A DNA stretch of 64,000 nt from Marispirochaeta sp. (GTDB lineage Bacteria > Spirochaetota > Spirochaetia > JC444 > Marispirochaetaceae). The notes under the pieces are model-generated. The model was not told the origin of the DNA and ran no database searches. It saw only the letters and a program-made list of their open reading frames with translations. Below, in pieces: positions 1 through 64,000 of the stretch. The number at the start of each line of letters is the position of its first letter. Positions within the stretch are counted from its first letter, which is position 1. A program made the position numbers and the translations under genes. The stretch lies in the NCBI GenBank assembly GCA_963676835.2, contig CAXXFF010000003.1, positions 160,001 to 224,000 on the forward strand, given 5' to 3'.

Positions 1-2
1 TC

Positions 3-620
3 GATGTCTATAATTCCTATGGACTGAGTGAAATGAATGGGCCCGGTGTGGCGTTTGAATGCGTCTATAAAGACGGAATGCATGTCTGGGAAGACAACTA
101 CATACTGGAGGTAATCGACCGTCAGGATCTGTCGGCGGTACCCGACGGTGAATATGGTGAGCTGGTATTTACCACCCTTTGCAGACAGGCAACGCCACTG
201 CTCCGCTACCGCACCAGAGATATTTCCGCAGTCTACCCCGATACATGTGAATGCGGACGGAGCCACCGGCGCATACGCAGGATTACCGGCCGAAGCGATG
301 ACATGCTGATTATCAACGGCGTAAACGTATTTCCTTCCCAGATTGAAGAGGTAATCATGGCCATGCCGGAAATTGGCACAAACTATCTGATCGTTGTGCA
401 GAAATCCGGAGCTCTGGACAAACTTATAGTTAAAACTGAAGTAACCAACAAGGTTTTCACCGACGACACCCGTGATCTTAAACAGCTGAGTGCCAGGATA
501 GCGGAAAACCTGAAGGTCTCAATCAGTATCAACCCCCAGGTGGAACTCCACGAACCCGGGTTTCTCCCGGTATCAGAAGGAAAGGCCGTACGGGTTGTTG
601 ATGAGCGGCCTGCTTTATAA
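3..620 (+). CDS. paaK: Phenylacetate-CoA ligase family protein, 5'-truncated by window edge
   Basis: Frame open from window start (DVYNSYGLSEMNGPG); motifs RYRTRD, GRSDDMLIINGVNVFPSQIE, GKAVRVVD. Confidence 0.85.
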   Translation, partial: DVYNSYGLSEMNGPGVAFECVYKDGMHVWEDNYILEVIDRQDLSAVPDGEYGELVFTTLCRQATPLLRYRTRDISAVYPDTCECGRSHRRIRRITGRSDDMLIINGVNVFPSQIEEVIMAMPEIGTNYLIVVQKSGALDKLIVKTEVTNKVFTDDTRDLKQLSARIAENLKVSISINPQVELHEPGFLPVSEGKAVRVVDERPAL

Positions 621-649
621 CATAAACAGGATTCAAAGGAGGATTACAG

Positions 650-1951
650 ATGATATGGGATAAGGCTGCAGAATGCCGCAGCCGCAGCGAAATGGAAGCG
701 ATTCAGCTTCAGCGTCTCCAGGAACTGGTAACAAGGCTTTACATCCGCGTACCTTTTTACCGCAGAAAATTTGATGAAGCGGGCATAAAACCCCAGGACA
801 TCGCCAATCTTTCAGATATTGCCAAAATACCTTTTACCACCAAGCAGGAGTTAAGAGAAACCTATCCTTACGGTCTGCTTGCTGTAGATGAGTCTGAAAT
901 TGTCGAAGTACACACCTCCTCCGGAACAACCGGAACCCCGGTAGTGGGTGCATACACTCATAAGGATATAGAAACATGGTCTCAGTCCATGGCGCGAACC
1001 CTGGCTATGGCCGGCGCAGGACCGGGAGATGTAGTCCAGAACGCATACGGATACGGTCTTTTTACCGGCGGTCTCGGCGTTCATTACGGAGCCCGGAAGC
1101 TCGGAGCTAATGTAATTCCAATTTCCGCAGGCAATACGAAGCGTCAGCTTATGATTATGCGTGATTTTGGAACCACCCTGCTGACCTGTACCCCCTCATA
1201 CTCGCTTTTTCTTTCTGAAGTTGCTCATGAGGAAGGCATTGATTTTAAATCACTGCCCTTGCGGTCCGGATGTTTCGGGGCTGAACCCTGGAGTGACAAC
1301 ATGCGGGTTGAGATTGAAAACAAGCTTGCCCTTAAAGCCCACGACATCTATGGTCTCACCGAAATTATCGGCCCGGGTGTTTCTTCTGAGTGTGAGGTTC
1401 AGGACGGCCTGCATGTAAATGAAGATTTCTTTTATCCTGAAATTATCAACCCTGAAACCGGTGAGGTTCTTCCCCTTGGCGAAAAGGGAGAACTGGTATT
1501 CACCACCCTGACCAAGGAAGGTACTCCTATCCTGCGCTACCGCACCAGAGACATAACCTATCTCTATAAAGAACCCTGCTCCTGCGGCAGAACCACGGTT
1601 AAGATGCATCGTCTCCTTGGCAGGACAGATGATATGCTTATTATCCGCGGTGTAAATATCTTCCCATCTCAGATCGAAGAGGTGCTGATGCGCATCGAAG
1701 AGACTCAGCCCCACTACCAGATTGTTGTAGACCGGGGAGATACTCATCTTGATGAAGTTGAGATTCACGTAGAGGTGGAAGAGAGCTTCTTCTCTGATGA
1801 AACCAGGGTGCTTGAAAGAATCCGGGGAAAAATCGCCGCAGAGATTCGCTCAAGTCTTGGTATCGGTGCAGTGATCAAGCTGGTTGAACCAAAATCGATC
1901 CAGCGAAGCGAAGGTAAAGCAAAACGGGTAATTGATAAACGGACCCTGTAA
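650..1951 (+). CDS. paaK: Phenylacetate-CoA ligase
   Basis: AMP-binding loop [46 protein letters not shown]. Confidence 0.9.
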
Positions 1952-1962
1952 GGTAAGAGGAG

Positions 1963-2385
1963 TTGAACATGACTATTCAGCAGATTTCAGTTTTTCTTGA
2001 AAATAAATCCGGCCGCCTCGCTGAGGTGACCGGCACTCTTGGAAGCGCAGGTGTCAATATGCGTGCCGCCACCATAGCAGACACAGAAGACTTCGGTATT
2101 CTGCGTATTGTCGTGGATAATCCGGCAAAAGCCCTGGACGCACTGGAAGCAAAAGGCTTTACTGCCAAGGTGACCGACGTATTTGCTATTGAGATGGATG
2201 ACACCCCGGGCGGTCTCGGAAAAATTATGGGGCTGTTTCATGAAACGGGTGTTAACATTGAATATCTCTATTCTTCACTTGAAAATAAAAACAATACAGC
2301 TGTGGTTATTTTTAAAGTTGATGATGTCGAGCATGGCAACCAGGTGATTAAACAGCACAAACTTTCATCCATTCAAAGTTTCTAA
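1963..2385 (+). CDS. ACT-domain (amino-acid-binding) protein
   Basis: QISVFLENKSGRLAEV, DTPGGL; usual neighbour of paaK. Confidence 0.85.
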   Translation: MNMTIQQISVFLENKSGRLAEVTGTLGSAGVNMRAATIADTEDFGILRIVVDNPAKALDALEAKGFTAKVTDVFAIEMDDTPGGLGKIMGLFHETGVNIEYLYSSLENKNNTAVVIFKVDDVEHGNQVIKQHKLSSIQSF

Positions 2386-2400
2386 CCTGTTTAAATCCTT

Positions 2401-2432
2401 AAACCGCTCCGCTGAAGGAGCGGTTTTTTTTT
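2401..2432 (+). terminator. Rho-independent terminator
   Basis: AAACCGCTCC-gctgaa-GGAGCGGTTT followed by T tract. Confidence 0.85.
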
Positions 2433-2541
2433 GCTTCAGTTCTAACAAAGTGCCTCTGTCAATGTAACCGTATGTAAGTACTTTCAACAGTATTCATGCG
2501 AAATAGATACGAAACATAGTTTTTGCTCAAATAATTTTACC

Positions 2542-2559
2542 TGGGCACACTTTCTGCAA
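2542..2559 (+). promoter_or_regulatory. Sigma-54 (-24/-12)-type promoter motif
   Basis: tgGGCACACTTTCTGCaa: GG(2544-45)-N10-GC(2556-57), about 43 bp upstream of ATG 2600. Confidence 0.55.
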
Positions 2560-2599
2560 TGTATTTACGGGAGGGTACTATTTCTATGAGGTAAAGTTA

Positions 2600-3472
2600 A
2601 TGAAAAGAAATTTGGGCACTACGGTGTCTGATTGGAAAAAAGGTAAAATATCAGAAAAAAAAGTTATTGGAAAACTGGCAATTTATTCCTACAATTTTCT
2701 GAAAAACAAATTTCATGATCACGAAGATGCTGCATCTGAAATCTTTTGCGAGGTTCTCAGACGTCTGCCCCGTATTATAAACCTGTTCACCTTCAGGGGT
2801 ATTCCCTTTGAAGCTTATCTGCACATTTCAATTAAAAAAGCAATCAGCTCCTACTTCCGGAGAGAGAAAAAAGAAAGCACTCTGGAAAATTATGCTGCAG
2901 AAACTTTTTATGAAAGCATGGAGGAATATTCACCGGTAGATTCCGTTGCAGAATCTGTTCCGATGGAATCCGCCTTTCTAAGAAGTTACACCGATGAAAC
3001 CAATGCAATAACAGATGTGCATCAACATATGCGCAAACGGGTTCTTTGTCTTGCCTGCAAAAACGCCTATTTTATAGACAACCGTTTAATACAACGCACG
3101 GCACACCTTGCAGGGGTTTCCGATAAATGGCTTGCAAGTATAGTCGAAGATTTGCGGACGACTATGGCGGAAAGACTTGAAAGATATGAACAGTTATCCT
3201 TGAGAAAGCAGCAAAACCTTGCCTTTACCTACCTTATGGAGGTTCAACAAGCACAGAATCCGGATGCAGAACAACATGAAAAATACCGTAAAAAATACGC
3301 TGTATTCTCTTCACGGGCACAAAAGCTGAACTTAAAATTAAAATCCGTCCCCCTCACTCCAACCCATATAGAAATCGCCAAAGCCCTGAAGATGCCAAAA
3401 GGATCTGTGGACTCCGGACTGCATTATCTCAGACGTTTTAATGCAAGGAGTAAGAAAGACAATAGGAGTTAA
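2600..3472 (+). CDS. Sigma-factor-like / HTH protein
   Basis: Region-2-like segment (EDAASEIF...FTFRGIPFEAYL) and C-terminal HTH (THIEIAKALKMPKGSVDSGL). Confidence 0.55.
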   Translation: MKRNLGTTVSDWKKGKISEKKVIGKLAIYSYNFLKNKFHDHEDAASEIFCEVLRRLPRIINLFTFRGIPFEAYLHISIKKAISSYFRREKKESTLENYAAETFYESMEEYSPVDSVAESVPMESAFLRSYTDETNAITDVHQHMRKRVLCLACKNAYFIDNRLIQRTAHLAGVSDKWLASIVEDLRTTMAERLERYEQLSLRKQQNLAFTYLMEVQQAQNPDAEQHEKYRKKYAVFSSRAQKLNLKLKSVPLTPTHIEIAKALKMPKGSVDSGLHYLRRFNARSKKDNRS

Positions 3473-3510
3473 AGCTTCCCGGTCTGCCTATTTTCCGCTA
3501 AACTTGCTCC

Positions 3511-4116
3511 ATGGAATTATTACTGGCAACAGGAAATCTGCATAAAAAGCAGGAATTTGAAAAATTATTATCACAATGGACCATTCTCACTCCCGAAGAG
3601 GCAGGTTTACAATTTTTTTGCGATGAAACAGGAAAATCCTTCAGCGAGAATGCTCTGCAGAAAGCTGAAGCGCTCTACAGGGTTTCTGGAAAAGCGGTTA
3701 TTGCCGATGACTCAGGCCTTAGTGTGGATAGTCTTAACGGCAGGCCCGGGATACACTCTGCCCGCTATGGGGATACGGATACAAAAAAACTTACTTCTAT
3801 AGAAAAGTACAATCTGCTTCTTGCAGAAATGAAAGGCACCACAGATCGCAGTGCAGCCTTTATCTGCTCCCTTGTTCTAATGATAGATCCCGACAGGTTC
3901 TTTGTTTTTCAGGAGACATGCACCGGGGTTATCAGTGAAAAACCATCAGGAAGCGGCGGCTTCGGGTATGATCCTGTTTTTTATCTTCCCGAATTGGGAA
4001 GAACAATGGCTGAACTTACAGAGGATGAAAAAAACAGTATCTCTCACCGGGGCATGGCAGGTAAGGCGCTTTCCATTTTTCTCGACAACTACGGAGACTC
4101 CCTTGGACTGGTTTGA
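3511..4116 (+). CDS. rdgB: Non-canonical purine NTP pyrophosphatase (RdgB/HAM1)
   Basis: ATGNLHK, ADDSGL, GFGYDPVF, KNSISHRG motifs. Confidence 0.93.
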   Translation: MELLLATGNLHKKQEFEKLLSQWTILTPEEAGLQFFCDETGKSFSENALQKAEALYRVSGKAVIADDSGLSVDSLNGRPGIHSARYGDTDTKKLTSIEKYNLLLAEMKGTTDRSAAFICSLVLMIDPDRFFVFQETCTGVISEKPSGSGGFGYDPVFYLPELGRTMAELTEDEKNSISHRGMAGKALSIFLDNYGDSLGLV

Positions 4117-4843
4117 AGATGACCAGTTCTGGGTCCGTTTTGCACCGGTAATGTTTGATTCTGCCCGTTGGGAAGACACTTCCTGGGAAGTAGATGGATT
4201 ACTGAACATGACGAGCCTTTCAAAAGGTACATCTATCCTTGACTCGTGCTGCGGAGTTGGCAGACACTCCCTGGAATTCGCCCGCCGGGGATTCAATGTA
4301 ACCGGAGTAGACAGGACACAAGCCTATATAGATGCCGCCATAGAAAGTGCAGACACAGAAAACCTCTCTATTGAGTTTATTCTACAGGATGTTCGTGAGT
4401 TCTGCAGACCGGAGACCTATAGTCTGGCAATGAATATGTTTACTTCCTTTGGTTTCTTCTCGTCCATGGAAGATGAAAAGCAGTATATTGCAAACATCCA
4501 CACAACCCTGAAAAAGGGCGGACTATTTGTTATTGATGTGAATGGAAAGGAAATTCTTTCACGGGACTTTAAACCAATGGAGGAATATACGGAGAACGGC
4601 ATTACCGTCAGGGGAGAATATAAAATCGAGAATGATTTTTCTGTTCTGAACAATCACTGGAGTATTTATGAAAACAGTGAACAGTACAGTTTCCAGTTCT
4701 CGCACCGCATTTATTCCGCAGTTGAACTTAAAGAGTTGTTGCTTGAGTGCGGTTTTCAAACAGTATCTGTCTTTGGCGGCTTTGACGGACGTCCATATGA
4801 TAACAATGCACAACGGCTGATTACAATTGCACAAAAAGCATAA
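4103..4843 (+). CDS. Class I SAM-dependent methyltransferase
   Basis: ILDSCCGVGRH, VTGVD, FTSFGFF; likely TTG start at 4103 with GGAG at 4093-4096. Confidence 0.8.
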   Translation: MDWFEDDQFWVRFAPVMFDSARWEDTSWEVDGLLNMTSLSKGTSILDSCCGVGRHSLEFARRGFNVTGVDRTQAYIDAAIESADTENLSIEFILQDVREFCRPETYSLAMNMFTSFGFFSSMEDEKQYIANIHTTLKKGGLFVIDVNGKEILSRDFKPMEEYTENGITVRGEYKIENDFSVLNNHWSIYENSEQYSFQFSHRIYSAVELKELLLECGFQTVSVFGGFDGRPYDNNAQRLITIAQKA

Positions 4844-4857
4844 AAGGAGTATTACCC

Positions 4858-6648
4858 ATGTCAGATACAATACCACTTCGCTCAGAACTTAAACCTGAGG
4901 ATACCTGGGACCTTTCCGGTCTGTTTAACAAGCCTTCAGAATGGGAAAAATGCCTTGAAGAGTTCAATAAACAGATCAGCAGAATACCCGGCTTTAAAGG
5001 AACCATATCAGATTCTGCGGAATCCTTTGCAGATCTGCTTGATTTTCTTACTGTTCATGAAAAACTTGGCGAACGACTTGGCTCCTATGCACATCTCCGG
5101 ACCGCGGAAAATGGCGGTGATGATGAGCATCAGGGACGCTTTGCCCGGTTTATCCGCAGTGCCAGTGAGTCAAACAGCGCTTTAAGCTTTTTCCGCCCCG
5201 AACTGCTCAGCATTCCCGACGATACTATGAATAAAATGCTGCAGCATCCCAGGGTAGAACCCTACAGCATAATGCTTAATAAGATGCTGCGATTTAAAGC
5301 CCATGTCCTCAGCGAGAAAGAAGAAAAACTTCTTTCCATGCAGACAGAAGCCAATCAGACCGCCTCAAAAGGTTTTAAGGCACTCACCGATGTCGACCTC
5401 GAGTTCGGCACCATAGAGACCCCTGAGGGCCCGAAAGCGCTTACTCAGGGCACATATTCCGCATTCCTGATGAATCCCGATAGAGAGTTACGGGAAAAAG
5501 CATACCGGCAGTTCTATGCAGGCTTCGACAGCCACAAACAAACTCTGGCAGCCCTCTATTCCGGCAGCATCCACCTGGATGCGTACAGAGCAAAGGTTCG
5601 TAACTACCCATCCTCCCGGGCAGCGGCTCTCTTTCCCGATAAAGTTCCGGAAGAGGTTTACGATAATCTTATTGGCACTATCCACGAATCACTGCCCAAA
5701 CTTCACACCTACTACAGCCTGAGAAAAAAACAGCTCGGACTGAAAGAACTACGCCACTGGGACGTGTATGTACCCCTCACTGCATCCGTCCATGTGCATA
5801 ACACCTATGATGAAGCGGTGGAAACCATTATACCTGCTCTCTCTCCCTTGGGCGATGAATACTGCAGCACCCTTGAAAATGGTCTGAAAGGGCGCTGGGT
5901 AGACCGCTATGAGAACAAGGGGAAGCGGTCCGGAGCCTTTTCCGCCGGCAGTTATCATGGAGATCCCTATATTCTCATGAACTACAAAGAGGATGTCTTC
6001 AGGGATGTCTTTACCCTGGCCCATGAAGGCGGCCATTCAATGCACAGCTGGTACAGCGTAAAATCCAACCCCTTCCAGCACTACGACTACACGATCTTTG
6101 AAGCTGAAGTTGCATCCACTTTCAATGAACAGCTCCTGGGTAAATACCTAATGGAGAGAGCTGAAACTGAAGAGATGAAATCCTATCTTATCGGTAAACA
6201 GATAGATGAAATTGTAGCCACCATATTCCGGCAGACCATGTTTGGTGAATTTGAGCATCTTGTACATAAGATGGCCGAGGAAGGAACTCCCCTTACCCTT
6301 GATGCCTTCAGGCAGACATATAGAAAACTTCTGGAACAGTACTTCGGACCTGAAATGGTCCTTGATGAAGTATCCGATTTGGAAGGTTTGCGAATACCAC
6401 ATTTTTACCGGGCGTTTTATGTATATAAATACGCAACCGGTTTATCCGCAGCTATTGCTCTTTCCGAGCGCGTACTGAATGGCGGGGACAAAGAACGGGT
6501 AGATTACCTTTCTTTCCTGAAATCAGGAGGGTCCAGATTTCCCCTTGAGTCTCTTAAAGTTGCCGGAGTGGATATGTCTTCACCGGAACCCATCAGAGGT
6601 GCCATGACCCGCTTCAGCGATCTGGTATCACAGCTTGAAGCTCTGTGA
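4858..6648 (+). CDS. pepF: Oligoendopeptidase F (M3B)
   Basis: HEGGHSMH zinc motif, GKRSGAFS, AEVASTFNE, HFYRAFYVYKYATG. Confidence 0.93.
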   Translation: MSDTIPLRSELKPEDTWDLSGLFNKPSEWEKCLEEFNKQISRIPGFKGTISDSAESFADLLDFLTVHEKLGERLGSYAHLRTAENGGDDEHQGRFARFIRSASESNSALSFFRPELLSIPDDTMNKMLQHPRVEPYSIMLNKMLRFKAHVLSEKEEKLLSMQTEANQTASKGFKALTDVDLEFGTIETPEGPKALTQGTYSAFLMNPDRELREKAYRQFYAGFDSHKQTLAALYSGSIHLDAYRAKVRNYPSSRAAALFPDKVPEEVYDNLIGTIHESLPKLHTYYSLRKKQLGLKELRHWDVYVPLTASVHVHNTYDEAVETIIPALSPLGDEYCSTLENGLKGRWVDRYENKGKRSGAFSAGSYHGDPYILMNYKEDVFRDVFTLAHEGGHSMHSWYSVKSNPFQHYDYTIFEAEVASTFNEQLLGKYLMERAETEEMKSYLIGKQIDEIVATIFRQTMFGEFEHLVHKMAEEGTPLTLDAFRQTYRKLLEQYFGPEMVLDEVSDLEGLRIPHFYRAFYVYKYATGLSAAIALSERVLNGGDKERVDYLSFLKSGGSRFPLESLKVAGVDMSSPEPIRGAMTRFSDLVSQLEAL

Positions 6649-6698
6649 AAGCCCTTAAAAAATAGGTTGATTGATACACCGATTTTAGCTAAATCCTG

Positions 6699-6727
6699 TT
6701 GACACAGGAAGCTAAAATCGGTAGTAT
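6699..6727 (+). promoter_or_regulatory. Sigma-70 promoter of tRNA-Leu
   Basis: TTGACA (6699-6704), 17-bp spacer, TAGTAT (6722-6727). Confidence 0.75.
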
Positions 6728-6743
6728 CACGTTACATTTTTGA

Positions 6744-6827
6744 GCGGCGGTGGTGAAATTGGTAGACACGCTAGCTTGAGGGGCTAGTGGCCGTTAGGCC
6801 GTGCTGGTTCAAGTCCAGTTCGCCGCA
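6744..6827 (+). tRNA. tRNA-Leu(GAG), CCA not encoded
   Basis: Acceptor GCGGCGG/TCGCCGC, D-loop TGGTAGAC, anticodon arm CTAGC-TTGAGGG-GCTAG, long variable arm, T-arm GGTTCAAGTCC. Confidence 0.95.
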
Positions 6828-6830
6828 CTA
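6775..6830 (+). repeat. attL core, 56-bp direct repeat (3' half of tRNA-Leu)
   Basis: Identical to 14963-15018; begins at the anticodon loop. Confidence 0.95.
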
Positions 6831-7034
6831 CCAAACTCCTTACACTGTAAGGATTTATAAAAGTGACGGAAAATTGTGCTAATGGGGTACGCTCCTTGAT
6901 GGTGGCCGAAAGGTGGCTGAAATATCAAGGAGGTAGCCCATGGCTACAAAAACACTTTTCCATTTTCCTACGATTGATATGCTGGAGAGCTTCGGGGGGG
7001 GTCCTAAGACTACCTATGTCCTCGGAGGTGAAGC

Positions 7035-7316
7035 ATGAATTTTCAAGATCAAATCGAAAAAGCAAACAACACTCTACTCGAAAACACGAGCAGTGCCGTT
7101 CTTCTTATCGGTAAGCTAAAAGTGATAGCCGATTGGCTTGATCGAGCTTCTCAAGATTACCCCAGACCAATGGAACATTTGGACGTGCATTTATCAGGCG
7201 CATCTGAGCTGATTAAAGGGGTTATTACTGATATCGATGCATTGTGGGATCGAAACGACTTTCAAATTCACATTGATAAATCCGACTTTCCCAAAGTGCT
7301 GGAGGTAGTAAAATGA
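7035..7316 (+). CDS. Hypothetical protein coupled to the integrase
   Basis: Strong RBS GGAGGTG; ATGA overlap with int. Confidence 0.6.
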   Translation: MNFQDQIEKANNTLLENTSSAVLLIGKLKVIADWLDRASQDYPRPMEHLDVHLSGASELIKGVITDIDALWDRNDFQIHIDKSDFPKVLEVVK

Positions 7317-8527
7317 CCTCCATAAACCTTGATACGGATTTTCACATCCTTAAAAAATGGCGATACAAAGACGGAAAGAGGACCAATAAATATGTTTACT
7401 ATGCGGCCTCTACAAATCCTGATTGGAACCATGAAAATCCCAAAGCTTGCCCCAAATATCTGATAATGAAAAGTACAGGGCAAACCAGTAAAACGGCAGC
7501 AAGGAAGGTTGCATTACACTGGATGCAAACGGGTGAGCTTGTGCCAGACAAACCGAAAGAAGCGAAGGACAGCATTTCATACCTTTCAACGGTTTTTGAA
7601 CCCGAGAGTACATATGTCAGGCGCCGTAGAAGCTTGGGAAAGTCAATGTCTTTGACCTACATCAATATCAGTAAAAGCTGGATTGATCGCTATTTTGTCG
7701 CCTATTGCAAGGAACGCGGGATCACCCGCATGGGTGAGATTACACGAAAATTCGTCGACGACTGGCAGCTATATCTTTATGAAAGCAAAGTTATAGGTCC
7801 GGTAACTGTGAACAAAGTACTCCAAGCGGTAAAGGTTGCGTTTGGACAGGCTGTAAGAGATGAATTGATACCATCTAACCCAGCCAGCTACATAGAGCCC
7901 GTAGAGGCAAGGGAACGGGAAAGAGGAATCTTTTCCCTGGAAGAGTATGAAAAGCTATTCGCAGAGCCTTGGGACGATCTGGAAGTATATTCAGCTTGTT
8001 ATCTGAGCGCCACGACTGCTATGCGTTTAGGGGAAGTGAGAGGGTTGTTGGTAAAGAACCTTGATCTTAAGAAAGGGGTGGTTCACATCAAAACAAGCTG
8101 GCAAGACAACGAAGGGATAAAGGATCCTAAGTGGAAAAGCTTCAGCCATGAAGATGGCCTTCCACTTGCCCCTGGAGTCATCAAGGTCTTATCAGAGATT
8201 GTACAGCATCATCGCTGGGGAGCAGATCCTGGACGCTTTGTATTCTGGGATATAGACTCACCTGACCGACCGATAGGAAAAGAAAAACTCACTAAGGGGC
8301 TCTATGCTGCAATGAAGCGGGTAGGAATAGACAGGAAAGCAAAGAACCTCACCTTTCACAGTCTACGACATACCATGATTACCACCCTGAAAGATGATCC
8401 GCGCCTACTTCGCTACTTCGCAAGGCATAAACAGGAACGGATTACAGAGCGATATATTCACCTTACCGAAGAAGACACAAATCGCTTTGAAAGCACTATT
8501 TCTGGCCGTTTTAGCTTCGCCAGCTAG
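7313..8527 (+). CDS. int: Tyrosine recombinase/integrase
   Basis: Catalytic set: AMRLGEVRGL (R), K, FHSLRH (HxxR), ARHK (H), TERYIH (Y); adjacent to attL. Confidence 0.93.
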   Translation: MTSINLDTDFHILKKWRYKDGKRTNKYVYYAASTNPDWNHENPKACPKYLIMKSTGQTSKTAARKVALHWMQTGELVPDKPKEAKDSISYLSTVFEPESTYVRRRRSLGKSMSLTYINISKSWIDRYFVAYCKERGITRMGEITRKFVDDWQLYLYESKVIGPVTVNKVLQAVKVAFGQAVRDELIPSNPASYIEPVEARERERGIFSLEEYEKLFAEPWDDLEVYSACYLSATTAMRLGEVRGLLVKNLDLKKGVVHIKTSWQDNEGIKDPKWKSFSHEDGLPLAPGVIKVLSEIVQHHRWGADPGRFVFWDIDSPDRPIGKEKLTKGLYAAMKRVGIDRKAKNLTFHSLRHTMITTLKDDPRLLRYFARHKQERITERYIHLTEEDTNRFESTISGRFSFAS

Positions 8528-8598
8528 TTATTTACTACTTAAAACCATACCCACGGGCCATTTACACATTGTAGGTGGCCCAACTGGTGGCTGGGCAT

Positions 8599-8650
8599 AA
8601 AAAAACCCCGACTACCTTAAGGGTGGATGATGAAACCCAGTAGCCGAGGA
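8599..8650 (-). terminator. Probable terminator of the element's minus-strand operon
   Basis: Minus strand: CCTCGGCTAC...GTAGTCGGGG followed by T8. Confidence 0.55.
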
Positions 8651-8681
8651 AGGCAACGCCTTTTTCCTTACCGGAGCCAGC

Positions 8682-9005
8682 TTACTTTTCTATTCTCCGT
8701 TCATACGCTCCACGGATCGCCTCTGTCAGAGCGATTGATCCGCGAGTCTCGATGAACTCCTGAGGTTTGCCGTCGATACGGTCATAGATATATTTGATTG
8801 CAGTTATATCTCCCGAGAGGGCAAGATCCCACAATTTAGCAGCCAAAGCTTGATTACGTGACATCATTTTCCGTTCACCGGTTTTAGGGTCAATGTACTC
8901 AACGTCTCGCTTCTTGGCATGTGATCCCAGAATGTCAGAAAGGCCCTTTCCCTTTCGGGGGCGGCCTTTTCGGTTTATGTTCTCGGGATGTTCTATAAAT
9001 CCCAT
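8682..9005 (-). CDS. Terminase small-subunit-like protein (DUF5681-like)
   Basis: NINRKGRPRK N-terminus and ALSGDITAIKYIYDRIDGKP motif seen in phage TerS-position proteins; ATG 9005 with AGGGGGG RBS. Confidence 0.65.
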   Translation of the reverse strand: MGFIEHPENINRKGRPRKGKGLSDILGSHAKKRDVEYIDPKTGERKMMSRNQALAAKLWDLALSGDITAIKYIYDRIDGKPQEFIETRGSIALTEAIRGAYERRIEK

Positions 9006-9129
9006 TGTTCCCCCCTTGTAAAACAAGGGCCCACCCCGAAGGGTGGGCAAAGTTATTAGTGCCGGTAAATCAGTATAAAAACCCGGCACTAAACATCCGG
9101 GTGAATAACTTCCGGATGTCATAAACAAT

Positions 9130-10269
9130 TTAGCTGGCGGCTGTCATCAGCCGGGAGAAAGCGGACCGCTTTGCGTATTCCAGCGCAAGGCGCTGCACGA
9201 TAACAATCCGGGTCTGGTACTTCGCAGCCAGGGTGTACGGGTCCATGAGCATTCCTGCATTCTTGCGAGCTCCGTATAGTATCCAACGGAAATTCCCGAA
9301 CCCTACAAAGGCGGTATCAGCACCGGATGTGCTGGGCGCCTGATTACATTCCACAATGGGGTATTTTCCGTGTATCGAGGTCCTGTTCTGACCATAGGGG
9401 TTCCAGAGATAGTTGCCTGCGGCATCGGTCTCTTTCTGAAGATTTACCGCCACATCGGGATGCATGACAAAGAGTCCATTTTCCCGTGCATAGGTCGGTA
9501 CATCGTGGTACAGGTCAATCAGATGCTCAACACTGATACTGCTGAATGCCGTGGATCCGGAACCGAACACAGTACTGTAGCTGATTGTCGGGGTAAAGAT
9601 TCCAGAGAATCCGCCATAAGTATCCGAGCCGTCACCATTCAGAATGGCGTTGTCGATTGCCTGACCTGCTTCCTCTGCGAACTGCTCAATCAAGAGGCCT
9701 GCAATGTCGGTTGCTGAGTCTTCAAGCAGCTCATTTGAGCAGATGGTGTAACAGTCAAGCCGGCGGGTATTCAGGGTAGCTTCCGAGAAGGTTGCATCTG
9801 TCTGGTCGATGTCATCCCCTTCCTGGTGCCAGGAAACTGAAATGCGGTCATCGAGGATAGGCACCTTCATGCTATCCCGATTCATCCGTATTTTGGTAAG
9901 GTAGGGAATCATTTCTGATGCCCCTTCAACGAATTTCATAAGCATGGTGTGGAACTCTGTTGGAACCAGATAACCTCCTGAAGCGTCGGTCCCTTCGACC
10001 ATGTTCGCCTTGGTATGCCACTGCTTAAGCTGGTAGTTTGCCTCGGGGCTGCCCTTCTGAGCCTTGTACATGGTCTGAAAATAGGTTGCCAGCTCCACGG
10101 TCTTCGCGACTTCTTCGGGATCCTCTGCATTGAAATTCTTATTCCTTACAATCCCCTGGAGCTCCAAGCCCCTTTCAGCGATAGACTCCCGCAGTTTTAC
10201 GCGGTATTCATTCAGGCTCAATTCGCCGTTTTTAAACTGTTCTGTAAAATCTGTTGCTTTATGGTCCAT
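9130..10269 (-). CDS. HK97-family major capsid protein
   Basis: About 90-aa N-terminal scaffold-like region, then GGYLVP, SNELLEDS, ILNGDG, DAAGNYLW, GFGNF. Confidence 0.92.
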   Translation of the reverse strand: MDHKATDFTEQFKNGELSLNEYRVKLRESIAERGLELQGIVRNKNFNAEDPEEVAKTVELATYFQTMYKAQKGSPEANYQLKQWHTKANMVEGTDASGGYLVPTEFHTMLMKFVEGASEMIPYLTKIRMNRDSMKVPILDDRISVSWHQEGDDIDQTDATFSEATLNTRRLDCYTICSNELLEDSATDIAGLLIEQFAEEAGQAIDNAILNGDGSDTYGGFSGIFTPTISYSTVFGSGSTAFSSISVEHLIDLYHDVPTYARENGLFVMHPDVAVNLQKETDAAGNYLWNPYGQNRTSIHGKYPIVECNQAPSTSGADTAFVGFGNFRWILYGARKNAGMLMDPYTLAAKYQTRIVIVQRLALEYAKRSAFSRLMTAAS

Positions 10270-10279
10270 AAATATCCTC

Positions 10280-10957
10280 TCAATCGTTTACTATTAAACA
10301 TCCGGGGGTTACGCGATTTTCCATACGTATCCGCCGTTCTAAAACATCGAGCTCCTTGAGTTCCTTCTCAAGCTCCTCAATCTCCTCGTAAAGCGCTTCC
10401 CTTTGTTTTGCTTCCCGGATAGCACGCTCCACGGCCTTCATGTATTCATCCGGATCGCTATCACCAAGTAGCAGCCCTTTAGCATGAACTACCGGCATAA
10501 GAAAATCTTTTGCGTCACGGATAACACGAGCCCCTTCATTTGCGGGGATTGAAACACAGGAAACTTCCAGTAAATCAGCTTCCGTCCATACCCTGGTTCC
10601 ATTCTGCTTTGTCCACTTCTTGGGCTGAAAGCCTACCGAAAAGCTGGTAAGGAAATCTTCTTCATACAGCTTTTCAAGCTCTTTCCCCAGGTCCGTGTCC
10701 GCAAACACAATGTCCAGATTCAATGATTTGGAAGTGATTTCACCTCCTACGGCCTTACCTACCGGGGGTATATTCTGGTCATGCCCCCAGAGAACAACAG
10801 GGTTATTCTTGAGATACCGCGGGAGTGATTTTGTCCAGGCGGTGGGAAGTATCACTTCACCATCCCGGTCAACGTCTGAAGTTGATGCAACGATCCGGAA
10901 AACCTTCTTGCTTCCCTTCTCGATTACGTCATCGACTCCAGCCTTAAACCTAATCAT
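10280..10957 (-). CDS. HK97-family prohead protease
   Basis: VDRDGEVI, VLWGHDQ, SFSVGF, LLEVSCVSIPAN; ATG 10957 with GAGGAGGA RBS. Confidence 0.92.
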   Translation of the reverse strand: MIRFKAGVDDVIEKGSKKVFRIVASTSDVDRDGEVILPTAWTKSLPRYLKNNPVVLWGHDQNIPPVGKAVGGEITSKSLNLDIVFADTDLGKELEKLYEEDFLTSFSVGFQPKKWTKQNGTRVWTEADLLEVSCVSIPANEGARVIRDAKDFLMPVVHAKGLLLGDSDPDEYMKAVERAIREAKQREALYEEIEELEKELKELDVLERRIRMENRVTPGCLIVND

Positions 10958-11185
10958 TTGTCCTCCTCGCGAATCGTGCCCTTTACGCCTTCCTGCCTGA
11001 TTTACATCCCGATTTACGCCATTACTGACTGAGCGGTTAACGACTGAGCAGACAACCCAGACTGATGACCCTTTTCGCATAATACTATACACACGTATAG
11101 TTATAATATAACAATTAGCTATTTACGCTAATAGATCCCTATGTACTGTAACGATTTAACCGCTACAGGTGGCCACCAAGGTGGC

Positions 11186-13108
11186 TCAAGTATTAACAAC
11201 CGACTTACTGTCAATTAACAACTCACCGTTTTTTGTCATTTTGAAAAGCGCTTTTCCCACTTCATTGCCATTCAAATCAATATGGAAATGGTAAGTTCCG
11301 CCTGTTGCCGTTTTCGCCTGGTCTTCGTTCTGGATGGAAACGCGCTCCCCGGAGGCAACCCCGATCATGTATGAATCATCCCGGTAGCCTTCCGGGACTG
11401 TGAAGTCACCGCCAGATTTATAACTGGGAACCGGGGTGCTCTGAATGGCGGCAACCTGTGCAGCACCTATCCCTGCAGCGGCTACCGACAAACCTATGCC
11501 AGCAAACCCGCCAGGGTCGGCAAGGAAGCCGATAATGGCCGCAGCTGTATCAACTGTCGCCTGAAGCGTTCCCAGGGCCTTGGCGCGCTCTGACTGCTTT
11601 CTGGCGATCTCTTTTTTCTTGTTTTCAAGGCGTTCCTCTGCAGCTTCCCTTTCGGCTGTCCCTTCCTTGGTCGCTTCAACTTCTGCCTTCAGGCGGTTAA
11701 GCTCTTCCTGCTCTGCATTTGAGGTTATGGTGTTCAGGGATCCGAAAAAGCTTCCCGCCATGCCTGACAGAGTGCTGTAGTAAAATTCCATTTCAGAATG
11801 CCGTTCAGCTAGTATCCGCGCTTCTTCAGCGGCGACAGCTTCGGCAGCGGATATCTGCTCAAGCCTCCACTGTTCAATCCAGTCAGATTTCTGGGACCAA
11901 AAATTCATCTCTGTATCAGCCAGCGATTGAGTGGCATTCTTCATTTGGACAAGCTTTTCGTTTAGCTCCTCGAGTACCGCTCGCACTTTTGGGCCGTCTT
12001 CAAATGATTCAAATAATTTTATTTCCTGCTCAAGTGCTTTTTGAGCTCCCTCTGCCGTACGCGCATAGGCCTCTTCCAGGGCATCAAGATTAGCCTGTCG
12101 CTGGGCCTCTTTGGCAGCTTTGTCCGCTTCCTGAGCCGCAAGTACTTCAGCTGCAGCTCGTTGCTGTGCTGATGCAACAGCAGCATAATCATCCGAAATA
12201 GCAAGCTGTGCCTGGCGGCTTCTCATTTCGGCAAGACGCTGCTCTTCTTCGCGGAGCTGTCTGTTGACGTTTATCCCCCGCATCTTCTGGGTATTAAGCT
12301 CGGCAATGCGCATTACCTGCCGCTCAATTGCAGTTGTGAGTGTTGTTGTATCATCAGCTTCGCCTGTAAGGATCTTCTGCAGGGCCATTTCACCAGCGAG
12401 AAGGTTGTTTACCTCGGTAAGCATTTCGGTAAAAGCTCTCCGGAGAGGAGTCATACCCCGGGCTACATACTGGCCAATAGCCTCCTGGGTATCCCCGATG
12501 GTGTTCTGGTACTGCAGGTAAGCTCCGGAGGCAGTATTTGCTTCCTCCTGGGCTACCAGGAAAGCGGCAGCAAGCTGACGCTCTGCAATAGCAGCTTTCT
12601 CTGTTTCGGTGGCTGCATTTTTTACAGCAGGCATGTACCGGTTCATCATGTCGTAATTGCCCTGCTGGGCATTTACCGTTGCTTTTATCGCTGCTTGAAG
12701 ATCGACGCCGAAGGCCTTTGACAGCCCTATGGCGTCCTTGGTTGCCTGCTTGGCGGCTTCAGCCGAGAGTCCGGCAGAAACAGCATACTGCTGCAGTTGG
12801 ATTGAAGCTTCATCGCCGACTGTGGTTATCCCCTGCAGTTCTGAGGCAAAATCCTGCATAGCTCCAGAGACTGCTGCCGAATACTTTCCAGTAGCCCGGA
12901 GTGATGCATTCAAAAGGGCAACACTTTTCTCCTGAACAAAGAAGGCTTGTTCAGCTTTCGCCAGCTGCTTAGTGACTGAGACAAGCGCAGCGCCTGCGGC
13001 GGCGATACCGGTAGTCATTAAGGCTACGCTTTTCATGTAGTCTTTGACGCTTTTCTGTGATTTCTTTGTCTCTGTTAAAATATCAACTTGAACTGTATCT
13101 TTTGCCAT
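11186..13108 (-). CDS. Phage tail tape-measure-like protein (640 aa)
   Basis: Ala/Glu/Gln-rich helical protein; N-terminal QDFASELQGITTVGDE; hydrophobic stretch near C-terminus followed by SYKSGG...GERV. Confidence 0.8.
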   Translation of the reverse strand: MAKDTVQVDILTETKKSQKSVKDYMKSVALMTTGIAAAGAALVSVTKQLAKAEQAFFVQEKSVALLNASLRATGKYSAAVSGAMQDFASELQGITTVGDEASIQLQQYAVSAGLSAEAAKQATKDAIGLSKAFGVDLQAAIKATVNAQQGNYDMMNRYMPAVKNAATETEKAAIAERQLAAAFLVAQEEANTASGAYLQYQNTIGDTQEAIGQYVARGMTPLRRAFTEMLTEVNNLLAGEMALQKILTGEADDTTTLTTAIERQVMRIAELNTQKMRGINVNRQLREEEQRLAEMRSRQAQLAISDDYAAVASAQQRAAAEVLAAQEADKAAKEAQRQANLDALEEAYARTAEGAQKALEQEIKLFESFEDGPKVRAVLEELNEKLVQMKNATQSLADTEMNFWSQKSDWIEQWRLEQISAAEAVAAEEARILAERHSEMEFYYSTLSGMAGSFFGSLNTITSNAEQEELNRLKAEVEATKEGTAEREAAEERLENKKKEIARKQSERAKALGTLQATVDTAAAIIGFLADPGGFAGIGLSVAAAGIGAAQVAAIQSTPVPSYKSGGDFTVPEGYRDDSYMIGVASGERVSIQNEDQAKTATGGTYHFHIDLNGNEVGKALFKMTKNGELLIDSKSVVNT

Positions 13109-13136
13109 AATTAGGCTCCTACTCTAGTGATGGTCA

Positions 13137-13613
13137 CTACCCTGCAAGTACTTGCGTGCGATTGGTGGCCGTGGTGGTGGCTATTTTCCGATGAAATGCC
13201 AATTTTTCCCTGTAATACACCCCCCAGGTCTCTTTGTTGGAATCGTCCGGAGCTGCATTGAATGATAAATGTTCATAATAGGGAAATTCACAGGAGGGGC
13301 AGCAATCTTCAAATCCTTGACGATACTGGAAGATTTTTCCGCATGCTGGACATTTCACCTGAGTGCCAGGGTGCTGATACCGGACTACGTTTTTCTGTTT
13401 GAAAAAGATTTTCTTTTCTTGAGCAGCCTCAAAAACTTCTTTAACAGAAACGACCTTGTATCGATTGCTATGGTGTTCAATCAGGGAGTCTTTCAAGCTA
13501 TCACGCTCAGAGTCGGTGATAGTAATTATGCGGTCCCGAATTTCTGCCATCGAAAGGCGAATAGTATTCGGGTAATATTCTTTAAGATATTCTAGAAATT
13601 CCTTGCTCGTCAT
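13137..13613 (-). CDS. Zinc-ribbon protein, possibly a replication accessory factor
   Basis: CPACGK...CCPSCEF; directly follows and overlaps the initiator gene. Confidence 0.55.
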   Translation of the reverse strand: MTSKEFLEYLKEYYPNTIRLSMAEIRDRIITITDSERDSLKDSLIEHHSNRYKVVSVKEVFEAAQEKKIFFKQKNVVRYQHPGTQVKCPACGKIFQYRQGFEDCCPSCEFPYYEHLSFNAAPDDSNKETWGVYYREKLAFHRKIATTTATNRTQVLAG

Positions 13614-14094
13614 CGCTCCCCTCCCCAGGTGATCGACTATTGTTCATAAGATCATCAATTGAAAAATCTTCTCCGCCCCATTGTTGAGGGGTACTGTTAT
13701 TGGTACCTGTTCCCTGGTAATGTTCGGGCGTATCCATTACGCTCCCAGGGTGACACTCTTTCGCCCCGGTAGTGTCATCGTTACGCAAGGGGGGTGTCAT
13801 CATTACGCGCCCCGGTATGTAATAATCATTTGACCGGTTATATTGTTTACCAGTTTTCCCGGTAGCTAATCGTTGTCTAACCTTAATTTCACCCTTTTCT
13901 TCAAGACTTCTTATGCAGCGCTGCACAGTTCGTCTGCTCAGCTTGGTAATCTTTACAAGCGATTCTATTCCAGGAAAACACTCTCCTTGCTTATTGGCGT
14001 AGCGTAATAATCCGATCAAAACGAGAGTTTCACTCGAGCTCAAAGCCGCATTTTCCATCAGTGCATTCGGCACTACGAAATACCTACCTGACAC
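13582..14094 (-). CDS. HTH replication initiator (lambda-O/DnaD-like N-terminus)
   Basis: LSSSETLVLIGLLRYANKQGECFPGIESLVKITKLSRRTVQRCIRSLEEKG; internal 22-bp iterons; likely GTG start 14094 just after the xis stop, GGAG RBS. Confidence 0.75.
   Translation of the reverse strand: MSGRYFVVPNALMENAALSSSETLVLIGLLRYANKQGECFPGIESLVKITKLSRRTVQRCIRSLEEKGEIKVRQRLATGKTGKQYNRSNDYYIPGRVMMTPPLRNDDTTGAKECHPGSVMDTPEHYQGTGTNNSTPQQWGGEDFSIDDLMNNSRSPGEGSDDEQGISRIS
13728..13815. repeat. Four 22-bp iteron-like direct repeats
   Basis: Units start at 13728, 13750, 13772, 13794; core GTGTCATCRTTACGC. Confidence 0.75.
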
Positions 14095-14095
14095 A

Positions 14096-14287
14096 TCAAA
14101 CTTTCTCCACGCGGCCACGGCCCAAGAGCCACTCTTCAAGCTCCTGAACATCAAATACAACCCGTCTACCCCATTTGTAAAATGGAACGGTTTTCGCGCT
14201 GGTCGCATTCCAGAAAAATTGTTTACTGAGGCCGTAACGAGTTACAGCCTCAGAGACACTGATCAATTCTTTTCCCTGGATCTGCAT
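14096..14287 (-). CDS. Excisionase/AlpA-like HTH protein
   Basis: ISVSEAVTRYGLSKQFF...VPFYKWGRRVVFDVQELEEWL. Confidence 0.8.
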   Translation of the reverse strand: MQIQGKELISVSEAVTRYGLSKQFFWNATSAKTVPFYKWGRRVVFDVQELEEWLLGRGRVEKV

Positions 14288-14290
14288 GGC

Positions 14291-14728
14291 TTAATCCTTC
14301 CTCACCAGCTTCCTTGGGTCCATTAAGCCTTCTGGCAGATTCTGGTCCATTGTTTTAACTAATTCATAATCAAAACCAAAATAATCACAGGTAGACATAA
14401 GTTCTTGCTTGTAAGTCCCCTCTATTTCGGTGGAAATCTTTTCCCCAAAAGACGGATCTTCGTCACGTTTTAGCTCCCAAAGCAGTACAGCTCTGTCAGT
14501 GCTGAAATATCGGTAATCAGTGTCTTTCCCTCCTGGGTTATATGGAGCCATCAATCGACGCCATGTCATAATTGCTGCTGTCTGAATTATCTGTTTCCAG
14601 GTTTCTTTTGTGATCATATCCCTAATGAACTGAGCTTCAGAAAGATCATTATCTGAAGCAAGCTTATTGAGCCATTCACACTGACGTTCTGTAAGGTAGA
14701 AATTTTTCAGCTTGTCTTTCTTTTCCAT
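14291..14728 (-). CDS. Putative regulator with ribbon-helix-helix-like N-terminus
   Basis: KNFYLTERQCEWLNKLASDNDLSEAQFIRDMI; ATG 14728 with GAGGGGAG RBS. Confidence 0.6.
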   Translation of the reverse strand: MEKKDKLKNFYLTERQCEWLNKLASDNDLSEAQFIRDMITKETWKQIIQTAAIMTWRRLMAPYNPGGKDTDYRYFSTDRAVLLWELKRDEDPSFGEKISTEIEGTYKQELMSTCDYFGFDYELVKTMDQNLPEGLMDPRKLVRKD

Positions 14729-14747
14729 TGCACTCCCCTCTTTTAAT

Positions 14748-14789
14748 AAGATACCGCTCAATTCTTTATATGTCAATCTTATTCTTTAT
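14748..14789 (-). promoter_or_regulatory. Sigma-70 promoter of the element operon with flanking direct repeats
   Basis: Minus strand TTGACA (14776-14771), 17 bp, TATCTT (14753-14748); ATAAAGAAT repeated on both sides of the -35. Confidence 0.65.
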
Positions 14790-14962
14790 GTTTGATGTTT
14801 TATAAAGATTTTGTATTGGTGGCCAAAAGGTGGCCGGGGTGGTGGCTGTTTTTTATTAGGTAAAAAAGAGTAAACATTAACAATTTGCGTAATTCTTTGT
14901 TATGTGGTATATTATAAAAACTAATACAGCCAACTAAAGGCTATTAAAGGCAGCATTATTAC

Positions 14963-15018
14963 CTTGAGGGGCTAGTGGCCGTTAGGCCGTGCTGGTTCAA
15001 GTCCAGTTCGCCGCACTA
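14963..15018 (+). repeat. attR core, 56-bp direct repeat
   Basis: Identical to 6775-6830. Confidence 0.95.
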
Positions 15019-15019
15019 T

Positions 15020-15059
15020 AAAAAGACCATTCGACTTTTGTCGGATGGTCTTTTTTTTT
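15020..15059 (+). terminator. Rho-independent terminator (original tRNA terminator)
   Basis: AAAAAGACCATTCGAC-tttt-GTCGGATGGTCTTTTTTTTT. Confidence 0.85.
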
Positions 15060-15392
15060 GGCGCGAACTGGACTTGAATAGAGTGAGCGCCGACCGATCA
15101 GGGAGGAAAAGCAGGCATGGATGCCTGCGGCAGCGAACGGCAGGGGCCCGGAAGGAGGAAACAGGATGTTTCCGACTGGAGGGCAAGTCCAGCCCTCAGA
15201 CTAAGATCAACTTCCAAACCCAGATGGTCTTTTTTTTCTGCGCGAACTGGACTTGAAACGGAGTTTCGGCGCGACTGAATAAGGAGCGCAAATCGACAGG
15301 ACGTCGATTTAGAAACGCAGGCAGCCTGCAGGGAGGAGACACGATGTCGACGACCGGAAGGCAAGGCCAGCCCCCAGAGTAAGATCAACTTC
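15046..15392. repeat. Two tandem ~179-bp tRNA-linked repeat units
   Basis: Shared ATGGTC-T-tract-GCGCGAACTGGACTTGAA (15061, 15240) and CAAG.CCAGCCC..AGA.TAAGATCAACTTC ends. Confidence 0.75.
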
Positions 15393-15501
15393 AAGAAACA
15401 GAGTCTCTTTATTTATTATCTTAAACCTGCAATAATTATTTGTCTCAGGCACATGTTCCTGAAACCGACCGGCTTATGTGCACGAAATCGGGAGTAGAAA
15501 T

Positions 15502-16605
15502 ATGATTGAAAAGATTATCAAATCCCCTATTAAGGTAACCGGTGAAAGGGCCTGGAGAACCTATGTGGGCGGAATGAAGATTGATGAGCTGACCAATGTT
15601 TCAAATCCTGAGGACACCAACTTTCCGGAACTATGGATCTTATCTACCGTAAAAGCCGTTAACAGCAATCGCATGGATATTATTGAAGGTCTGGGGAAAA
15701 TCTGCATAGACGGCTATGATGATCTGAACCTGGCAGATTTAATTGAAAAATATCCCGTTGAAATGCTTGGCAGAAAATATGCCCTTTCAACAGGCAACAA
15801 GATGGGGGTTCTTACCAAGATTATAGATTCAAAGGAACGTTTGACTATACAAACCCATCCGACAAAACAAAAAGCAAAAAAATATTTCAATTCAAATTAC
15901 GGCAAAACAGAAGCCTGGCATATTCTTGATACAAGAGATGATAATGCATGTATCTACTTAGGTTTTAAAGAGAATTTTTCTTTTAATGAGTTCAAACAGA
16001 CTTTCTATGATCAGGATCTGTATAGAATGCTCGGCATGCTGCACAAAATAAAGGTTAATACAGGAGAGACCTATCTGATTCCCGGAGGGTTTCCCCATGC
16101 TATTGGCGAAAGCACCATGCTGATTGAAATACAGGAGCCGACCGATTATACCCTGCGTGTTGAAAAAACAACGCCTTTTGGCTTGAAGATCAACGATATC
16201 GATTGTCACCGTGGAATAGGTATAGACAATATGTTTGACTGTTTTGACCCGATTGGGTACTCAATTGAGAAGGTCCTGGAAAAATGCCGGTTATCTCATC
16301 CAGTAATGAAAATAAGTAATAATGAGGTTGAACAGTTGATTACCCATGAAGATACCGACTGTTTCGCCATGGAAAAAATAACGGTAAAGGATCAGATGCA
16401 TTTTACCGCCGAAGATGATTTCTTCGGAATTTTCATGTTTGAAGGTAGCGGCAATCTGGTTATGGGGAATTCAACAGATAAAAACACCGTATCTTTTGAC
16501 ACATGTGACGAGTTCTTCATAGCACCGGGGTGCATGGATTTTGCGGTAAAAACAGGGACAAGGGATCCTGTTGTACTCTTTAAGATTAAAGGCCAGGCCT
16601 TGTAG
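15502..16605 (+). CDS. manA: Class I mannose-6-phosphate isomerase (cupin)
   Basis: LTIQTHP, GKTEAW, PHAIG, EIQEPTD; ATG 15502 with GGAG RBS. Confidence 0.8.
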   Translation: MIEKIIKSPIKVTGERAWRTYVGGMKIDELTNVSNPEDTNFPELWILSTVKAVNSNRMDIIEGLGKICIDGYDDLNLADLIEKYPVEMLGRKYALSTGNKMGVLTKIIDSKERLTIQTHPTKQKAKKYFNSNYGKTEAWHILDTRDDNACIYLGFKENFSFNEFKQTFYDQDLYRMLGMLHKIKVNTGETYLIPGGFPHAIGESTMLIEIQEPTDYTLRVEKTTPFGLKINDIDCHRGIGIDNMFDCFDPIGYSIEKVLEKCRLSHPVMKISNNEVEQLITHEDTDCFAMEKITVKDQMHFTAEDDFFGIFMFEGSGNLVMGNSTDKNTVSFDTCDEFFIAPGCMDFAVKTGTRDPVVLFKIKGQAL

Positions 16606-16912
16606 CTTCTTATTTTTTCAGGTTGTTAACGAACCGACGAAGAATTGGGACTTTCCTCCATTAAGCTTGATATACCCCTTTTCACATACGACTGTTACTT
16701 TAAAGCGAATATAATCATTCCTTAAATAGCAGGTTACGTGGTAAAATCTTACCCTTTAAAAGGTGTAACTGAACCTTGAACCTTCAATCTAAAAGGGGAA
16801 TATCAGGTCACATCTAAAAACTACTCATACTGCAGTTTTCCTTAATTTCTCCGGTTAATTTCTGAACCTCAGCGCTTGCAAGGGGTTTTGATCTTACAAT
16901 ACTATCAGAAAC

Positions 16913-17260
16913 ATGAAAGCTGAAATGAAAAAGAAGAAACACAGAATAGATCTCCGTGGGACCATTCCTCTGTTTTTCAGGAAATACTATTTTGTAATAC
17001 TCATAGGCAGAGACACCAGAGAAACAACCCAGGCAATCGAAGCCGACCGCAGAGCCGGAGTAAGGAGAGTCGGCTTTATTATGTCTCTCGTTTTCATATC
17101 CATACCGCTTTTGATCTTCATTTTTCTGCTGCTGTACTTTTTAAAATCTGCTTTAGGAATCAATATCTTTCCCCACAGACATCTTGGTGATTTCACCGAC
17201 CCGATATTGAGTTTTTTTGATACAATACTTGAGAAAATTGCTGCATCAATATCTAATTGA
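16913..17260 (+). CDS. Small membrane protein
   Basis: Hydrophobic segment ending LYFLKSALGINIFP. Confidence 0.6.
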   Translation: MKAEMKKKKHRIDLRGTIPLFFRKYYFVILIGRDTRETTQAIEADRRAGVRRVGFIMSLVFISIPLLIFIFLLLYFLKSALGINIFPHRHLGDFTDPILSFFDTILEKIAASISN

Positions 17261-17332
17261 TTCGGATGTCTCTAATCCATAAAATTGCATCGTTCTATGG
17301 TTTAGATTAAAACACCAATCAGGAAACACAGT

Positions 17333-17731
17333 TCAACCTGGTCTATATCCGGTAGTTGTAGCAATAGCTACCTGTCTTCCTTCTTCATCGCTGACTTCAA
17401 TCTTGTAAAAGCAAATTTTCTTCTTATTCTCAATGCAGACTGCCTCTGCAAACAAGACAGGTCCTTTTGAAGGACTCATAAAGTTGATATTACTGTTTAA
17501 AGAGACTGTAACACCTTCATTTCCACTGTTTGCGGCTACTGCGAAGGTAAAATCGGCCAGAGTGAAGATTGCTCCTCCCATGACATACCCTGCAGCGTTC
17601 ATATGCCTTTCAGTTATTTTAAGCATACATCTGGCAGTATCTAAACCTGCGGATTGTATAGCTATTCCCGTGGTTTCTGTTGCATATATATCATCACAGA
17701 ATTTCTCTACAGCTGCATTAGTATAATCCAT
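17333..17731 (-). CDS. PaaI-family hotdog thioesterase
   Basis: HMNAAGYVMGGAIFTLAD. Confidence 0.85.
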   Translation of the reverse strand: MDYTNAAVEKFCDDIYATETTGIAIQSAGLDTARCMLKITERHMNAAGYVMGGAIFTLADFTFAVAANSGNEGVTVSLNSNINFMSPSKGPVLFAEAVCIENKKKICFYKIEVSDEEGRQVAIATTTGYRPG

Positions 17732-17908
17732 TTACTTGCTTTAACCTTCCTTGAATATGTGTAATAGTATGCTCGATTTTCATTACCGGATACTCCGTAC
17801 TTCCGGCCTTAAAACTTTTAATACTTAATATTTGGTAGAAAATTCGAAATTCAACTTACCAATCATTACAATTGAATAGACCAACTCTCTATATAGAAGA
17901 GGAACTGA

Positions 17909-19777
17909 ATGGTTAACCATCGACGCCACTATCTGATTAATATTTTCATATCCATAATTTTTGGATCCATTGCTATAGGTTTAAGCAGCGCTTTTTTCAA
18001 GGCTGAAGAGTCATCATACATCAGTACATCAATACGTACCATCCTGGTATGTCTCCCCTTCGGCCTGCCTGCCTTAGGAGCAATGGCCTGGTATTCCCGC
18101 ATATATAATCACCTTTCCGCAGCCGCAGCAGACGGAAATGATACTAAAATTGGTGAAAATATTGAAACAATCGGAAAACTGCCGCTTATTTCAATGGCGG
18201 TTTTCAGCATAGCGCTTATCTTGTTTGGTTTCGGTATAGTAAGTTTCAGCAGGTTTATACAAATTTTACCAGGCCTTGAAATTACCCTTGCAATACTCAG
18301 CGTTTCGTGGGGGATGCTTGCGGCGGCATCAGTATACATGGGAACAGACCAAATCAACGGGAACTTCCTTGAGAATTGTAAAATTACCCATTACCCTTCT
18401 GCCCTGAGAGCCAGCCGGCAGTCTCAAAAAATGATTATTATTCCGGTAATGACTGCCATACTGGGACTTACCTTTACCTTCGGCCTGGCGGGCAGCCTGT
18501 TGCTGAAATATGGCAGTTTGACAGCAATACCTTCGGGTTCTCTCCTGCTGCTCATTGTGTTTGTCCTGGTTTACTATATCACCATAGTTTCCCTTGCCAT
18601 TACCGGAAGCTCTAATCATAAGCGCGTATTCAACTCGGTTATTAAACAGCTGGATCAGCTTTCTTCCGGAGACAAGGATCTTTCAAAAAGAATATTTATA
18701 GGCAGTATTGATGAGGTGGCCTCGATATCAGGGCTCATCAACACCTTTGTAGAAACCCTGGCAGATAGCATCATTCTAATTAAATCAACACAGAACGAAC
18801 TGATTACAGTCGGAGATAACCTGAGCATAAACGCCCATGAATCTCAGATCAATGTCGAGGAAATCTCCGGTTTCATCGAAAAAATGCAGGACCAGACCAC
18901 TATTCAGACCAATAGTATCCAGGAAACATCGTCGGCCGTTGAAGAAATAGGCATGATAATCAGCAATATGAACAAGCTGATTACAGAACAAACCTCAAGT
19001 ATAAATGATTCATCCACATCCATTGAGCAAATGACCAGTAATATTACCTCTATCAACTCCTCAATAAACACAATGGCTGATGAGTTTAAGGCATTGACCG
19101 AAACATCCCGGACAGGGCTTTCTATCCAGGAAGAAACATACATTCGTACATCGGAGATTTCCAAACGTTCGGAGGATCTTCAGGTCGCCAATAAAGTGAT
19201 ATCCGATATTGCAGCCCAGACTAATCTTCTGGCAATGAACGCTGCAATTGAAGCGGCCCATGCGGGGAAATCCGGTCTTGGTTTTTCTGTTGTGGCCCAG
19301 GAAATACGCAAGCTGGCGGAACATTCTGCTGCCAATTCCAAAACAATTGGTACAATTCTTAATGAGGTACAGTCAGGAATTCAACAGGTTGTGGCATCTT
19401 CATTATCCTCAAAAGATATTTTTTCCCAGGTTGCAGATAAAATTTCAGCCACAGATCAGCTTGTCCATGAAATCAACAGCACCATGACAGAGCAGCAGCA
19501 GGGAACAAGCCAGATACTGAAAGCACTTGAGACAATGAATGATATTACCGCTCAGGTACAAACAGGGGCAACGGAAATGAACCTGGGAAGCCAGACAATT
19601 GTCAGGGAAATCCACACACTCAATGAGCACACATCCGAAACCAACGCCAATATGGATGCCATTGTACAGGGAATAGAAAAAGTTAACGAAAGTGTCCGGA
19701 CAGTATCAGAAATTTCGCTGCAAACCGGGGACGCTATAAAACAAATTGCAGAGGCAATCGGCGATTTTATGGTATAG
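17909..19777 (+). CDS. Methyl-accepting chemotaxis protein
   Basis: IAAQTNLLAMNAAIEAAHAGKSGLGFSVVAQEIRKLAE; multiple TM helices and HAMP. Confidence 0.95.
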   Translation: MVNHRRHYLINIFISIIFGSIAIGLSSAFFKAEESSYISTSIRTILVCLPFGLPALGAMAWYSRIYNHLSAAAADGNDTKIGENIETIGKLPLISMAVFSIALILFGFGIVSFSRFIQILPGLEITLAILSVSWGMLAAASVYMGTDQINGNFLENCKITHYPSALRASRQSQKMIIIPVMTAILGLTFTFGLAGSLLLKYGSLTAIPSGSLLLLIVFVLVYYITIVSLAITGSSNHKRVFNSVIKQLDQLSSGDKDLSKRIFIGSIDEVASISGLINTFVETLADSIILIKSTQNELITVGDNLSINAHESQINVEEISGFIEKMQDQTTIQTNSIQETSSAVEEIGMIISNMNKLITEQTSSINDSSTSIEQMTSNITSINSSINTMADEFKALTETSRTGLSIQEETYIRTSEISKRSEDLQVANKVISDIAAQTNLLAMNAAIEAAHAGKSGLGFSVVAQEIRKLAEHSAANSKTIGTILNEVQSGIQQVVASSLSSKDIFSQVADKISATDQLVHEINSTMTEQQQGTSQILKALETMNDITAQVQTGATEMNLGSQTIVREIHTLNEHTSETNANMDAIVQGIEKVNESVRTVSEISLQTGDAIKQIAEAIGDFMV

Positions 19778-19792
19778 CTGAATTATAGGTGT

Positions 19793-20869
19793 TTATAGCT
19801 TAAGATCAGGCAGCCGGGTTTTATCGTACTGTCTTGCACCACCATCTCTTACACGGAAATCAGCCTGGATAATCACCGGAGCGGTAGAATCTCCTTTTAT
19901 CGCAGACAAGGGAAACCGGGCCTCAAGGAAACCTTCTCCCACAGAGGTTTGACACCCCCGGGTAATATTTTTCTGGCTTGTATGATCAAGAGTCCAGCCG
20001 TCCCCCTGAAGTTTTAAAATATTTACAGTGGCGGGCTGCTTGTTTTTGAGACACCATAATTCATAATGATATCCGTTTATATTGAAAACAAGATCATAGG
20101 TTATATCAGCAGAATCTGCCCGGGGCTTACCCCCGCGGAAATCGACTCTTATATATATATTCTCAGTATCCTTTGCCAGATAAACCTTGTTGATGTCCCT
20201 TTCCGGGGAAATATCCTCATTCAGCATGGCCAGCGCCTGAGGACCGAAAGTCCAATCTGCAAGATTACCATCAATCTTTATTACACCATCCGGAACGATA
20301 ACCATATCCCATGAGAACTCTTTATCGTGGTACCAGGTATCAGTTTCGTTTGTAATTACTGTTTCAACCGTATCTATTACAGAAATTAATGCCTCGGGAG
20401 CTATCGCCTGCTCCAGGCTGTAACTGAGAAGTACTCCCTCTGCCATATCCAAAGAACAGTTTGCCGGAGCCTTTACCAGTATCCAGCAGACATCCGCACT
20501 GTCTGTATAGGAATCAAATATTTTGGCCCCTGCTACCCGAATATCTGTAAGCTGATGATCAACCCTGGTTAATATCTGTTCCTCTTTCCCGCTGGACGAG
20601 AAAGTATTCTCCGTTGATAGAGCTGATACAACAGTTGTTTTAAACTGCCTTGCAATACTTACAAAAGCCTTTTCTTTGGCTTCGGACATATCCGGATCAC
20701 AGCCAATGCCGAAAAAATAGCCTTCCTCCTTCGGGGGACTATAAAGCCATGAAGGACCATTTCCAGGATTGACAGATTCAGTAGACTGCATATTTCCCGA
20801 GCTGTTGCTGGCGCAGCCTGCAGTAAGGAGACAAAGAATAAACACAGTTACATTAGTACTTTTAAACAT
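19793..20869 (-). CDS. LPP20-like lipoprotein with C-terminal beta-sandwich
   Basis: Lipobox LTAGC; PSWLY..., AKEKAFVSIARQ; IKIDGNLADW. Confidence 0.6.
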   Translation of the reverse strand: MFKSTNVTVFILCLLTAGCASNSSGNMQSTESVNPGNGPSWLYSPPKEEGYFFGIGCDPDMSEAKEKAFVSIARQFKTTVVSALSTENTFSSSGKEEQILTRVDHQLTDIRVAGAKIFDSYTDSADVCWILVKAPANCSLDMAEGVLLSYSLEQAIAPEALISVIDTVETVITNETDTWYHDKEFSWDMVIVPDGVIKIDGNLADWTFGPQALAMLNEDISPERDINKVYLAKDTENIYIRVDFRGGKPRADSADITYDLVFNINGYHYELWCLKNKQPATVNILKLQGDGWTLDHTSQKNITRGCQTSVGEGFLEARFPLSAIKGDSTAPVIIQADFRVRDGGARQYDKTRLPDLKL

Positions 20870-20939
20870 AGTTTTGACCTCATCCCCGGCAAACAGAGAT
20901 ATTTCATTTTAACCCGAAGGCCGGAAGGTATCTACCAGT

Positions 20940-23321
20940 TTACCAGTAAGTTGCCTTGATTCGGAAGAAAATGCCGTCTACGCCCCCTTCATTCCAGGTT
21001 TTATTGTTGTAAAGACCGGAAAGGGTATTAAACCCGGCCATGGTAAACCCTGTCATATAATCAACGTCTTTATAATGAAGTATTATCCCCGATTCTATAC
21101 CTGAAGTCTCACCCCAGAGCATATCTGCAAGATCATATAAGGTAAGCACCGTATAGAACTCAAAGGATTTGTAGAGGATTCCGAAATCCAGCCCGCTCAT
21201 TTGACGGAAAGACGATTCACCGAATACTGCCTGATAAGCAATCCCGGGGTTTAGATACACCGCAGAGTAAGGGTAAAGAAAGGACCATCCTGTGGATAAT
21301 CTTAAGGTATTGTTCAGATGATCCCATTCAGGATAAGTACTGAACTCTTCTCCCCGTGTGTATTTTAGTCCTGCACTGGCCGACAGGCGCAGGGAGTTGA
21401 TATTCCGGTAGTAACCGCCTTCTGCGGCGAGCTTCAGGGTATCACCATTCAAAGCAAAGGCAATCTCACCATCAAGTGAATCAGTATCGTACCACATCGA
21501 ACTGAACAGATTTGGAACTCCAAGGTTTTCCTGATAGGTCAATGTATTTATATCACTTCCTGCCTGATCCGTGCCGATGACATCCGGGACAAGGGCAAAT
21601 TGCGCTCCAAAAGGACCATTATGCTGCCATTTACCGTTTATCCACAATGAGGTCGGCGTCATATCCTGACCCAGGGCAGGTTCTATACCTGCTGAGCGTG
21701 TAACCTGCAGCCATTTGTGGAGTGGATCGGGAGAAAAATAGCCTGCCTCAAACGTTACTTCATCATTAAGATCCTGCTCCATATAGAGTGCTTTCAGATA
21801 AACATCAGAACCGTTTATTGCACCTTTGTTTAAATCATCAAAATTCACCTCTTCTATACCTGCAGATGCATAGAGACGGGTTCCTTCGGAAAGTTGGTTC
21901 TGTATGTACAAATGGAGATCATCCAGCTGACTGTAGAACCGGGGGTCGCCATCACCGTTCAGCCCCCAGGCCATACGCCAATCCAGACTGAAATCAAATT
22001 GGGTTTTATTTAATACTGTCAGCGGCGTACCTGGTCCTGTAGTCGACAGAGGATCATCTTCAAGAGGCGAAACTGTTTCAGTTACGACAGTTTTTTCTGG
22101 TTGAAACAGTGTTGCCGCAGACCAGTCCAGAATTAGGTCCACGCCTCTCACGGAGAAATTTGCCGACAGTTCCTCCATTGTTTTCACCGGTATTCCGGAC
22201 CTGGCAACAACCTCACAAAGACTTTGAAATTCGGATGCACTAACCTCTGTTTCAGCATTGGATTCAGAACCTATTTTATGCAATACAAGGATTAATACTT
22301 CGCCTTTAGAGTCCATAGTCCTGAGCCGTTCTTCCAGAACTGCAGGATTTACCGGCGGAACGATATTTAACACACGAAGATTGTATCTGTTTCCCGGCGG
22401 CAGCGTTTCACGAAACTCTATGATACTTCTGGCGCTCCTGAAATATGTTGGTACAATACCCATTACTTCACCCCCGGAAGCACCATTCGGAAAAGCAAAA
22501 TCATACGCTGAGAAAGAGTTATCATCAAACCATGCCTGCTGAGCCTGAAAGATTGCGGTAAGTTCACTTTCAGTTTTATTATCCAGCCTTTCCATATAAT
22601 GTCCGCCGAGACTCCAGTGAAAGCTATCAGTAAGACTTCTCAACTCTTCAAGACTCATATAGTTATCAGTACCTATCCGCTCCGGTATGATATAAGCAGT
22701 ACCTTTGAGATTAAAATCCGCCATTATCGGCGCAGCTGTTTCATACTGGGATTTCCACCCGTCATCAAAAGTAATAGCCACAGCAGAATCCTGTAGAGTT
22801 TCTTCCAGAAGGACAGGACCTATCTTTATTGAAACTGGTTCGGTACCATCATCATTAAGCCAGAACTGAAATGCCCTTAGATGGGCCGGATCCGGCTGTC
22901 CCCAGGCGCTGCCCGAAGAGAGAGTAAAGCTCAACCTGTTCCACTCCCCTTCCCTGAGTTGTGTCTTGTCACTGCTAACGAGAAATACTATACGGTCGGA
23001 AAAATCCGCATCGTTAGCAGTAAAAATCCAGAAATCTTTTAGCGCTTTAGTGTTCTCAGGTTTAACCCAGACAATCAGGTTCTTTTGTTCAAGGCTGTAA
23101 ACCGGCACCGTCGCTGCGGTCACCTGAACATTCCCGCCTTTCCCATCAGCCTGAATAAGCATGGACTGGTTCCACATATCTTCACCTGTCTCAATACTGA
23201 TTGTGCCGGTGGGAGAAAATAAAACAAAGGGGTTATCCTCTCTCGGGAGATACAAAAGGGATGTTTCATTTGAAAGGAGATAAGTGGGCATAATAAGCAG
23301 CAGAAGAATAAATCTCTTCAT
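20940..23321 (-). CDS. Secreted polysaccharide deacetylase with a putative C-terminal outer-membrane beta-barrel
   Basis: Signal peptide; TFDDG, FAFPNG, VLHK NodB motifs; amphipathic beta-strands ending FFRIKATYW. Confidence 0.7.
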   Translation of the reverse strand: MKRFILLLLIMPTYLLSNETSLLYLPREDNPFVLFSPTGTISIETGEDMWNQSMLIQADGKGGNVQVTAATVPVYSLEQKNLIVWVKPENTKALKDFWIFTANDADFSDRIVFLVSSDKTQLREGEWNRLSFTLSSGSAWGQPDPAHLRAFQFWLNDDGTEPVSIKIGPVLLEETLQDSAVAITFDDGWKSQYETAAPIMADFNLKGTAYIIPERIGTDNYMSLEELRSLTDSFHWSLGGHYMERLDNKTESELTAIFQAQQAWFDDNSFSAYDFAFPNGASGGEVMGIVPTYFRSARSIIEFRETLPPGNRYNLRVLNIVPPVNPAVLEERLRTMDSKGEVLILVLHKIGSESNAETEVSASEFQSLCEVVARSGIPVKTMEELSANFSVRGVDLILDWSAATLFQPEKTVVTETVSPLEDDPLSTTGPGTPLTVLNKTQFDFSLDWRMAWGLNGDGDPRFYSQLDDLHLYIQNQLSEGTRLYASAGIEEVNFDDLNKGAINGSDVYLKALYMEQDLNDEVTFEAGYFSPDPLHKWLQVTRSAGIEPALGQDMTPTSLWINGKWQHNGPFGAQFALVPDVIGTDQAGSDINTLTYQENLGVPNLFSSMWYDTDSLDGEIAFALNGDTLKLAAEGGYYRNINSLRLSASAGLKYTRGEEFSTYPEWDHLNNTLRLSTGWSFLYPYSAVYLNPGIAYQAVFGESSFRQMSGLDFGILYKSFEFYTVLTLYDLADMLWGETSGIESGIILHYKDVDYMTGFTMAGFNTLSGLYNNKTWNEGGVDGIFFRIKATYW

Positions 23322-23382
23322 GAGTATAAATCCTCTAAAAGTACCTTGCAGTTAACTCCTAGTGTATTAAACTTTCACTGAA

Positions 23383-24087
23383 ATGAAAAAGAAATTTCTG
23401 GTTTATCTTATTTCATTTATGTGGCTCCTTTCTGGGGTTAATCTTTCTGCCGAGGATGCGTCCACTGTCAGGTTTAGTGGCTATACATGGATTGTGAAAG
23501 ATGCTCCGAACCTGAGGGGCCCCGGCCCAAACCGGTTCTCCAGAACAGCAGTAATGGTTGAGAATGACGACCTTAAACTGGCTATTAGCCCCAAAGGCAA
23601 CCGGTGGGTCTCTTCGGAAATATACAGCACGAACAGGTTCGGGTACGGTCTGTATGAGATTACTTTTTCCGTTCCATGGGCGCTGGACTCTCAGGGGGTA
23701 TTCGGTTTTTTCCTGTATAACGGGGACAAACCGCCATTCTTTAATGAAATCGATTTTGAAATCTCCCGATGGGGTTATACCGGCAATCCACCCTATTCTT
23801 TCACAGTGCAGCCATATACAAAGCAGGGCAACAGTATTGCTTTCAGGACCGTGCAGCAGGGCATTTTCACCTGCAGTATCGAATGGACTGAGGATGCGGC
23901 ACATTTCTTACTGAAAAATGATCAAAACAGGATTTTGCAGGAGTTTGAATATCGGGGCAGTTATTTACCGCGAAACACGGAGAGCCGGGTTCATATAAAC
24001 CTGTGGCTCTTTAATGGTGACCCGCCTCAGGGGGATGGCGATCTTGAGATAACGGTACATTCTTTTACGTATATGCCTCGTCATTAA
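23383..24087 (+). CDS. Secreted GH16-like glycoside hydrolase
   Basis: Signal peptide; catalytic EIDFE; FGYGLYE; HINLW. Confidence 0.75.
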   Translation: MKKKFLVYLISFMWLLSGVNLSAEDASTVRFSGYTWIVKDAPNLRGPGPNRFSRTAVMVENDDLKLAISPKGNRWVSSEIYSTNRFGYGLYEITFSVPWALDSQGVFGFFLYNGDKPPFFNEIDFEISRWGYTGNPPYSFTVQPYTKQGNSIAFRTVQQGIFTCSIEWTEDAAHFLLKNDQNRILQEFEYRGSYLPRNTESRVHINLWLFNGDPPQGDGDLEITVHSFTYMPRH

Positions 24088-24131
24088 TACAAATATTTGA
24101 TTTTTTAAACAACTCTTCTATACTTTTCAGT

Positions 24132-24464
24132 ATGACCACGGAAGAAAACGGAAACATTACTATTATAACTCCGGAACAGAAACAGCTGGATGTTACCAAC
24201 ACCACAGACTTTTTGGATACCCTGACGATCTACCTTAAAGGACGGCGGGACGTAGTACTGGACCTAAAAAATATACTCTTTATGGATTCTTCCGGTTTGA
24301 ATTCCATTATATCAACCCAGAGAATGATGAATCAGGAGAATAGAAATCTTGTACTTTGTAACGCCTCTTCAGCGGTGAGTCTGCTTTTTAAAATGGTAAA
24401 GTTATCCAAAATTGTAAATATTACCCAGGATAGAGATGCTGCTCTCGAAAGCCTGGGTGAGTAA
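24132..24464 (+). CDS. STAS-domain anti-sigma-factor antagonist
   Basis: VVLDLKNILFMDSSGL. Confidence 0.9.
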   Translation: MTTEENGNITIITPEQKQLDVTNTTDFLDTLTIYLKGRRDVVLDLKNILFMDSSGLNSIISTQRMMNQENRNLVLCNASSAVSLLFKMVKLSKIVNITQDRDAALESLGE

Positions 24465-24548
24465 GGTTTTTGCTGGTGGGGGTCTACTCAGGGATGTAAA
24501 TTATACAGGAATACAAGCCCGGCTTATTCATATGGGTAAGAGATAAAT

Positions 24549-26240
24549 ATGAAATCAAAAAAGATCGCACCGGTAGAAATCGCAGACTCCATTTACTGGC
24601 TCGGATCTACAAATGTCAGCGATTTTCTTCAGATCAACACATATATGGTTTATAGAAACGGGAAAGGAATAGTCATCGATCCCGGCCCGAGAAAATATTT
24701 CAAGGAAACCCTGACTGCCCTTGAAGAAATCGCTCCCAAGGAAGATATTTTCGCCCTGGTTCTCTCCAACCAGGATCCGGATATCTGTTCCAGTATCACC
24801 TCATGGGAAAATGAGGGGTTTAACGGCAAGATTATAGCCCACTGGAGAACCGGTCTTTTTGTAGATTCGTATGGTCTGCTAAATCCGATTCACAATATAA
24901 AAGACGATTTTACCGGACCCCAGGCTGAGTATTTATCCCTTGATTTCATATCGTTTCCCTACCTCCACTCTCCCGGAGCATTATTGACATACGACAGTGT
25001 TACCGGAACACTTTTTTCTTCAGATCTTTTCGGCGCCTTCGGAAGTACAGGTAACCTGTATGCTGATGATGAATATTTTAAAAGGATGTTGAAATACAAT
25101 AAACACTTCCTGTTAACCGGACAAAATCTATCTGCCGCTATTTCACAGCTTAATACACTCGATTTAAAAATAATTGCCCCCCAGCACGGCTGTGTAATCA
25201 CCGATCAGCATGAAAAATATTTTCAGGCATTTCGCCATATTAATGAAAATTTTTTCCCCTCCACTCAGGGTGCTGTCAACGAGGGAACACCTGCAACAGA
25301 TAATGCCTCCCTGTTCTTTTTTGAACAGGGACAGGAACTGGTAACAAACAGAGAAGAAAATCTTGTTGACCCGGCAACGGAATTATACAACAGCCTGTTT
25401 GTAGAGCATTTTCAACCGGATTTTATCGCCTCCCACGATGAAGGGGCTATTGCCTATATCCACCTGGATGGAATGAATGACTTTAACAGTGAGTATGGGT
25501 GGGAAGAAGGTGACAAAGCTCTGGGAACCCTGGCTTCCATATTAAGAGAAAACAAGCCCGATAATTCTTTCCTGTTCAGAGAACAGAGCATCAATCTCTG
25601 TTTGATGATTGCCGACGCGGAAAAAGAAGAGTTTATGTCAATATTGAGCAGTCTTCAAAATACCGTTCGGCTTTCTCAGGATTTTATAAAAGAAATGACA
25701 TGCAGTATTGCAGTGGTCGGGTTAAAGGAGCTAAGTTCCGGATCTGATGATAAAAGTGACCTGGCAGCAAAAATGCTGCGCAACCGTCTGCATACCCTGG
25801 AGGAGATGGAAGCGATGTCCATCTGTGATTTCTCCAATAAAGAAGATGTACGGTCCAGCGCGACTCTTGTGCTTCTTATTGAACCGGAAGCAGGCTATGC
25901 CAGAATGATTGAAGAGTATTTCACCTCCAAAGGAATCAGAATAGAAATCTGTTCCAACGGAGGAAATGCCATCTATATGATCGATGTTCTCCGTCCCGAC
26001 GTAGTTATATCAGAAATACATGTTCCTCAGATTGACGGATTCCGTATTCGGGAGAGGATGCTTAATATACCTGAATTCAGAAATATTCCAGCCCTTTATC
26101 TCAGCTATGAGAAAACAGAAGCCATTATTCACAGGGCAAATTCTCTCGGTGTTCATAATATACTGAAAAAACCGGTAATACTGACAGAACTCTACTGGCT
26201 TGTAATTTCTGAGCTTAAATCAGAGATCATACATGGATAA
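24549..26240 (+). CDS. MBL-fold / degenerate GGDEF / atypical receiver multidomain protein
   Basis: IDPG, NQDPD, HSPG, PQHG; DPATELYN...FNSEYGWEEGDKAL; PDVVISEIHVPQIDG...KP. Confidence 0.75.
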   Translation: MKSKKIAPVEIADSIYWLGSTNVSDFLQINTYMVYRNGKGIVIDPGPRKYFKETLTALEEIAPKEDIFALVLSNQDPDICSSITSWENEGFNGKIIAHWRTGLFVDSYGLLNPIHNIKDDFTGPQAEYLSLDFISFPYLHSPGALLTYDSVTGTLFSSDLFGAFGSTGNLYADDEYFKRMLKYNKHFLLTGQNLSAAISQLNTLDLKIIAPQHGCVITDQHEKYFQAFRHINENFFPSTQGAVNEGTPATDNASLFFFEQGQELVTNREENLVDPATELYNSLFVEHFQPDFIASHDEGAIAYIHLDGMNDFNSEYGWEEGDKALGTLASILRENKPDNSFLFREQSINLCLMIADAEKEEFMSILSSLQNTVRLSQDFIKEMTCSIAVVGLKELSSGSDDKSDLAAKMLRNRLHTLEEMEAMSICDFSNKEDVRSSATLVLLIEPEAGYARMIEEYFTSKGIRIEICSNGGNAIYMIDVLRPDVVISEIHVPQIDGFRIRERMLNIPEFRNIPALYLSYEKTEAIIHRANSLGVHNILKKPVILTELYWLVISELKSEIIHG

Positions 26241-26787
26241 GAGCTGGCTAGTAATCTATCTCCTTATTATCACACTCATCTCTCTGATTGCCTGGGTACT
26301 CGGAACAACTCTTCTGATCAGATTTCAAACCAGACGCAGGAAAAGGAAAACCGAAAGATTAGAGGAACTTATACGGCAATCTGTTGCCGCGGGAAAAATT
26401 ACCGGAATAGAGCATCTATTAGAAGAGCATCAGTTAGACTATCTGCTTGAGTGGGAAGTTGTTGCTCAGGACATTGAAATTCCCGATGCTATTTCACAAG
26501 AACTCTCTTTTTATATTAAAGAATGGAATATACAGGCAAAGGTTGAATCAAAACTACGCAGCCGGTTTTTAAAAAATAGAGTCTCCGGTATTCGTTTAAG
26601 CGATCTATTTGATAATCAAACAAAGGCGGAAATTCTATGTAACCATCTGATATCTGAACCAAAACTGTTTTTGCGTTTAAAGATGGTTTATCTCCTCTGC
26701 GAAACGGGCATACCGGATATTGTAGATTATGTCGTAAACAGTATGGAGGGGGCAGAAGATTTATACAGAAAAAAGTTATCAGCATAA
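26233..26787 (+). CDS. Membrane-anchored helical (HEAT-like) protein, possibly the N-terminal part of the next ORF
   Basis: N-terminal TM helix; TAATG overlap with the next ORF. Confidence 0.6.
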   Translation: MDKSWLVIYLLIITLISLIAWVLGTTLLIRFQTRRRKRKTERLEELIRQSVAAGKITGIEHLLEEHQLDYLLEWEVVAQDIEIPDAISQELSFYIKEWNIQAKVESKLRSRFLKNRVSGIRLSDLFDNQTKAEILCNHLISEPKLFLRLKMVYLLCETGIPDIVDYVVNSMEGAEDLYRKKLSA

Positions 26788-29700
26788 TGAAGGAACATCA
26801 GGATCTTCTGAATGCCTGGGCCGAATCAGACTGGCAAGGACGGTCTGCAGATGTACAGCGGATTCTGATCCAGGCGGGGCGGTCCAAGATGCAGAGCTGG
26901 TACTATGATTTTCTTTCTGAAATGAGCCTGAACCAGGAAGAGGATATTGCCAGGGAAGCCGCTGAAGTACTGCTAAAACTGTATGGTAACGATGATGTTT
27001 ACCAGAGAATGTTGAACTCTTCCTCAAAAGATGTTCGTCAGCAGGCTGTTTACTTTTTTTTCCAGGATGATGCGCTGCCGGATAAACAGACTGCCAGAAA
27101 ACTTTTACAAATAGAGGAATATCACCAGAAAATAGTAGATGGCCTTATCGATCGTGTTAAGGAAACCCCACGGCTGCTCCCGGAACTCTTTGAACGCTAT
27201 AAAACCGCTGAAAATGAGCTGGAAAGAACCGGCTATGCACGGGTCTTATCAACAAGGATCCGCTATTTTATCATGCAGATAGACAAGGAGGATGCAGGCG
27301 AAATCAGAGAACTTATTGATGATATAATTACCCTGAGGCTTAGCTCTCCGATTATTAATTTTCTGAATATCAATAAAAATCTCTCCAAAGAAAAACTTCT
27401 TTTGGAAGCAATTGCACCACATTTTCATACCCATGAATATTTTCTTCATCAATGCCAAATGTACCTGAACCCGGAACTGAAAAAAAAGCTGAATCTTCCC
27501 CCGCTGCCAAGATCATACAGTACAAAAAAAATACAGCTGACACTAAAAGACCGCCAATATCTTATTGCTCTGGCCGCTCTCACGCTCTCAGTACCCTTCG
27601 TTATCTTCTTTCTGCTCAAAGGCGCCATTTTACCTTTTATGAGTAGAGAAGAAAAACTTGTTTCATTTATTTTCATGTACCACAGTATCTTCGCTGTATA
27701 CACTGTTGCCATTAACAGCATCTACTTTTTTCTGCTGATTCAGTCATGGAAAGGATTTCACGAAAAACAGCTAAACTGGGAGTCTGCAGGTAAGAAGTTC
27801 CTGTATACAAGCGGGATTCTGCCGTCTGTAACAATTCTTGCACCGGCATATAACGAAGAAAGTACGATAGCAGAAAGCATATATTCACTCCTGTCACTGC
27901 GATACCCGGACTCCGAACTTATAGTGATCAACGACGGCTCCAGCGATTCTACAATGGAAACCCTTGTATCCCAGTTCGACCTTCAACTTGTAGATTATTC
28001 TCTGAACGGAACAATCGAAACATCGCCGGTAAGGGGGCTCTATAAAAATGATCGCATTCCCAACCTGCTGGTAATAGATAAGGAGAACGGCGGAAAAGCA
28101 GATGCATTGAATACGGGGTTAAACATTGCTTCGGGAGAATATATCTGCAGCATTGATTCTGACAGCCTTTTAGAACCTGAATCATTAACAAAAATGATGT
28201 TTCAAACCCTCATTCGCTCTGAACGAACAGTTGCAGTTGGTGGGAATATTATTCCCGTTAACGGCTGCAGAGTAGAAAAAGGTGCGATCAGCGAAGTGCA
28301 CGTTGCACAGAACAAATACGCCAGATACCAGACCATAGAATACCTGCGTTCTTTTATAACCGGACGAATGGGTTGGGCCCGGATGAACATGCTCATGATT
28401 ATATCCGGTGCTTTCGGAGCATTCAGAAGGCAGGATGTCATGGACATCGGCGGATATATGACCGGTAAGGGCACGCAGAAAAAAGATACTGTCGGTGAGG
28501 ATATGGAACTTGTGGTCCGCCTGACACGCCATCTTCATGAGCAGAAAATTAAATACTTTGTCGATTATGCCCCCAATGCAAACTGCTGGACTGAAGTACC
28601 GGATAACCTGAAAGATCTGATGAAACAGCGTGATCGCTGGCAGAGGGTTCTCATAGAAAATCTGGTATATCACCGTAAAATGTTATTAAACAGGAACTAC
28701 GGGATTACAGGCCTCCTTGTTTTCCCCTACTTCTATCTGTTTGAATTGCTGGGACCATTCTGGGAAACGGGAGGCTATTTTGTCCTGATTCTGACCCTTC
28801 TTCTCGGGTTGCTGAGCAGTAAGGTTTTTCTCGTAATGTTTTCAATTGTCGTCCTTTTTGGAATTCTTATTTCATCTACTGCACTTTTCCTCTCCGAAAA
28901 AGGAATACTGACACTACCCAAACAGGATTTTGGAAGATTGGTTTCCAGAGCTGTAATGGAAAATCTCGGTTTCAGACAACTTATAAGCATGTACCGAACC
29001 TTCACGTACTTCTCATACCTTACAAAAAATAAAGATTGGCAGAAGTTTAAAAGAATCGGATTCAACTCCTCTGGTGATCATATCAGAAGCAATTCCACAG
29101 TGAGGGTGATTATTATTGCAGCTGTATCTGCAATCGCAGTGGCATTTACAGCCACAGCAGTCTATATGAAATATCTTCGGCCCGGCGGGCATGCCGGGAG
29201 TTTCACCTATGCAGTTTCGGATATACAAACGCCGGAAAAATACAAAATCAACCAGCTCGAGTGGCCTTTTCAAAACTCCCGGGGTTATAGAAAAGAGAGT
29301 CCGGCTGAAGTTTTTATTCTGTCATCAGTAGTACCTGCTGAAGCAAGCGATGAAGAAGCATTACGCGGCATTGACAGTGTAAAGGAACGGGCCAAGGACA
29401 GTTCATTGCTGGTCTGCAATGGGTTATTGCTTAATTCTGACATTCACCCTTTATACAGAAATCTGCTTCAGGATTATATTCAGGTGGAACCCTCAGGCTG
29501 GTCGGTAATCTATTCACGGGAAAAGGATCCTTCCCTGGTATTTCAGCATGAATCAGGAAAAATAATCACCTTGAAAGGAAAAGAACATTTCAACGGCAGG
29601 CCGCCAAATGCGCAATTTCGCGAACATTCTGCAAATATATATTCATGGATACCCATTTACAAAGCTGCGGGAGCTACACGGGTTACCACACTGGTAAACC

Positions 29701-31994
29701 TTGGCCTGAATCAAAAAGGAGGGAATCTGCTGCAGGAAGCAGGAATTCCCGAAGATATCCCGTTGATTATGGAAAATTACAATTATCCGACAGCAACTGC
29801 TTTTTTTACGGTCAATATTTATCATTCAACACCAGTCTCGGAACGTTCATGGCTTTTTAAAAGATATGCGTACAATCTGAAAACCACATTGTATAAGCAG
29901 GGCAGCAACGATGAACTTTACTGGCGCATTTTCGATCCATGGATTGATGATCTGGTGGAAACAATTACGGCCACCAACCCAAAGCCCATGGTGGAGACGG
30001 AAAAAACAATATTCACTACAGATAACAGTCAATTCTATATAAAAATACCGGGGGAGGATACAACTCCTTTTTATATAAAAGGCGTGAATCTTGGTACAGC
30101 ACTTCCGGGAAAATGGTTTACCGAACCACCTGAACGTGAACGCCTCTATTATCACTGGTTTACATCAATGAAAGAGATTCATCTCAACACGTTGAGAGTT
30201 TACACCCTGCTCCCTCCCTCTTTTTATCGTGCTTTCAGAAAATTCAATTTGGATCATCCCGCGGATCCACTCTATCTGATACAGGAGATATGGCCGGAAG
30301 AAAACCCGCCGAATAAGGATTATCTTGAAAGGCAGTACGATGAAACATACAGAAAAGAGATAACACTGAATATAGACGCTCTTCACGGTAAAGGAAATAT
30401 TCAATATCGCTTACACCAGGCCTGGGGGAATTATTCGAATGATGTCACACCATGGCTGATAGGGTATCTCATAGGTCGGGAGCTTGAGCCTGAGGAAGTC
30501 GAAGAGACTAATCAGCGTAATCCTGAATATATCTATCATGGCAATTTTGTTTCAGCCCCCCGGGGTCCTGCAACGGAAGCATGGTTGGCTGCAATGGTAG
30601 ATCATGCAATTAGCTACGAAACAGAAACCTACGGCACATCGCATCCCATGGGCATAGTGAGCTGGCCTCTTCTCGATCCACAACATCACCCTGTTGAATG
30701 GAATGATCCGAGGCTCCAGGGAAAAACACCCCCCACAGATAGAATCGAGATGGATATAAACCGCCTTATTGTTGAAAACAACTCCTTCGGGGGGTTATTC
30801 GGTGCGTACCACATCTACCCGAACTATCCTGATTTTATGAACAATCAGTCGTCATATGCAGAGTACAGAGACGACAAAGGAGTTTTCAGGTATGGTGGAT
30901 ACTTGAATGAATTTATCCGCACCCAGGTGAAATATCCGGCCATTGTCGCAGAATACGGAATATCAACAAGTGCAGCAGAAGCACATCACAGTCCCGATGG
31001 ATACCACCATGGAGGACTCTCCGAAGATAGCCAGGCAGAAGGGATAATCCGTATGACTGAAGCTATCCGCCGCGAGGGGTATGGCGGTTCAATTATCTTT
31101 GAGTGGATAGATGAGTGGGCAAAGAAAACATGGACAACCGAACCATTCATGATTCCCTATAACCGCCACGCCCTCTGGCATAACCCGCTGGATCCGGAGC
31201 AGAATTACGGAATAGTCGCCATGGCCGCCTCTTCAGAACGTTCTTTCAAGGAACATGCTGCAGCTGATTCCCCGATAAAAATTCAATTATGGGGTTCGGA
31301 AGCACATTTGTATATTCGGATAAATTACTTTGATCCGGATGTTTTTAATCTGCAGACCGGAAAAATACTTTTCGGGTTTGATACATATGCGCCAAACAAG
31401 GGGATTCTGAACTTTCCAAACCTCCCGGATTTCTCCACCCCCACGGGGATGGAGAGTATAGCTGAGATTAGTCTGAAAGAAAACAAGGCCCGGATTTTAA
31501 ATGCGACGGACTATAATATAGGCAATAATACCTTTGGAAGCTCCAGCCGGGAATCACAAACCTTTGACCCGATAAAAATACTTATTAACGCGGCATACAC
31601 GAACGAAAGAGGTATACCTGTTCCGGCATACTTCACTGAATGGGGAGAGCTGCATACGGGCCCCCTCGATGAAGCCCGTAACTCTTTCTATACAGACAAT
31701 GAGAGCTTAACACTGCGAATACCCTGGGGGCTGTTAAATGTAAGCGACCCCTCGACTGGTTTCGTTCTGGATAATCCGGAAAAGGTTACAACAGTACTGG
31801 CGGCCGACCAGCTGAACACCGCAAACAGCAGAGAAATACGTGTTTACGGGGTTTTAATAGACAATAGTAACCAGGTGCTATTCCAGTTCCCTGAACTTTC
31901 CTATACCTGGGGAAAATGGGACAAACCTGAATATACAGAAACACCTAAAAAGTCGGTCAGAATGCTTTCTGAATATTTTTCACAGATTGAATAA
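26787..31994 (+). CDS. Processive GT2 polysaccharide synthase fused to a C-terminal TIM-barrel glycoside-hydrolase-like domain
   Basis: PAYNEE, DGSSD, GKADALN, DSDS, GED, QRDRW and TM helices; C-terminal YIKGVNLG, NTLRVYT, YHIYPNYPDF, AEYG, FEWIDEW. Confidence 0.8.
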   Translation: MKEHQDLLNAWAESDWQGRSADVQRILIQAGRSKMQSWYYDFLSEMSLNQEEDIAREAAEVLLKLYGNDDVYQRMLNSSSKDVRQQAVYFFFQDDALPDKQTARKLLQIEEYHQKIVDGLIDRVKETPRLLPELFERYKTAENELERTGYARVLSTRIRYFIMQIDKEDAGEIRELIDDIITLRLSSPIINFLNINKNLSKEKLLLEAIAPHFHTHEYFLHQCQMYLNPELKKKLNLPPLPRSYSTKKIQLTLKDRQYLIALAALTLSVPFVIFFLLKGAILPFMSREEKLVSFIFMYHSIFAVYTVAINSIYFFLLIQSWKGFHEKQLNWESAGKKFLYTSGILPSVTILAPAYNEESTIAESIYSLLSLRYPDSELIVINDGSSDSTMETLVSQFDLQLVDYSLNGTIETSPVRGLYKNDRIPNLLVIDKENGGKADALNTGLNIASGEYICSIDSDSLLEPESLTKMMFQTLIRSERTVAVGGNIIPVNGCRVEKGAISEVHVAQNKYARYQTIEYLRSFITGRMGWARMNMLMIISGAFGAFRRQDVMDIGGYMTGKGTQKKDTVGEDMELVVRLTRHLHEQKIKYFVDYAPNANCWTEVPDNLKDLMKQRDRWQRVLIENLVYHRKMLLNRNYGITGLLVFPYFYLFELLGPFWETGGYFVLILTLLLGLLSSKVFLVMFSIVVLFGILISSTALFLSEKGILTLPKQDFGRLVSRAVMENLGFRQLISMYRTFTYFSYLTKNKDWQKFKRIGFNSSGDHIRSNSTVRVIIIAAVSAIAVAFTATAVYMKYLRPGGHAGSFTYAVSDIQTPEKYKINQLEWPFQNSRGYRKESPAEVFILSSVVPAEASDEEALRGIDSVKERAKDSSLLVCNGLLLNSDIHPLYRNLLQDYIQVEPSGWSVIYSREKDPSLVFQHESGKIITLKGKEHFNGRPPNAQFREHSANIYSWIPIYKAAGATRVTTLVNLGLNQKGGNLLQEAGIPEDIPLIMENYNYPTATAFFTVNIYHSTPVSERSWLFKRYAYNLKTTLYKQGSNDELYWRIFDPWIDDLVETITATNPKPMVETEKTIFTTDNSQFYIKIPGEDTTPFYIKGVNLGTALPGKWFTEPPERERLYYHWFTSMKEIHLNTLRVYTLLPPSFYRAFRKFNLDHPADPLYLIQEIWPEENPPNKDYLERQYDETYRKEITLNIDALHGKGNIQYRLHQAWGNYSNDVTPWLIGYLIGRELEPEEVEETNQRNPEYIYHGNFVSAPRGPATEAWLAAMVDHAISYETETYGTSHPMGIVSWPLLDPQHHPVEWNDPRLQGKTPPTDRIEMDINRLIVENNSFGGLFGAYHIYPNYPDFMNNQSSYAEYRDDKGVFRYGGYLNEFIRTQVKYPAIVAEYGISTSAAEAHHSPDGYHHGGLSEDSQAEGIIRMTEAIRREGYGGSIIFEWIDEWAKKTWTTEPFMIPYNRHALWHNPLDPEQNYGIVAMAASSERSFKEHAAADSPIKIQLWGSEAHLYIRINYFDPDVFNLQTGKILFGFDTYAPNKGILNFPNLPDFSTPTGMESIAEISLKENKARILNATDYNIGNNTFGSSSRESQTFDPIKILINAAYTNERGIPVPAYFTEWGELHTGPLDEARNSFYTDNESLTLRIPWGLLNVSDPSTGFVLDNPEKVTTVLAADQLNTANSREIRVYGVLIDNSNQVLFQFPELSYTWGKWDKPEYTETPKKSVRMLSEYFSQIE

Positions 31995-32012
31995 ATCGGA
32001 AAGCCTAATAAT

Positions 32013-33038
32013 TCAGCCCTTTATCTCCTCCAGACTATAGGAGGTTGAACCAAGACCTATTTTCTCTGCATGAATTAATGATGCACGGCCGGAGTCAAAG
32101 AGCTTTTTCCCGGCAGCTTTCTGTACCAGATCAAGGCAGGCCGCATCCAGGGCCACCGGATCGGTACTTGCCAGCACTCCGATATGATCAATCAGGGGTT
32201 TCATGGAATGACCCATGCAGTCACAGTCCTGGGTAATATTATGTGCGAATGAAATATAAATATTCTCTTTGCCCCGGGCCGCCGCATAGGCGTATTCCGC
32301 AATCTTCTCCATAAAATTAACGCCCTGCCATGAGTTGCTGATAGCGCCTTCAGGACACACTGCAATACAGCCGGCGCAGCCTACACATTTTTCAGGATCA
32401 ATGACCGCTGCTCCGTCAATCTCTATGGCGTTGAAATCACATTTCTCAACACAGAGACCGCAGGCAATACATTTCCCCGAACTGACTATGGGGTTGATAT
32501 TTGTATGCTGCGCCATCTTTCCGCTCCGTGCGGCAAAGCCCATGGCCAGCTGTTTGAGAGAACCGCCGAATCCCGCAGCAACATGTCCTTTAAAATGGCT
32601 GGTTACAATAAACTGCTTATAGTTACCATATCCTTTACCTATTCTGCAGCTTTCAAAAAAATCCTTATTTATTACCACCTCGTCATAATCAGTGCCTATC
32701 TCACCATCGGCTATTACAATAGGGATCTGGGAAAATCCGTGGTTTCTGGCGGTAGCAATATGGTCCTGAGAGGTTGTTCTGGAACCTCGATAGAGAACAT
32801 TTGTCTCTATATAACAGGGTTCAACATTCTGCTGCTTCAGGTATTCAATAATATCATCAAAAGCCGGGGCACCGATGAAAGTCGTATTCCCCTTTTCGCC
32901 GAAATGAACTTTTATAGGCACCTTTTTTTCAAAAGTGATACTGTTGTCAGTTGCGATCTTGTTTAAAAGATCCCGGGCCAGGCTGCCCAGTTTTTTCAAA
33001 TCATTTTCTGAGTTCCGAATGAAGTAAACCTTGCTCAC
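32013..33038 (-). CDS. DUF362-family 4Fe-4S protein
   Basis: KVHFGE, HFKGH, two CxxCxxCxxxC ferredoxin motifs, DPVALD. Confidence 0.85.
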   Translation of the reverse strand: MSKVYFIRNSENDLKKLGSLARDLLNKIATDNSITFEKKVPIKVHFGEKGNTTFIGAPAFDDIIEYLKQQNVEPCYIETNVLYRGSRTTSQDHIATARNHGFSQIPIVIADGEIGTDYDEVVINKDFFESCRIGKGYGNYKQFIVTSHFKGHVAAGFGGSLKQLAMGFAARSGKMAQHTNINPIVSSGKCIACGLCVEKCDFNAIEIDGAAVIDPEKCVGCAGCIAVCPEGAISNSWQGVNFMEKIAEYAYAAARGKENIYISFAHNITQDCDCMGHSMKPLIDHIGVLASTDPVALDAACLDLVQKAAGKKLFDSGRASLIHAEKIGLGSTSYSLEEIKG

Positions 33039-33107
33039 TGTGCTGTCCTTAGGAAGAAATGTTAATGCAGAAACAGAATACTATAAAAAGATATTTTTGT
33101 TACTGTT

Positions 33108-33638
33108 TCAGGCAAGATGATTTTGGGTATTAAGCTCTTCCCGGGCGCTTTGGACCAGCCTGTATGCTTCGGCAGCGGTACGCATATCCGCGGCACTGGA
33201 ACTTGAGGGAGCAAGGGCTGCACGGATAACAGATTGCGCTTTACTTAGTGTAGCACGGGGATTACCGGGAACAGGACTGAGATCGGCTTTTATCCTGCCG
33301 CCGGAAGCATAGGATTCACCGTCTGCACCGCGCCTGAAGCTGTAAATAATACCGGAAGCGGCAGCCCCTCCGAGATTAAGCAGATGGGCCTGTTCATGTG
33401 ACCGTACTTCCCTGTCACGATCTTCTGCATCAGAAGATGCAGTCAGGTAATAATCAGTACCGGGGATGATTATTCCATCCGGATCTTTCGTATTCGATCC
33501 TGCTAATTCCGGCTGCATTTCATTCGACTTACCCCGGTGCATAACCATAACCTGGGTCAATTTTGTATCCTCACCAGGCTGTATAGGCCGCTTCCCCGGG
33601 ACTTGAGGACCAAGACCGAAATCGAAGGCGATACGCAT
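33108..33638 (-). CDS. SprA-related (CJM1_0395-like) protein
   Basis: DREVRSHEQAH, YASGG, AALAPSSSSAADMRTAAEA. Confidence 0.65.
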   Translation of the reverse strand: MRIAFDFGLGPQVPGKRPIQPGEDTKLTQVMVMHRGKSNEMQPELAGSNTKDPDGIIIPGTDYYLTASSDAEDRDREVRSHEQAHLLNLGGAAASGIIYSFRRGADGESYASGGRIKADLSPVPGNPRATLSKAQSVIRAALAPSSSSAADMRTAAEAYRLVQSAREELNTQNHLA

Positions 33639-33762
33639 AACTTAACAATACTTATAGAAACCTCCGTTATCAAGATTTCTGCAGATAATTTCTTTGTTTT
33701 ATTGCTGATTTTCTATGTACTTTTATATTGTTCATGAGTACAGAACATTAAAGGAACGATTA

Positions 33763-34635
33763 ATGGAGTATCATCAAATAGTAAGAAAATCACTTTCAAT
33801 CATTGAAGAAGAGATTAGTGACCCTCCTTCCCTGGATATTCTGGCGTTCCGGTTCAATATGTCAAAATTTTACTTTCATCGTATTTTTTCAGCCCTGACT
33901 GGCTCTTCATATAAACAATACACTCTTACCCGAAGAGTGAACCGCGCAATTCACCTTATCAATACTACAGATCTTTCCCTTACTGATATTGCCTACAGAC
34001 TGAATTTCAGTGATCAGGCGTCATTCACGCGAACATTCAAGCGATTAACAGGATCTGGCCCAGGACAATTGCGAAAAAAAGAAGTTTCTCTTCAGGAAAT
34101 TTCCATACCGGAAATTTACAGTCGCACCTTTAAAAATCTAAACGGGGATTTAATAAAAGATTTCAGTCTTGAACCTTTTACCCCTCGTACCCTGCATGGA
34201 GTCGCCTTCGAAATTGATTTTGCAGATCCGGATTTCAAAGATCAGATCCATTCTTATGCCAGAGAGGTTAATCAGGCTGCTTCCAAAAATGATGCTACAG
34301 AAAGCTATATGATCTATTCCAACTGCCAGCCGGGATCATCAAAATTCAAAGCCCTCTACGGAGTAACACAGCCGCTTCTAAAAAAATTGTCCAACTCCTT
34401 TACGGTTGAGATACCGGAAATTTTCTGTTCAAAGTTTAAATACACCGGTGATCTCCTGGACATAGCAGATATATTCACCATGGATTTTGCCAGATTTCTA
34501 AAAATTTCCCGCCTCGATCAGGAAGAAAGCCATATTGAACTTGTTCAGGTTTTTACACCGGAAGATACCAATATGACTAATTATGATATTTATGTACCCA
34601 TCAAGAAATTAGAAAATGAAATAGAGATATCCTGA
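33763..34635 (+). CDS. AraC-family regulator with a GyrI-like effector domain
   Basis: SKFYFHRIF, IAYRLNFSDQASFTRTFKR. Confidence 0.85.
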   Translation: MEYHQIVRKSLSIIEEEISDPPSLDILAFRFNMSKFYFHRIFSALTGSSYKQYTLTRRVNRAIHLINTTDLSLTDIAYRLNFSDQASFTRTFKRLTGSGPGQLRKKEVSLQEISIPEIYSRTFKNLNGDLIKDFSLEPFTPRTLHGVAFEIDFADPDFKDQIHSYAREVNQAASKNDATESYMIYSNCQPGSSKFKALYGVTQPLLKKLSNSFTVEIPEIFCSKFKYTGDLLDIADIFTMDFARFLKISRLDQEESHIELVQVFTPEDTNMTNYDIYVPIKKLENEIEIS

Positions 34636-34858
34636 GATAAAAAATAATTTTAGAAATACAGCAAGAAATGACAATTTCCATATACTAATTCGCACTATCT
34701 TCTGCAGTAACAATAGATAGTGGAGGTGTTATGGTACACATACACAACGACGGATCACTAAAAAGATGTATTTCCCCGCATATCCTGCTGAAAAACTCAA
34801 CATTGAGGTTGCTATCATGGGGACAGCAGACCAAGAATACAGACACGGAGACTTAAAC

Positions 34859-35473
34859 ATGAACTCAAAACAGAAACTGTCAATTAGCTTGCTTTTAATC
34901 ATTCTTATATTAAGTTCACCTCTTATAGCAGAAGAACAAGAAACCAACCCGCCTGTAAATCAGGCAATAAATATATGTGCCCTTGCAATACCGATCATGA
35001 ATCTGTATGTCCTGAGTTATGAATATCTGCTTGCGGATTATCATGGTATTGCACTAAGAGCCGAAATCATACCTCTTAAAGATTCAGACACAGGCATAGA
35101 CGGCCTCGGTTCTGCTGCTGTTATCAATTACAGATGGCACCCTTTTAGCAGAATAGATTCTTTTTTTGTGGGCCCCTATGCTCGGTACAGGTACGTTACA
35201 GGTTCCGGCAATATCAGCGGGACTTCATTTGACTACTCAATTCCGGAATTTACTCTCGGTATAAATGCAGGCTACCGGTGGATTTTCGGTTCGTCGGGTT
35301 TTAATGTTGTAATGGCTGCAGGATATGGATATTCATGGAGGGAAGAAAATTTCAGCACCAACACTTCTGCCATCCAAACCGCATTCAGAGAATTTAAAGG
35401 CGCGAATGCAGGAACAACCAATTTTGTTGATGCTCCTTTTTACGGAGAATTTTCACTCGGGTATGCTTTTTAG
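34859..35473 (+). CDS. Small outer-membrane beta-barrel-like protein
   Basis: Signal peptide; GYRW; C-terminal FSLGYAF. Confidence 0.65.
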   Translation: MNSKQKLSISLLLIILILSSPLIAEEQETNPPVNQAINICALAIPIMNLYVLSYEYLLADYHGIALRAEIIPLKDSDTGIDGLGSAAVINYRWHPFSRIDSFFVGPYARYRYVTGSGNISGTSFDYSIPEFTLGINAGYRWIFGSSGFNVVMAAGYGYSWREENFSTNTSAIQTAFREFKGANAGTTNFVDAPFYGEFSLGYAF

Positions 35474-35650
35474 CCGCGTAATCCAATACGGTCTTCGGTG
35501 AGGAGCAACCAAATTCCTTACAGGTAAGGTGGCTTAGCCATTGACGGCTGCTAACTTTTGTAGCATTATAATCGGGCCAGTCAGCCCTGATTATCATCGT
35601 TTTTAGTAAAACGTAATGCAGCAGCTGGTGTGTCAAACAAGGAGGTAGTT

Positions 35651-36637
35651 GTGGCTAAATTCAAAGTAGTAATTACAGATGCGGAGTATCCGGATTTTGA
35701 GTTTGAGAAAAAGATTTTTGCCGATGATGATTTTAATCTCGAAATACATCAATGCAAAACTGAAGATGAGGTAATTGCAGTTACTAAAGACGCGGATGCG
35801 GTACTCAATCAGTATGCACCGGTCAGCCGAAAAGTCATCGAGCAGATGACAAAGTGTAAAATCATCACCCGCTATGGAATCGGTGTCGATACCATTGATG
35901 TCGAAGCTGCAACAGAAAAAAATATCATGGTGGGCAATGTTCTCGGCTATTGTATCGACGAAGTTTCCGACCACGCTCTGGCTCTTTTTCTTGCCCTTGT
36001 AAGAAAGATATCGGTTCTGGACCGGACCATTAAAGGCGGGGAATGGAAATATGAACATGTAAAGCCCATGCAGAGATTGCGGGGTAAAACATTCGGTGTC
36101 TGCGGTTTCGGAGCAATTGCCAGGGAAGCAGCAAAGAAGGCTCAGGCTTTTAATATGGATGTTATTGCCTTTGACCCCTACATCGATAAAAAGATTGCAG
36201 CCGACATGAATGTAAAGCTTGTTGATTTTGATACACTCTTCAAAGAGTCAGATTATATCTCCCTGCATATGCCTCTGAATAAAGAGACTGAGCACATGGT
36301 TAATGCCAAGGCCCTCAGCATGGCAAAAGACGGCGTTATTATAATAAACACCGGCCGCGGCCCTCTGATCGATGAAGCAGCATTAATTGATGCCCTCAAA
36401 TCCGGCAAAGTCGGCGGTGCCGGCCTTGATGTAGTTGAAATCATGCCTGTACAGAGTCCGCTTGATTCCATGGAGAATGTAATTATCACTCCCCATGTGG
36501 CCTACTATTCGGAAGCTTCTCTGAAAGACCTTCAGAGAATTGCCGCGGAACAGTGTCATCTGGTTCTTACCGGGTACTACCCCACCTGCTTTGTAAACCG
36601 GGAACTTAAAGACAAGATTTCCCTGAAAGAGAAATAA
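35651..36637 (+). CDS. D-isomer 2-hydroxyacid dehydrogenase (CtBP/SerA-like)
   Basis: GFGAIA, INTGRG, TPHVAYYS; GTG start with GGAGG RBS. Confidence 0.88.
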   Translation: MAKFKVVITDAEYPDFEFEKKIFADDDFNLEIHQCKTEDEVIAVTKDADAVLNQYAPVSRKVIEQMTKCKIITRYGIGVDTIDVEAATEKNIMVGNVLGYCIDEVSDHALALFLALVRKISVLDRTIKGGEWKYEHVKPMQRLRGKTFGVCGFGAIAREAAKKAQAFNMDVIAFDPYIDKKIAADMNVKLVDFDTLFKESDYISLHMPLNKETEHMVNAKALSMAKDGVIIINTGRGPLIDEAALIDALKSGKVGGAGLDVVEIMPVQSPLDSMENVIITPHVAYYSEASLKDLQRIAAEQCHLVLTGYYPTCFVNRELKDKISLKEK

Positions 36638-36648
36638 GGGGTATCGGC

Positions 36649-37974
36649 ATGTATATTCTTTCCATGGACTTCGGGACCTCTTCGATAAAGTCGTCCCTTA
36701 TAGATGAAAATCTGAATACAGTAGAATCAATCAAGGAAGAGTATTTCTTTAAAATGCCCCAGCCGGGCTTTGTAGAGCTTGAGCCCGACGATGTTTACAG
36801 CGCCATGCTTAAATGTATTGCGGGATTCAAGAAATACCACAATGAGATTGAAGCGATTGCGTACGATACCTTCAGCCCTTCTGTGGCATTTATGGATAAA
36901 GACGGCAACGCCCTCTATCCCTTTATTACCCACCTCGACCGGCGCAGCGGTGCCCAGTCTGAAAGAATTCAGAAAGAGATGGGCAGTAACGAGTTTCAGG
37001 CCATAACCGGAACCTTCCCTTTCACCGGCGGGGCATCGGTAACGACCATGCTCTGGGTAAAAGAGAATATGCCGGAGATTTACAATAGTGCCTATAAAAT
37101 CGGCCATCTGGTTACATACCTGTACTTCAAGTTCACCGGTAAATGGGCAACCGACCCCACCAATGCAGCCCAGATGGGTATGTATGAAACCACCAGGTGG
37201 ACAAGCTGGTCAAAAGAAATACTCGGAACCTTCGGCATGGACGAGGGCAAAATGCCCGAGATTCATGATGCAGGAACCGTACTTGCCGGCCTGAGTGCCG
37301 AGTTCTCAAAAGCCACAGGCCTGAAAGAAGGTATCCCCGTACTGCTCGGTACTAATGATGCTACGGTTGCCCACGTTGGTGCAGGCAACACAAAGGCGGG
37401 AGATATTCTGGATATTTCCGGAAGCAGTGAAATTATCACCATTCTTTCCGATAAACCCAAGGTTAACAGTAAATACTACCTGCGGAACGCCTACTTCAAA
37501 GGACAGTACCAGATGTTTGCCATTACCACCGGCGGGTTTGCCATAGACTGGTTCAGGAATGAGTTCTGCAAGGAAATGTCCGCAGATGAGTTTTTCACTA
37601 AATACCTTCCGGATGTAATGAAACGAACTGCAGCGGAAAATGCTGTCAGCTTTCTTCCCTACCTTACCGGAGACCGCCAGAGCCTTGAAGTAAAGAAAGG
37701 TGCATTTACCGGCTTAAGCCTGGGATCAACCAGAGACGATATGCTTTTAAGTCTGCTTGCAGGAATCCACGAGCCGGTTATTGAAACGGTTAATCTCTGC
37801 AGTGAGTTCCAGGACCTGAACAAAACCATCAAGCTTACCGGCGGCCTTATAAGCGACAACTTCGTCAATTTTAAGAAGCAGCTTCTGAAAGGATACGATT
37901 TTGAAATTGTAGACGATTGTCCGATTATCGGTAATGCCATTGTTGCCCTGGATTATCTGAAGAAAGGGAAATAA
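36649..37974 (+). CDS. FGGY-family carbohydrate kinase
   Basis: DFGTSSIK, GTND, FLPYLTGDR. Confidence 0.88.
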   Translation: MYILSMDFGTSSIKSSLIDENLNTVESIKEEYFFKMPQPGFVELEPDDVYSAMLKCIAGFKKYHNEIEAIAYDTFSPSVAFMDKDGNALYPFITHLDRRSGAQSERIQKEMGSNEFQAITGTFPFTGGASVTTMLWVKENMPEIYNSAYKIGHLVTYLYFKFTGKWATDPTNAAQMGMYETTRWTSWSKEILGTFGMDEGKMPEIHDAGTVLAGLSAEFSKATGLKEGIPVLLGTNDATVAHVGAGNTKAGDILDISGSSEIITILSDKPKVNSKYYLRNAYFKGQYQMFAITTGGFAIDWFRNEFCKEMSADEFFTKYLPDVMKRTAAENAVSFLPYLTGDRQSLEVKKGAFTGLSLGSTRDDMLLSLLAGIHEPVIETVNLCSEFQDLNKTIKLTGGLISDNFVNFKKQLLKGYDFEIVDDCPIIGNAIVALDYLKKGK

Positions 37975-38002
37975 TTAATCCCGCTCTCTGTTAACATTTA
38001 CA

Positions 38003-38043
38003 GACAGGACACCATTCTGGTTATATTCCGGAGGGTGTCCTGT
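38003..38043. terminator. Hairpin between convergent genes
   Basis: ACAGGACACC...GGTGTCCTGT followed by Ts. Confidence 0.6.
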
Positions 38044-38087
38044 TTTAATTTACTATCTTTTATGCTGATAACCCGGACTTGTCGAAA

Positions 38088-39263
38088 CTACACAATCGGT
38101 CCATTCTGGTAAATTGCTGTTGACCCGATATACCCGATAATCTCAGCTTTTGTCTTTTCCCCGGAAGCAACATTTACAGCTTGTTCCACAATCCTGGCAC
38201 CTGCAGATTCAAGAGACTCTCCCTCAAGCATAACCTGAGAAACATCTATATCGATAAAATCAGTAAGCCTGTCCACGGTATACTTGTTTCCGGAAACTTT
38301 GAGTACCGGCACGAAGGGAAACCCCTGGGGCGCGCCGATGCCGGTGGAAAAAAGAATAAGCTGACAGCCTGCCGCGGCAAGGGCAGCCAGCAATTCCGGC
38401 TCTCTCCCCGGGGAATCGACAAAGTACAGCCCCTTTTCCGGTCCTGTAACCGTGCCGTATTCAATACAATCCACAATTTTGCTGGTTCCAGCTTTGACCA
38501 CCGCACCGATTGATTTTTCCTCTATGGTTGTAAGCCCAGCCTCTATGTTTCCTTTGCTTGGATTTCCCCCGCGCATATCACCCCCTGCACGGCGAACACT
38601 CTCTTCTTTTCTTTTTATCATTTCAAACAATTTCTCAGATACTTCAGCGCTTGCACAGCGGTCTTCAAGCAGGTGCTCTGCCCCTATCAGTTCTGTTGTT
38701 TCACCAAAAACTACAGAACCACCGGCGGTTATGAGTAAATCTGCTGCTTTTCCTGTAGCAGGATTTGAGGCAAGTCCTGAAGTGGGATCAGATGCACCGC
38801 ATTTTATGCCAATCTTCAACTGGCTTATATCAGCAGGCTGAGCTGTTATTCTTGAAACCTCCGCCGTCAGTTTCTGAGCTTTTAAGCCTCCCTCGGCTAC
38901 TGCGGCAAAATACCCGCCGGCTTTCTGAATGCTTATTTGTTCCACCGGTTTCCCTGACGCTGCAATCTCTTCCGCCACCCTGGAGGAATCGATGCTTTCG
39001 CACCCAAGGCCGACTATCAGCACCGCTCCCAGGTTTGGATTTTTTCCAAGATTAACCAGAGTACGATAAACCATGTCTGTATCCTCAGACAGAAGCCCGC
39101 ATCCCTGCTGGTGGGTAAATACAGCAGCCCCGGGGAGATGCGCAGCGATATCTGCTGCTGCCTGATTGGCACAGGTTACTGTTGAAATGATACCAACGAG
39201 ATTCCTGATACCCACGGAGCCATCCGGTCTATGATAACCAGTAAAACAGCTTCCTTTTTTCAT
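38088..39263 (-). CDS. UxaA/GarD-family dehydratase, large subunit
   Basis: GIRN, HQQGC, LGCE, KCGASD, GNIEAGLTTIEEKS. Confidence 0.88.
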   Translation of the reverse strand: MKKGSCFTGYHRPDGSVGIRNLVGIISTVTCANQAAADIAAHLPGAAVFTHQQGCGLLSEDTDMVYRTLVNLGKNPNLGAVLIVGLGCESIDSSRVAEEIAASGKPVEQISIQKAGGYFAAVAEGGLKAQKLTAEVSRITAQPADISQLKIGIKCGASDPTSGLASNPATGKAADLLITAGGSVVFGETTELIGAEHLLEDRCASAEVSEKLFEMIKRKEESVRRAGGDMRGGNPSKGNIEAGLTTIEEKSIGAVVKAGTSKIVDCIEYGTVTGPEKGLYFVDSPGREPELLAALAAAGCQLILFSTGIGAPQGFPFVPVLKVSGNKYTVDRLTDFIDIDVSQVMLEGESLESAGARIVEQAVNVASGEKTKAEIIGYIGSTAIYQNGPIV

Positions 39264-39273
39264 ACCATCACCA

Positions 39274-39558
39274 CTATGCCCTGAGGCCTTTTACATTATG
39301 TACATGCACATGCATTCCCGGTTTGATATCAGATATGGCAATTCCTATGACTGCCCCATATTTTAACACTTGTTGCCCCTGCGGAATGCTTACTCGGGCC
39401 AGTTTATGGGCATATGCGATCTTATCAATTACCCTCAGAGGAGCTGTCATTCCGGAAACATCGAGGATGTCTCCGGGTAAAAGTTCCTGCAGGGACGTCA
39501 GGGTGTTGTCATTCTCATTAAGAAGCAGCCATTTCTTCACATCTGTTTTTTCAGTCAT
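39274..39558 (-). CDS. UxaA-family SAF-domain small subunit
   Basis: HKLA..I..GQQVLKYGAVIG..HVHVHNV. Confidence 0.85.
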   Translation of the reverse strand: MTEKTDVKKWLLLNENDNTLTSLQELLPGDILDVSGMTAPLRVIDKIAYAHKLARVSIPQGQQVLKYGAVIGIAISDIKPGMHVHVHNVKGLRA

Positions 39559-39635
39559 AGTATTCCCAGTATAATATGACTCCTGCAAATTTTGTGAAAA
39601 ACCATTATGAACGAAATTTTTCAATCCCTCAGAGC

Positions 39636-40136
39636 TTAGCCCTGTATTCCCCAGAAGCGCAGTAATTCATTAGTCAGCAGTTCTCTGCTCTGAGGTGCTA
39701 CCGACCGGCTAAACAGGGAGATCTCTTCTCCGGTTATATGAAGGTTCCGGTCCAGGTCCGCCTTAAGAAAGCCTTTTTCCCTGACTCGGTCTACCCTGCC
39801 TGTGGTTGCACGGTATATCAGCACAGAGATTGACCTGCACAAACTGTTCGCGTCGGCTGCTGCTATACCAAGCTCTCTGGAGATGTAGCCGGTTTCGATC
39901 TTCTCAATTTCATAGCCGCGGTACTGAAAAACCTGTTCAGAGAATAGTTCTTTTTCTACTCTTTCAGATGAAATAACTCTTGAAGAAAACCATGCTTTAT
40001 CAATCAGGCTGGGTAACACTAAGCCGGCAAGCATAAGAGCTATAACAAGAATAAACTGTTTCCTTCCTGTGGGAACCTTCCGATTTGAAGGTCTCTGTAT
40101 CCCGATAATGCTGTAATTTGTTGCTATACTGTTCAT
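39636..40136 (-). CDS. Hypothetical membrane-anchored protein
   Basis: Open frame with one TM helix; start uncertain. Confidence 0.5.
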   Translation of the reverse strand: MNSIATNYSIIGIQRPSNRKVPTGRKQFILVIALMLAGLVLPSLIDKAWFSSRVISSERVEKELFSEQVFQYRGYEIEKIETGYISRELGIAAADANSLCRSISVLIYRATTGRVDRVREKGFLKADLDRNLHITGEEISLFSRSVAPQSRELLTNELLRFWGIQG

Positions 40137-40443
40137 ACTTATGTAATGCACAAAGTATGCCAACACAAAAAACGCTGAATTTGGCAGAAAAATCGTATTT
40201 ATTTTAAGAAATGAAACTGTTTAGACATTAACTTGGAAAACTTTTCTTATATCATACATAAATAAACTTATGCATTCTCCATCTTTTCCGGCTTACATAG
40301 TTTCTTTTTATCCTTCGCAGTACGTTTGCATTTGCTGCAGATAAACCTGTCATTGGAGTGCTCTTTTTCCTCATACTCTTTTCTGGAGAGTTTACACCTT
40401 TTTCTTGCCATTCCGGATGTGCCTCCTTAAGAAGAATATACGC

Positions 40444-41880
40444 TTATTCAGTACTGAGAGTAAAACCACCGTCTGCATGCGGCACCAGCTGAACCTGATG
40501 GGTAATTGCCGGTATATGATGCTCGGCAACATGACTTACATACAACAGGGTGGAAAGCTGTTTTTCAGCTATTACCTGGGCGGCCTCAAGCACCGCCGCA
40601 GTATTCTGATCATCCAGACCATGGCATGGTTCATCAAGAAGGAGCAATGTCGGACGCTTTATCAGGGAGCGAATGATAAGCACAATTCTCTGGGTACCAA
40701 ATGAGAGCTGACGCATACTTTTCTTCACAACATTCTGAACTCCGAAAAGATCCGCCCATTCCATTGCCTCATCAATATGCTTCGTATGTGGTTCATCATA
40801 AAGACCGATGGTATCAAAAAAACCGGAGAGTATTACATCCAGAACCGGAGTTCCCATAAGCTGACGCATATGCAATGCAGGAGAAACATGACCGATCCGC
40901 TTTTTAATTTCCCAGACAGCCTCGCCGGTCCCTTTCTTCTTGCCGAACAGATAAAGATCCTGGCCGAATGCCTTTGGATTATCCCCGTTGATAAGTTCCA
41001 TAAGAGTCGTTTTTCCCGCCCCATTAGGGCCGGAAATCTTCCAGGCTTCTCCTTCTCTGACTGTCCAGCTTATATCCTTAAGAACCTGATTGCCGCCGTA
41101 GGCGATGGAAACATTTTTCATTTCAATGAGTGACTTGGAATCATTTCCCAGGGGGGGGTGCCTCTCTTCGCTGTTCAGCCGTTCCCAGACCTCAACAGCA
41201 GCATGATTGATACCGGTAAACTCATGGCTTCCCGCCGGGTCCTTAAGCAGTATCAGATTTGTTGTAATCTCCGGAACATCGCTGCGCCGCCCGGTAATCA
41301 GAATAAGCGCACAGTGCTGAATCAGTTCCTCTAACAGCTCATGCAGTTCTTTCTGAGCCTGGATATCAAGTCCATCGAAGGGATCATCCAGAATGAGTAG
41401 ACGAGGATTATAGCTTAACTGTTTGAGGATCATCACCTTTCTCAGTTCACCGGAGCTCAGGGCCCGGAGGCCGCGATCAATCAACCTCTCAAGATTAAAA
41501 CGATGAAGGAAATTATCTTCATCCGCCTTGTGATGCTCGTAATCGAGGTAGACTGCCACACTGCGCCCCAGGTCCGGTGCACCGCCGTTAAGGTCGCTTT
41601 CGTCATTGCGTTTTTCATCCTCAATAAGCCGGACACCGGCGTCGAAGCTCACCAGGCCTATCTTGGTTTCAGGGAGAGCATACTCTTTTCTCTCTCCGTA
41701 TCGGGGTTCAATTTCTCCGGCGATTACACGGCTGTAAAATGTTTTCCCCGAACCGTTGGGTCCGCAGATAACGGTACAGGTATTATCACAAATATCAATA
41801 TCCGGCAGTGGGAACCAGTCTCCCGCAGGTGTTTTGAGTTTGAGATTGCTGATGCTGATAAGCTTGTCGGTACTGTTCAT
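40444..41880 (-). CDS. modF: ModF-like double ABC ATPase
   Basis: Two Walker A motifs (GPNGSGKT, GPNGAGKT), LSSGE, GEAVWEIKKRIG. Confidence 0.8.
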   Translation of the reverse strand: MNSTDKLISISNLKLKTPAGDWFPLPDIDICDNTCTVICGPNGSGKTFYSRVIAGEIEPRYGERKEYALPETKIGLVSFDAGVRLIEDEKRNDESDLNGGAPDLGRSVAVYLDYEHHKADEDNFLHRFNLERLIDRGLRALSSGELRKVMILKQLSYNPRLLILDDPFDGLDIQAQKELHELLEELIQHCALILITGRRSDVPEITTNLILLKDPAGSHEFTGINHAAVEVWERLNSEERHPPLGNDSKSLIEMKNVSIAYGGNQVLKDISWTVREGEAWKISGPNGAGKTTLMELINGDNPKAFGQDLYLFGKKKGTGEAVWEIKKRIGHVSPALHMRQLMGTPVLDVILSGFFDTIGLYDEPHTKHIDEAMEWADLFGVQNVVKKSMRQLSFGTQRIVLIIRSLIKRPTLLLLDEPCHGLDDQNTAAVLEAAQVIAEKQLSTLLYVSHVAEHHIPAITHQVQLVPHADGGFTLSTE

Positions 41881-41902
41881 GAGCTTATAGTAGCCTGAGA
41901 TT

Positions 41903-42325
41903 TCAAGAAATAAAAGGATTCTGCACTAATACTGTTTCGATTATTTGTCCATGCTGTAAATCTTCGGTCAGCAGAATATCTGCATTGCTCATTAAGGCAG
42001 ATGCTGCTATTTGAGAATCCCACCAGCTGAAACCATAGCTGTTTTGTATTTCCCTTGCTCTTATCAGTAAAGCAGTATCTATCTGCATGGGCTTCCAGGT
42101 AAAAAGTGACTTTACATCTTCCCAGGCTGCTTCAGGAGACATGCCCGGTACAAGCTTTCGTGTAACTGTAACATAGTACTCATTACAAACCTGGGTACTC
42201 AAACAGCCTGTCCTTTTTTCCCATAACCTTTTAAGCCACTCTATAGAAATCTTCTGCTTATCCGGTTCTGAACTGTCTCTGGCATATACAAGAATGTTTG
42301 TATCTACGAATACTTTATCTTCCAT
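41903..42325 (-). CDS. vapC: PIN-domain (VapC-type) toxin
   Basis: FVDTNILVY, SWWDSQI, LTEDLQHG. Confidence 0.88.
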   Translation of the reverse strand: MEDKVFVDTNILVYARDSSEPDKQKISIEWLKRLWEKRTGCLSTQVCNEYYVTVTRKLVPGMSPEAAWEDVKSLFTWKPMQIDTALLIRAREIQNSYGFSWWDSQIAASALMSNADILLTEDLQHGQIIETVLVQNPFIS

Positions 42326-42545
42326 AAAGATCTTCTCTCGAAGGCAGTGGATCTTTATTATTCCTCAAAGGTACCGGTTCTTTTGCGAGAAAAGAGGTCA
42401 TAGCTTTCTTGTATATAACTTCCTCGTTCATCTTTTCTTCAAGAAAACCGGAAAGCATTTTCGAAACGCTTGTATCATGTTCGGCCGCCCAGACTCGTGC
42501 CCATCGGGCTATGTCATCGGGAATGGAAAGGGTGATATTTTTCAC
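42315..42545 (-). CDS. Antitoxin (RHH-type)
   Basis: KNITLSIPDD...TSVSKML; overlaps the PIN gene start; GTG start. Confidence 0.8.
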   Translation of the reverse strand: MKNITLSIPDDIARWARVWAAEHDTSVSKMLSGFLEEKMNEEVIYKKAMTSFLAKEPVPLRNNKDPLPSREDLYGR

Positions 42546-42609
42546 AAAGAATACTCCACGTATTAAGTGTAACACTTTTTACGTGGAGCATCAAACATGA
42601 TTATAATCT

Positions 42610-43371
42610 TTACCGCCCCATATACCCGCCATCAACTATAAGAGTAAACCCATTAACATATGATGAAGCATCGGAAGCCAGATAGAGGGCTGCACCGGCC
42701 ATATCTTCCGGTTCTCCCCAGCGGTTCATGGGGATTCTCATCATGGTTTCCGCCACCCTTTCTGATTCAGTACGCATGGGACCGGTAAGGTCTGTGACAG
42801 TATATCCTGGAGCAATACCGTTTACCCTTATATTGTACTTAGACCATTCATTGGACATCTGCATGGTGATATTCTTTAAGGCAGCCTTGGAAGCAGTATA
42901 GGAAATGACCTTTATCCCGCCCTGGTACGACGTCAAAGATGCAATATTGACTATATTGCCCCCTGTTTCCTGTTTGATAAACTGCCGGGCAACCTTCTGG
43001 CAGAGAAAAAATACAGACTTGAGATTTACCTCCAATACCCGGTCCCACTGCTCTTCGGTAAAATCGATCGCCATGTTCCGGGCGGTGGTACCTGCATTAT
43101 TCACCAGAATATCAATATGGCCGAATTGCTGTACCGCAGCATCCACTATCTCATCGGAAGCATTAGAACCTGAAATATCCATTTTCAATTCAAGATAGGT
43201 TCTTCCGATGGACTCTATATACTGCTTTACCTCAGAGTGATCCGACCGGCCTACTCCGACAATATCAGCGCCGGCCTCGGCCAGGGCTTTTGCGATAGCG
43301 GCTCCGATGCCCCGGGTTGCGCCGGTTATAATGGCAACCTTTCCATCAAGTTTAAATTTATCGAGAATCAT
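42610..43371 (-). CDS. kduD: 2-deoxy-D-gluconate 3-dehydrogenase-like SDR
   Basis: TGATRGIG, NNAG, YTASK, VDGG; ILDKFKLDGKVA N-terminus. Confidence 0.8.
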   Translation of the reverse strand: MILDKFKLDGKVAIITGATRGIGAAIAKALAEAGADIVGVGRSDHSEVKQYIESIGRTYLELKMDISGSNASDEIVDAAVQQFGHIDILVNNAGTTARNMAIDFTEEQWDRVLEVNLKSVFFLCQKVARQFIKQETGGNIVNIASLTSYQGGIKVISYTASKAALKNITMQMSNEWSKYNIRVNGIAPGYTVTDLTGPMRTESERVAETMMRIPMNRWGEPEDMAGAALYLASDASSYVNGFTLIVDGGYMGR

Positions 43372-43394
43372 AGTTCCTTCCTTTTCTTACTCTT

Positions 43395-44672
43395 TTATTG
43401 ATTCAGGATTCCAGGCAGCCATAACGAAAGAGCCGGGATATAGGTAATAAGCATAAGCACTATGAACATACCGATAAAAAATGGGACAAAACCTTTGAAG
43501 GCTTCCTTCATGTTAATACCGGCGATGGAACAGCTGACAAAAAGACAGGATCCCACCGGAGGCGTAAAAAGACCGATACCGAGGTTTGCAACTACAATTA
43601 CTCCAAAATGAACCGGATCAATTCCAAGCTCCATGGCGATTGGAGCAAGCACGGGAACAAAAATAATCATCGCAGGGGTCAGGTCCAGAACAGCTCCGGC
43701 AATGAGCAGCACAATGTTGAAAATTAGCAGGAGAATAATTTTACTGCTGGTAATGCTTAACAGAAATTCCGCAATAAGCACCGGGAGCCGCTGACTGGTT
43801 ATAATCCAGCTGAAGGCACTGGCGGCACCTACCATAAGCATAACCATACCGGTTATTTTTATTGTATCTACCAGCATGTCCGGAAGGTCGCTCACCTTAA
43901 TACCGCGGTAGACAAAAAAACCTATAATAAAGGAATAGACCACCGCGAGAACGGCAGCTTCTGTTGGTGTAACAATACCGGAAATTATTCCTCCAAGAAC
44001 AATCACAATAGAGAGCAGAGGCAGGATACTGTCTGCTGCGGTTAAGAGTACCTCTTTCAAAGTAAATGATTCATCCCTTGGGTAATCCCGCTTTTGAGAA
44101 ATCACACCGGAAATGAACATCAAGGTAAAACCAACGAGCAGCCCTGGAATCGCTCCTGCAATAAACAGGGTACCTACGGACTGGTTCATTAGAATCGCAT
44201 AAATTACCATGGGAATACTGGGGGGAATCAGAATGCCGATTACAGAAGAGGTAGCTGTAACTGCAACAGAAAAATCCTTGTCGTATCCCTTTTCCGTCAT
44301 GGAAGGAATCAGTATGGAACCGATGGAAGAGGAGTCTGCAGTCGCGGATCCTGTAATTCCGGCAAAGAGCATACTTACCACAATATTGATATAAGCCAGA
44401 CCGCCCTTAAAGCGCCCAACCAGAATAGCCGACGCCCTGATCAGTCTGTGAGAAATACCTCCGGTGGCCATAATCTTTCCAGCGAGAATAAAAAAAGGAA
44501 TGGCCAGAAGAGTAAATGAATCCAATCCGGAGTAAAGCCGCTGCGGTATCATTATAAGCGGGACCATATCTGAAAGAGAAACCCAGATCATGGATGAAAT
44601 ACCCAGAACAAAGGCTATCGGAACGGATAGCCCCACAAGTGCAATAAACAAAGCAAAAAGAAGCAGCATCAT
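43395..44672 (-). CDS. dctM: TRAP transporter large permease
   Basis: LLAIPFF, GSATAD, IPPSIPM, TPPVG. Confidence 0.92.
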   Translation of the reverse strand: MMLLLFALFIALVGLSVPIAFVLGISSMIWVSLSDMVPLIMIPQRLYSGLDSFTLLAIPFFILAGKIMATGGISHRLIRASAILVGRFKGGLAYINIVVSMLFAGITGSATADSSSIGSILIPSMTEKGYDKDFSVAVTATSSVIGILIPPSIPMVIYAILMNQSVGTLFIAGAIPGLLVGFTLMFISGVISQKRDYPRDESFTLKEVLLTAADSILPLLSIVIVLGGIISGIVTPTEAAVLAVVYSFIIGFFVYRGIKVSDLPDMLVDTIKITGMVMLMVGAASAFSWIITSQRLPVLIAEFLLSITSSKIILLLIFNIVLLIAGAVLDLTPAMIIFVPVLAPIAMELGIDPVHFGVIVVANLGIGLFTPPVGSCLFVSCSIAGINMKEAFKGFVPFFIGMFIVLMLITYIPALSLWLPGILNQ

Positions 44673-45160
44673 GACTGGGCTCCTTCGTTATTTTCATGGA
44701 TTAAATCAAGAATCAGACATACCGAGTAAAAGGCCATAACCAGGCAGGAGAAAGGCAGTACAATATAGACGATTCCCATGGGAATCCGGGCAACTGGAGT
44801 AACCTGCTGCATTGTGATGGTAATAAGGTATATTCCCTTCCATGCGGTAATAATACTGAAAGCAGAGATCAGCAATTGAATAAAAATCTTCAATCGCCTG
44901 GCGGCTTGGGCCGAAAGTTTTTCCATAATGACATCTAGACGAATATGTTCATCGTCCTTCATAACCATTGCAGCCCCCAGAAAAGAGATCCAGATAAAAA
45001 GTATTCGGGCAAGCTCTTCCGAAAAGGCAATGGGAAACTTCATCAGATACCGCGAAAGTACCTGGGCTATGGTCAGAACAATAACCCCCACAAAAAGGGT
45101 CATGGCAAGGATCCGGACTAGTTTATCCAGAAGTTGTTTGTATTTATTCAGTGTATCCAT
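44669..45160 (-). CDS. dctQ: TRAP transporter small permease
   Basis: QVLSRY, SEELAR, HIRLD; four TM helices. Confidence 0.9.
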   Translation of the reverse strand: MDTLNKYKQLLDKLVRILAMTLFVGVIVLTIAQVLSRYLMKFPIAFSEELARILFIWISFLGAAMVMKDDEHIRLDVIMEKLSAQAARRLKIFIQLLISAFSIITAWKGIYLITITMQQVTPVARIPMGIVYIVLPFSCLVMAFYSVCLILDLIHENNEGAQS

Positions 45161-45226
45161 ACTTTCCTCTAAAAATAATGCCCGGCTTGTGCCGGGCATA
45201 TTTTTACCCGTAAAAGGGTTCAGCTC

Positions 45227-46216
45227 TTAATTATTCAGAGCAGCGTCAATTACTTCCTGTCCCATCATGTCAGCATTATCATTGATAATGTTCATGACAG
45301 CCTTCTGGAAAGGAGCAAGGTCCAGCTCATTAATAACCATGCCTTCTGCTCGAAGATCATCAAGAACACCGTCTTCCAGCTGCTTCCATGCATTCCACTC
45401 GAAAGTCTGTGTCTCTGCAGCAGCCTCTTTAATGATTTTCTGCTGATCCGCGGATAAACCATCATAAACTCTCTTACTCATCACAACTACGTTAAGATCA
45501 TAGAAGTGGTTGGTAAGGGAGAAGTACTTTGAAACTTCGTAGAATTTCTGAGTATAAAGAGAAACCGGAGGCTGCTCTGCACCATCAACTACACCCTGCT
45601 TGAGTGCAGTGTACAGTTCACTGTAAGCAAGAGGTGTGGCCAATGCACCCAGAGCATTGATTGAATCAATCATGATGGGGTCATTCATTACCCTGATTTT
45701 CATACCCTTTATGTCTGCAAGAGAATTGATGGGTCGGTCGCCGTTGAAAATGCTTCTGAAACCGGAATCATAGTAAGCAAGTATTTCGAAACCGGCCTTG
45801 TTCAGACTTTCAGCAAAAATATCACCAACCTTTCCTTCAAGAGCTTTTTTAACCTCATCTTTTGAAACAAAAACATAGGGAAGACTGAAGATACTGAACT
45901 CCGGACAGAAAGAACTCAGAGCAGCAGCGGCAACTTTAGTAATTTCAATGGTACCACTCTGCATGCCTTCAAGTGATTCCCGGGCATTTCCAAGCTGGCT
46001 GTTGGGAAAAACCTGAACTTCCATACTTCCACCGGATTTTTCGTTTACCAGTTCTGCAAAATGAAAATCGGCTTTTACGTGGGGGTTTTCTTCATTTACC
46101 TGATCGGAAAACTTTAGAACCACCGGCTTGCCTTCTTTTCCACCCTGAGCAAACGCAGACGCTGCAAGAAGCAGAATCAGGGAAACAACTGTTAGCCTTA
46201 CAAAAAATTTTTTCAT
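45227..46216 (-). CDS. dctP: TRAP substrate-binding protein
   Basis: FPNSQLG, GMKIRV, ELYTALKQGVVDGAE. Confidence 0.92.
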   Translation of the reverse strand: MKKFFVRLTVVSLILLLAASAFAQGGKEGKPVVLKFSDQVNEENPHVKADFHFAELVNEKSGGSMEVQVFPNSQLGNARESLEGMQSGTIEITKVAAAALSSFCPEFSIFSLPYVFVSKDEVKKALEGKVGDIFAESLNKAGFEILAYYDSGFRSIFNGDRPINSLADIKGMKIRVMNDPIMIDSINALGALATPLAYSELYTALKQGVVDGAEQPPVSLYTQKFYEVSKYFSLTNHFYDLNVVVMSKRVYDGLSADQQKIIKEAAAETQTFEWNAWKQLEDGVLDDLRAEGMVINELDLAPFQKAVMNIINDNADMMGQEVIDAALNN

Positions 46217-46419
46217 ACCTTCTCCTTTTTTTGGTAAATGAAAATTTACCTTTTGGTATAATGGTTTATTATTTTCCAGCTCGTGTCATATGTCAAGGAA
46301 AAGATTAATTGCGTATAACGCATCGTGTAGTTGTTTATTTTGCAATATTGTCAATATTGACAGCTGTTGATCCAGGGAGTATGCTCTAATTCTACAATCT
46401 TACATATAAAGGTAGACGA

Positions 46420-47886
46420 ATGAACTATTTTAATTCCCTTCCCCTGCGCCGTCAGCTGGCACAGTTGGGAACATGCGACTTCATGAACTCCGCGGAGTTT
46501 ACCGGAGTTGAAAAGCTTAAGGGCAAGAAAATCGTAATCGTAGGATGCGGTGCCCAGGGTCTTAACCAGGGACTGAATCTGCGGGATTCCGGTCTTGATG
46601 TAAGCTACGCCCTCCGGGCAGATGCTATCAAGCAGAAACGCCAGTCATACATCAATGCAACGGAGAACGGTTTTGCCGTTGGAACCCATGATGAGATCGT
46701 CCCCCAGGCAGATCTTGTTGCCAACCTTACTCCCGACAAGCAGCACTCAAATGTTGTGGACACCATCATGCCCCTGATGAAAAAGGGATCAACCCTGCTC
46801 TATTCCCACGGTTTCAATATCGTGGAGGAAGGAAAGCAGATTCGTGATGATATTACCGTTATCATGGTTGCCCCCAAATCTCCCGGCTCTGAGGTTCGCG
46901 AGGAGTACAAAAGAGGTTTCGGTGTTCCCACCCTGATCGCAGTACACCCCGAAAACGATCCCAACGGAGACGGTGAAGAGATTGCAAAGGCTTACGCAGC
47001 CGGTACCGGCGGACATCGTGCCGGTGTTCTCCGTTCTTCTTTCGTAGCAGAAGTAAAATCCGACCTTATGGGTGAGCAGACAATTCTCTGCGGTATGCTC
47101 CAGACCGGTTCCATTCTCATTTTCGACAAGATGGTTGAAAAAGGAATTGACCCGGCTTACGCCAGCAAGCTCATTCAGTTCGGCTGGGAAACCGTAACAG
47201 AGGCCATGAAGCACGGCGGTATTACCAACATGATGGACCGTCTTTCAAACCCCGCCAAGATCAGAGCCTTCGAACTCTCCGAAGAGATGAAAGTGATTAT
47301 GGCCGACCTGTATCAGAGACACATGGATGACATTATGTCCGGCGAGTTCTCCCGGGTTATGATGGTAGACTGGGCTGCGGATGACAAGAACCTCCTTAAC
47401 TGGAGAGAAGAAACCAACAATACCGGTTTTGAGAAAACCGCCGCAGGCAGCATGGAAATCAGCGAGCAGGAGTACTTCGACCACGGTGTACTTATGGTTG
47501 CTATGGTTAAAGCCGGCGTTGAGCTTGCTTTCGACACCATGACAGCTTCCGGCATCAAAGCTGAGTCTGCATACTACGAGTCCCTCCATGAGGTACCCCT
47601 TATTGCAAACCTTATTAGCCGCAAGAAACTGTATGAAATGAATAAGGTAATCTCCGATACTGCAGAGTACGGCTGTTACCTCTTTGCCAACGACTGTGTT
47701 CCCCTTCTTGGTGATTTCATGAAGAAGATCGACACCGATGTAGCCGGCAAAGACTTCCAGGATGGAGAAACCATGGTAGATAATGTTGAACTTATCAGGG
47801 TTAACAAAGCTATCCGTGAACATCCGGTAGAGGTTGTGGGAGCTAAACTCCGCGGTTTTATGACTGCAATGAAGCGGCTCAAATAG
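46420..47886 (+). CDS. ilvC: Ketol-acid reductoisomerase (long form)
   Basis: [26 protein letters not shown]. Confidence 0.95.
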
Positions 47887-47913
47887 AGCAGTTTCATTAC
47901 AGCTTTATACGTA

Positions 47914-47948
47914 AAAAGGACTGTCAATTCTCAGACAGTCCTTTTTTT
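47914..47948. terminator. Bidirectional terminator between ilvC and dxs
   Basis: AAAAGGACTGTC-aattctca-GACAGTCCTTTTTTT. Confidence 0.85.
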
Positions 47949-47997
47949 GGTTCTGAATATTTAAAAAAACTAATACCTGAAAACACTCAAAGAAGAA

Positions 47998-49941
47998 TCA
48001 GGCCCCGCCTACTTTTCTTGTATTACCGGAATAGATTTTGAGGGGTGAATCAATTGCCGCAAGAACCTTTTTCTCTATACCCGCAGAATCAAGGCCGAAC
48101 TCCTGAAGCAGTTCATCACGGCTTCCCTGAGCATAAAACTCATCGGGCAGACCATAATAGTTGAACCGGCAGCCAGGCTGATAATTCAATATTAGCGATC
48201 CCAGAGTTTCACCGATTCCGCCTATTCTTGCTGCGTCTTCGATGGATATAACCTGCTTATAGCTTTCAAAAAGATCAGCAATGTACTCTTCATCCAGGGG
48301 CTTTATAAAGCGCAGATTGTAAATATCGCAGTAAACACCTTTTTCGCGGAGGCTTGCTGCGGCAGCCATAGCCTGCTTCAGAAGCCCTCCGGTGGTTACC
48401 AGGAGAACAGAGGCCTGCCCTTCGGATAATACAGTACCTCTGCCTTTTATCCATGGGGTATCAAGCTCATCCATACTGACCGCAGCTGCCTTTGGATAAC
48501 GCACCATAACAGGGCCATTCCCTGCCATTGCATAATCCACAGCACCGTTCATATCCTGCCGGCACCCGGGAGAAAGAATAGTCAATCCGGGAACCGTTTT
48601 AAACAGGGCTATATCGTAAATACCCTGATGGGTTTCACCATCATCTCCAACTACACCGGAGCGGTCCAGGCCGAAAAGCACCGGCAGTCCGGGTAGTGCT
48701 ACGTCGTGTATGACCTGATCAACGGTACGCTGCATAAAAGTTGAATAAATTGCCGCCACTGGTCTGCATCCTGCCCGCGCCTGGCCGGCTGCAAAGGTAA
48801 CAGCGTGCTCTTCAGCGATCCCTACATCGTAAAAACGTTCAGGATACTTTTCCTGAAATTTATATAAGCCCGTACCCTTGGACATGGCAGCGCTTATGGC
48901 GGTAACATTTTTGTTATTTTCTGCATGCCTCATAAGGGCATCAGAAAATGCGGCGGTAAAACTGTAGGAACTTCTCTCCACAAGCTTCCCGTCTTCAACG
49001 GAAAAAGGGGCAATTCCATGAAACATGGTGGGATTACCCTCTGCATGTTCATAACCCCGGCCTTTGTGAGTAACCACATGAATTACTGTAGGCTTTCCAA
49101 TCTTCTTAACCTGCCGGAACACCTTACTCAGCTTGGCTATACTGTGACCATCAATGGGACCGACATACTCAAACCCGAGATCAGAAAAGATACTTTCCTT
49201 GAAAACAACCGCTTTCAGACCTTTTTTTATGCGTACCACCAGATCAAAAAGCTTCATACCGATAATGGGAAAGCCCTGAAGACCGCTGTCAATCTTTTCA
49301 CGAAGCCTCTGATAACGCTTGGTGGCAAAGGCCTGGCTGAGATAGTTGGATATCAGGTATTTGTGGCTGACTGAGAGAGCCCCCACATTCTTGCTGATGG
49401 ACATGGTGTTGTCATTAAGGATAACGATCAGCTGCTTGTTGAGATGACCCGCATGATTCAGACCCTCAAAAGCCATACCTCCGGTCATCGCTCCGTCCCC
49501 GATAACCGCAACTACAGCACTTTCAGTATCTCCCTGCACTTCCTGCCCCGCAAGCACACCAAGGGCTGCAGAAATGGAAGTGGATGCATGACCTGTTTCT
49601 ACAATATCATGTTCGCTCTCACTGACCTTGGGAAAACCGCTCAAACCGTCTTTCTTTCGGATTGTTTCAAACCTGTCATTTCTGCCGGTAAGCAGTTTAT
49701 GGGTGTAACACTGGTGCCCTACGTCCCAGATTATCTTGTCCTTGGGAGAGTCAAACTCTCGGTGCAGGGCAATACTCAGTTCAACTGCCCCGAGATTACT
49801 GGCCAGGTGCCCCCCGTTGCTTGATACTACGTCGATTATGCGCTCACGCAGCTCCTGTGCAAGTTTCGGGAGATCTTCTTTCTTCATTGATTTGAGATCG
49901 GCAGGACTTTTTATATTGGATAAAAGATTATTATCACTCAT
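47998..49941 (-). CDS. dxs: 1-deoxy-D-xylulose-5-phosphate synthase
   Basis: GGHLASNLG, DVGHQ, GDGAMTGG, DVGIAEEHA, DGETHQG. Confidence 0.95.
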   Translation of the reverse strand: MSDNNLLSNIKSPADLKSMKKEDLPKLAQELRERIIDVVSSNGGHLASNLGAVELSIALHREFDSPKDKIIWDVGHQCYTHKLLTGRNDRFETIRKKDGLSGFPKVSESEHDIVETGHASTSISAALGVLAGQEVQGDTESAVVAVIGDGAMTGGMAFEGLNHAGHLNKQLIVILNDNTMSISKNVGALSVSHKYLISNYLSQAFATKRYQRLREKIDSGLQGFPIIGMKLFDLVVRIKKGLKAVVFKESIFSDLGFEYVGPIDGHSIAKLSKVFRQVKKIGKPTVIHVVTHKGRGYEHAEGNPTMFHGIAPFSVEDGKLVERSSYSFTAAFSDALMRHAENNKNVTAISAAMSKGTGLYKFQEKYPERFYDVGIAEEHAVTFAAGQARAGCRPVAAIYSTFMQRTVDQVIHDVALPGLPVLFGLDRSGVVGDDGETHQGIYDIALFKTVPGLTILSPGCRQDMNGAVDYAMAGNGPVMVRYPKAAAVSMDELDTPWIKGRGTVLSEGQASVLLVTTGGLLKQAMAAAASLREKGVYCDIYNLRFIKPLDEEYIADLFESYKQVISIEDAARIGGIGETLGSLILNYQPGCRFNYYGLPDEFYAQGSRDELLQEFGLDSAGIEKKVLAAIDSPLKIYSGNTRKVGGA

Positions 49942-49978
49942 GACAACTAGAACCTCATAAGTTTGAGACTAAAAAACC

Positions 49979-50719
49979 TTACCGCGGCGGTGCGGTAAAT
50001 ATCAGATCTATCATCTGGTTAATATACTGTAATAATAGATCACGGCGTACATCATTTTTCAACTGCAGAGTATTGGAAGGAACCGCTTGCGGTGCTGTCA
50101 GGTTATCAACAGCAGGACCCTCTTCTGCAGCCGGCACCACATCTGCTTCAGCATTCGGCTGGCTTACTTCTGGGATAATAAAGCTGTCATTATCAAGTAC
50201 AGGAACGGCGGAGTCTTTAAAGCTGATAAAGCTCAACCTGCTGTCAGCAAGACTCTGGAATGGGATAAATCCATTTTCGTCAAACATGGACACTGAACCA
50301 GTTCCGGCAACTTCAATTCTTTGCGAAGCCTTTCCCACGCTGATCTGTCGGCTTCCCTGAAGCATAAATGTTCCGTCATCAAAGACCTCGGCGACCCGGG
50401 CAGATAGTTGACCGGTCATGGAGGATTCATCATCACCTTCAGCAGAGGAGATGTTTGTGGTATCACCGGAGGGAAGAAAACTGAAAAGCCCGCCGCCTTC
50501 ACCGCCCGAAAAGTTGAGCGCCACCGAAGAGTTATCCGAGTAGGATGATGTATAGGTGAATTGTGTAGACGAATCTATAATGACTTTAATAATTGTTCCG
50601 GGTTTTATTCCGCCGCCGGACTGTATGTAGCCCCTGAAATCGGCGGGAACAAGACTATCAGCACAAACAACACCGGAAAAAAGGATTAATGCCGACAGGA
50701 TTTTTAATAACTGCTTCAT
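49979..50719 (-). CDS. FlgH (flagellar L-ring)-like protein
   Basis: GTIIKVII, LSARVAEVFDDGTFMLQGSRQISV...IEVAG, LADSRL pattern. Confidence 0.55.
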   Translation of the reverse strand: MKQLLKILSALILFSGVVCADSLVPADFRGYIQSGGGIKPGTIIKVIIDSSTQFTYTSSYSDNSSVALNFSGGEGGGLFSFLPSGDTTNISSAEGDDESSMTGQLSARVAEVFDDGTFMLQGSRQISVGKASQRIEVAGTGSVSMFDENGFIPFQSLADSRLSFISFKDSAVPVLDNDSFIIPEVSQPNAEADVVPAAEEGPAVDNLTAPQAVPSNTLQLKNDVRRDLLLQYINQMIDLIFTAPPR

Positions 50720-50781
50720 ATGAAGTGTAAACAGGTCAGGGATCGGCACACTGAAAAGGTCCGCCAACCCCCTATCGCCTG

Positions 50782-50871
50782 TTATTTCTTCTTGTGTCTG
50801 TTCTTCCGAAGCTTTTTCTTTCGCTTATGGGTCGCGATCTTATGTCGCTTTCTTTTACGTCCGCAGGGCAC
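50782..50871 (-). CDS. 29-aa basic AURKAIP1/COX24-domain (bS22-like) small ribosomal protein
   Basis: GTG start, AAGGAG RBS; MPCGRKRKRHKIATHKRKKKLRKNRHKKK; absent from the ORF track. Confidence 0.85.
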   Translation of the reverse strand: MPCGRKRKRHKIATHKRKKKLRKNRHKKK

Positions 50872-51067
50872 AGCAACCAGCTCCTTTACTCAAAAATTTT
50901 CGGGTGAAAAGCAACCTTGTTATTCCATATAGGCAAGGTATGATAATCCCCGGTTCTTCAACAAGTTACGCAGCAGTATGCCTTCAAAACACAGGGAAAG
51001 TCAAGGGGCTTGATATTAGACTTATTCATGTTGAAATAAGCACACGCAGAAGGTATTATGATTTATA

Positions 51068-52018
51068 GTGGACAAGATTGCAAATAGTATTCCTGTTCGG
51101 TATACCGACAGCAGAATAAATGAACTGATAAAATCAGCAGGCAATAGTTTTGCCGAACTTCCCATACATTTTAATCAGAATGAGGAATTTTTCGTAAAAC
51201 TCCCGGTTGAAATAGAGATTCCACAGATCCCCGTTCACCATGATATCCGCAATGAAGTTCCTGAAGCTGCCTATCTTGAGTCTGTACAGAACATAGTTGC
51301 CTCCCTGATTCCTCATATGCCCGGATTTTTCAAGGATACGACCTACTTTTTTGATCCAGCGGAAGTTCTGCGTCCCTGTTTTTTCCAGATTTTTAAAACC
51401 CAGGAGCAGACCTATCTCTATCTGGGCCGCCTTGATCTCAGTTTCAGAACCCATGATGCCGAAATACTGGACCACGGCAGCAACGATTTTACTCCGGCCT
51501 ACAAAACCAGAAACTTTTATCTCGACTGCGATATTATACCGCTGGAAGAGGTGGTTCAGGATGGCGGAAAAATAACGGCTTTTGCCCTTAAACAGTACAT
51601 TTCCCAGACCTGGATAGGCGAAACAGGCCGAGGTTATTTTGTACAGGGAATATGGATTGACCATGAACTCACCAAATTCTTCTCAAGACTGTTTATTCCC
51701 GAAGGGAAATCAATTTACCCCTATTACCCTTTTACCTGTAAGTACCGATCCCTCTGTCATGCATTAATAGACTGTTCCCCCGCCGGTCGTAAACAGGGGG
51801 TGCCGCTGCTTAAAAAAGCGCTGGAGTTTCTTGAACCAGCCATGGACTCCATTCAGAAGCAGTTGAAACGGGAACCGTTTTCTCCCGACCTGCCTGTATA
51901 TAAAGCCCTTAAGTTAAAAGTAAACACAGCATGGCAGAGGCCCTGGATGAACATCCGTTTTAAGCGCTACCTCAACAGCCAGGACATGAAGGAGTTTGTT
52001 CTTGCGTCTCAAACTTGA
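51068..52018 (+). CDS. Hypothetical protein
   Basis: 316-codon ORF overlapping the murD start. Confidence 0.6.
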   Translation: MDKIANSIPVRYTDSRINELIKSAGNSFAELPIHFNQNEEFFVKLPVEIEIPQIPVHHDIRNEVPEAAYLESVQNIVASLIPHMPGFFKDTTYFFDPAEVLRPCFFQIFKTQEQTYLYLGRLDLSFRTHDAEILDHGSNDFTPAYKTRNFYLDCDIIPLEEVVQDGGKITAFALKQYISQTWIGETGRGYFVQGIWIDHELTKFFSRLFIPEGKSIYPYYPFTCKYRSLCHALIDCSPAGRKQGVPLLKKALEFLEPAMDSIQKQLKREPFSPDLPVYKALKLKVNTAWQRPWMNIRFKRYLNSQDMKEFVLASQT

Positions 52019-53417
52019 CGATATACCCGGACTGAAGGTCACCATTATGGGACTTGGTGTTCACGGCGGAGGCATTGCTTCCGCCCGATTTTTTGCAAGC
52101 CTCGGTGCAGAAGTATGCGTTACCGATCTCCGCTCACCTGATGTACTCTCCGCCTCCATGGATGCCCTCAACGAGTACCCGGTACATTTCCGGCTCGGCG
52201 AACACCGGGAAAGTGATTTTACCGGCGCGGATCTTGTAATCAAGAATCCTGCAGTTCCCCCGTCATCTCCTTATCTGGCAATGTCTCCCCGGGTAAGCAG
52301 CGATATCGGGGTTTTTCTCAGCCTTACCCGTCGCCCGGTGCTGGCCATAACCGGAACCAAAGGGAAATCGACCACAGCAAGTGCGGTGGCCCATGTTCTT
52401 CGCGGAATAAACCCGCTTACCGATCTTGGCGGAAATATCACCGTAAGCCCCCTATCCTTTCTCCTGGATCATATTGAAGGAAGCTCAATCAATGAACCGG
52501 ATGCCCCGGTAGTGCTGGAACTCAGCTCCTGGCAGCTGGCAGACTGTACTCCCAAGGAGATTCTTAATCCGGCTGTTTCTATGATCACCAATATCATGCA
52601 TGATCATCAGAACCGTTATTCCAGTTTTCAGGAATACGTGGATGATAAACGGCAGATATACCTTCATCAGGACAGTTCATCCACAGCTTTGTTTAACTAT
52701 GATGACCCCTACGGAGAGGAATTCAGCAGAGACTGTACTGCTAAGGTCAGTTTTTTCTCTTCGCATGTGCTTCCCGACAACATAGATGGGGCTTACCTGG
52801 ACAAATCCCGTGGATCCGCCGGATTCTTGCGAAAAAACGGTATAATTCAACAGATTCTCAATATAGACCTGAAGCTTCCGGGTGAGCATAATCGCTTGAA
52901 TATGCTGGCCGCAGCCTCCATGCTCCATGCATACGGTGTCCCTGCGAAAACAATACGGTCCGGGCTTTCCGATTTCGCCGGTATTCCCCATCGGCTTGAA
53001 ACGGTGGCTGTTATCAACGGCATAACCTGTATAAATGACAGCGCGGCAACCATGCCCCAGGCCGCTGCAGCTGCGGTAAACAGCTTTCCCGGGGGTGTAC
53101 ACCTTATTGCCGGGGGGACCGACAAAGATCTTGATTTTACCGGAGTATCTGAAGCTTTGGGAAAGACTAAAGGAATCTATCTCCTTGAAGGAGATGCCAC
53201 TCCCCGATTCCGGCAGGCAGCCAATGATGCAGGTGTCAGCTATAAAGGCCCCTATGGATCTTTGAAGGAGGCAGTGGATGCGGGACTTAAGGACGCTGAA
53301 GAAGGTGATACTTTGCTACTTTCTCCGGGATGTGCTTCGTTTGGTATGTTTAAAAATGAGTTTGACCGGGGAGATCAGTTCCGAGAACTGATTCGTCAGC
53401 GCCTGAGTCGTTTATAG
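51996..53417 (+). CDS. murD: UDP-MurNAc-L-Ala:D-Glu ligase
   Basis: GLGVHGG, ITGTKGKSTT, LELSSWQL, HRLE, NDSAAT, LSPGCASF...RG. Confidence 0.93.
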   Translation: MFLRLKLDDIPGLKVTIMGLGVHGGGIASARFFASLGAEVCVTDLRSPDVLSASMDALNEYPVHFRLGEHRESDFTGADLVIKNPAVPPSSPYLAMSPRVSSDIGVFLSLTRRPVLAITGTKGKSTTASAVAHVLRGINPLTDLGGNITVSPLSFLLDHIEGSSINEPDAPVVLELSSWQLADCTPKEILNPAVSMITNIMHDHQNRYSSFQEYVDDKRQIYLHQDSSSTALFNYDDPYGEEFSRDCTAKVSFFSSHVLPDNIDGAYLDKSRGSAGFLRKNGIIQQILNIDLKLPGEHNRLNMLAAASMLHAYGVPAKTIRSGLSDFAGIPHRLETVAVINGITCINDSAATMPQAAAAAVNSFPGGVHLIAGGTDKDLDFTGVSEALGKTKGIYLLEGDATPRFRQAANDAGVSYKGPYGSLKEAVDAGLKDAEEGDTLLLSPGCASFGMFKNEFDRGDQFRELIRQRLSRL

Positions 53418-54397
53418 TAGAAATTGCGGGCTTTTTCGGCTGTACGGTACAGGGTGTAGGCTGCTTTGTTTACCGGATAGTCCCAGCAGCCTGCCCTGTT
53501 GACAATCTGGCCTCCGAAACCGGTTTTAAAGCGGAAAAGACCATACATAGGCTCCCCTTCATCGGCCACCGGCGGTATCCCGAACATATCGTAGCTTTCA
53601 CAACCGTGTTCCCTGGCAATACGCATACCTTCCCACTGTAAAAGATAGGTGGGCATATAGTTCCGCTTTTCCGAGCTTGAAGCACCATACAGATAGGTAC
53701 TGCAGCTGCCATGAAGAACCAGAATATTTCCCGCCATAATCTCGTTGTCAATATCCGCAAGCAATAGGCGCACTGAAGGATTCTTCTGCTTCAGTCCCTC
53801 CTGAAAAACACGGCGGTAATACTCAAAGGAATGTATGGTTATTCCGTCACGTTCTGCTGTTTCCTCATAAATGGCATACCATTTTTCCAGCTCCGGCAGC
53901 CCCCCGGTACGGATACTTACACCTTTCCGTTCCGCGAGACGGATGTTATAGCGGGTTTTCCGCTTCATCCGGCTGAGGATTTCCTCTTCCGATTCTGCGA
54001 GAGAGATTAAAACAGTGTCCGGAGGCTGTATATCCACCAGGGATTTTCTGAACGGACGTTTCAGCCAGGTCTTGCGGTCTTCCCATGAATCAACCTGCCA
54101 GGGCAGGTCGAAGCGGATAAAGGTAACCGTATCAGGCAGATGCTCTGCAAGCTTGCCGGCAAAACCGGCAAAGAAGTGCGGGTCAACTTCCATCTGAGGC
54201 CCATGAGGCACATAGGCGATGGTGAATCCCCCTGGGAGCTTCCTGAGAAGGACCAGCATTGGATGTCCGTTAAACAGAAAGCTGACAGGCTCCCAGTCGA
54301 ACTTCTGTTTTACCCGTCCCCAATAGCCTGTCTGCAGCAGGTTGTCATGACCGTCTATGTCATCGAGAGAAACGGGCTCAAAAATCGCCCCGGACAT
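53396..54397 (-). CDS. FemAB/FemX-family peptidoglycan aminoacyltransferase
   Basis: KTRYNIRLAERKGV, YLYGAS, YDMFG, GLFRFKTGFGG. Confidence 0.9.
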   Translation of the reverse strand: MSGAIFEPVSLDDIDGHDNLLQTGYWGRVKQKFDWEPVSFLFNGHPMLVLLRKLPGGFTIAYVPHGPQMEVDPHFFAGFAGKLAEHLPDTVTFIRFDLPWQVDSWEDRKTWLKRPFRKSLVDIQPPDTVLISLAESEEEILSRMKRKTRYNIRLAERKGVSIRTGGLPELEKWYAIYEETAERDGITIHSFEYYRRVFQEGLKQKNPSVRLLLADIDNEIMAGNILVLHGSCSTYLYGASSSEKRNYMPTYLLQWEGMRIAREHGCESYDMFGIPPVADEGEPMYGLFRFKTGFGGQIVNRAGCWDYPVNKAAYTLYRTAEKARNFYYKRLRR

Positions 54398-54398
54398 A

Positions 54399-56591
54399 TC
54401 AGCCTACACTTCCCGTGCTGACTTTTGCGGTGGTAACTGCACCGGACTCTGCTGCAAGTGTTGTCCCGCCGATCTTGACTGCGCTGTTTTCCACCTTTAT
54501 GGGATGGCTGAAAAACTTATCGATGTTAATCCGCTTGGGCTCTTCGACGGGAGCCTTTTCGCCGTCAAGGAAAAGCCTGCTTCCAGAAGCAGCCTCAGGA
54601 AGAAAGAGCACTTCAAGCTCTTTATCATCTTCCGTGGAAGCCGCAAGCAGCATTCCCTGGCTCTTTATTCCCCGAAGCTTTGCGGGCTTCAGGTTATATA
54701 CAAGGATAATATTCTGTCCTGTAAGCTCTTCCGGGGTGTAGTGACCAACCAGACCGGATACGATCTGACGATCCTCATCTCCGACTTTAAGCTGAATAAC
54801 ATAGAGTTTATCCGCGTCGGGATGCTGTGCCACTTCCTGCACCGTTGCCACTCTGAGATCAACGTTTGCACGGAAGAATGATTCTGAAGTCTCTTCAGCC
54901 CCCTGCTCTGCCTCTTCTGCTGCGACATTCTTTGCCGCCTCCCGTTCCGCCTGGGATCCTGCAAAGCGGTCCCGCATGGTCTCGATCAGCTCATCTTCTA
55001 GCTTCTGAAACAGAATTTCGGGTTTCGCCACGGTTTCTACACCTTCGGGACTACCCAGAGAATTCCATTCGATTGAATCTATGCCGAGCCATCGGGCAAT
55101 TTTTTCAGAAGTTCCGGGAATATAGGGAGAAACAAGCACTGCAAGATCCCGGATAAGCAGTGTAAGATCCTTAAGCAGCCGTGCAGCCTCTTCCGGGGCC
55201 TCCGTGCGGGTACGCCAGGGTTCTCCGTCCTGAAACGCCTTGTTTCCCATTGAAGAGAGAGCAAATATCTCGCGGAAGGCATCCCGGAGTTCCGCCCGTT
55301 CCAGATGAGCGGTAATCTTCTCTTCATGAACCTTCACCTGCTCCCAGAAGTCTGTATTGCTTTCTGCTTCAGGCAGCTTGCCGTCGTAAAAACGGTTTAC
55401 GAATGTGAGGGTTCGGTTGACCAGGTTACCCAGATTACCTATAAGCTCACCGTTGACCTTCTCCTGAAAATCCTTCCAGGTAAATACCGCATCAGATTTC
55501 TCCGGGCGGTTGTAATAGACATAAAAACGCCAGACATCTGCGGGGATTCCCGTCTCTCTGGCATCTGTACCGAATACGCCGATCCCCTTGCTCTTGGAGA
55601 ACTTGCCGCTTTCATAGTTCAGGTATTCCGTGGAGGACATATGATGAAGCATAGTCCACTTCTCTCCGGAACCAAGCAGAGATGAAGGAAAAATAACCGT
55701 ATGAAAAGGAATATTGTCTTTTCCGATAAACTGAAAGAGTTCAACTTCATCGGGGTTCTTCCACCACTTTTCCCAGTCATCCGTATGGGTGGCACTGATG
55801 GAAATATAACCGATTGGAGCATCAAACCAGACATAGAAAACCTTGTCCCGGTAGCCGTCCTTCGGTACAGGGATTCCCCACTTAAGATCCCGAGTTATGG
55901 CTCTCTCTTTCAGACCGTCCCGGATCCAGGAGTTGGTCATCTGAACAGCGTTTCTGGCCCAGAAACCGTCTACCGAGGCTGTTTTAATCCACTCTTCAAG
56001 CCGGGGTTTTATGGCCGGAAGATCGATATAAAGGTGATGGGTAGTGCGTACCTCCGGTTCTGCACCGCAGGTGCCGCAGCGGGGCTTTTCCAGATCTGTG
56101 GGATCCAGCAGTTTTCCGCAGTTTTCACACTGGTCACCCCGGGCATCCTCATAACCGCAGTGAGGACATACACCCCGCACAAAGCGGTCCGCCAGGAAGC
56201 GGTCGCAGCTGATACAGAAGAGCTGGTCAATGCTGCCTTCTTTAATATAACCCTGTTCATCACAGCCTTTAAATATGGACTGTACAATCTCGGTCTGTTC
56301 GGGAGTTGAGGTACGGCCGAACTTATCGAAAGAAATATTGAACCATTTGTAAATTTCATCGTGGATTACAAAGTAGCGGTCACAAAGCTCTTTAGGGCTG
56401 ACCCCTTCCTCAAGTGCCCTGGTCTCGGTGGCCGTACCGTACTCGTCGGTTCCGCAGACATAGAGGGTTTCATAGCCTTTCAGCCTGCAGTAGCGGGCAA
56501 AAACATCCGCAGAGAGTACCTGTATAAGATTGCCAAGATGGGGAATATTATTAACATAAGGTAGAGCCGAGGTGATTAGTCGCTTCTTCAT
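54399..56591 (-). CDS. metG: Methionine-tRNA ligase
   Basis: ALPYVNNIPHLGN, zinc knuckles, YVWFDAPIGY, KFSKS, C-terminal tRNA-binding domain. Confidence 0.96.
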   Translation of the reverse strand: MKKRLITSALPYVNNIPHLGNLIQVLSADVFARYCRLKGYETLYVCGTDEYGTATETRALEEGVSPKELCDRYFVIHDEIYKWFNISFDKFGRTSTPEQTEIVQSIFKGCDEQGYIKEGSIDQLFCISCDRFLADRFVRGVCPHCGYEDARGDQCENCGKLLDPTDLEKPRCGTCGAEPEVRTTHHLYIDLPAIKPRLEEWIKTASVDGFWARNAVQMTNSWIRDGLKERAITRDLKWGIPVPKDGYRDKVFYVWFDAPIGYISISATHTDDWEKWWKNPDEVELFQFIGKDNIPFHTVIFPSSLLGSGEKWTMLHHMSSTEYLNYESGKFSKSKGIGVFGTDARETGIPADVWRFYVYYNRPEKSDAVFTWKDFQEKVNGELIGNLGNLVNRTLTFVNRFYDGKLPEAESNTDFWEQVKVHEEKITAHLERAELRDAFREIFALSSMGNKAFQDGEPWRTRTEAPEEAARLLKDLTLLIRDLAVLVSPYIPGTSEKIARWLGIDSIEWNSLGSPEGVETVAKPEILFQKLEDELIETMRDRFAGSQAEREAAKNVAAEEAEQGAEETSESFFRANVDLRVATVQEVAQHPDADKLYVIQLKVGDEDRQIVSGLVGHYTPEELTGQNIILVYNLKPAKLRGIKSQGMLLAASTEDDKELEVLFLPEAASGSRLFLDGEKAPVEEPKRINIDKFFSHPIKVENSAVKIGGTTLAAESGAVTTAKVSTGSVG

Positions 56592-56775
56592 AGACCACCA
56601 CTATATGTAATTATCCCCCAATTGACAAGAGAATCATGTACCCGTGTTGTACGAGTTTACTTGACGCCATGGGGGTCCGGGAAGTACCCTTACCTGTGTG
56701 CTTTTCGCCCGATACGGCGAAAAACCTATATCTAAAACCTAGATACAGTGCATGTAAAACCATTCAGGAGGTTAT

Positions 56776-57756
56776 ATGTCGGACCGTAATAATACACCGA
56801 AGGGAATACCCTTTCCGGTACGGCCGAAAATGATACTGCTGGCGATCGTTGTAATAGTGATCATCGGCACCGTCATGTCGAGCTTTTATGTAGTAGACCA
56901 GACCGAGCAGGCGGTAATACTGCTTCTGGGAAACTTCAAAACCATTCAGGGACCGGGGCTGCAGTTTAAACTGCCCTTCGGGATAGAAAAGAATTTCAAC
57001 GTACCTACCCAGGTTGTACAGACCGAACAGTTCGGGTTCCGTACAGAAAGAGCGGGAATCAACACTGTTTACTCCCGGGCGGATTTCCCCGAAGAATCGG
57101 TCATGCTGACCGGTGACCTTAACATTGTCGATGTTGAGTGGACCATTCAGTACCGCATCATCGATCCCCGGGCATGGCTCTTCAATGTTGAAAACCGGGT
57201 AAAGACCATCCGGGACGTTTCCCAGTCGGTGGTGAGCCAGTTAGTGGGAGACCGTACCATCTTTGATGTAATCGGACCGGAGCGTACCACCATCGAAGTT
57301 CAGGCCCAGGAGAACATGAATACAATTCTTAAAAACTACGGTCTGGGAATCAATGTAACCACCGTAAAACTGAGGAATATTGTTCCCCCGGAAGGTGCGG
57401 TGCAGGATGCCTTTGAAGATGTGAACAAAGCCATTCAGGATATGGAGCGCCTTATCAACGAAGGAAAAGAGCAGTACAACAAGGAAATCCCCAAGGCGGA
57501 AGGACAGGCTCAGCAGCTTATTCAGGAAGCCCAGGGGTATGCAACAGAAAAGGTTAACCGTTCCAAGGGAGACGTTGCCCGCTTTAACGCGGTTCTTCAG
57601 GAATACCGGCGTAATCCGGAAATTACCCGAAACCGTCTCTATATAGAGATGATGGAAGATGTTTTCGGTGCTGAAAACGTTCCGGTGGATCTTATCGACC
57701 GCAATCTGGAGAACTTTCTTCCCTTGAAGAATCTTCAGGGACAGGGGGGTATGTAA
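56776..57756 (+). CDS. hflK: FtsH modulator HflK
   Basis: SPFH domain, MLTGDLNIVDV, VQDAFEDV. Confidence 0.92.
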   Translation: MSDRNNTPKGIPFPVRPKMILLAIVVIVIIGTVMSSFYVVDQTEQAVILLLGNFKTIQGPGLQFKLPFGIEKNFNVPTQVVQTEQFGFRTERAGINTVYSRADFPEESVMLTGDLNIVDVEWTIQYRIIDPRAWLFNVENRVKTIRDVSQSVVSQLVGDRTIFDVIGPERTTIEVQAQENMNTILKNYGLGINVTTVKLRNIVPPEGAVQDAFEDVNKAIQDMERLINEGKEQYNKEIPKAEGQAQQLIQEAQGYATEKVNRSKGDVARFNAVLQEYRRNPEITRNRLYIEMMEDVFGAENVPVDLIDRNLENFLPLKNLQGQGGM

Positions 57757-58752
57757 ATGAGAAAGATGGTAACCGTACTCGTCGTACTCATTGTACTCCT
57801 GGTTATATTCGTAGCCCTGGGCCCCTTCTACATTCTGCAGGAAGGCGAACAGGCTGTTATTACCCGCTTCGGAGCTATAGTTGCCTCGTCTCAGGACGCA
57901 GGACTGAAGTTTAAAATGCCCATGGTGGATACTGTAACCCGCTACCCCAAGAGGATTCTCTCATGGGACGGCGATGCCCAGCGACTTCCCACCGCGGAAA
58001 ACCAGTTTATCTGGGTGGATACAACAGCCCGCTGGAAGATTGTTGATCCCCTTAAGTTTTACGAATCGGTAACCACAATCGATCAGGCCTTTGCCCGTCT
58101 CGACGAAGTTATCGACTCCTCGGTCCGCACAGTTGTTGCGGAGAACCCCCTGTATGAAGCAGTGCGGAACAGCAATGTTATCAACGAGATAGACAGGACC
58201 AGCACTATTCAGGCCGGAGCCGGGGCCGGGGAATCCATGGACGATGCCGCCCTTCAGGCGACTGCCATTGTGGATGAAGAAAAAACCTATCCGGAAGTCA
58301 AGAAAGGACGTAACAAACTGTCTGAAGAGATGTTTGCCGCGGCCAAATCGATAACTCCCCAGTACGGTATTGAGCTTATCGATATTGTAATCCGACAGAT
58401 ACGCTATTCCGACGACCTTACCGAAAGTGTCTACAACCGTATGATTGCAGAACGTAATCAGAAGGCCCAGGAATTCCGGTCCCGCGGTGAAGGTCAAAAG
58501 GCATTCTGGCTTGGAAAGCTCAATAACGAGCGGCGTTCCATTCTTTCCGGGGCGTATACCGAAGCAGAAACCACAAAAGGTAATGCCGACCAGGAAGCAG
58601 CATCTATCTACTCTGAGGCCTACGGCGCCAATGAAGAGTTTGCGATTTTCTGGCGCTCCATGGAGAGTTACCGTAATACCATGCAGAAGTTCAACAAGAC
58701 CCTTACAACGGATCTGGACTACTTCCGCTACCTCTACGACCCCGAGGGTTAA
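57757..58752 (+). CDS. hflC: FtsH modulator HflC
   Basis: VYNRMIAER, RSMESY, YFRYL. Confidence 0.92.
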   Translation: MRKMVTVLVVLIVLLVIFVALGPFYILQEGEQAVITRFGAIVASSQDAGLKFKMPMVDTVTRYPKRILSWDGDAQRLPTAENQFIWVDTTARWKIVDPLKFYESVTTIDQAFARLDEVIDSSVRTVVAENPLYEAVRNSNVINEIDRTSTIQAGAGAGESMDDAALQATAIVDEEKTYPEVKKGRNKLSEEMFAAAKSITPQYGIELIDIVIRQIRYSDDLTESVYNRMIAERNQKAQEFRSRGEGQKAFWLGKLNNERRSILSGAYTEAETTKGNADQEAASIYSEAYGANEEFAIFWRSMESYRNTMQKFNKTLTTDLDYFRYLYDPEG

Positions 58753-58787
58753 CTACTCTTTTTTAGTAGTAGTTTTTAGAGAGCATT

Positions 58788-58822
58788 TGAAGGCTTCCGG
58801 TCCGCCGGAAGCCTTCTTTGTT
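58788..58822 (+). terminator. Terminator after hflC
   Basis: GAAGGCTTCCGG-tccg-CCGGAAGCCTTC-TTTGTTT. Confidence 0.8.
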
Positions 58823-58858
58823 TACATAAATGTTACATCTGTGTTAATTTTTCACATC

Positions 58859-59680
58859 GTGAATAATGTTTTGTATGAAAAATTACTGACCCTGCACCAG
58901 CTGTCGGATCTTTTTAACAACCTTCCTTTTGATTTCTGGATTGTAGATTCGAGCAGATGTTATATATACCAGAATAAATTCAGCCTGGAGAACTGGGGCG
59001 ATGTTCTGGGTAAATCCATTGATGAGTTGAATGTAGAAGAAAGTATCAAGAAAATATGGCACCAGCAGCTTAACCGGGTTTTTGCCGGGGAGATTATCAA
59101 TAACGAGTATCTTGATGACCATTCCCGGCGCTGGTTTAAAACCATTATTTCCCCGGTGGGTAAGGATAATCAGATATCTGCAGTAGCCGGGGTTACCATC
59201 GATATAACTGAAACCAAGCAGAACCAGACAGATCTGGAGGAAAAAACAAAGGATCTTGAATCAATGAACCGCGTACTCCAGGTAATGGTAAGGGAATCCG
59301 AGGAGAATGCAATGAGGCAGGAGCAGAAGATTATCGGTCGAATCCGCAAGCAAACAATGCCCCTGCTCTCACTGCTCAAAAGCAGACATGCAGAAGAGGA
59401 AGAGTCCTCAGCCCTGATAGATGCGGTAATTACAAGTCTTCCAGTGAGCGAAATTAACAATCTGGAATCCCTCAAGAATTATCTCAGCCCCACTGAAGTA
59501 CAGATCGTAAGCCTCATTGAGCAGGAAAAAACATCAAAGGAAATTGCCGCCATGCTCAATATCGCTAAAAGTACGGTAGATACCCACAGGGATAATATCC
59601 GCAAAAAACTGAGCCTTAAACAGAAAGGCCTTTCACTGAAATCATTCATCCGCAGTGAACTGCAGAAAATAACTACATAA
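58859..59680 (+). CDS. PAS + LuxR-HTH transcriptional regulator
   Basis: PAS/PAC ending TIDITE; LSPTEVQIV...SKEIAAMLNIAKSTVDTHRDNIRKKL; start approximate. Confidence 0.85.
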   Translation: MNNVLYEKLLTLHQLSDLFNNLPFDFWIVDSSRCYIYQNKFSLENWGDVLGKSIDELNVEESIKKIWHQQLNRVFAGEIINNEYLDDHSRRWFKTIISPVGKDNQISAVAGVTIDITETKQNQTDLEEKTKDLESMNRVLQVMVRESEENAMRQEQKIIGRIRKQTMPLLSLLKSRHAEEEESSALIDAVITSLPVSEINNLESLKNYLSPTEVQIVSLIEQEKTSKEIAAMLNIAKSTVDTHRDNIRKKLSLKQKGLSLKSFIRSELQKITT

Positions 59681-59782
59681 CATCCATATTTTTTCCCTAT
59701 TATTGGGATATTTGTTTACCCCATGGACCATGTATCCCCATGGTAGGATTCCTGCAAAGATATTTTGCAAAAGGATTCTACC

Positions 59783-61003
59783 ATGAAAGTAACTCGTTTA
59801 TTTCCCATGCTGTTCACAGCTCTGTTGCTGGCAAGCCTGCTGTTCTTCCCCTCCTGCGAAGGTTCCGGATCCGGCAGCGGCACTCCCGGAGTATCCGACT
59901 GGAGCACCATTACTGTGGACAACTCTGCAGTGCTGGAAGCATCGCCCCTGCCGGAAGATATTACTCTTACTGTAAGCTATGATATTGAAGATGCAATGTG
60001 GGATGATTCCCACGACTATATTGCCGCTGTTTATTTCAATACCGGAAGCGGCAGCATATTTGAAATAAAAACTCAAACCTTAAGCGGACAGTCCGGCACA
60101 ATTTCCATCAGTTTTTCCATTGATGATACTTTCTTCGATGTTGTTACAGCCAACCCGTATGAAATGTTTGTAGAGCTTCAGGATCTTTCTACAAGCATAA
60201 AAACGGTTCTTGATTCCACAGACTACACCACTTTTTCTGCCGGTGCCCTTACTGCAAAATATGCAGGGTATATTCGTAACTACACTTCCGGTTATTCCGA
60301 AATCGAAATCAGCCTTCATCAGTACGGAAGTGCATTAACCGGAAGTTTGAAAGGAGAAGATACTTCCGGCGATCCGGTAACAGTCGATCTTTCAGGGACC
60401 GTGACAGGGGACGACATTAACCTTACCCTTTCCGGACCTTCCCTCGGGGGAAGTACAGGTTCAGTCACTTGTGTCGGTGTTGTGGATATCTATGGAGATG
60501 GACTTCATTTGGATTGTCAGGATTTCCAGAATCAGAGTGATTCATCCATAGGTGGCATGTTTCATGCAGATCGCATTGGTTTTGCCACTGTCACAGGAAC
60601 GGTAAATATCCCGGCAGATAATGCTGCAGCAATCCATACCGCTCTGGATGGAAAAGATTGGGCAGTAACCCTTATGTTCGACTTCGATGCAGAAAAACAC
60701 GGCGGTATCGGCTGGGCGGAAGCTGTTTGGGACAGCAGCAGTGAATCAATGAGCTACACTCTTTCAAAGATTCCCGATGGAGAATACTCGGTAGTTTTCC
60801 TTTCTGACTGTGGAGCCGACGGAAATGATGAGCCTACAGAAGGAGACTGCTTCGGCGTTGCAGGCTTGAGTGATGATGAAACAGAAACAATGTTTTTAAG
60901 CTGGGTTGGTGGTTCTACGCCTACAGCACCGACCATCACGGTAAGCGCCGGGAGTACCATTACTGCTGACGATATAGAACTATGGCTCATTGATTTACCC
61001 TGA
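59783..61003 (+). CDS. Acidic Ser/Thr/Asp-rich surface lipoprotein
   Basis: MKVTRLFPMLFTALLLASLLFFPSC lipoprotein-type signal. Confidence 0.65.
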   Translation: MKVTRLFPMLFTALLLASLLFFPSCEGSGSGSGTPGVSDWSTITVDNSAVLEASPLPEDITLTVSYDIEDAMWDDSHDYIAAVYFNTGSGSIFEIKTQTLSGQSGTISISFSIDDTFFDVVTANPYEMFVELQDLSTSIKTVLDSTDYTTFSAGALTAKYAGYIRNYTSGYSEIEISLHQYGSALTGSLKGEDTSGDPVTVDLSGTVTGDDINLTLSGPSLGGSTGSVTCVGVVDIYGDGLHLDCQDFQNQSDSSIGGMFHADRIGFATVTGTVNIPADNAAAIHTALDGKDWAVTLMFDFDAEKHGGIGWAEAVWDSSSESMSYTLSKIPDGEYSVVFLSDCGADGNDEPTEGDCFGVAGLSDDETETMFLSWVGGSTPTAPTITVSAGSTITADDIELWLIDLP

Positions 61004-61029
61004 CATTCAAAATCTTAAGGAGCAATAGT

Positions 61030-61290
61030 ATGGATACAAAAGCTGAAATAATGAGAGCCTACTCCAAGTTTGAGCAGGAAAACTACCAGGAAGCCATTAA
61101 CGCGAGCATTCTGCTTATACCGGAGCTTAACCGGGAGCTGCAGGGTCTTATGTATTTTCTGGTTACCAACTGCCATATGCAGATGGGGAATCACGAGGAA
61201 GCATATACTGCCTGCAAGCAGGCAGCTGAACGGGGAAACAGCGATGCAGAAGCTCATCTCCCGATGATTGAACAGCTTCTGGCAATGTAG
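61030..61290 (+). CDS. Small TPR/Sel1-like protein
   Basis: CHMQMGNHEEAYTACKQAAERGNSDA; AAGGAG RBS. Confidence 0.55.
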   Translation: MDTKAEIMRAYSKFEQENYQEAINASILLIPELNRELQGLMYFLVTNCHMQMGNHEEAYTACKQAAERGNSDAEAHLPMIEQLLAM

Positions 61291-61301
61291 GCAGACCGAC
61301 A

Positions 61302-61496
61302 ATGCTGCCGACAGAAATAACCGATCAGATTCGTGATCTCAGCACAAGTGAAATTGTAGAACACTGCACAAAAATTGCCGCCAACATCAATGCTATTACC
61401 ATGTCCGATACAGAAGAGGCGGCAAACATGGCCCAACTTCTACGGCTTATGCTGGAAGAGCTGCAGGACAGGGGTGTGGATCTCTCTTCGGTTTAA
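61302..61496 (+). CDS. Small hypothetical protein
   Basis: 64-aa helical ORF 11 bp after the previous gene. Confidence 0.45.
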   Translation: MLPTEITDQIRDLSTSEIVEHCTKIAANINAITMSDTEEAANMAQLLRLMLEELQDRGVDLSSV

Positions 61497-61564
61497 ATAA
61501 TCTCCCCGGTGTTTTTAAGATTATTATTGTCAGAAAAGACCGGGGTTGATTTCTCATAATATAA

Positions 61565-61737
61565 AAAACGGCTGATCACAGATTGGCCGTTTTTTATTGA
61601 AAAAAGCTGATTCATGATGCACATTTCGACATCAGACTGCCATCACTTTACGCCTGCATAATGGAGGAAATATGAAAACAATAACCCTGAGAAATATTGA
61701 CGAAAATCTGGATAAGACCCTGAAAAAACTATCCCGG
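61565..61737 (+). repeat. ~173-bp direct repeat, copy 1 (antitoxin leader and 5' end)
   Basis: Near-identical to 63299-63471, offset 1734 bp. Confidence 0.9.
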
Positions 61738-61779
61738 TATTCAGGTCTTCAGTTTCATTCTGCCGGAGTTCCCGGATAA
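61672..61779 (+). pseudogene. Truncated antitoxin copy (35 aa)
   Basis: First 20 codons encode the same residues as the 63406 antitoxin, then diverge to TAA. Confidence 0.7.
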
Positions 61780-61863
61780 AAATTGAATTATTGATTTTTT
61801 TTAAAAATGCGGAATATTCTTATATATAGGGCATATTAAAAATTAATTATAAGAGGTTCATTA

Positions 61864-62865
61864 ATGAAAAAAAATCTTTATGTTATTTTAATAATCCTCA
61901 CCGTCCTGTTCTATACAGGCTGCCCGGGTCCCGGCAGCGAAACCGCCCCCCCGACAACAGACAACAATGATGCAGATACAAAGATAACCCCTCCGGAACT
62001 TGTCAACGTTTCTGCAGGCACATTCCCTATGGGAAATCCGGATACAGGCTCACATTATTCAGAGTATCCGGTACATAGTGTTACCCTTGATGAGTATGAG
62101 ATTGGCAAGTATGAGGTTACAAATGCACAATTTGCTGAGGTTCTAAACTGGGCACTTGATAAGGGTTACATCAGCGTTATTGATAATGACAGATCAGCAC
62201 AGTATCAGGGAACTGAAGTGTATGATCTTGATGCTGGATATGTTCCCATTCAATTTGCAGGCGGAATATTTTCAGTAATTGAGGCGGCAAGAGAGAATCA
62301 CCCGGCGTCATCAATAATCTGGTACGGAGCGGTTGCTTACTGTAACTGGCTGAGTGAGGCAAACGGACTGGATGTATGTTATGATCTATCAACCTGGACC
62401 CAGACAGATAAAAATGCCGGAGGCTTCAGACTTCCCTCGGAGGCGGAATGGGAAAGAGCAGCAGCCTGGAAGGCAGAAACATCAACTTACTACAAGTACC
62501 CCAATAGTTCTAACACCTTAACTACCACTATAGCAAACTACGAAAATATAAACCCGTACAGTTTTACCGACATCCCATACACCGTTGAGATAGGGTATTA
62601 CACAGACCAGTTAAGTCCTGCCGGCTGTTACAACATGAGTGGAAATGTTGCCGAACTTGTGTATGACTGGTATGACCCGGATTACTATACAGCAGACGCA
62701 GTCACAAACCCCTTCGGACCCTCCGGGCCGGTCCCCTACCAGAACACTAAAGTATACAGAGGCGGCAGCTACTCTACATTTGACACCTATTGTACCACCT
62801 CAGCAAGATGGGCTATAGGACCGACAGGAGTCTCACAATCGGTGGGCTTCAGAATTGCCAGGTAA
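61864..62865 (+). CDS. FGE-sulfatase (SUMF1/PvdO-like) domain lipoprotein
   Basis: Lipobox YTGC; YEVTNAQF, RLPSEAEWE, NMSGNVAE, RGGS, VGFRIAR. Confidence 0.88.
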   Translation: MKKNLYVILIILTVLFYTGCPGPGSETAPPTTDNNDADTKITPPELVNVSAGTFPMGNPDTGSHYSEYPVHSVTLDEYEIGKYEVTNAQFAEVLNWALDKGYISVIDNDRSAQYQGTEVYDLDAGYVPIQFAGGIFSVIEAARENHPASSIIWYGAVAYCNWLSEANGLDVCYDLSTWTQTDKNAGGFRLPSEAEWERAAAWKAETSTYYKYPNSSNTLTTTIANYENINPYSFTDIPYTVEIGYYTDQLSPAGCYNMSGNVAELVYDWYDPDYYTADAVTNPFGPSGPVPYQNTKVYRGGSYSTFDTYCTTSARWAIGPTGVSQSVGFRIAR

Positions 62866-62867
62866 TC

Positions 62868-63284
62868 TCAGAATATCAGGTTTTGCTCCTGAACGGCCCG
62901 TCTAATCTGGTTGTGCTGGGTGTTCAGGTCGTTATTCCCATATTCACCAAATAGATTATCTACCGATCTGTGTACTCTGGAAACTGAATCTTCCAAGTCC
63001 GTAAAAAGTTCATGATGAACCCATTCGGAGCCGAGAAGCTTATAAACATCAGCCGCAAAGCCTTCGGAAGCGGTTAAGGTAATAAGTTTATTTGCAGGAT
63101 GTTCCGCTCCGGCATTTTGGATTCTGGCAAGAAGACTGCCTACCCTGCCCCAGGCTTCCTCATCGGAGGACTCCCTGAGACGGCCGCCCTTACGGGGAAA
63201 TACGGCAAAGGGCATCCCATCTATCAGCCCAAGCGTTGGTGCTGATTCTACGTCATCTCCAATAACAAGACCGGGGCTTGCAAT
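62868..63284 (-). pseudogene. Internal fragment of an SrkA/RdoA-like kinase
   Basis: FAVFPRKGGR...GSLLARI; lacks the N-terminus and the catalytic HGD region. Confidence 0.55.
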
Positions 63285-63298
63285 TTAACATAAAGTAT

Positions 63299-63471
63299 AA
63301 AACGGCTGATCACAGATTGGCCGTTTTTTATTGAAAAAAGCTGATTCATGATGCACATTTCGACATCAGACTGCCATCACTTTACGCCTGCATAATGGAG
63401 GAAATATGAAAACAATAACCCTGAGAAATATTGATGAAAATCTGGATAAGACCCTGAAAAAACTAGCCCGG
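63299..63471 (+). repeat. ~173-bp direct repeat, copy 2
   Basis: Near-identical to 61565-61737. Confidence 0.9.
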
Positions 63472-63663
63472 GAGACAGGTTTTTCGGTAAATTTCCTTAT
63501 TGTTTCTACCTTAAATGAAGCTCTGGGTTTAAATAAGAAAAAGTTCCATAAAGAGTATAACGACCTCGATTCATTGGCAGGGACCTGGAGCGTAGCAGAG
63601 CATGCGGAATTTTGCAGGAATACTGAAGGCTTCAACACTATCGATGAAGAAATGTGGACATGA
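63406..63663 (+). CDS. FitA/VapB-like antitoxin
   Basis: MKTITLRNIDENL...DLDSLAGTWS...IDEEMW; ATGA overlap with the PIN gene. Confidence 0.85.
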   Translation: MKTITLRNIDENLDKTLKKLARETGFSVNFLIVSTLNEALGLNKKKFHKEYNDLDSLAGTWSVAEHAEFCRNTEGFNTIDEEMWT

Positions 63664-64000
63664 AAAATATCTTAATAGATACAAATATATATTCTGCCTT
63701 TAAACTTGGTAACCGTGAAATTGTGAATGCATTCAGGACTATTGAAACAATCGGGATAAACTCAATTGTTCTTGGTGAGCTCTATGCCGGGTTTAAACTG
63801 GGAACACTTGAAGCCCAAAACAGGGCAGAACTTAATGCCTTTCTTGATACTACCAGAGTCTTGTTTTATTCGGTCGATGAGGTCACTGCGGAAATCTTTG
63901 CAGAGATATTTAAGACCTTAAGGCAGAAAAGAACACCGATTCCGACTAATGATATATGGATAGCTGCAACAGCAATGCAGCACGGCCTGGCGGTATATTC
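63660..64000 (+). CDS. vapC: VapC PIN toxin, 3'-truncated by window edge
   Basis: ILIDTNIYS, VLGELYAGF, PIPTNDIWIAATAMQH. Confidence 0.9.
   Translation, partial: MKNILIDTNIYSAFKLGNREIVNAFRTIETIGINSIVLGELYAGFKLGTLEAQNRAELNAFLDTTRVLFYSVDEVTAEIFAEIFKTLRQKRTPIPTNDIWIAATAMQHGLAVY

Follow-up and report, generated by a model that had tools for sequence, protein, structure and literature searches.

The window analysed here is a 64,000-nucleotide stretch of a Marispirochaeta sp. contig, and it contains an 8.2-kb element inserted in a tRNA gene. The element is bounded by an exact 56-bp direct repeat, whose two copies are the att cores, attL at 6775-6830 and attR at 14963-15018 (both on the plus strand). 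This repeat is the 3' part of tRNA-Leu(GAG) (6744-6828, plus strand, ARAGORN), the target of integration, and begins within the anticodon loop. All ORFs of the element are full length, both att arms are intact, and the coding density is 87%. An earlier reading of this DNA (hereafter the original prediction) had described perfect att repeats, an intact integrase and a series of co-oriented genes. All three are found: the repeat is exact, the integrase matches PF00589, and a minus-strand run carries in turn an RHH-like regulator, an HTH_17 excisionase, a replication initiator, a Zn-ribbon protein, a tape-measure protein (TMP), a protease, a capsid protein and a DUF5681 protein. Promoter and terminator scans of the element gave no excess over shuffled sequences.

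On the plus strand, a tyrosine integrase of 404 aa (7313-8527; PF00589, E 1e-15; PF13102; phrog_1, E 1e-37) is 62-65% identical to its counterpart in a sister element of the same genus (genome G403, see below). Its start is overlapped by a preceding 93-aa ORF (7035-7316, plus strand), additional to the predicted gene list, which matched no Pfam or PHROG family and whose Atlas matches, all below 0.9, are leads only. The remaining genes are on the minus strand. The RHH-like regulator (14291-14776) has weak NikA/RHH_7 Pfam matches (E 0.05-0.08) and is 33% identical to its counterpart in a second genome of the genus, G405. The excisionase-like HTH_17 protein (14096-14287; PF12728, E 2e-6; phrog_66) is 81% identical to that of G403. 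These two are the only regulators seen, and no AlpA or Stl match was found in the element. The O/DnaD-like initiator (HTH_36, 13582-14208; PF13730, E 2e-14; phrog_270; 47% identity to G403) probably starts downstream of 14208, and its gene contains two 15-bp iteron-like repeats, at 13772 and 13794; Pfam and PHROG searches detected no primase. The replication-adjacent Zn-ribbon protein (CxxC...CxxC, 13137-13613) is about 44-45% identical to its G403 counterpart and 40% to that of G405. It has strong matches in 3 of 401 genomes of the class, host genome counted, and its alignment retrieved no relatives from viral contigs. Its Atlas matches, below 0.9, are again leads only.

Three of the particle genes lie side by side on the minus strand. 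The prohead protease (S78, 10280-10957; PF04586, E 5e-11; phrog_80) most likely starts at 10957, giving 225 aa, although the longest ORF would begin at 11092. With that start, 229 bp separate the TMP gene from the protease gene. All 7 aligned sequences share His59 and Ser107, the residues taken to be catalytic; the protease sequence had no match in the PDB. The major capsid protein (MCP; 379 aa, 9130-10269; PF05065, E 2.5e-48) is of HK97 type, covers profile positions 1-276 of 280, and matches HK97-family MCPs in the PDB (E 3e-11). A structure prediction based on a 9-row alignment could not be used (pLDDT 46.5), and locus scans using the MCP alone gave no relatives. Its N-terminal delta region is short (91 aa). 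In a tree, the protein falls inside a clade of eight (support 100/100), seven of which are complete, with 83-114 residues before the conserved core; the sister clade holds three unfused phage MCPs with 151-161 such residues, the support for grouping with this donor clade being just 91/92. For comparison, 87 residues precede the core in SaPIbov5 Ccm and 128 in the phi12 capsid protein, according to the parts of PMC8569155 drawn on here. Three full phages in the tree (L173, L175 and L178) are also short before the core (76-79 aa), so delta length alone is no satellite marker. The closest MCPs (P0002-P0008), seen without their genomic context, could stem from ordinary phages. By analogy with Ccm, the capsid protein may co-assemble with a helper capsid rather than build a whole shell.

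The third gene encodes a DUF5681 protein (8682-9005; PF18932, E 1e-7), most likely starting at 9005 (107 aa) and 62% identical to the terminase small subunit (TerS) of phage contig L399. Homologues lie upstream of the terminase large subunit gene (TerL) in 8 of 8 loci, directly in seven and with one intervening ORF in the other. It is this position that identifies the protein as a TerS, in line with the original prediction. Its predicted structure (pLDDT 89.6) had no match in the PDB and, in BFVD, only DUF5681 or weak TerS matches, the best named TerS having an E of 0.009. A locus scan with TerS only gave no relatives.

The fourth particle gene (11186-13108, minus strand) encodes 640 aa without any Pfam match. 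It is 48% identical, over 477 aa, to a 626-aa protein of siphophage contig L089, which weakly matches TMP PHROGs and whose gene follows that of the major tail protein, with two small ORFs in tail-chaperone position in between. The position of this homologue is what points to a tail tape-measure protein, in line with the original prediction. A 751-aa TMP encoded on an 8.8-kb contig (P0065) is 41% identical to it. A tblastn search of GenBank phages with the TMP returned nothing, and no tail-assembly chaperone (TAC) was recognised in the element with L073 and L089 queries. The L089 phage has an SPP1-type head, whereas the capsid donors have HK97-type heads; the TMP may therefore come from a separate donor.

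Pfam and PHROG profiles, together with 46 queries, detected no portal, TerL, head-tail adaptor or connector in the element. Nor did these queries reveal remnants of TerL, portal, adaptor or tail genes: the single match, over 30 aa with an E of 0.014, lies inside int. The predicted gene set, capsid, protease, TerS-like and TMP genes with no portal, TerL or tail, is thereby borne out, as is the predicted lack of gene remnants. Portal, TerL, connectors and tail would then have to be borrowed, as had been proposed. The element is bounded, intact and integrative and encodes an integrase, an excisionase-like protein and an initiator of its own, and we consider it probable that it is a PICI-like satellite of a temperate siphophage rather than a decayed prophage.

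Related elements were found within the genus. G403 carries a complete sister element of the same size (8.0 kb) at the same tRNA. Its cargo consists of a scaffold-like ORF, a phrog_267 MCP and a KAP NTPase, again without portal, TerL or tail. In G405 the sister element is partly assembled, and its capsid module is the same as in G403. No similarity was found between the MCP of the element and the sister-type MCP. One backbone with unrelated head genes suggests that parts are swapped to change helper phage. The host genome itself contains a second att-bounded island of 11.3 kb, independent of the first, in which a TMP gene is placed between replication and head genes; it encodes a lambda-E type MCP and a ClpP-type protease, without portal, TerL or tail. 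This MCP was found in 1 of 301 genomes of the class, the host genome itself, and the TMP in none of the five same-genus genomes; the N-terminus of this second TMP is 54% similar to that of P0065. Related islands in the genus have only a ClpP-type protease and a coiled-coil protein. Elsewhere, the host genome has a prophage-like early-gene region without structural genes. The HK97-like helper prophage that the original prediction had proposed to look for was not detectable in this 97%-complete genome, so helper identity is deduced from homology only. A phrog_2 TerL match in the host genome (E 7e-4) was rejected, as it is a 333-aa host ORF, presumably PhoH-like. A TerL match in G402 was likewise not retained as a prophage, being a 9.8-kb island.

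The element might act by interference only: MCP, TMP and TerS would be dominant-negative poisons of phage assembly, and spread would be rare or take place in unmodified helper particles. The KAP NTPase of the G403 sister agrees with this, since that family is often tied to phage exclusion, as do the related islands of the genus with only a protease and a coiled-coil protein. Moreover, in the sections of PMC6092414 used here, interference by EcCICFT073 persists after deletion of its capsid gene, so that a PICI capsid gene need not act as expected. We nevertheless find this reading improbable: the genes are full length, the protease active site appears intact, the TMP is as long as its phage homologue (640 versus 626 aa), and self-packaging is the best explanation for the presence of a complete TerS.

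Gene order bears on another possibility, that the element is what is left of a full prophage at tRNA-Leu after loss of its TerL, portal, connector, tail and lysis genes. Homologues of all four particle genes were indeed found in full phages, the early-gene region shows that a prophage-like stretch without structural genes exists in this genome, and the exact gene set was found just once. In the donor lineage, the order is TerS(DUF5681)-TerL-portal/MuF-S78 protease-HK97 capsid-...-tail tube-TMP, and contigs L399, L400, L073, L306 and L170 have the homologues in this canonical order. Neither deletion nor circular permutation turns it into the order of the element, TMP-protease-MCP-TerS, and at least two relocations are needed to derive one from the other. 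We examined 160 MCP-homologue loci: among the 55 with enough upstream DNA, a portal gene was within 5 kb in 53 and a TMP gene in none. The exact TMP-protease-MCP-TerS order, whose recurrence in other genomes the original prediction had proposed to look for, was present in no other retrieved locus, and searches for this structural module together with its flanks yielded no second copy. A full prophage at this site in close relatives, which the prediction had named as evidence against itself, was seen in the retrieved DNA of none of the five same-genus genomes, two of which (G403 and G405) have the sister element. With the relocations, the lack of remnants, the intact att arms and ORFs, and the G403 sister, decay of a prophage is very unlikely, and the predicted satellite nature is supported. 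Finally, helper-free packaging or delivery of DNA by a portal-less and tail-less HK97 'twilight' particle is extremely improbable, as twilight genomes are without terminase genes and the element has a TerS whose homologues always precede TerL, a canonical siphophage TMP, an MCP of PF05065 rather than encapsulin-like type, and an O-like rather than HUH initiator.

We then compared the element with known satellites. The original prediction held that its gene set matches neither class of PICI. This claim was overstated: integrase, replication, capsid and TerS genes without portal, with an occasional protease, form the PICI core in the SatelliteFinder model, as given in the portions of PMC10085698 cited here. 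As in the PICIs described in part in PMC10085698, PMC6092414 (EcCICFT073, PmCI172) and PMC8569155 (SaPIbov5 Ccm), the element is a small att-bounded island with an integrase and a specific att site, a replication module, a capsid-morphogenesis gene whose product has a delta domain shorter than in related phage capsids, and TerS at the operon end, without portal, connector or adaptor. As far as these sources describe PICIs, it differs by its 640-aa TMP, tail genes being 'forbidden' in the SatelliteFinder model (PMC10085698), and by its spirochaete host; the O/DnaD-like initiator, where PICIs have a primase-replicase, and the RHH-like and HTH_17 regulators, where the model has an AlpA/MerR/Stl regulation module, may be further differences. 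Capsid-forming cf-PICIs have in common with it their own HK97 capsid, protease and TerS (PMC10085698, in part) and, in some, tmp (legend of Extended Data Fig. 10 in PMC12987554), but the same part of PMC10085698 has them encode portal, TerL and head-tail connectors, of which the element has none. Satellite TMPs are also published for EPIPs (PMC12822802) and PLEs (PMC12987554, in part). EPIPs of Mycolicibacterium aichiense, about 8-11 kb long, likewise have TerS, MCP and TMP with no further tail genes listed, but they encode a serine integrase, scaffold, head-to-tail adaptor and stopper (PMC12822802), and they induce a resident prophage on infection. In the element the integrase is of the tyrosine type, an S78 protease gene is present, and connector and scaffold genes are absent. 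PLEs of Vibrio cholerae are the experimental precedent, a role of the TMP of PLE11 in chimeric tails having been shown (excerpts of PMC12987554 and preprint). In that published description PLEs are set apart by the use of helper capsid protein and by encoding TAC and BhuB, while capsid and protease genes are part of the element itself, where no TAC was recognised.

As a PICI-like satellite, the element would excise at the tRNA-Leu att site when a matching helper infects or is induced, replicate from the iterons within the initiator gene, and express TMP, protease, MCP and TerS. TerS would recognise its packaging site and recruit helper TerL; the short-delta MCP, cut by the element's own protease, would assemble a small head on the helper portal, either by itself or, like SaPIbov5 Ccm, in a mixture with helper capsid protein. 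With its TMP in place of the helper's, the tube and tip proteins of the helper would be built into a chimeric tail about 100 nm long, as in PLE11. The structural block would be an exchangeable module, and the scaffold and unrelated capsid of the sisters would fit another helper. No satellite paper for spirochaetes was found in the openly accessible literature, and the element extends TMP-bearing satellites to these hosts. What is new here is that the host is a spirochaete, that capsid types are swapped on a single backbone, and that three additional copies of the probable arm repeat lie at internal module junctions. The same backbone at a single att site occurs with either of two unrelated capsid systems, with or without TMP. 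This offers a natural comparison, to which another TMP island in the same cell adds a third capsid type; why a satellite retains a TMP of its own and how it changes helper become testable questions.

The arm repeats themselves are GGTGGC motifs, probable integrase arm sites. A tandem GGTGGC-N5-GGTGGC lies on the attL side (6901-6917), in a position that is conserved in G403 and G405, and three tandem copies, conserved in both, lie on the attR side (14818-14846). Three internal arm-like repeats, all on the plus strand like the former, are J1 (8574-8591) at the junction of int and structural module, J2 (11168-11185), abutting the TMP stop codon, and J3 (13164-13181), inside the 3'-terminal codons of the Zn-ribbon gene, with a 24-bp match to the attR arm (92%). 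Six of the eight GGTGGC-N5/6-GGTGGC pairs of the whole genome are inside the 8.2-kb element, all on one strand, and none of 300 Markov simulations gave even one pair. Gene 3' ends are 47, 1 and 27 bp away from J1, J2 and J3, respectively (probability by chance about 0.002, for a test chosen post hoc). The satellite could therefore be read as an integron-like cassette array, where TMP, protease-capsid-TerS, or the sisters' scaffold-capsid modules are bounded by its own integrase arm repeats and exchanged at, or guided by, them, the backbone changing helper by swapping head and tail-ruler cassettes. We hold this tentatively and rather doubt it. J3 sits in coding sequence, which counts against it; G405 has no motif at the J3 equivalent, and in four of four other islands whose two ends share tandem repeats, internal pairs are absent. 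No convincing core-like site was found near the internal repeats, one candidate near J3 (p 0.045 among 18 comparisons) not being accepted. In its favour, similarity to G403 fades at J1 and J3, with a moderate break at J1 and only a weak one at J3 in sliding DNA identity, and in G403 an arm-like 9-mer (expected 0.005) lies between capsid module and cargo. Were the internal repeats the points of exchange, they would offer satellites a route, so far undescribed, for acquiring virion genes.

The element is intact and its limits are those originally predicted, exact 56-bp att core repeats (6775-6830 and 14963-15018) duplicating the 3' part of tRNA-Leu(GAG). A tyrosine integrase, preceded by a 93-aa ORF, is encoded on the plus strand, and eight co-oriented genes on the minus strand. 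Pfam and PHROGs recognised, in agreement with the prediction, the integrase, an HTH_17 excisionase, an HTH_36/O-like initiator, an S78 prohead protease and an HK97 capsid protein (MCP), as well as a DUF5681 protein; the proposed RHH regulator gave only a weak match (E 0.05-0.08). In the protease, His59 and Ser107, which we take to be the catalytic residues, are kept in 7/7 aligned sequences. The suspected TerS-like gene corresponds to DUF5681: its identification as a TerS, by position, is well supported, since a large terminase gene lies downstream of its homologues in 8/8 loci, and a fold search added little. The 640-aa protein had no Pfam match. It is identified by position as a tape-measure protein (TMP), as anticipated: its closest locus-resolved homologue (phage L089, 48% identity over 477 aa) stands where the tape-measure gene is expected in a siphophage tail operon that is complete. 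Two gaps are candidates for a late promoter, a terminator or a packaging site: the 229 bp preceding the protease gene (10958-11185), AT-rich and with short direct repeats, and the hairpin-rich stretch between MCP and TerS (9006-9129). Just past attR (15044-15414) lie REP-like elements, 91-bp and 35-bp repeats with a spacing of about 178 bp, containing the tRNA T-arm sequence as an inverted copy; similar copies are present in same-genus genomes.

The original statement that this gene set matches neither class of PICI has to be corrected: a capsid and TerS core, occasionally a protease, and no portal is the PICI definition given in the accessible text of two papers (PMC10085698; PMC6092414). The element shares these traits and seems to work alike, but departs from strict PICIs because it encodes a TMP. 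It differs from cf-PICIs in lacking portal, TerL and connectors, and from EPIPs in lacking their serine integrase, adaptor and stopper (PMC12822802), and it is not a PLE. Satellite-encoded TMPs have already been published (PMC12822802; accessible part of PMC12987554). No paper on spirochaete satellites, or, in the text accessible, on capsid cassettes bounded by arm repeats, was found in the mainly open literature covered, most subscription papers lying outside it.

We consider it quite probable that the element is a satellite, in which a helper would trigger excision and replication, the element TerS would recruit the helper TerL, a small head would assemble around the helper portal from the element's capsid protein, alone or mixed with that of the helper, and the TMP would enter a chimeric tail. 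At 1.6 angstrom per residue, the scale cited in the accessible text of the PLE11 paper (PMC12987554 and its preprint), the 640-aa TMP predicts a tail of about 100 nm, nearly equal to that for a 626-aa phage homologue; a role as length-reducing device was therefore rejected. An island acting by interference only is an unlikely explanation, though the least unlikely of the rivals considered.

The head genes come from an identifiable phage lineage. Locus L399 encodes homologues of TerS (62%), protease (42%) and MCP (32%), together with a Terminase_3 TerL and a portal-MuF fusion, and its head module is common to L400, L073, L306 and L170. In L073 and L306, this module is followed by a tail operon as far as a TMP of the window TMP's family. 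L073, L306, L399 and L400 also have, directly 3' of the capsid gene, a 336-375-aa ORF with similar N-termini, glycosyltransferase-like by inspection. Upstream DNA of at least 3.5 kb was available for 55 of 160 loci with an MCP homologue; a portal lay within 5 kb of the MCP homologue in 53 of these, and a TMP in none. Judging from gene order, neither deletion nor circular permutation of the donor arrangement can yield TMP-protease-MCP-TerS. The TMP may have had a separate donor, since the L089 phage, which has the nearest TMP, carries an SPP1-type head. The window MCP and its closest relatives (P0002-P0008) form one clade (support 100/100), with 83-114 residues ahead of the conserved core in seven complete members, versus 151-161 in the sister clade, where three unfused phage MCPs were compared (support for the sister grouping 91/92). 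The SaPIbov5 capsid homologue Ccm and phi12 CP differ in a similar way (87 and 128 residues, accessible text of PMC8569155), but a short N-terminal region is not diagnostic, as phage MCPs of L173, L175 and L178 are short too.

The predicted absence of portal, TerL and tail genes, and of their remnants, was borne out: 46 queries for TerL, portal, adaptor and tail genes, taken from 15 phage loci, gave strong matches on control loci, no credible remnant in the element and nothing at E 0.01 in the genome, and genome searches with PF04860, PF03354 and phrog_2 agreed. A full prophage at tRNA-Leu(GAG) in relatives, which would argue against a satellite, was seen in none of five same-genus genomes (G401-G405). 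A decayed prophage, which would have lost these genes at this site, is accordingly improbable. The HK97-like helper prophage sought elsewhere in the genome was not found by the same searches; the genome being 97% complete, no helper is detectable at present. A portal-less particle working helper-free is very improbable.

Modules have been exchanged between sister elements. At the same tRNA, G403 carries a complete 8.0-kb sister (Int 62%, Xis 81%, Rep 47%, Zn-ribbon 44%), where a 103-aa ORF, a scaffold-like ORF, a phrog_267 MCP and a KAP NTPase replace TMP-protease-MCP-TerS; no similarity was found between the two MCPs. In G405 both att arms are present, together with the scaffold-MCP module seen in G403, but the middle of the element is unassembled. 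G402 holds a different island (Int 29%, primase, ClpP-type protease), and the site is apparently empty in G401 and G404. The family is narrow among the genomes searched, as the Zn-ribbon backbone gene had strong matches in only 3/401 class genomes.

Of the 8 GGTGGC-N5/6-GGTGGC pairs in the 4.43-Mb genome, 6 fall within the element, where all are plus-strand; when the element was simulated with a Markov model, such a pair appeared in 0/300 runs. The copies near the two ends (6901 and 14818-14846) recur at equivalent positions in G403 and G405. In 5 of the 12 att-bounded islands studied, each end carries a tandem hexamer particular to that island; the end copies are therefore read as putative integrase arm sites. 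Of three internal pairs, J1 (8574-8591) follows the int stop by 47 bp, J2 (11168-11185) is 1 bp from the TMP stop and J3 (13164-13181) precedes the Zn-ribbon stop by 27 bp, so that the TMP and the protease-MCP-TerS block are each flanked by such pairs. Similarity with G403 stops at J1 and J3, where G403 retains single GGTGGC half-sites; it also has an arm-like 9-mer between capsid module and cargo. At J3, which is within a coding sequence, a sliding profile shows the break weakly, and the motif is absent from the J3 equivalent of G405. No convincing core site was seen near the internal copies, and the other four islands with end hexamers have no internal pair. The internal copies may serve as active exchange points, may be conserved as homology linkers, or may be scars left when units accreted in tandem at att; that particle-gene modules are cassettes exchanged at these repeats is a doubtful reading.

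A second island of the same genome (G000:C1:136389-147727), bounded by a 48-bp tRNA-Val repeat, encodes an integrase, xis, helicase, a 688-aa TMP (27% identical to the window TMP), two small head-region ORFs, a lambda-E type MCP, a ClpP-type protease and a coiled-coil ORF. No portal, TerL or tail gene was found in it, and its own tandem repeat is confined to its two ends. The replication-TMP-head layout thus arose twice in this genome, each time with another capsid type. Most of the 110 TMP-anchored loci whose ORF maps were inspected resemble ordinary tail operons. Five loci, forming four elements, are candidate TMP-bearing satellites with different head-gene subsets: L059/L060 (TerS, HK97 MCP, TMP; partial tRNA at the end), L072 (TerS, S49-type protease, TMP, att), L084 (protease, TMP, att) and L075 (MCP, head closure, TMP; adjoining tmRNA). 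No portal or tail tube was detected in them. Their MAGs are titled Phycisphaerae, Pirellulales, Clostridia and Bythopirellula.

Other islands were noted. In G402, a tRNA-Pro island of about 9.8 kb with a 45-bp repeat (L390) encodes an integrase, xis, an 83-aa ORF and a full TerL, and no capsid, portal or tail gene was recognised in it. Islands L292, L295 and L391 (G402, G403, G405) are tRNA-linked and combine a primase with a ClpP-type head protease, but lack a capsid gene; a coiled-coil ORF resembling that of the tRNA-Val island is present in two of them. By ORF inspection, a tRNA-Thr region (G000:C1, about 91600-103800) resembles a prophage early region (integrase, repressor-like HTH, methylase-like ORFs), without att duplicate or structural genes and with an adjoining IS-like element. 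Of two further tRNA-bounded islands (G000:C1:449339-460788 and C2:1853406-1881272), likewise inspected, one carries restriction-modification-like genes, the other sugar-catabolism genes and IS-like ORFs.

Follow-up and report, generated by a model that had tools for sequence, protein, structure and literature searches.

Gene content of the integrated element

The 64,000-nucleotide stretch of Marispirochaeta sp. DNA analysed here (hereafter the window) contains an element of 8,188 bp located between two att cores at a tRNA-Leu(GAG) gene. The core is a 56-bp sequence derived from the 3′ part of this tRNA gene, and its two copies are identical and spaced by 8188 nucleotides. Between them lie genes for an integrase, an excisionase-like protein, replication and head formation, together with a gene whose 640-residue product resembles phage tape-measure proteins (TMPs) (Table 1). 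Judged from its genes and boundaries, the element is likely a phage satellite.

Table 1. Features of the integrated element and their positions in the window
Feature	Position	Strand	Evidence or remark
tRNA-Leu(GAG), integration target	6744..6828	+	
Left att core of 56 bp, same sequence as right copy	6775..6830	+	Repeat search
GGTGGC tandem repeat, left end	6901..6917	+	
93-aa ORF, no family	7035..7316	+	Family scans
Tyrosine integrase, 404 aa	7313..8527	+	PF00589, phrog_1; R, HxxR, H and Y motifs visible
GGTGGC tandem repeat, 47 bp past integrase stop	8574..8591	+	
Likely small terminase (DUF5681 protein), 107 aa counted from ATG at 9005	8682..9005	-	PF18932
HK97-type major capsid protein, 379 aa	9130..10269	-	PF05065, phrog_10 and TIGR01554 above cut-off
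Prohead protease S78	10280..10957	-	PF04586, phrog_80; longest ORF to 11092, likely start 10957
GGTGGC tandem repeat abutting TMP stop codon	11168..11185	+	
Predicted tape-measure protein (TMP), 640 aa	11186..13108	-	Relatives in phage tail operons, tree, model
Zinc-ribbon protein, 158 aa, replication module	13137..13613	-	Shared with sister elements
GGTGGC tandem repeat, 56 bp upstream of TMP start, in zinc-ribbon gene 3′ end	13164..13181	+	
Replication initiator, O-like winged helix	13582..14208	-	PF13730, phrog_270; longest ORF
Excisionase-like HTH_17 protein, 63 aa	14096..14287	-	PF12728 above cut-off; TIGR01764 below
Probable regulator, 145 aa	14291..14728	-	
GGTGGC triple repeat, right end (starts 14818, 14829)	14818..14846	+	
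Right att core, duplicated tRNA-Leu 3′ part	14963..15018	+	Repeat search

Some of these assignments are more firmly based than others. The protease falls just below the cut-off of TIGR01543 (56.9 versus 59 bits), and the true start of the replication initiator probably lies further inside 13582..14208. In a prophage of another genome (G661), a DUF5681 gene directly precedes the genes for the large terminase (TerL) and the portal, and this single case of synteny suggests that the DUF5681 protein is a small terminase (TerS). For the 145-aa probable regulator, a lead points to a ribbon-helix-helix protein (score 0.86, with RHH_3 on 44% of members), and a weak lead points to the zinc-ribbon protein as a G39P-like helicase loader (score 0.82, with the family on 11% of members). 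The same 158-aa gene, located upstream of the TMP gene, was also considered as a tail chaperone and rejected by profile search; it is shared with sister elements in which no TMP is seen and belongs with replication.

The TMP gene follows the replication genes in their orientation after 28 bp, and beyond it come an AT-rich gap and then the head genes, an arrangement that makes early expression plausible. Its placement between the replication genes (13137-14208) and those for the S78 protease and HK97-type capsid protein agrees with the sequence-only reading of this DNA that preceded our analysis. A promoter-like sequence (TTGACA-17-TATCTT) is present at 14776-14748 near the regulator gene; promoter-like sites overall are not above chance (9 versus 10.4), and the scans for promoters and terminators both remained at chance level. 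Among sequencing runs, one was listed that contains this DNA, and none of RNA. Just to the right of the element, at 15044-15414 of the window, there are two repeats spaced by approximately 178 bp in which the tRNA T-arm sequence recurs in inverted orientation, and look-alikes of these repeats are found elsewhere in the same genome and in relatives.

Identification of the 640-residue product

The reading frame of the TMP gene is intact, with 0 internal stop codons, and its ATG is preceded by an AGGAG site at 7 nt. Alanine makes up 17% of the 640 residues, and the predicted structural model is almost entirely helical (mean pLDDT 78.5, pTM 0.42). The protein comprises a conserved N-domain (approximately residues 40-240), a coiled-coil middle part and a small C-terminal domain with strands, and its hydrophobic stretches span residues 27-46 and 535-555. 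A long, alanine-rich and nearly all-helical chain with hydrophobic segments is what is expected of a TMP. The sequence-only reading had described a 640-residue helical protein with TMP-like motifs at both ends. The open frame and the model bear out the first part of this description, and both the conserved N-domain and the C-terminal motif are indeed retained, although the protein itself matches no curated TMP family directly and the assignment is founded on its relatives.

When scanned directly, the protein had 0 matches in Pfam, 0 in NCBIfam and 0 to named TMP families of PHROGs, where it matched only two families of unknown function and, weakly, a spanin. Its relatives number 7,999 at E<=0.001 and 89 at E<=1e-30, and a named TMP PHROG family was matched (E<=0.001) by 31 of 36 scanned homologues, which were drawn from the best 150 relatives. 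The best full-length relative is the 626-aa TMP of the viral locus L045, which matches TMP_2 only below the cut-off. The two proteins are 48% identical over residues 13-458 of the window TMP and 71% identical over residues 40-240. In the L045 operon, genes for TerS, TerL, portal, scaffold, capsid, neck, tail terminator and major tail protein are followed by two small genes without a name at the chaperone position (129 and 98 aa), the TMP gene, a gene at the Dit position and fibre genes, with the chaperone and Dit labels given by gene position and not by family match. Homologues at five further loci (L005, L009, L011, L019 and L195) also hold this canonical TMP slot, which runs from the tail tube and chaperone genes to those of the distal tail. 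Furthermore, in a tree of the N-domain, the window TMP groups with the proteins of L045 and L153 (SH-aLRT 99); this tree was built by a quick method, without bootstrap or a one-clade test, after four duplicate loci had been removed. Because its relatives match TMP families and the L045 relative occupies the canonical siphophage slot, we accept the predicted 640-residue product as a siphophage-type TMP.

Comparison with known folds, a check that had been proposed along with the sequence-only reading, gave a divided result. Among viral structure models, the named top matches are mostly TMPs, whereas the PDB fold search with the TMP model returned 0 matches at E<=0.001. A sequence search of the PDB yielded weak, composition-biased matches to TMPs mixed with generic coiled coils, and these were not relied on. 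One apparent relative of identical length (640 aa), L043, was set aside because it is a coiled-coil match from the chromosome.

Over 201 codons compared with L045, synonymous differences are saturated (pS 0.94) and pN is 0.215. The saturation indicates that L045 is a relative and not a recent donor, and the value of pN at saturated pS indicates long constraint on the domain, which refers, given this saturation, to the whole path between the window TMP and L045 and not to the satellite branch alone. The middle and C-terminal parts of the protein have best relatives (P0012 and P0128) that differ from those of the N-domain, and the window TMP is therefore a mosaic.

Search for other virion genes and for a helper

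The element was searched in six frames with profiles built from the phages of this TMP family for two tail chaperones (12 and 20 members), the tail tube (43 members) and a Dit-like protein (22 members). Nothing was found at E<=0.3, a result that holds for chaperones related to those in the profiles, as an unrelated one could be missed. This empty search agrees with the earlier statement that no tail tube or chaperone gene is located near the TMP gene. Scans of the ORFs of the element against Pfam, PHROGs and NCBIfam also detected no portal, TerL or head-tail connector.

In the genome that contains the window (G000, 97% complete), the TerL and portal profiles PF03237, PF03354 and PF04860 have no match. 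When the proteins of approximately 100 phage loci were compared with this genome, matches among virion genes were confined to its two TMP-bearing elements, and these genome-wide searches found no helper prophage. The TMP profile matched 0 of 6 genomes of the same family, and viral contigs searched with P0012, the TerS-like protein and the capsid protein yielded nothing. Terminase_6N was matched in two of five congeneric genomes. One of these loci resembles a small element that lacks tail genes; the second was considered as a helper and rejected, as its tail genes are podophage-like and it has no relative of the TMP. A small integrated element with a large terminase gene is present in genome G404 (L241, 2126-11424), in which capsid and tail genes were not recognised.

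Related elements with and without a TMP gene

An element of the congener G405 (L189) is integrated at the same tRNA-Leu site. Its integrase, excisionase and zinc-ribbon protein are 62%, 81% and 44% identical to those of the window element, and it carries an SPP1/P22-type capsid gene, a probable scaffold gene and a KAP NTPase gene, with no TMP gene. The element of G406 (L190), which is cut by a contig end, is similar to L189 and has a capsid type different from that of the window element. A backbone of integrase, excisionase, replication and zinc-ribbon genes is common to the window element and these compact sisters. The TMP gene is regarded as accessory because no TMP is seen in the sister elements that share this tRNA site. 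Thus, elements with this backbone but no TMP seem to exist, and the head module appears to be swappable as well. A different small element is found at the same tRNA-Leu in G404 (L191, 1523-8211), with an integrase, a primase-like gene and a lone Clp-type head protease; no capsid gene was recognised in it.

The genome of the window also contains a second element that combines a TMP gene with a capsid gene (C1:136393-147756; L002 and L003). This C1 element is approximately 11.3 kb long and is located at a tRNA-Val(TAC). It carries genes for an integrase, a helicase, a 688-aa TMP with a GTG start, two small head-region genes, a capsid protein of the phrog_29 type, which differs from the HK97-type protein of the window element, and a Clp-type protease, which the head protease of L191 resembles. 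Portal and TerL genes were not found in this element. The N-domain of its TMP is 68% identical to that of a different phage TMP, from prophage L197. The 634-aa TMP P0012 is 65% identical to the C1-element TMP in the N-domain and 54% identical to the window TMP in the C-terminus. A third integrated region of the genome (C1, approximately 91000-103700) lies at a tRNA-Thr next to an IS; its ORFs, inspected by eye, include integrase, repressor-like, methyltransferase-like and ParB-like genes, and no virion genes were seen among them.

More widely, the TMP profile matched 38 of 401 genomes sampled from the phylum and 43 of 401 sampled from the class, two overlapping samples that both include the genome of the window, and 75 matched loci were fetched. 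Five of these resemble small elements. L030 spans 8.7 kb between 49-bp repeats at a tRNA-Gly and has integrase, rep, capsid and TMP genes, and L036 spans approximately 11 kb at a tRNA pair with integrase, TMP and primase genes. L041 has rep, DUF5681, possible chaperone and TMP genes, with no att site found, and L198 has integrase, helicase, capsid and TMP genes on a stretch where the contig ends. L006 (G174:C70) is a circular contig of 9.5 kb with genes for a primase, ParA, a recombinase and a CI-like repressor and a TMP gene that runs across the contig ends, and is possibly a plasmid-type satellite. The remaining fetched loci mostly resemble tail operons, as judged from ORF maps that were annotated in part, and some are cut by contig ends.

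For six of the seven small-element TMPs, the best BLAST match is a non-satellite locus; the exception is L036, whose best match is the C1 element. The N-domain tree, which took in the three of seven satellite TMPs that aligned well enough, requires three separate origins for these proteins. Such repeated capture of TMPs argues against the view that the elements are decayed prophages.

A strand-polarised GGTGGC repeat

GGTGGC repeats are found at both ends of the element and at three internal sites that mark module borders, namely after the integrase gene, at the TMP stop codon and upstream of the TMP gene (Table 1). The pattern GGTGGCC-N4/5-GGTGGC occurs 6 times in the window, always within the element and on one strand, where chance would give 0.02, and elsewhere in the genome it has one looser match. 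Strand counts for GGTGGC[CT] are 12 versus 1 in the window element and 9 versus 0 in L189, with resampled means of 0.98 and 0.42, respectively. In L189 (2498-10342), single copies are present at the places equivalent to the post-integrase and TMP-upstream sites, and one lies between the capsid and cargo genes. The C1 element has its own repeat pair at both ends. A role of GGTGGC as a Chi-like signal of the host was rejected on the genome-wide count (1652 observed versus 1699 expected), and the genome-wide strand skew of the motif is mild (929 versus 675).

From their position, the repeats near both ends of the element are likely arm-type sites for the integrase. A more elaborate proposal, which we regard as unlikely when all its parts are taken together, is that the integrase or the regulator encoded by the element binds GGTGGC and that the repeat delimits morphogenesis modules that can be exchanged. 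In some strains, the backbone would then carry an HK97-type head with a captured TMP, and in others an SPP1/P22-type head with NTPase cargo, and the lone TMP without a chaperone would be the minimal unit that reprograms the helper's tail core and DNA entry while leaving the length unchanged.

Comparison with known satellites

TMPs of satellites are already published for PLEs, EPIPs, some cf-PICIs and SUSP1 satellites, and the comparisons made here draw on the accessible parts of the cited reports. The PLEs PLE1, PLE4 and PLE11 of Vibrio cholerae, whose helper is ICP1, carry their own TMP, and chimeric tails have been shown for them (PMC12987554, 10.1101/2025.01.29.635557). Virions of PLEs contain this TMP, and transduction falls by 96-99.9% when it is deleted (PMC12987554). 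PLEs rely on the helper capsid protein and contractile tails, whereas the window element has its own capsid and protease genes and a siphophage-type TMP. They also encode a tail chaperone, and PLE11 additionally a baseplate hub, neither of which was found in the window element. The PLE TMP is approximately 20% identical to that of its helper, whereas the N-domain of the window TMP is 71% identical to a phage TMP, that of L045. The combination that defines PLEs (tmp plus tac, the PLE gene set and ICP1 as helper) is not that of the window element, which has a different host and gene set.

EPIPs of Mycolicibacterium aichiense likewise carry genes for a small terminase, a capsid protein, on which the report is inconsistent, and a TMP, without other tail genes (PMC12822802). 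They measure 11 kb compared to 8.2 kb for the window element, and their tails are much longer than those of the helper, whereas the window TMP gives no sign of a length change. Also, EPIPs have a serine integrase, a head-to-tail adaptor and a stopper. The window element has a tyrosine integrase and no connectors that could be found, and it therefore falls outside this group. EPIPs furthermore induce a helper prophage resident in their host, and the searches of the genome that contains the window revealed no such prophage.

With PICIs and cf-PICIs (PMC10085698), the window element has in common an integrase, small DNA-binding proteins, a replication gene, a capsid gene, a small terminase gene and its location as a chromosomal island. 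The full PICI gene set (integrase, regulator, replication, capsid-related and small terminase genes) is present, with TerS called from one syntenic homologue. Tail genes are 'forbidden' in the models for both PICIs and cf-PICIs (PMC10085698), and the window element does carry one. It was filed as PICI-like and not as a PICI because of this TMP. PICIs are also induced and packaged by a helper phage, for which the searched genome gave no candidate. In addition, cf-PICIs require portal, TerL and head-tail genes (PMC10085698), none of which were found in the window element. Putative tmp genes are nonetheless reported in PLE-like elements and some cf-PICIs (PMC12987554, Extended Data Fig. 10). The SUSP1 satellites of E. 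coli (10.64898/2026.10.15.759431) are likewise integrated and have a TMP among very few structural genes. These satellites combine the TMP with a baseplate protein and have no capsid gene, whereas the window element combines it with capsid, protease and TerS-like genes.

No report of TMP-bearing satellites in spirochaetes was found in the literature searched, a body of work in which most subscription papers were beyond reach, and the string 'spiroch' is absent from the main texts of PMC12987554 and PMC10085698. What this analysis adds is a predicted chaperone-less example from the spirochaetes, together with GGTGGC repeats that are polarised by strand and mark its module borders.

Proposed role of the satellite TMP

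The element probably forms chimeric particles, although considerable room for doubt is left, in which the satellite capsid and TMP would be combined with the portal, large terminase, tail tube, chaperones and tail tip of a helper. What is observed is the homology of the TMP, its open frame, the att repeats, the gene set and the failure to find other virion genes; from these we infer the assembly steps. Chimeric tails are the best reading because the TMP is the sole tail gene found in a satellite-like element and because PLEs provide a precedent. Presumably, an incoming siphophage would trigger excision and replication of the element, and the TerS-like protein would steer the large terminase of the helper onto satellite DNA. 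The satellite capsid protein and protease would form heads around the helper portal, and the satellite TMP, coated by helper chaperones, would replace the helper TMP in some of the tails.

As a rule of thumb, each TMP residue accounts for approximately 0.15 nm of tail. By this rule, the 640-aa window TMP corresponds to 96 nm and the four closest phage TMPs (626, 643, 645 and 649 aa) to approximately 94-97 nm; three other phage TMPs that were checked have 675-757 aa. A change of tail length by the satellite TMP is not supported by this comparison, which is indirect, as it takes phage relatives in place of the actual helper. The sequence-only reading had proposed chimeric tails of the satellite's own length. 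The chimeric tails survive as the best reading, and the distinct length is not supported. The likely gain for the satellite would be control over tail assembly or DNA entry.

Several observations speak against chimeric particles. No TMP is seen in the sister elements, and the family therefore does not seem to need one. Neither a match for a helper in the same genome nor a TMP relative in the six genomes of the same family was found, and PLEs supplement their TMP with a chaperone, and in PLE11 also with a hub, both of which the window element appears to lack.

It is possible, but unlikely, that the TMP instead poisons helper tail assembly, as the sequence-only reading had also considered, and serves as a dominant-negative decoy, which would soak up helper chaperones or tail-tip complexes and lower helper yield without entering satellite particles. 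Its conserved terminal regions are kept and yet no chaperone of its own was found, and its spacing behind the replication genes would allow the early expression that such a decoy might use. Moreover, the variable region of L189 contains a KAP NTPase, a family that is often defence-linked. However, a decoy need not be full length, and the window TMP is about as long as the TMPs of related phages. None of the known tail inhibitors is a TMP; Rta, for example, which is TMP-directed, has 80 aa. A satellite that depends on helper tails would also harm itself in this way.

We give still less weight to the improbable reading that the element is a decayed prophage, or that its TMP is a phage-derived passenger without a present role. 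The lack of a detectable helper in the genome and the TMP-less sisters would be compatible with such a remnant, and the capsid, protease and TerS genes could be left over from a prophage. However, the att cores are preserved in full on either side, none of the ORFs is interrupted, and the searches revealed no remains of tail or portal genes. The int-xis-rep-Zn backbone is common to compact sisters, and the gene order, with the TMP gene upstream of the protease and capsid genes and TerS last, differs from that of related phages. In addition, the same pairing of TMP and capsid recurs with separately derived TMPs.

The least likely alternative is that the TMP is mainly a conduit for injection of satellite DNA that evades TMP-directed defences or superinfection exclusion by the helper, a role compatible with chimeric particles and a rival to them only if selection acts on entry and any control of assembly is a by-product; its mosaic middle and C-terminal parts would be expected under diversifying pressure, but mosaic TMPs are usual among phages anyway. 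TMPs are indeed targets of defence, as the SNIPE system associates with the TMP (PMC13190303) and Rta is TMP-directed; Ltp is reportedly another such case.

Implications for satellite biology

For PLEs, the way in which the satellite TMP is selectively incorporated and the benefit of this for the satellite are stated as open in the PLE report (PMC12987554). With a TMP for which no accompanying chaperone or hub was found, a phage-like TMP length and sister elements that lack the gene, the window element is a stripped-down case and offers a clean test of these questions. If its TMP is incorporated, then a TMP alone would suffice, and the benefit would not be one of length. Satellite models that forbid tail genes would exclude such elements. 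The finding extends TMP-bearing satellites to the spirochaetes, where the gene has been captured repeatedly, including twice in one genome.
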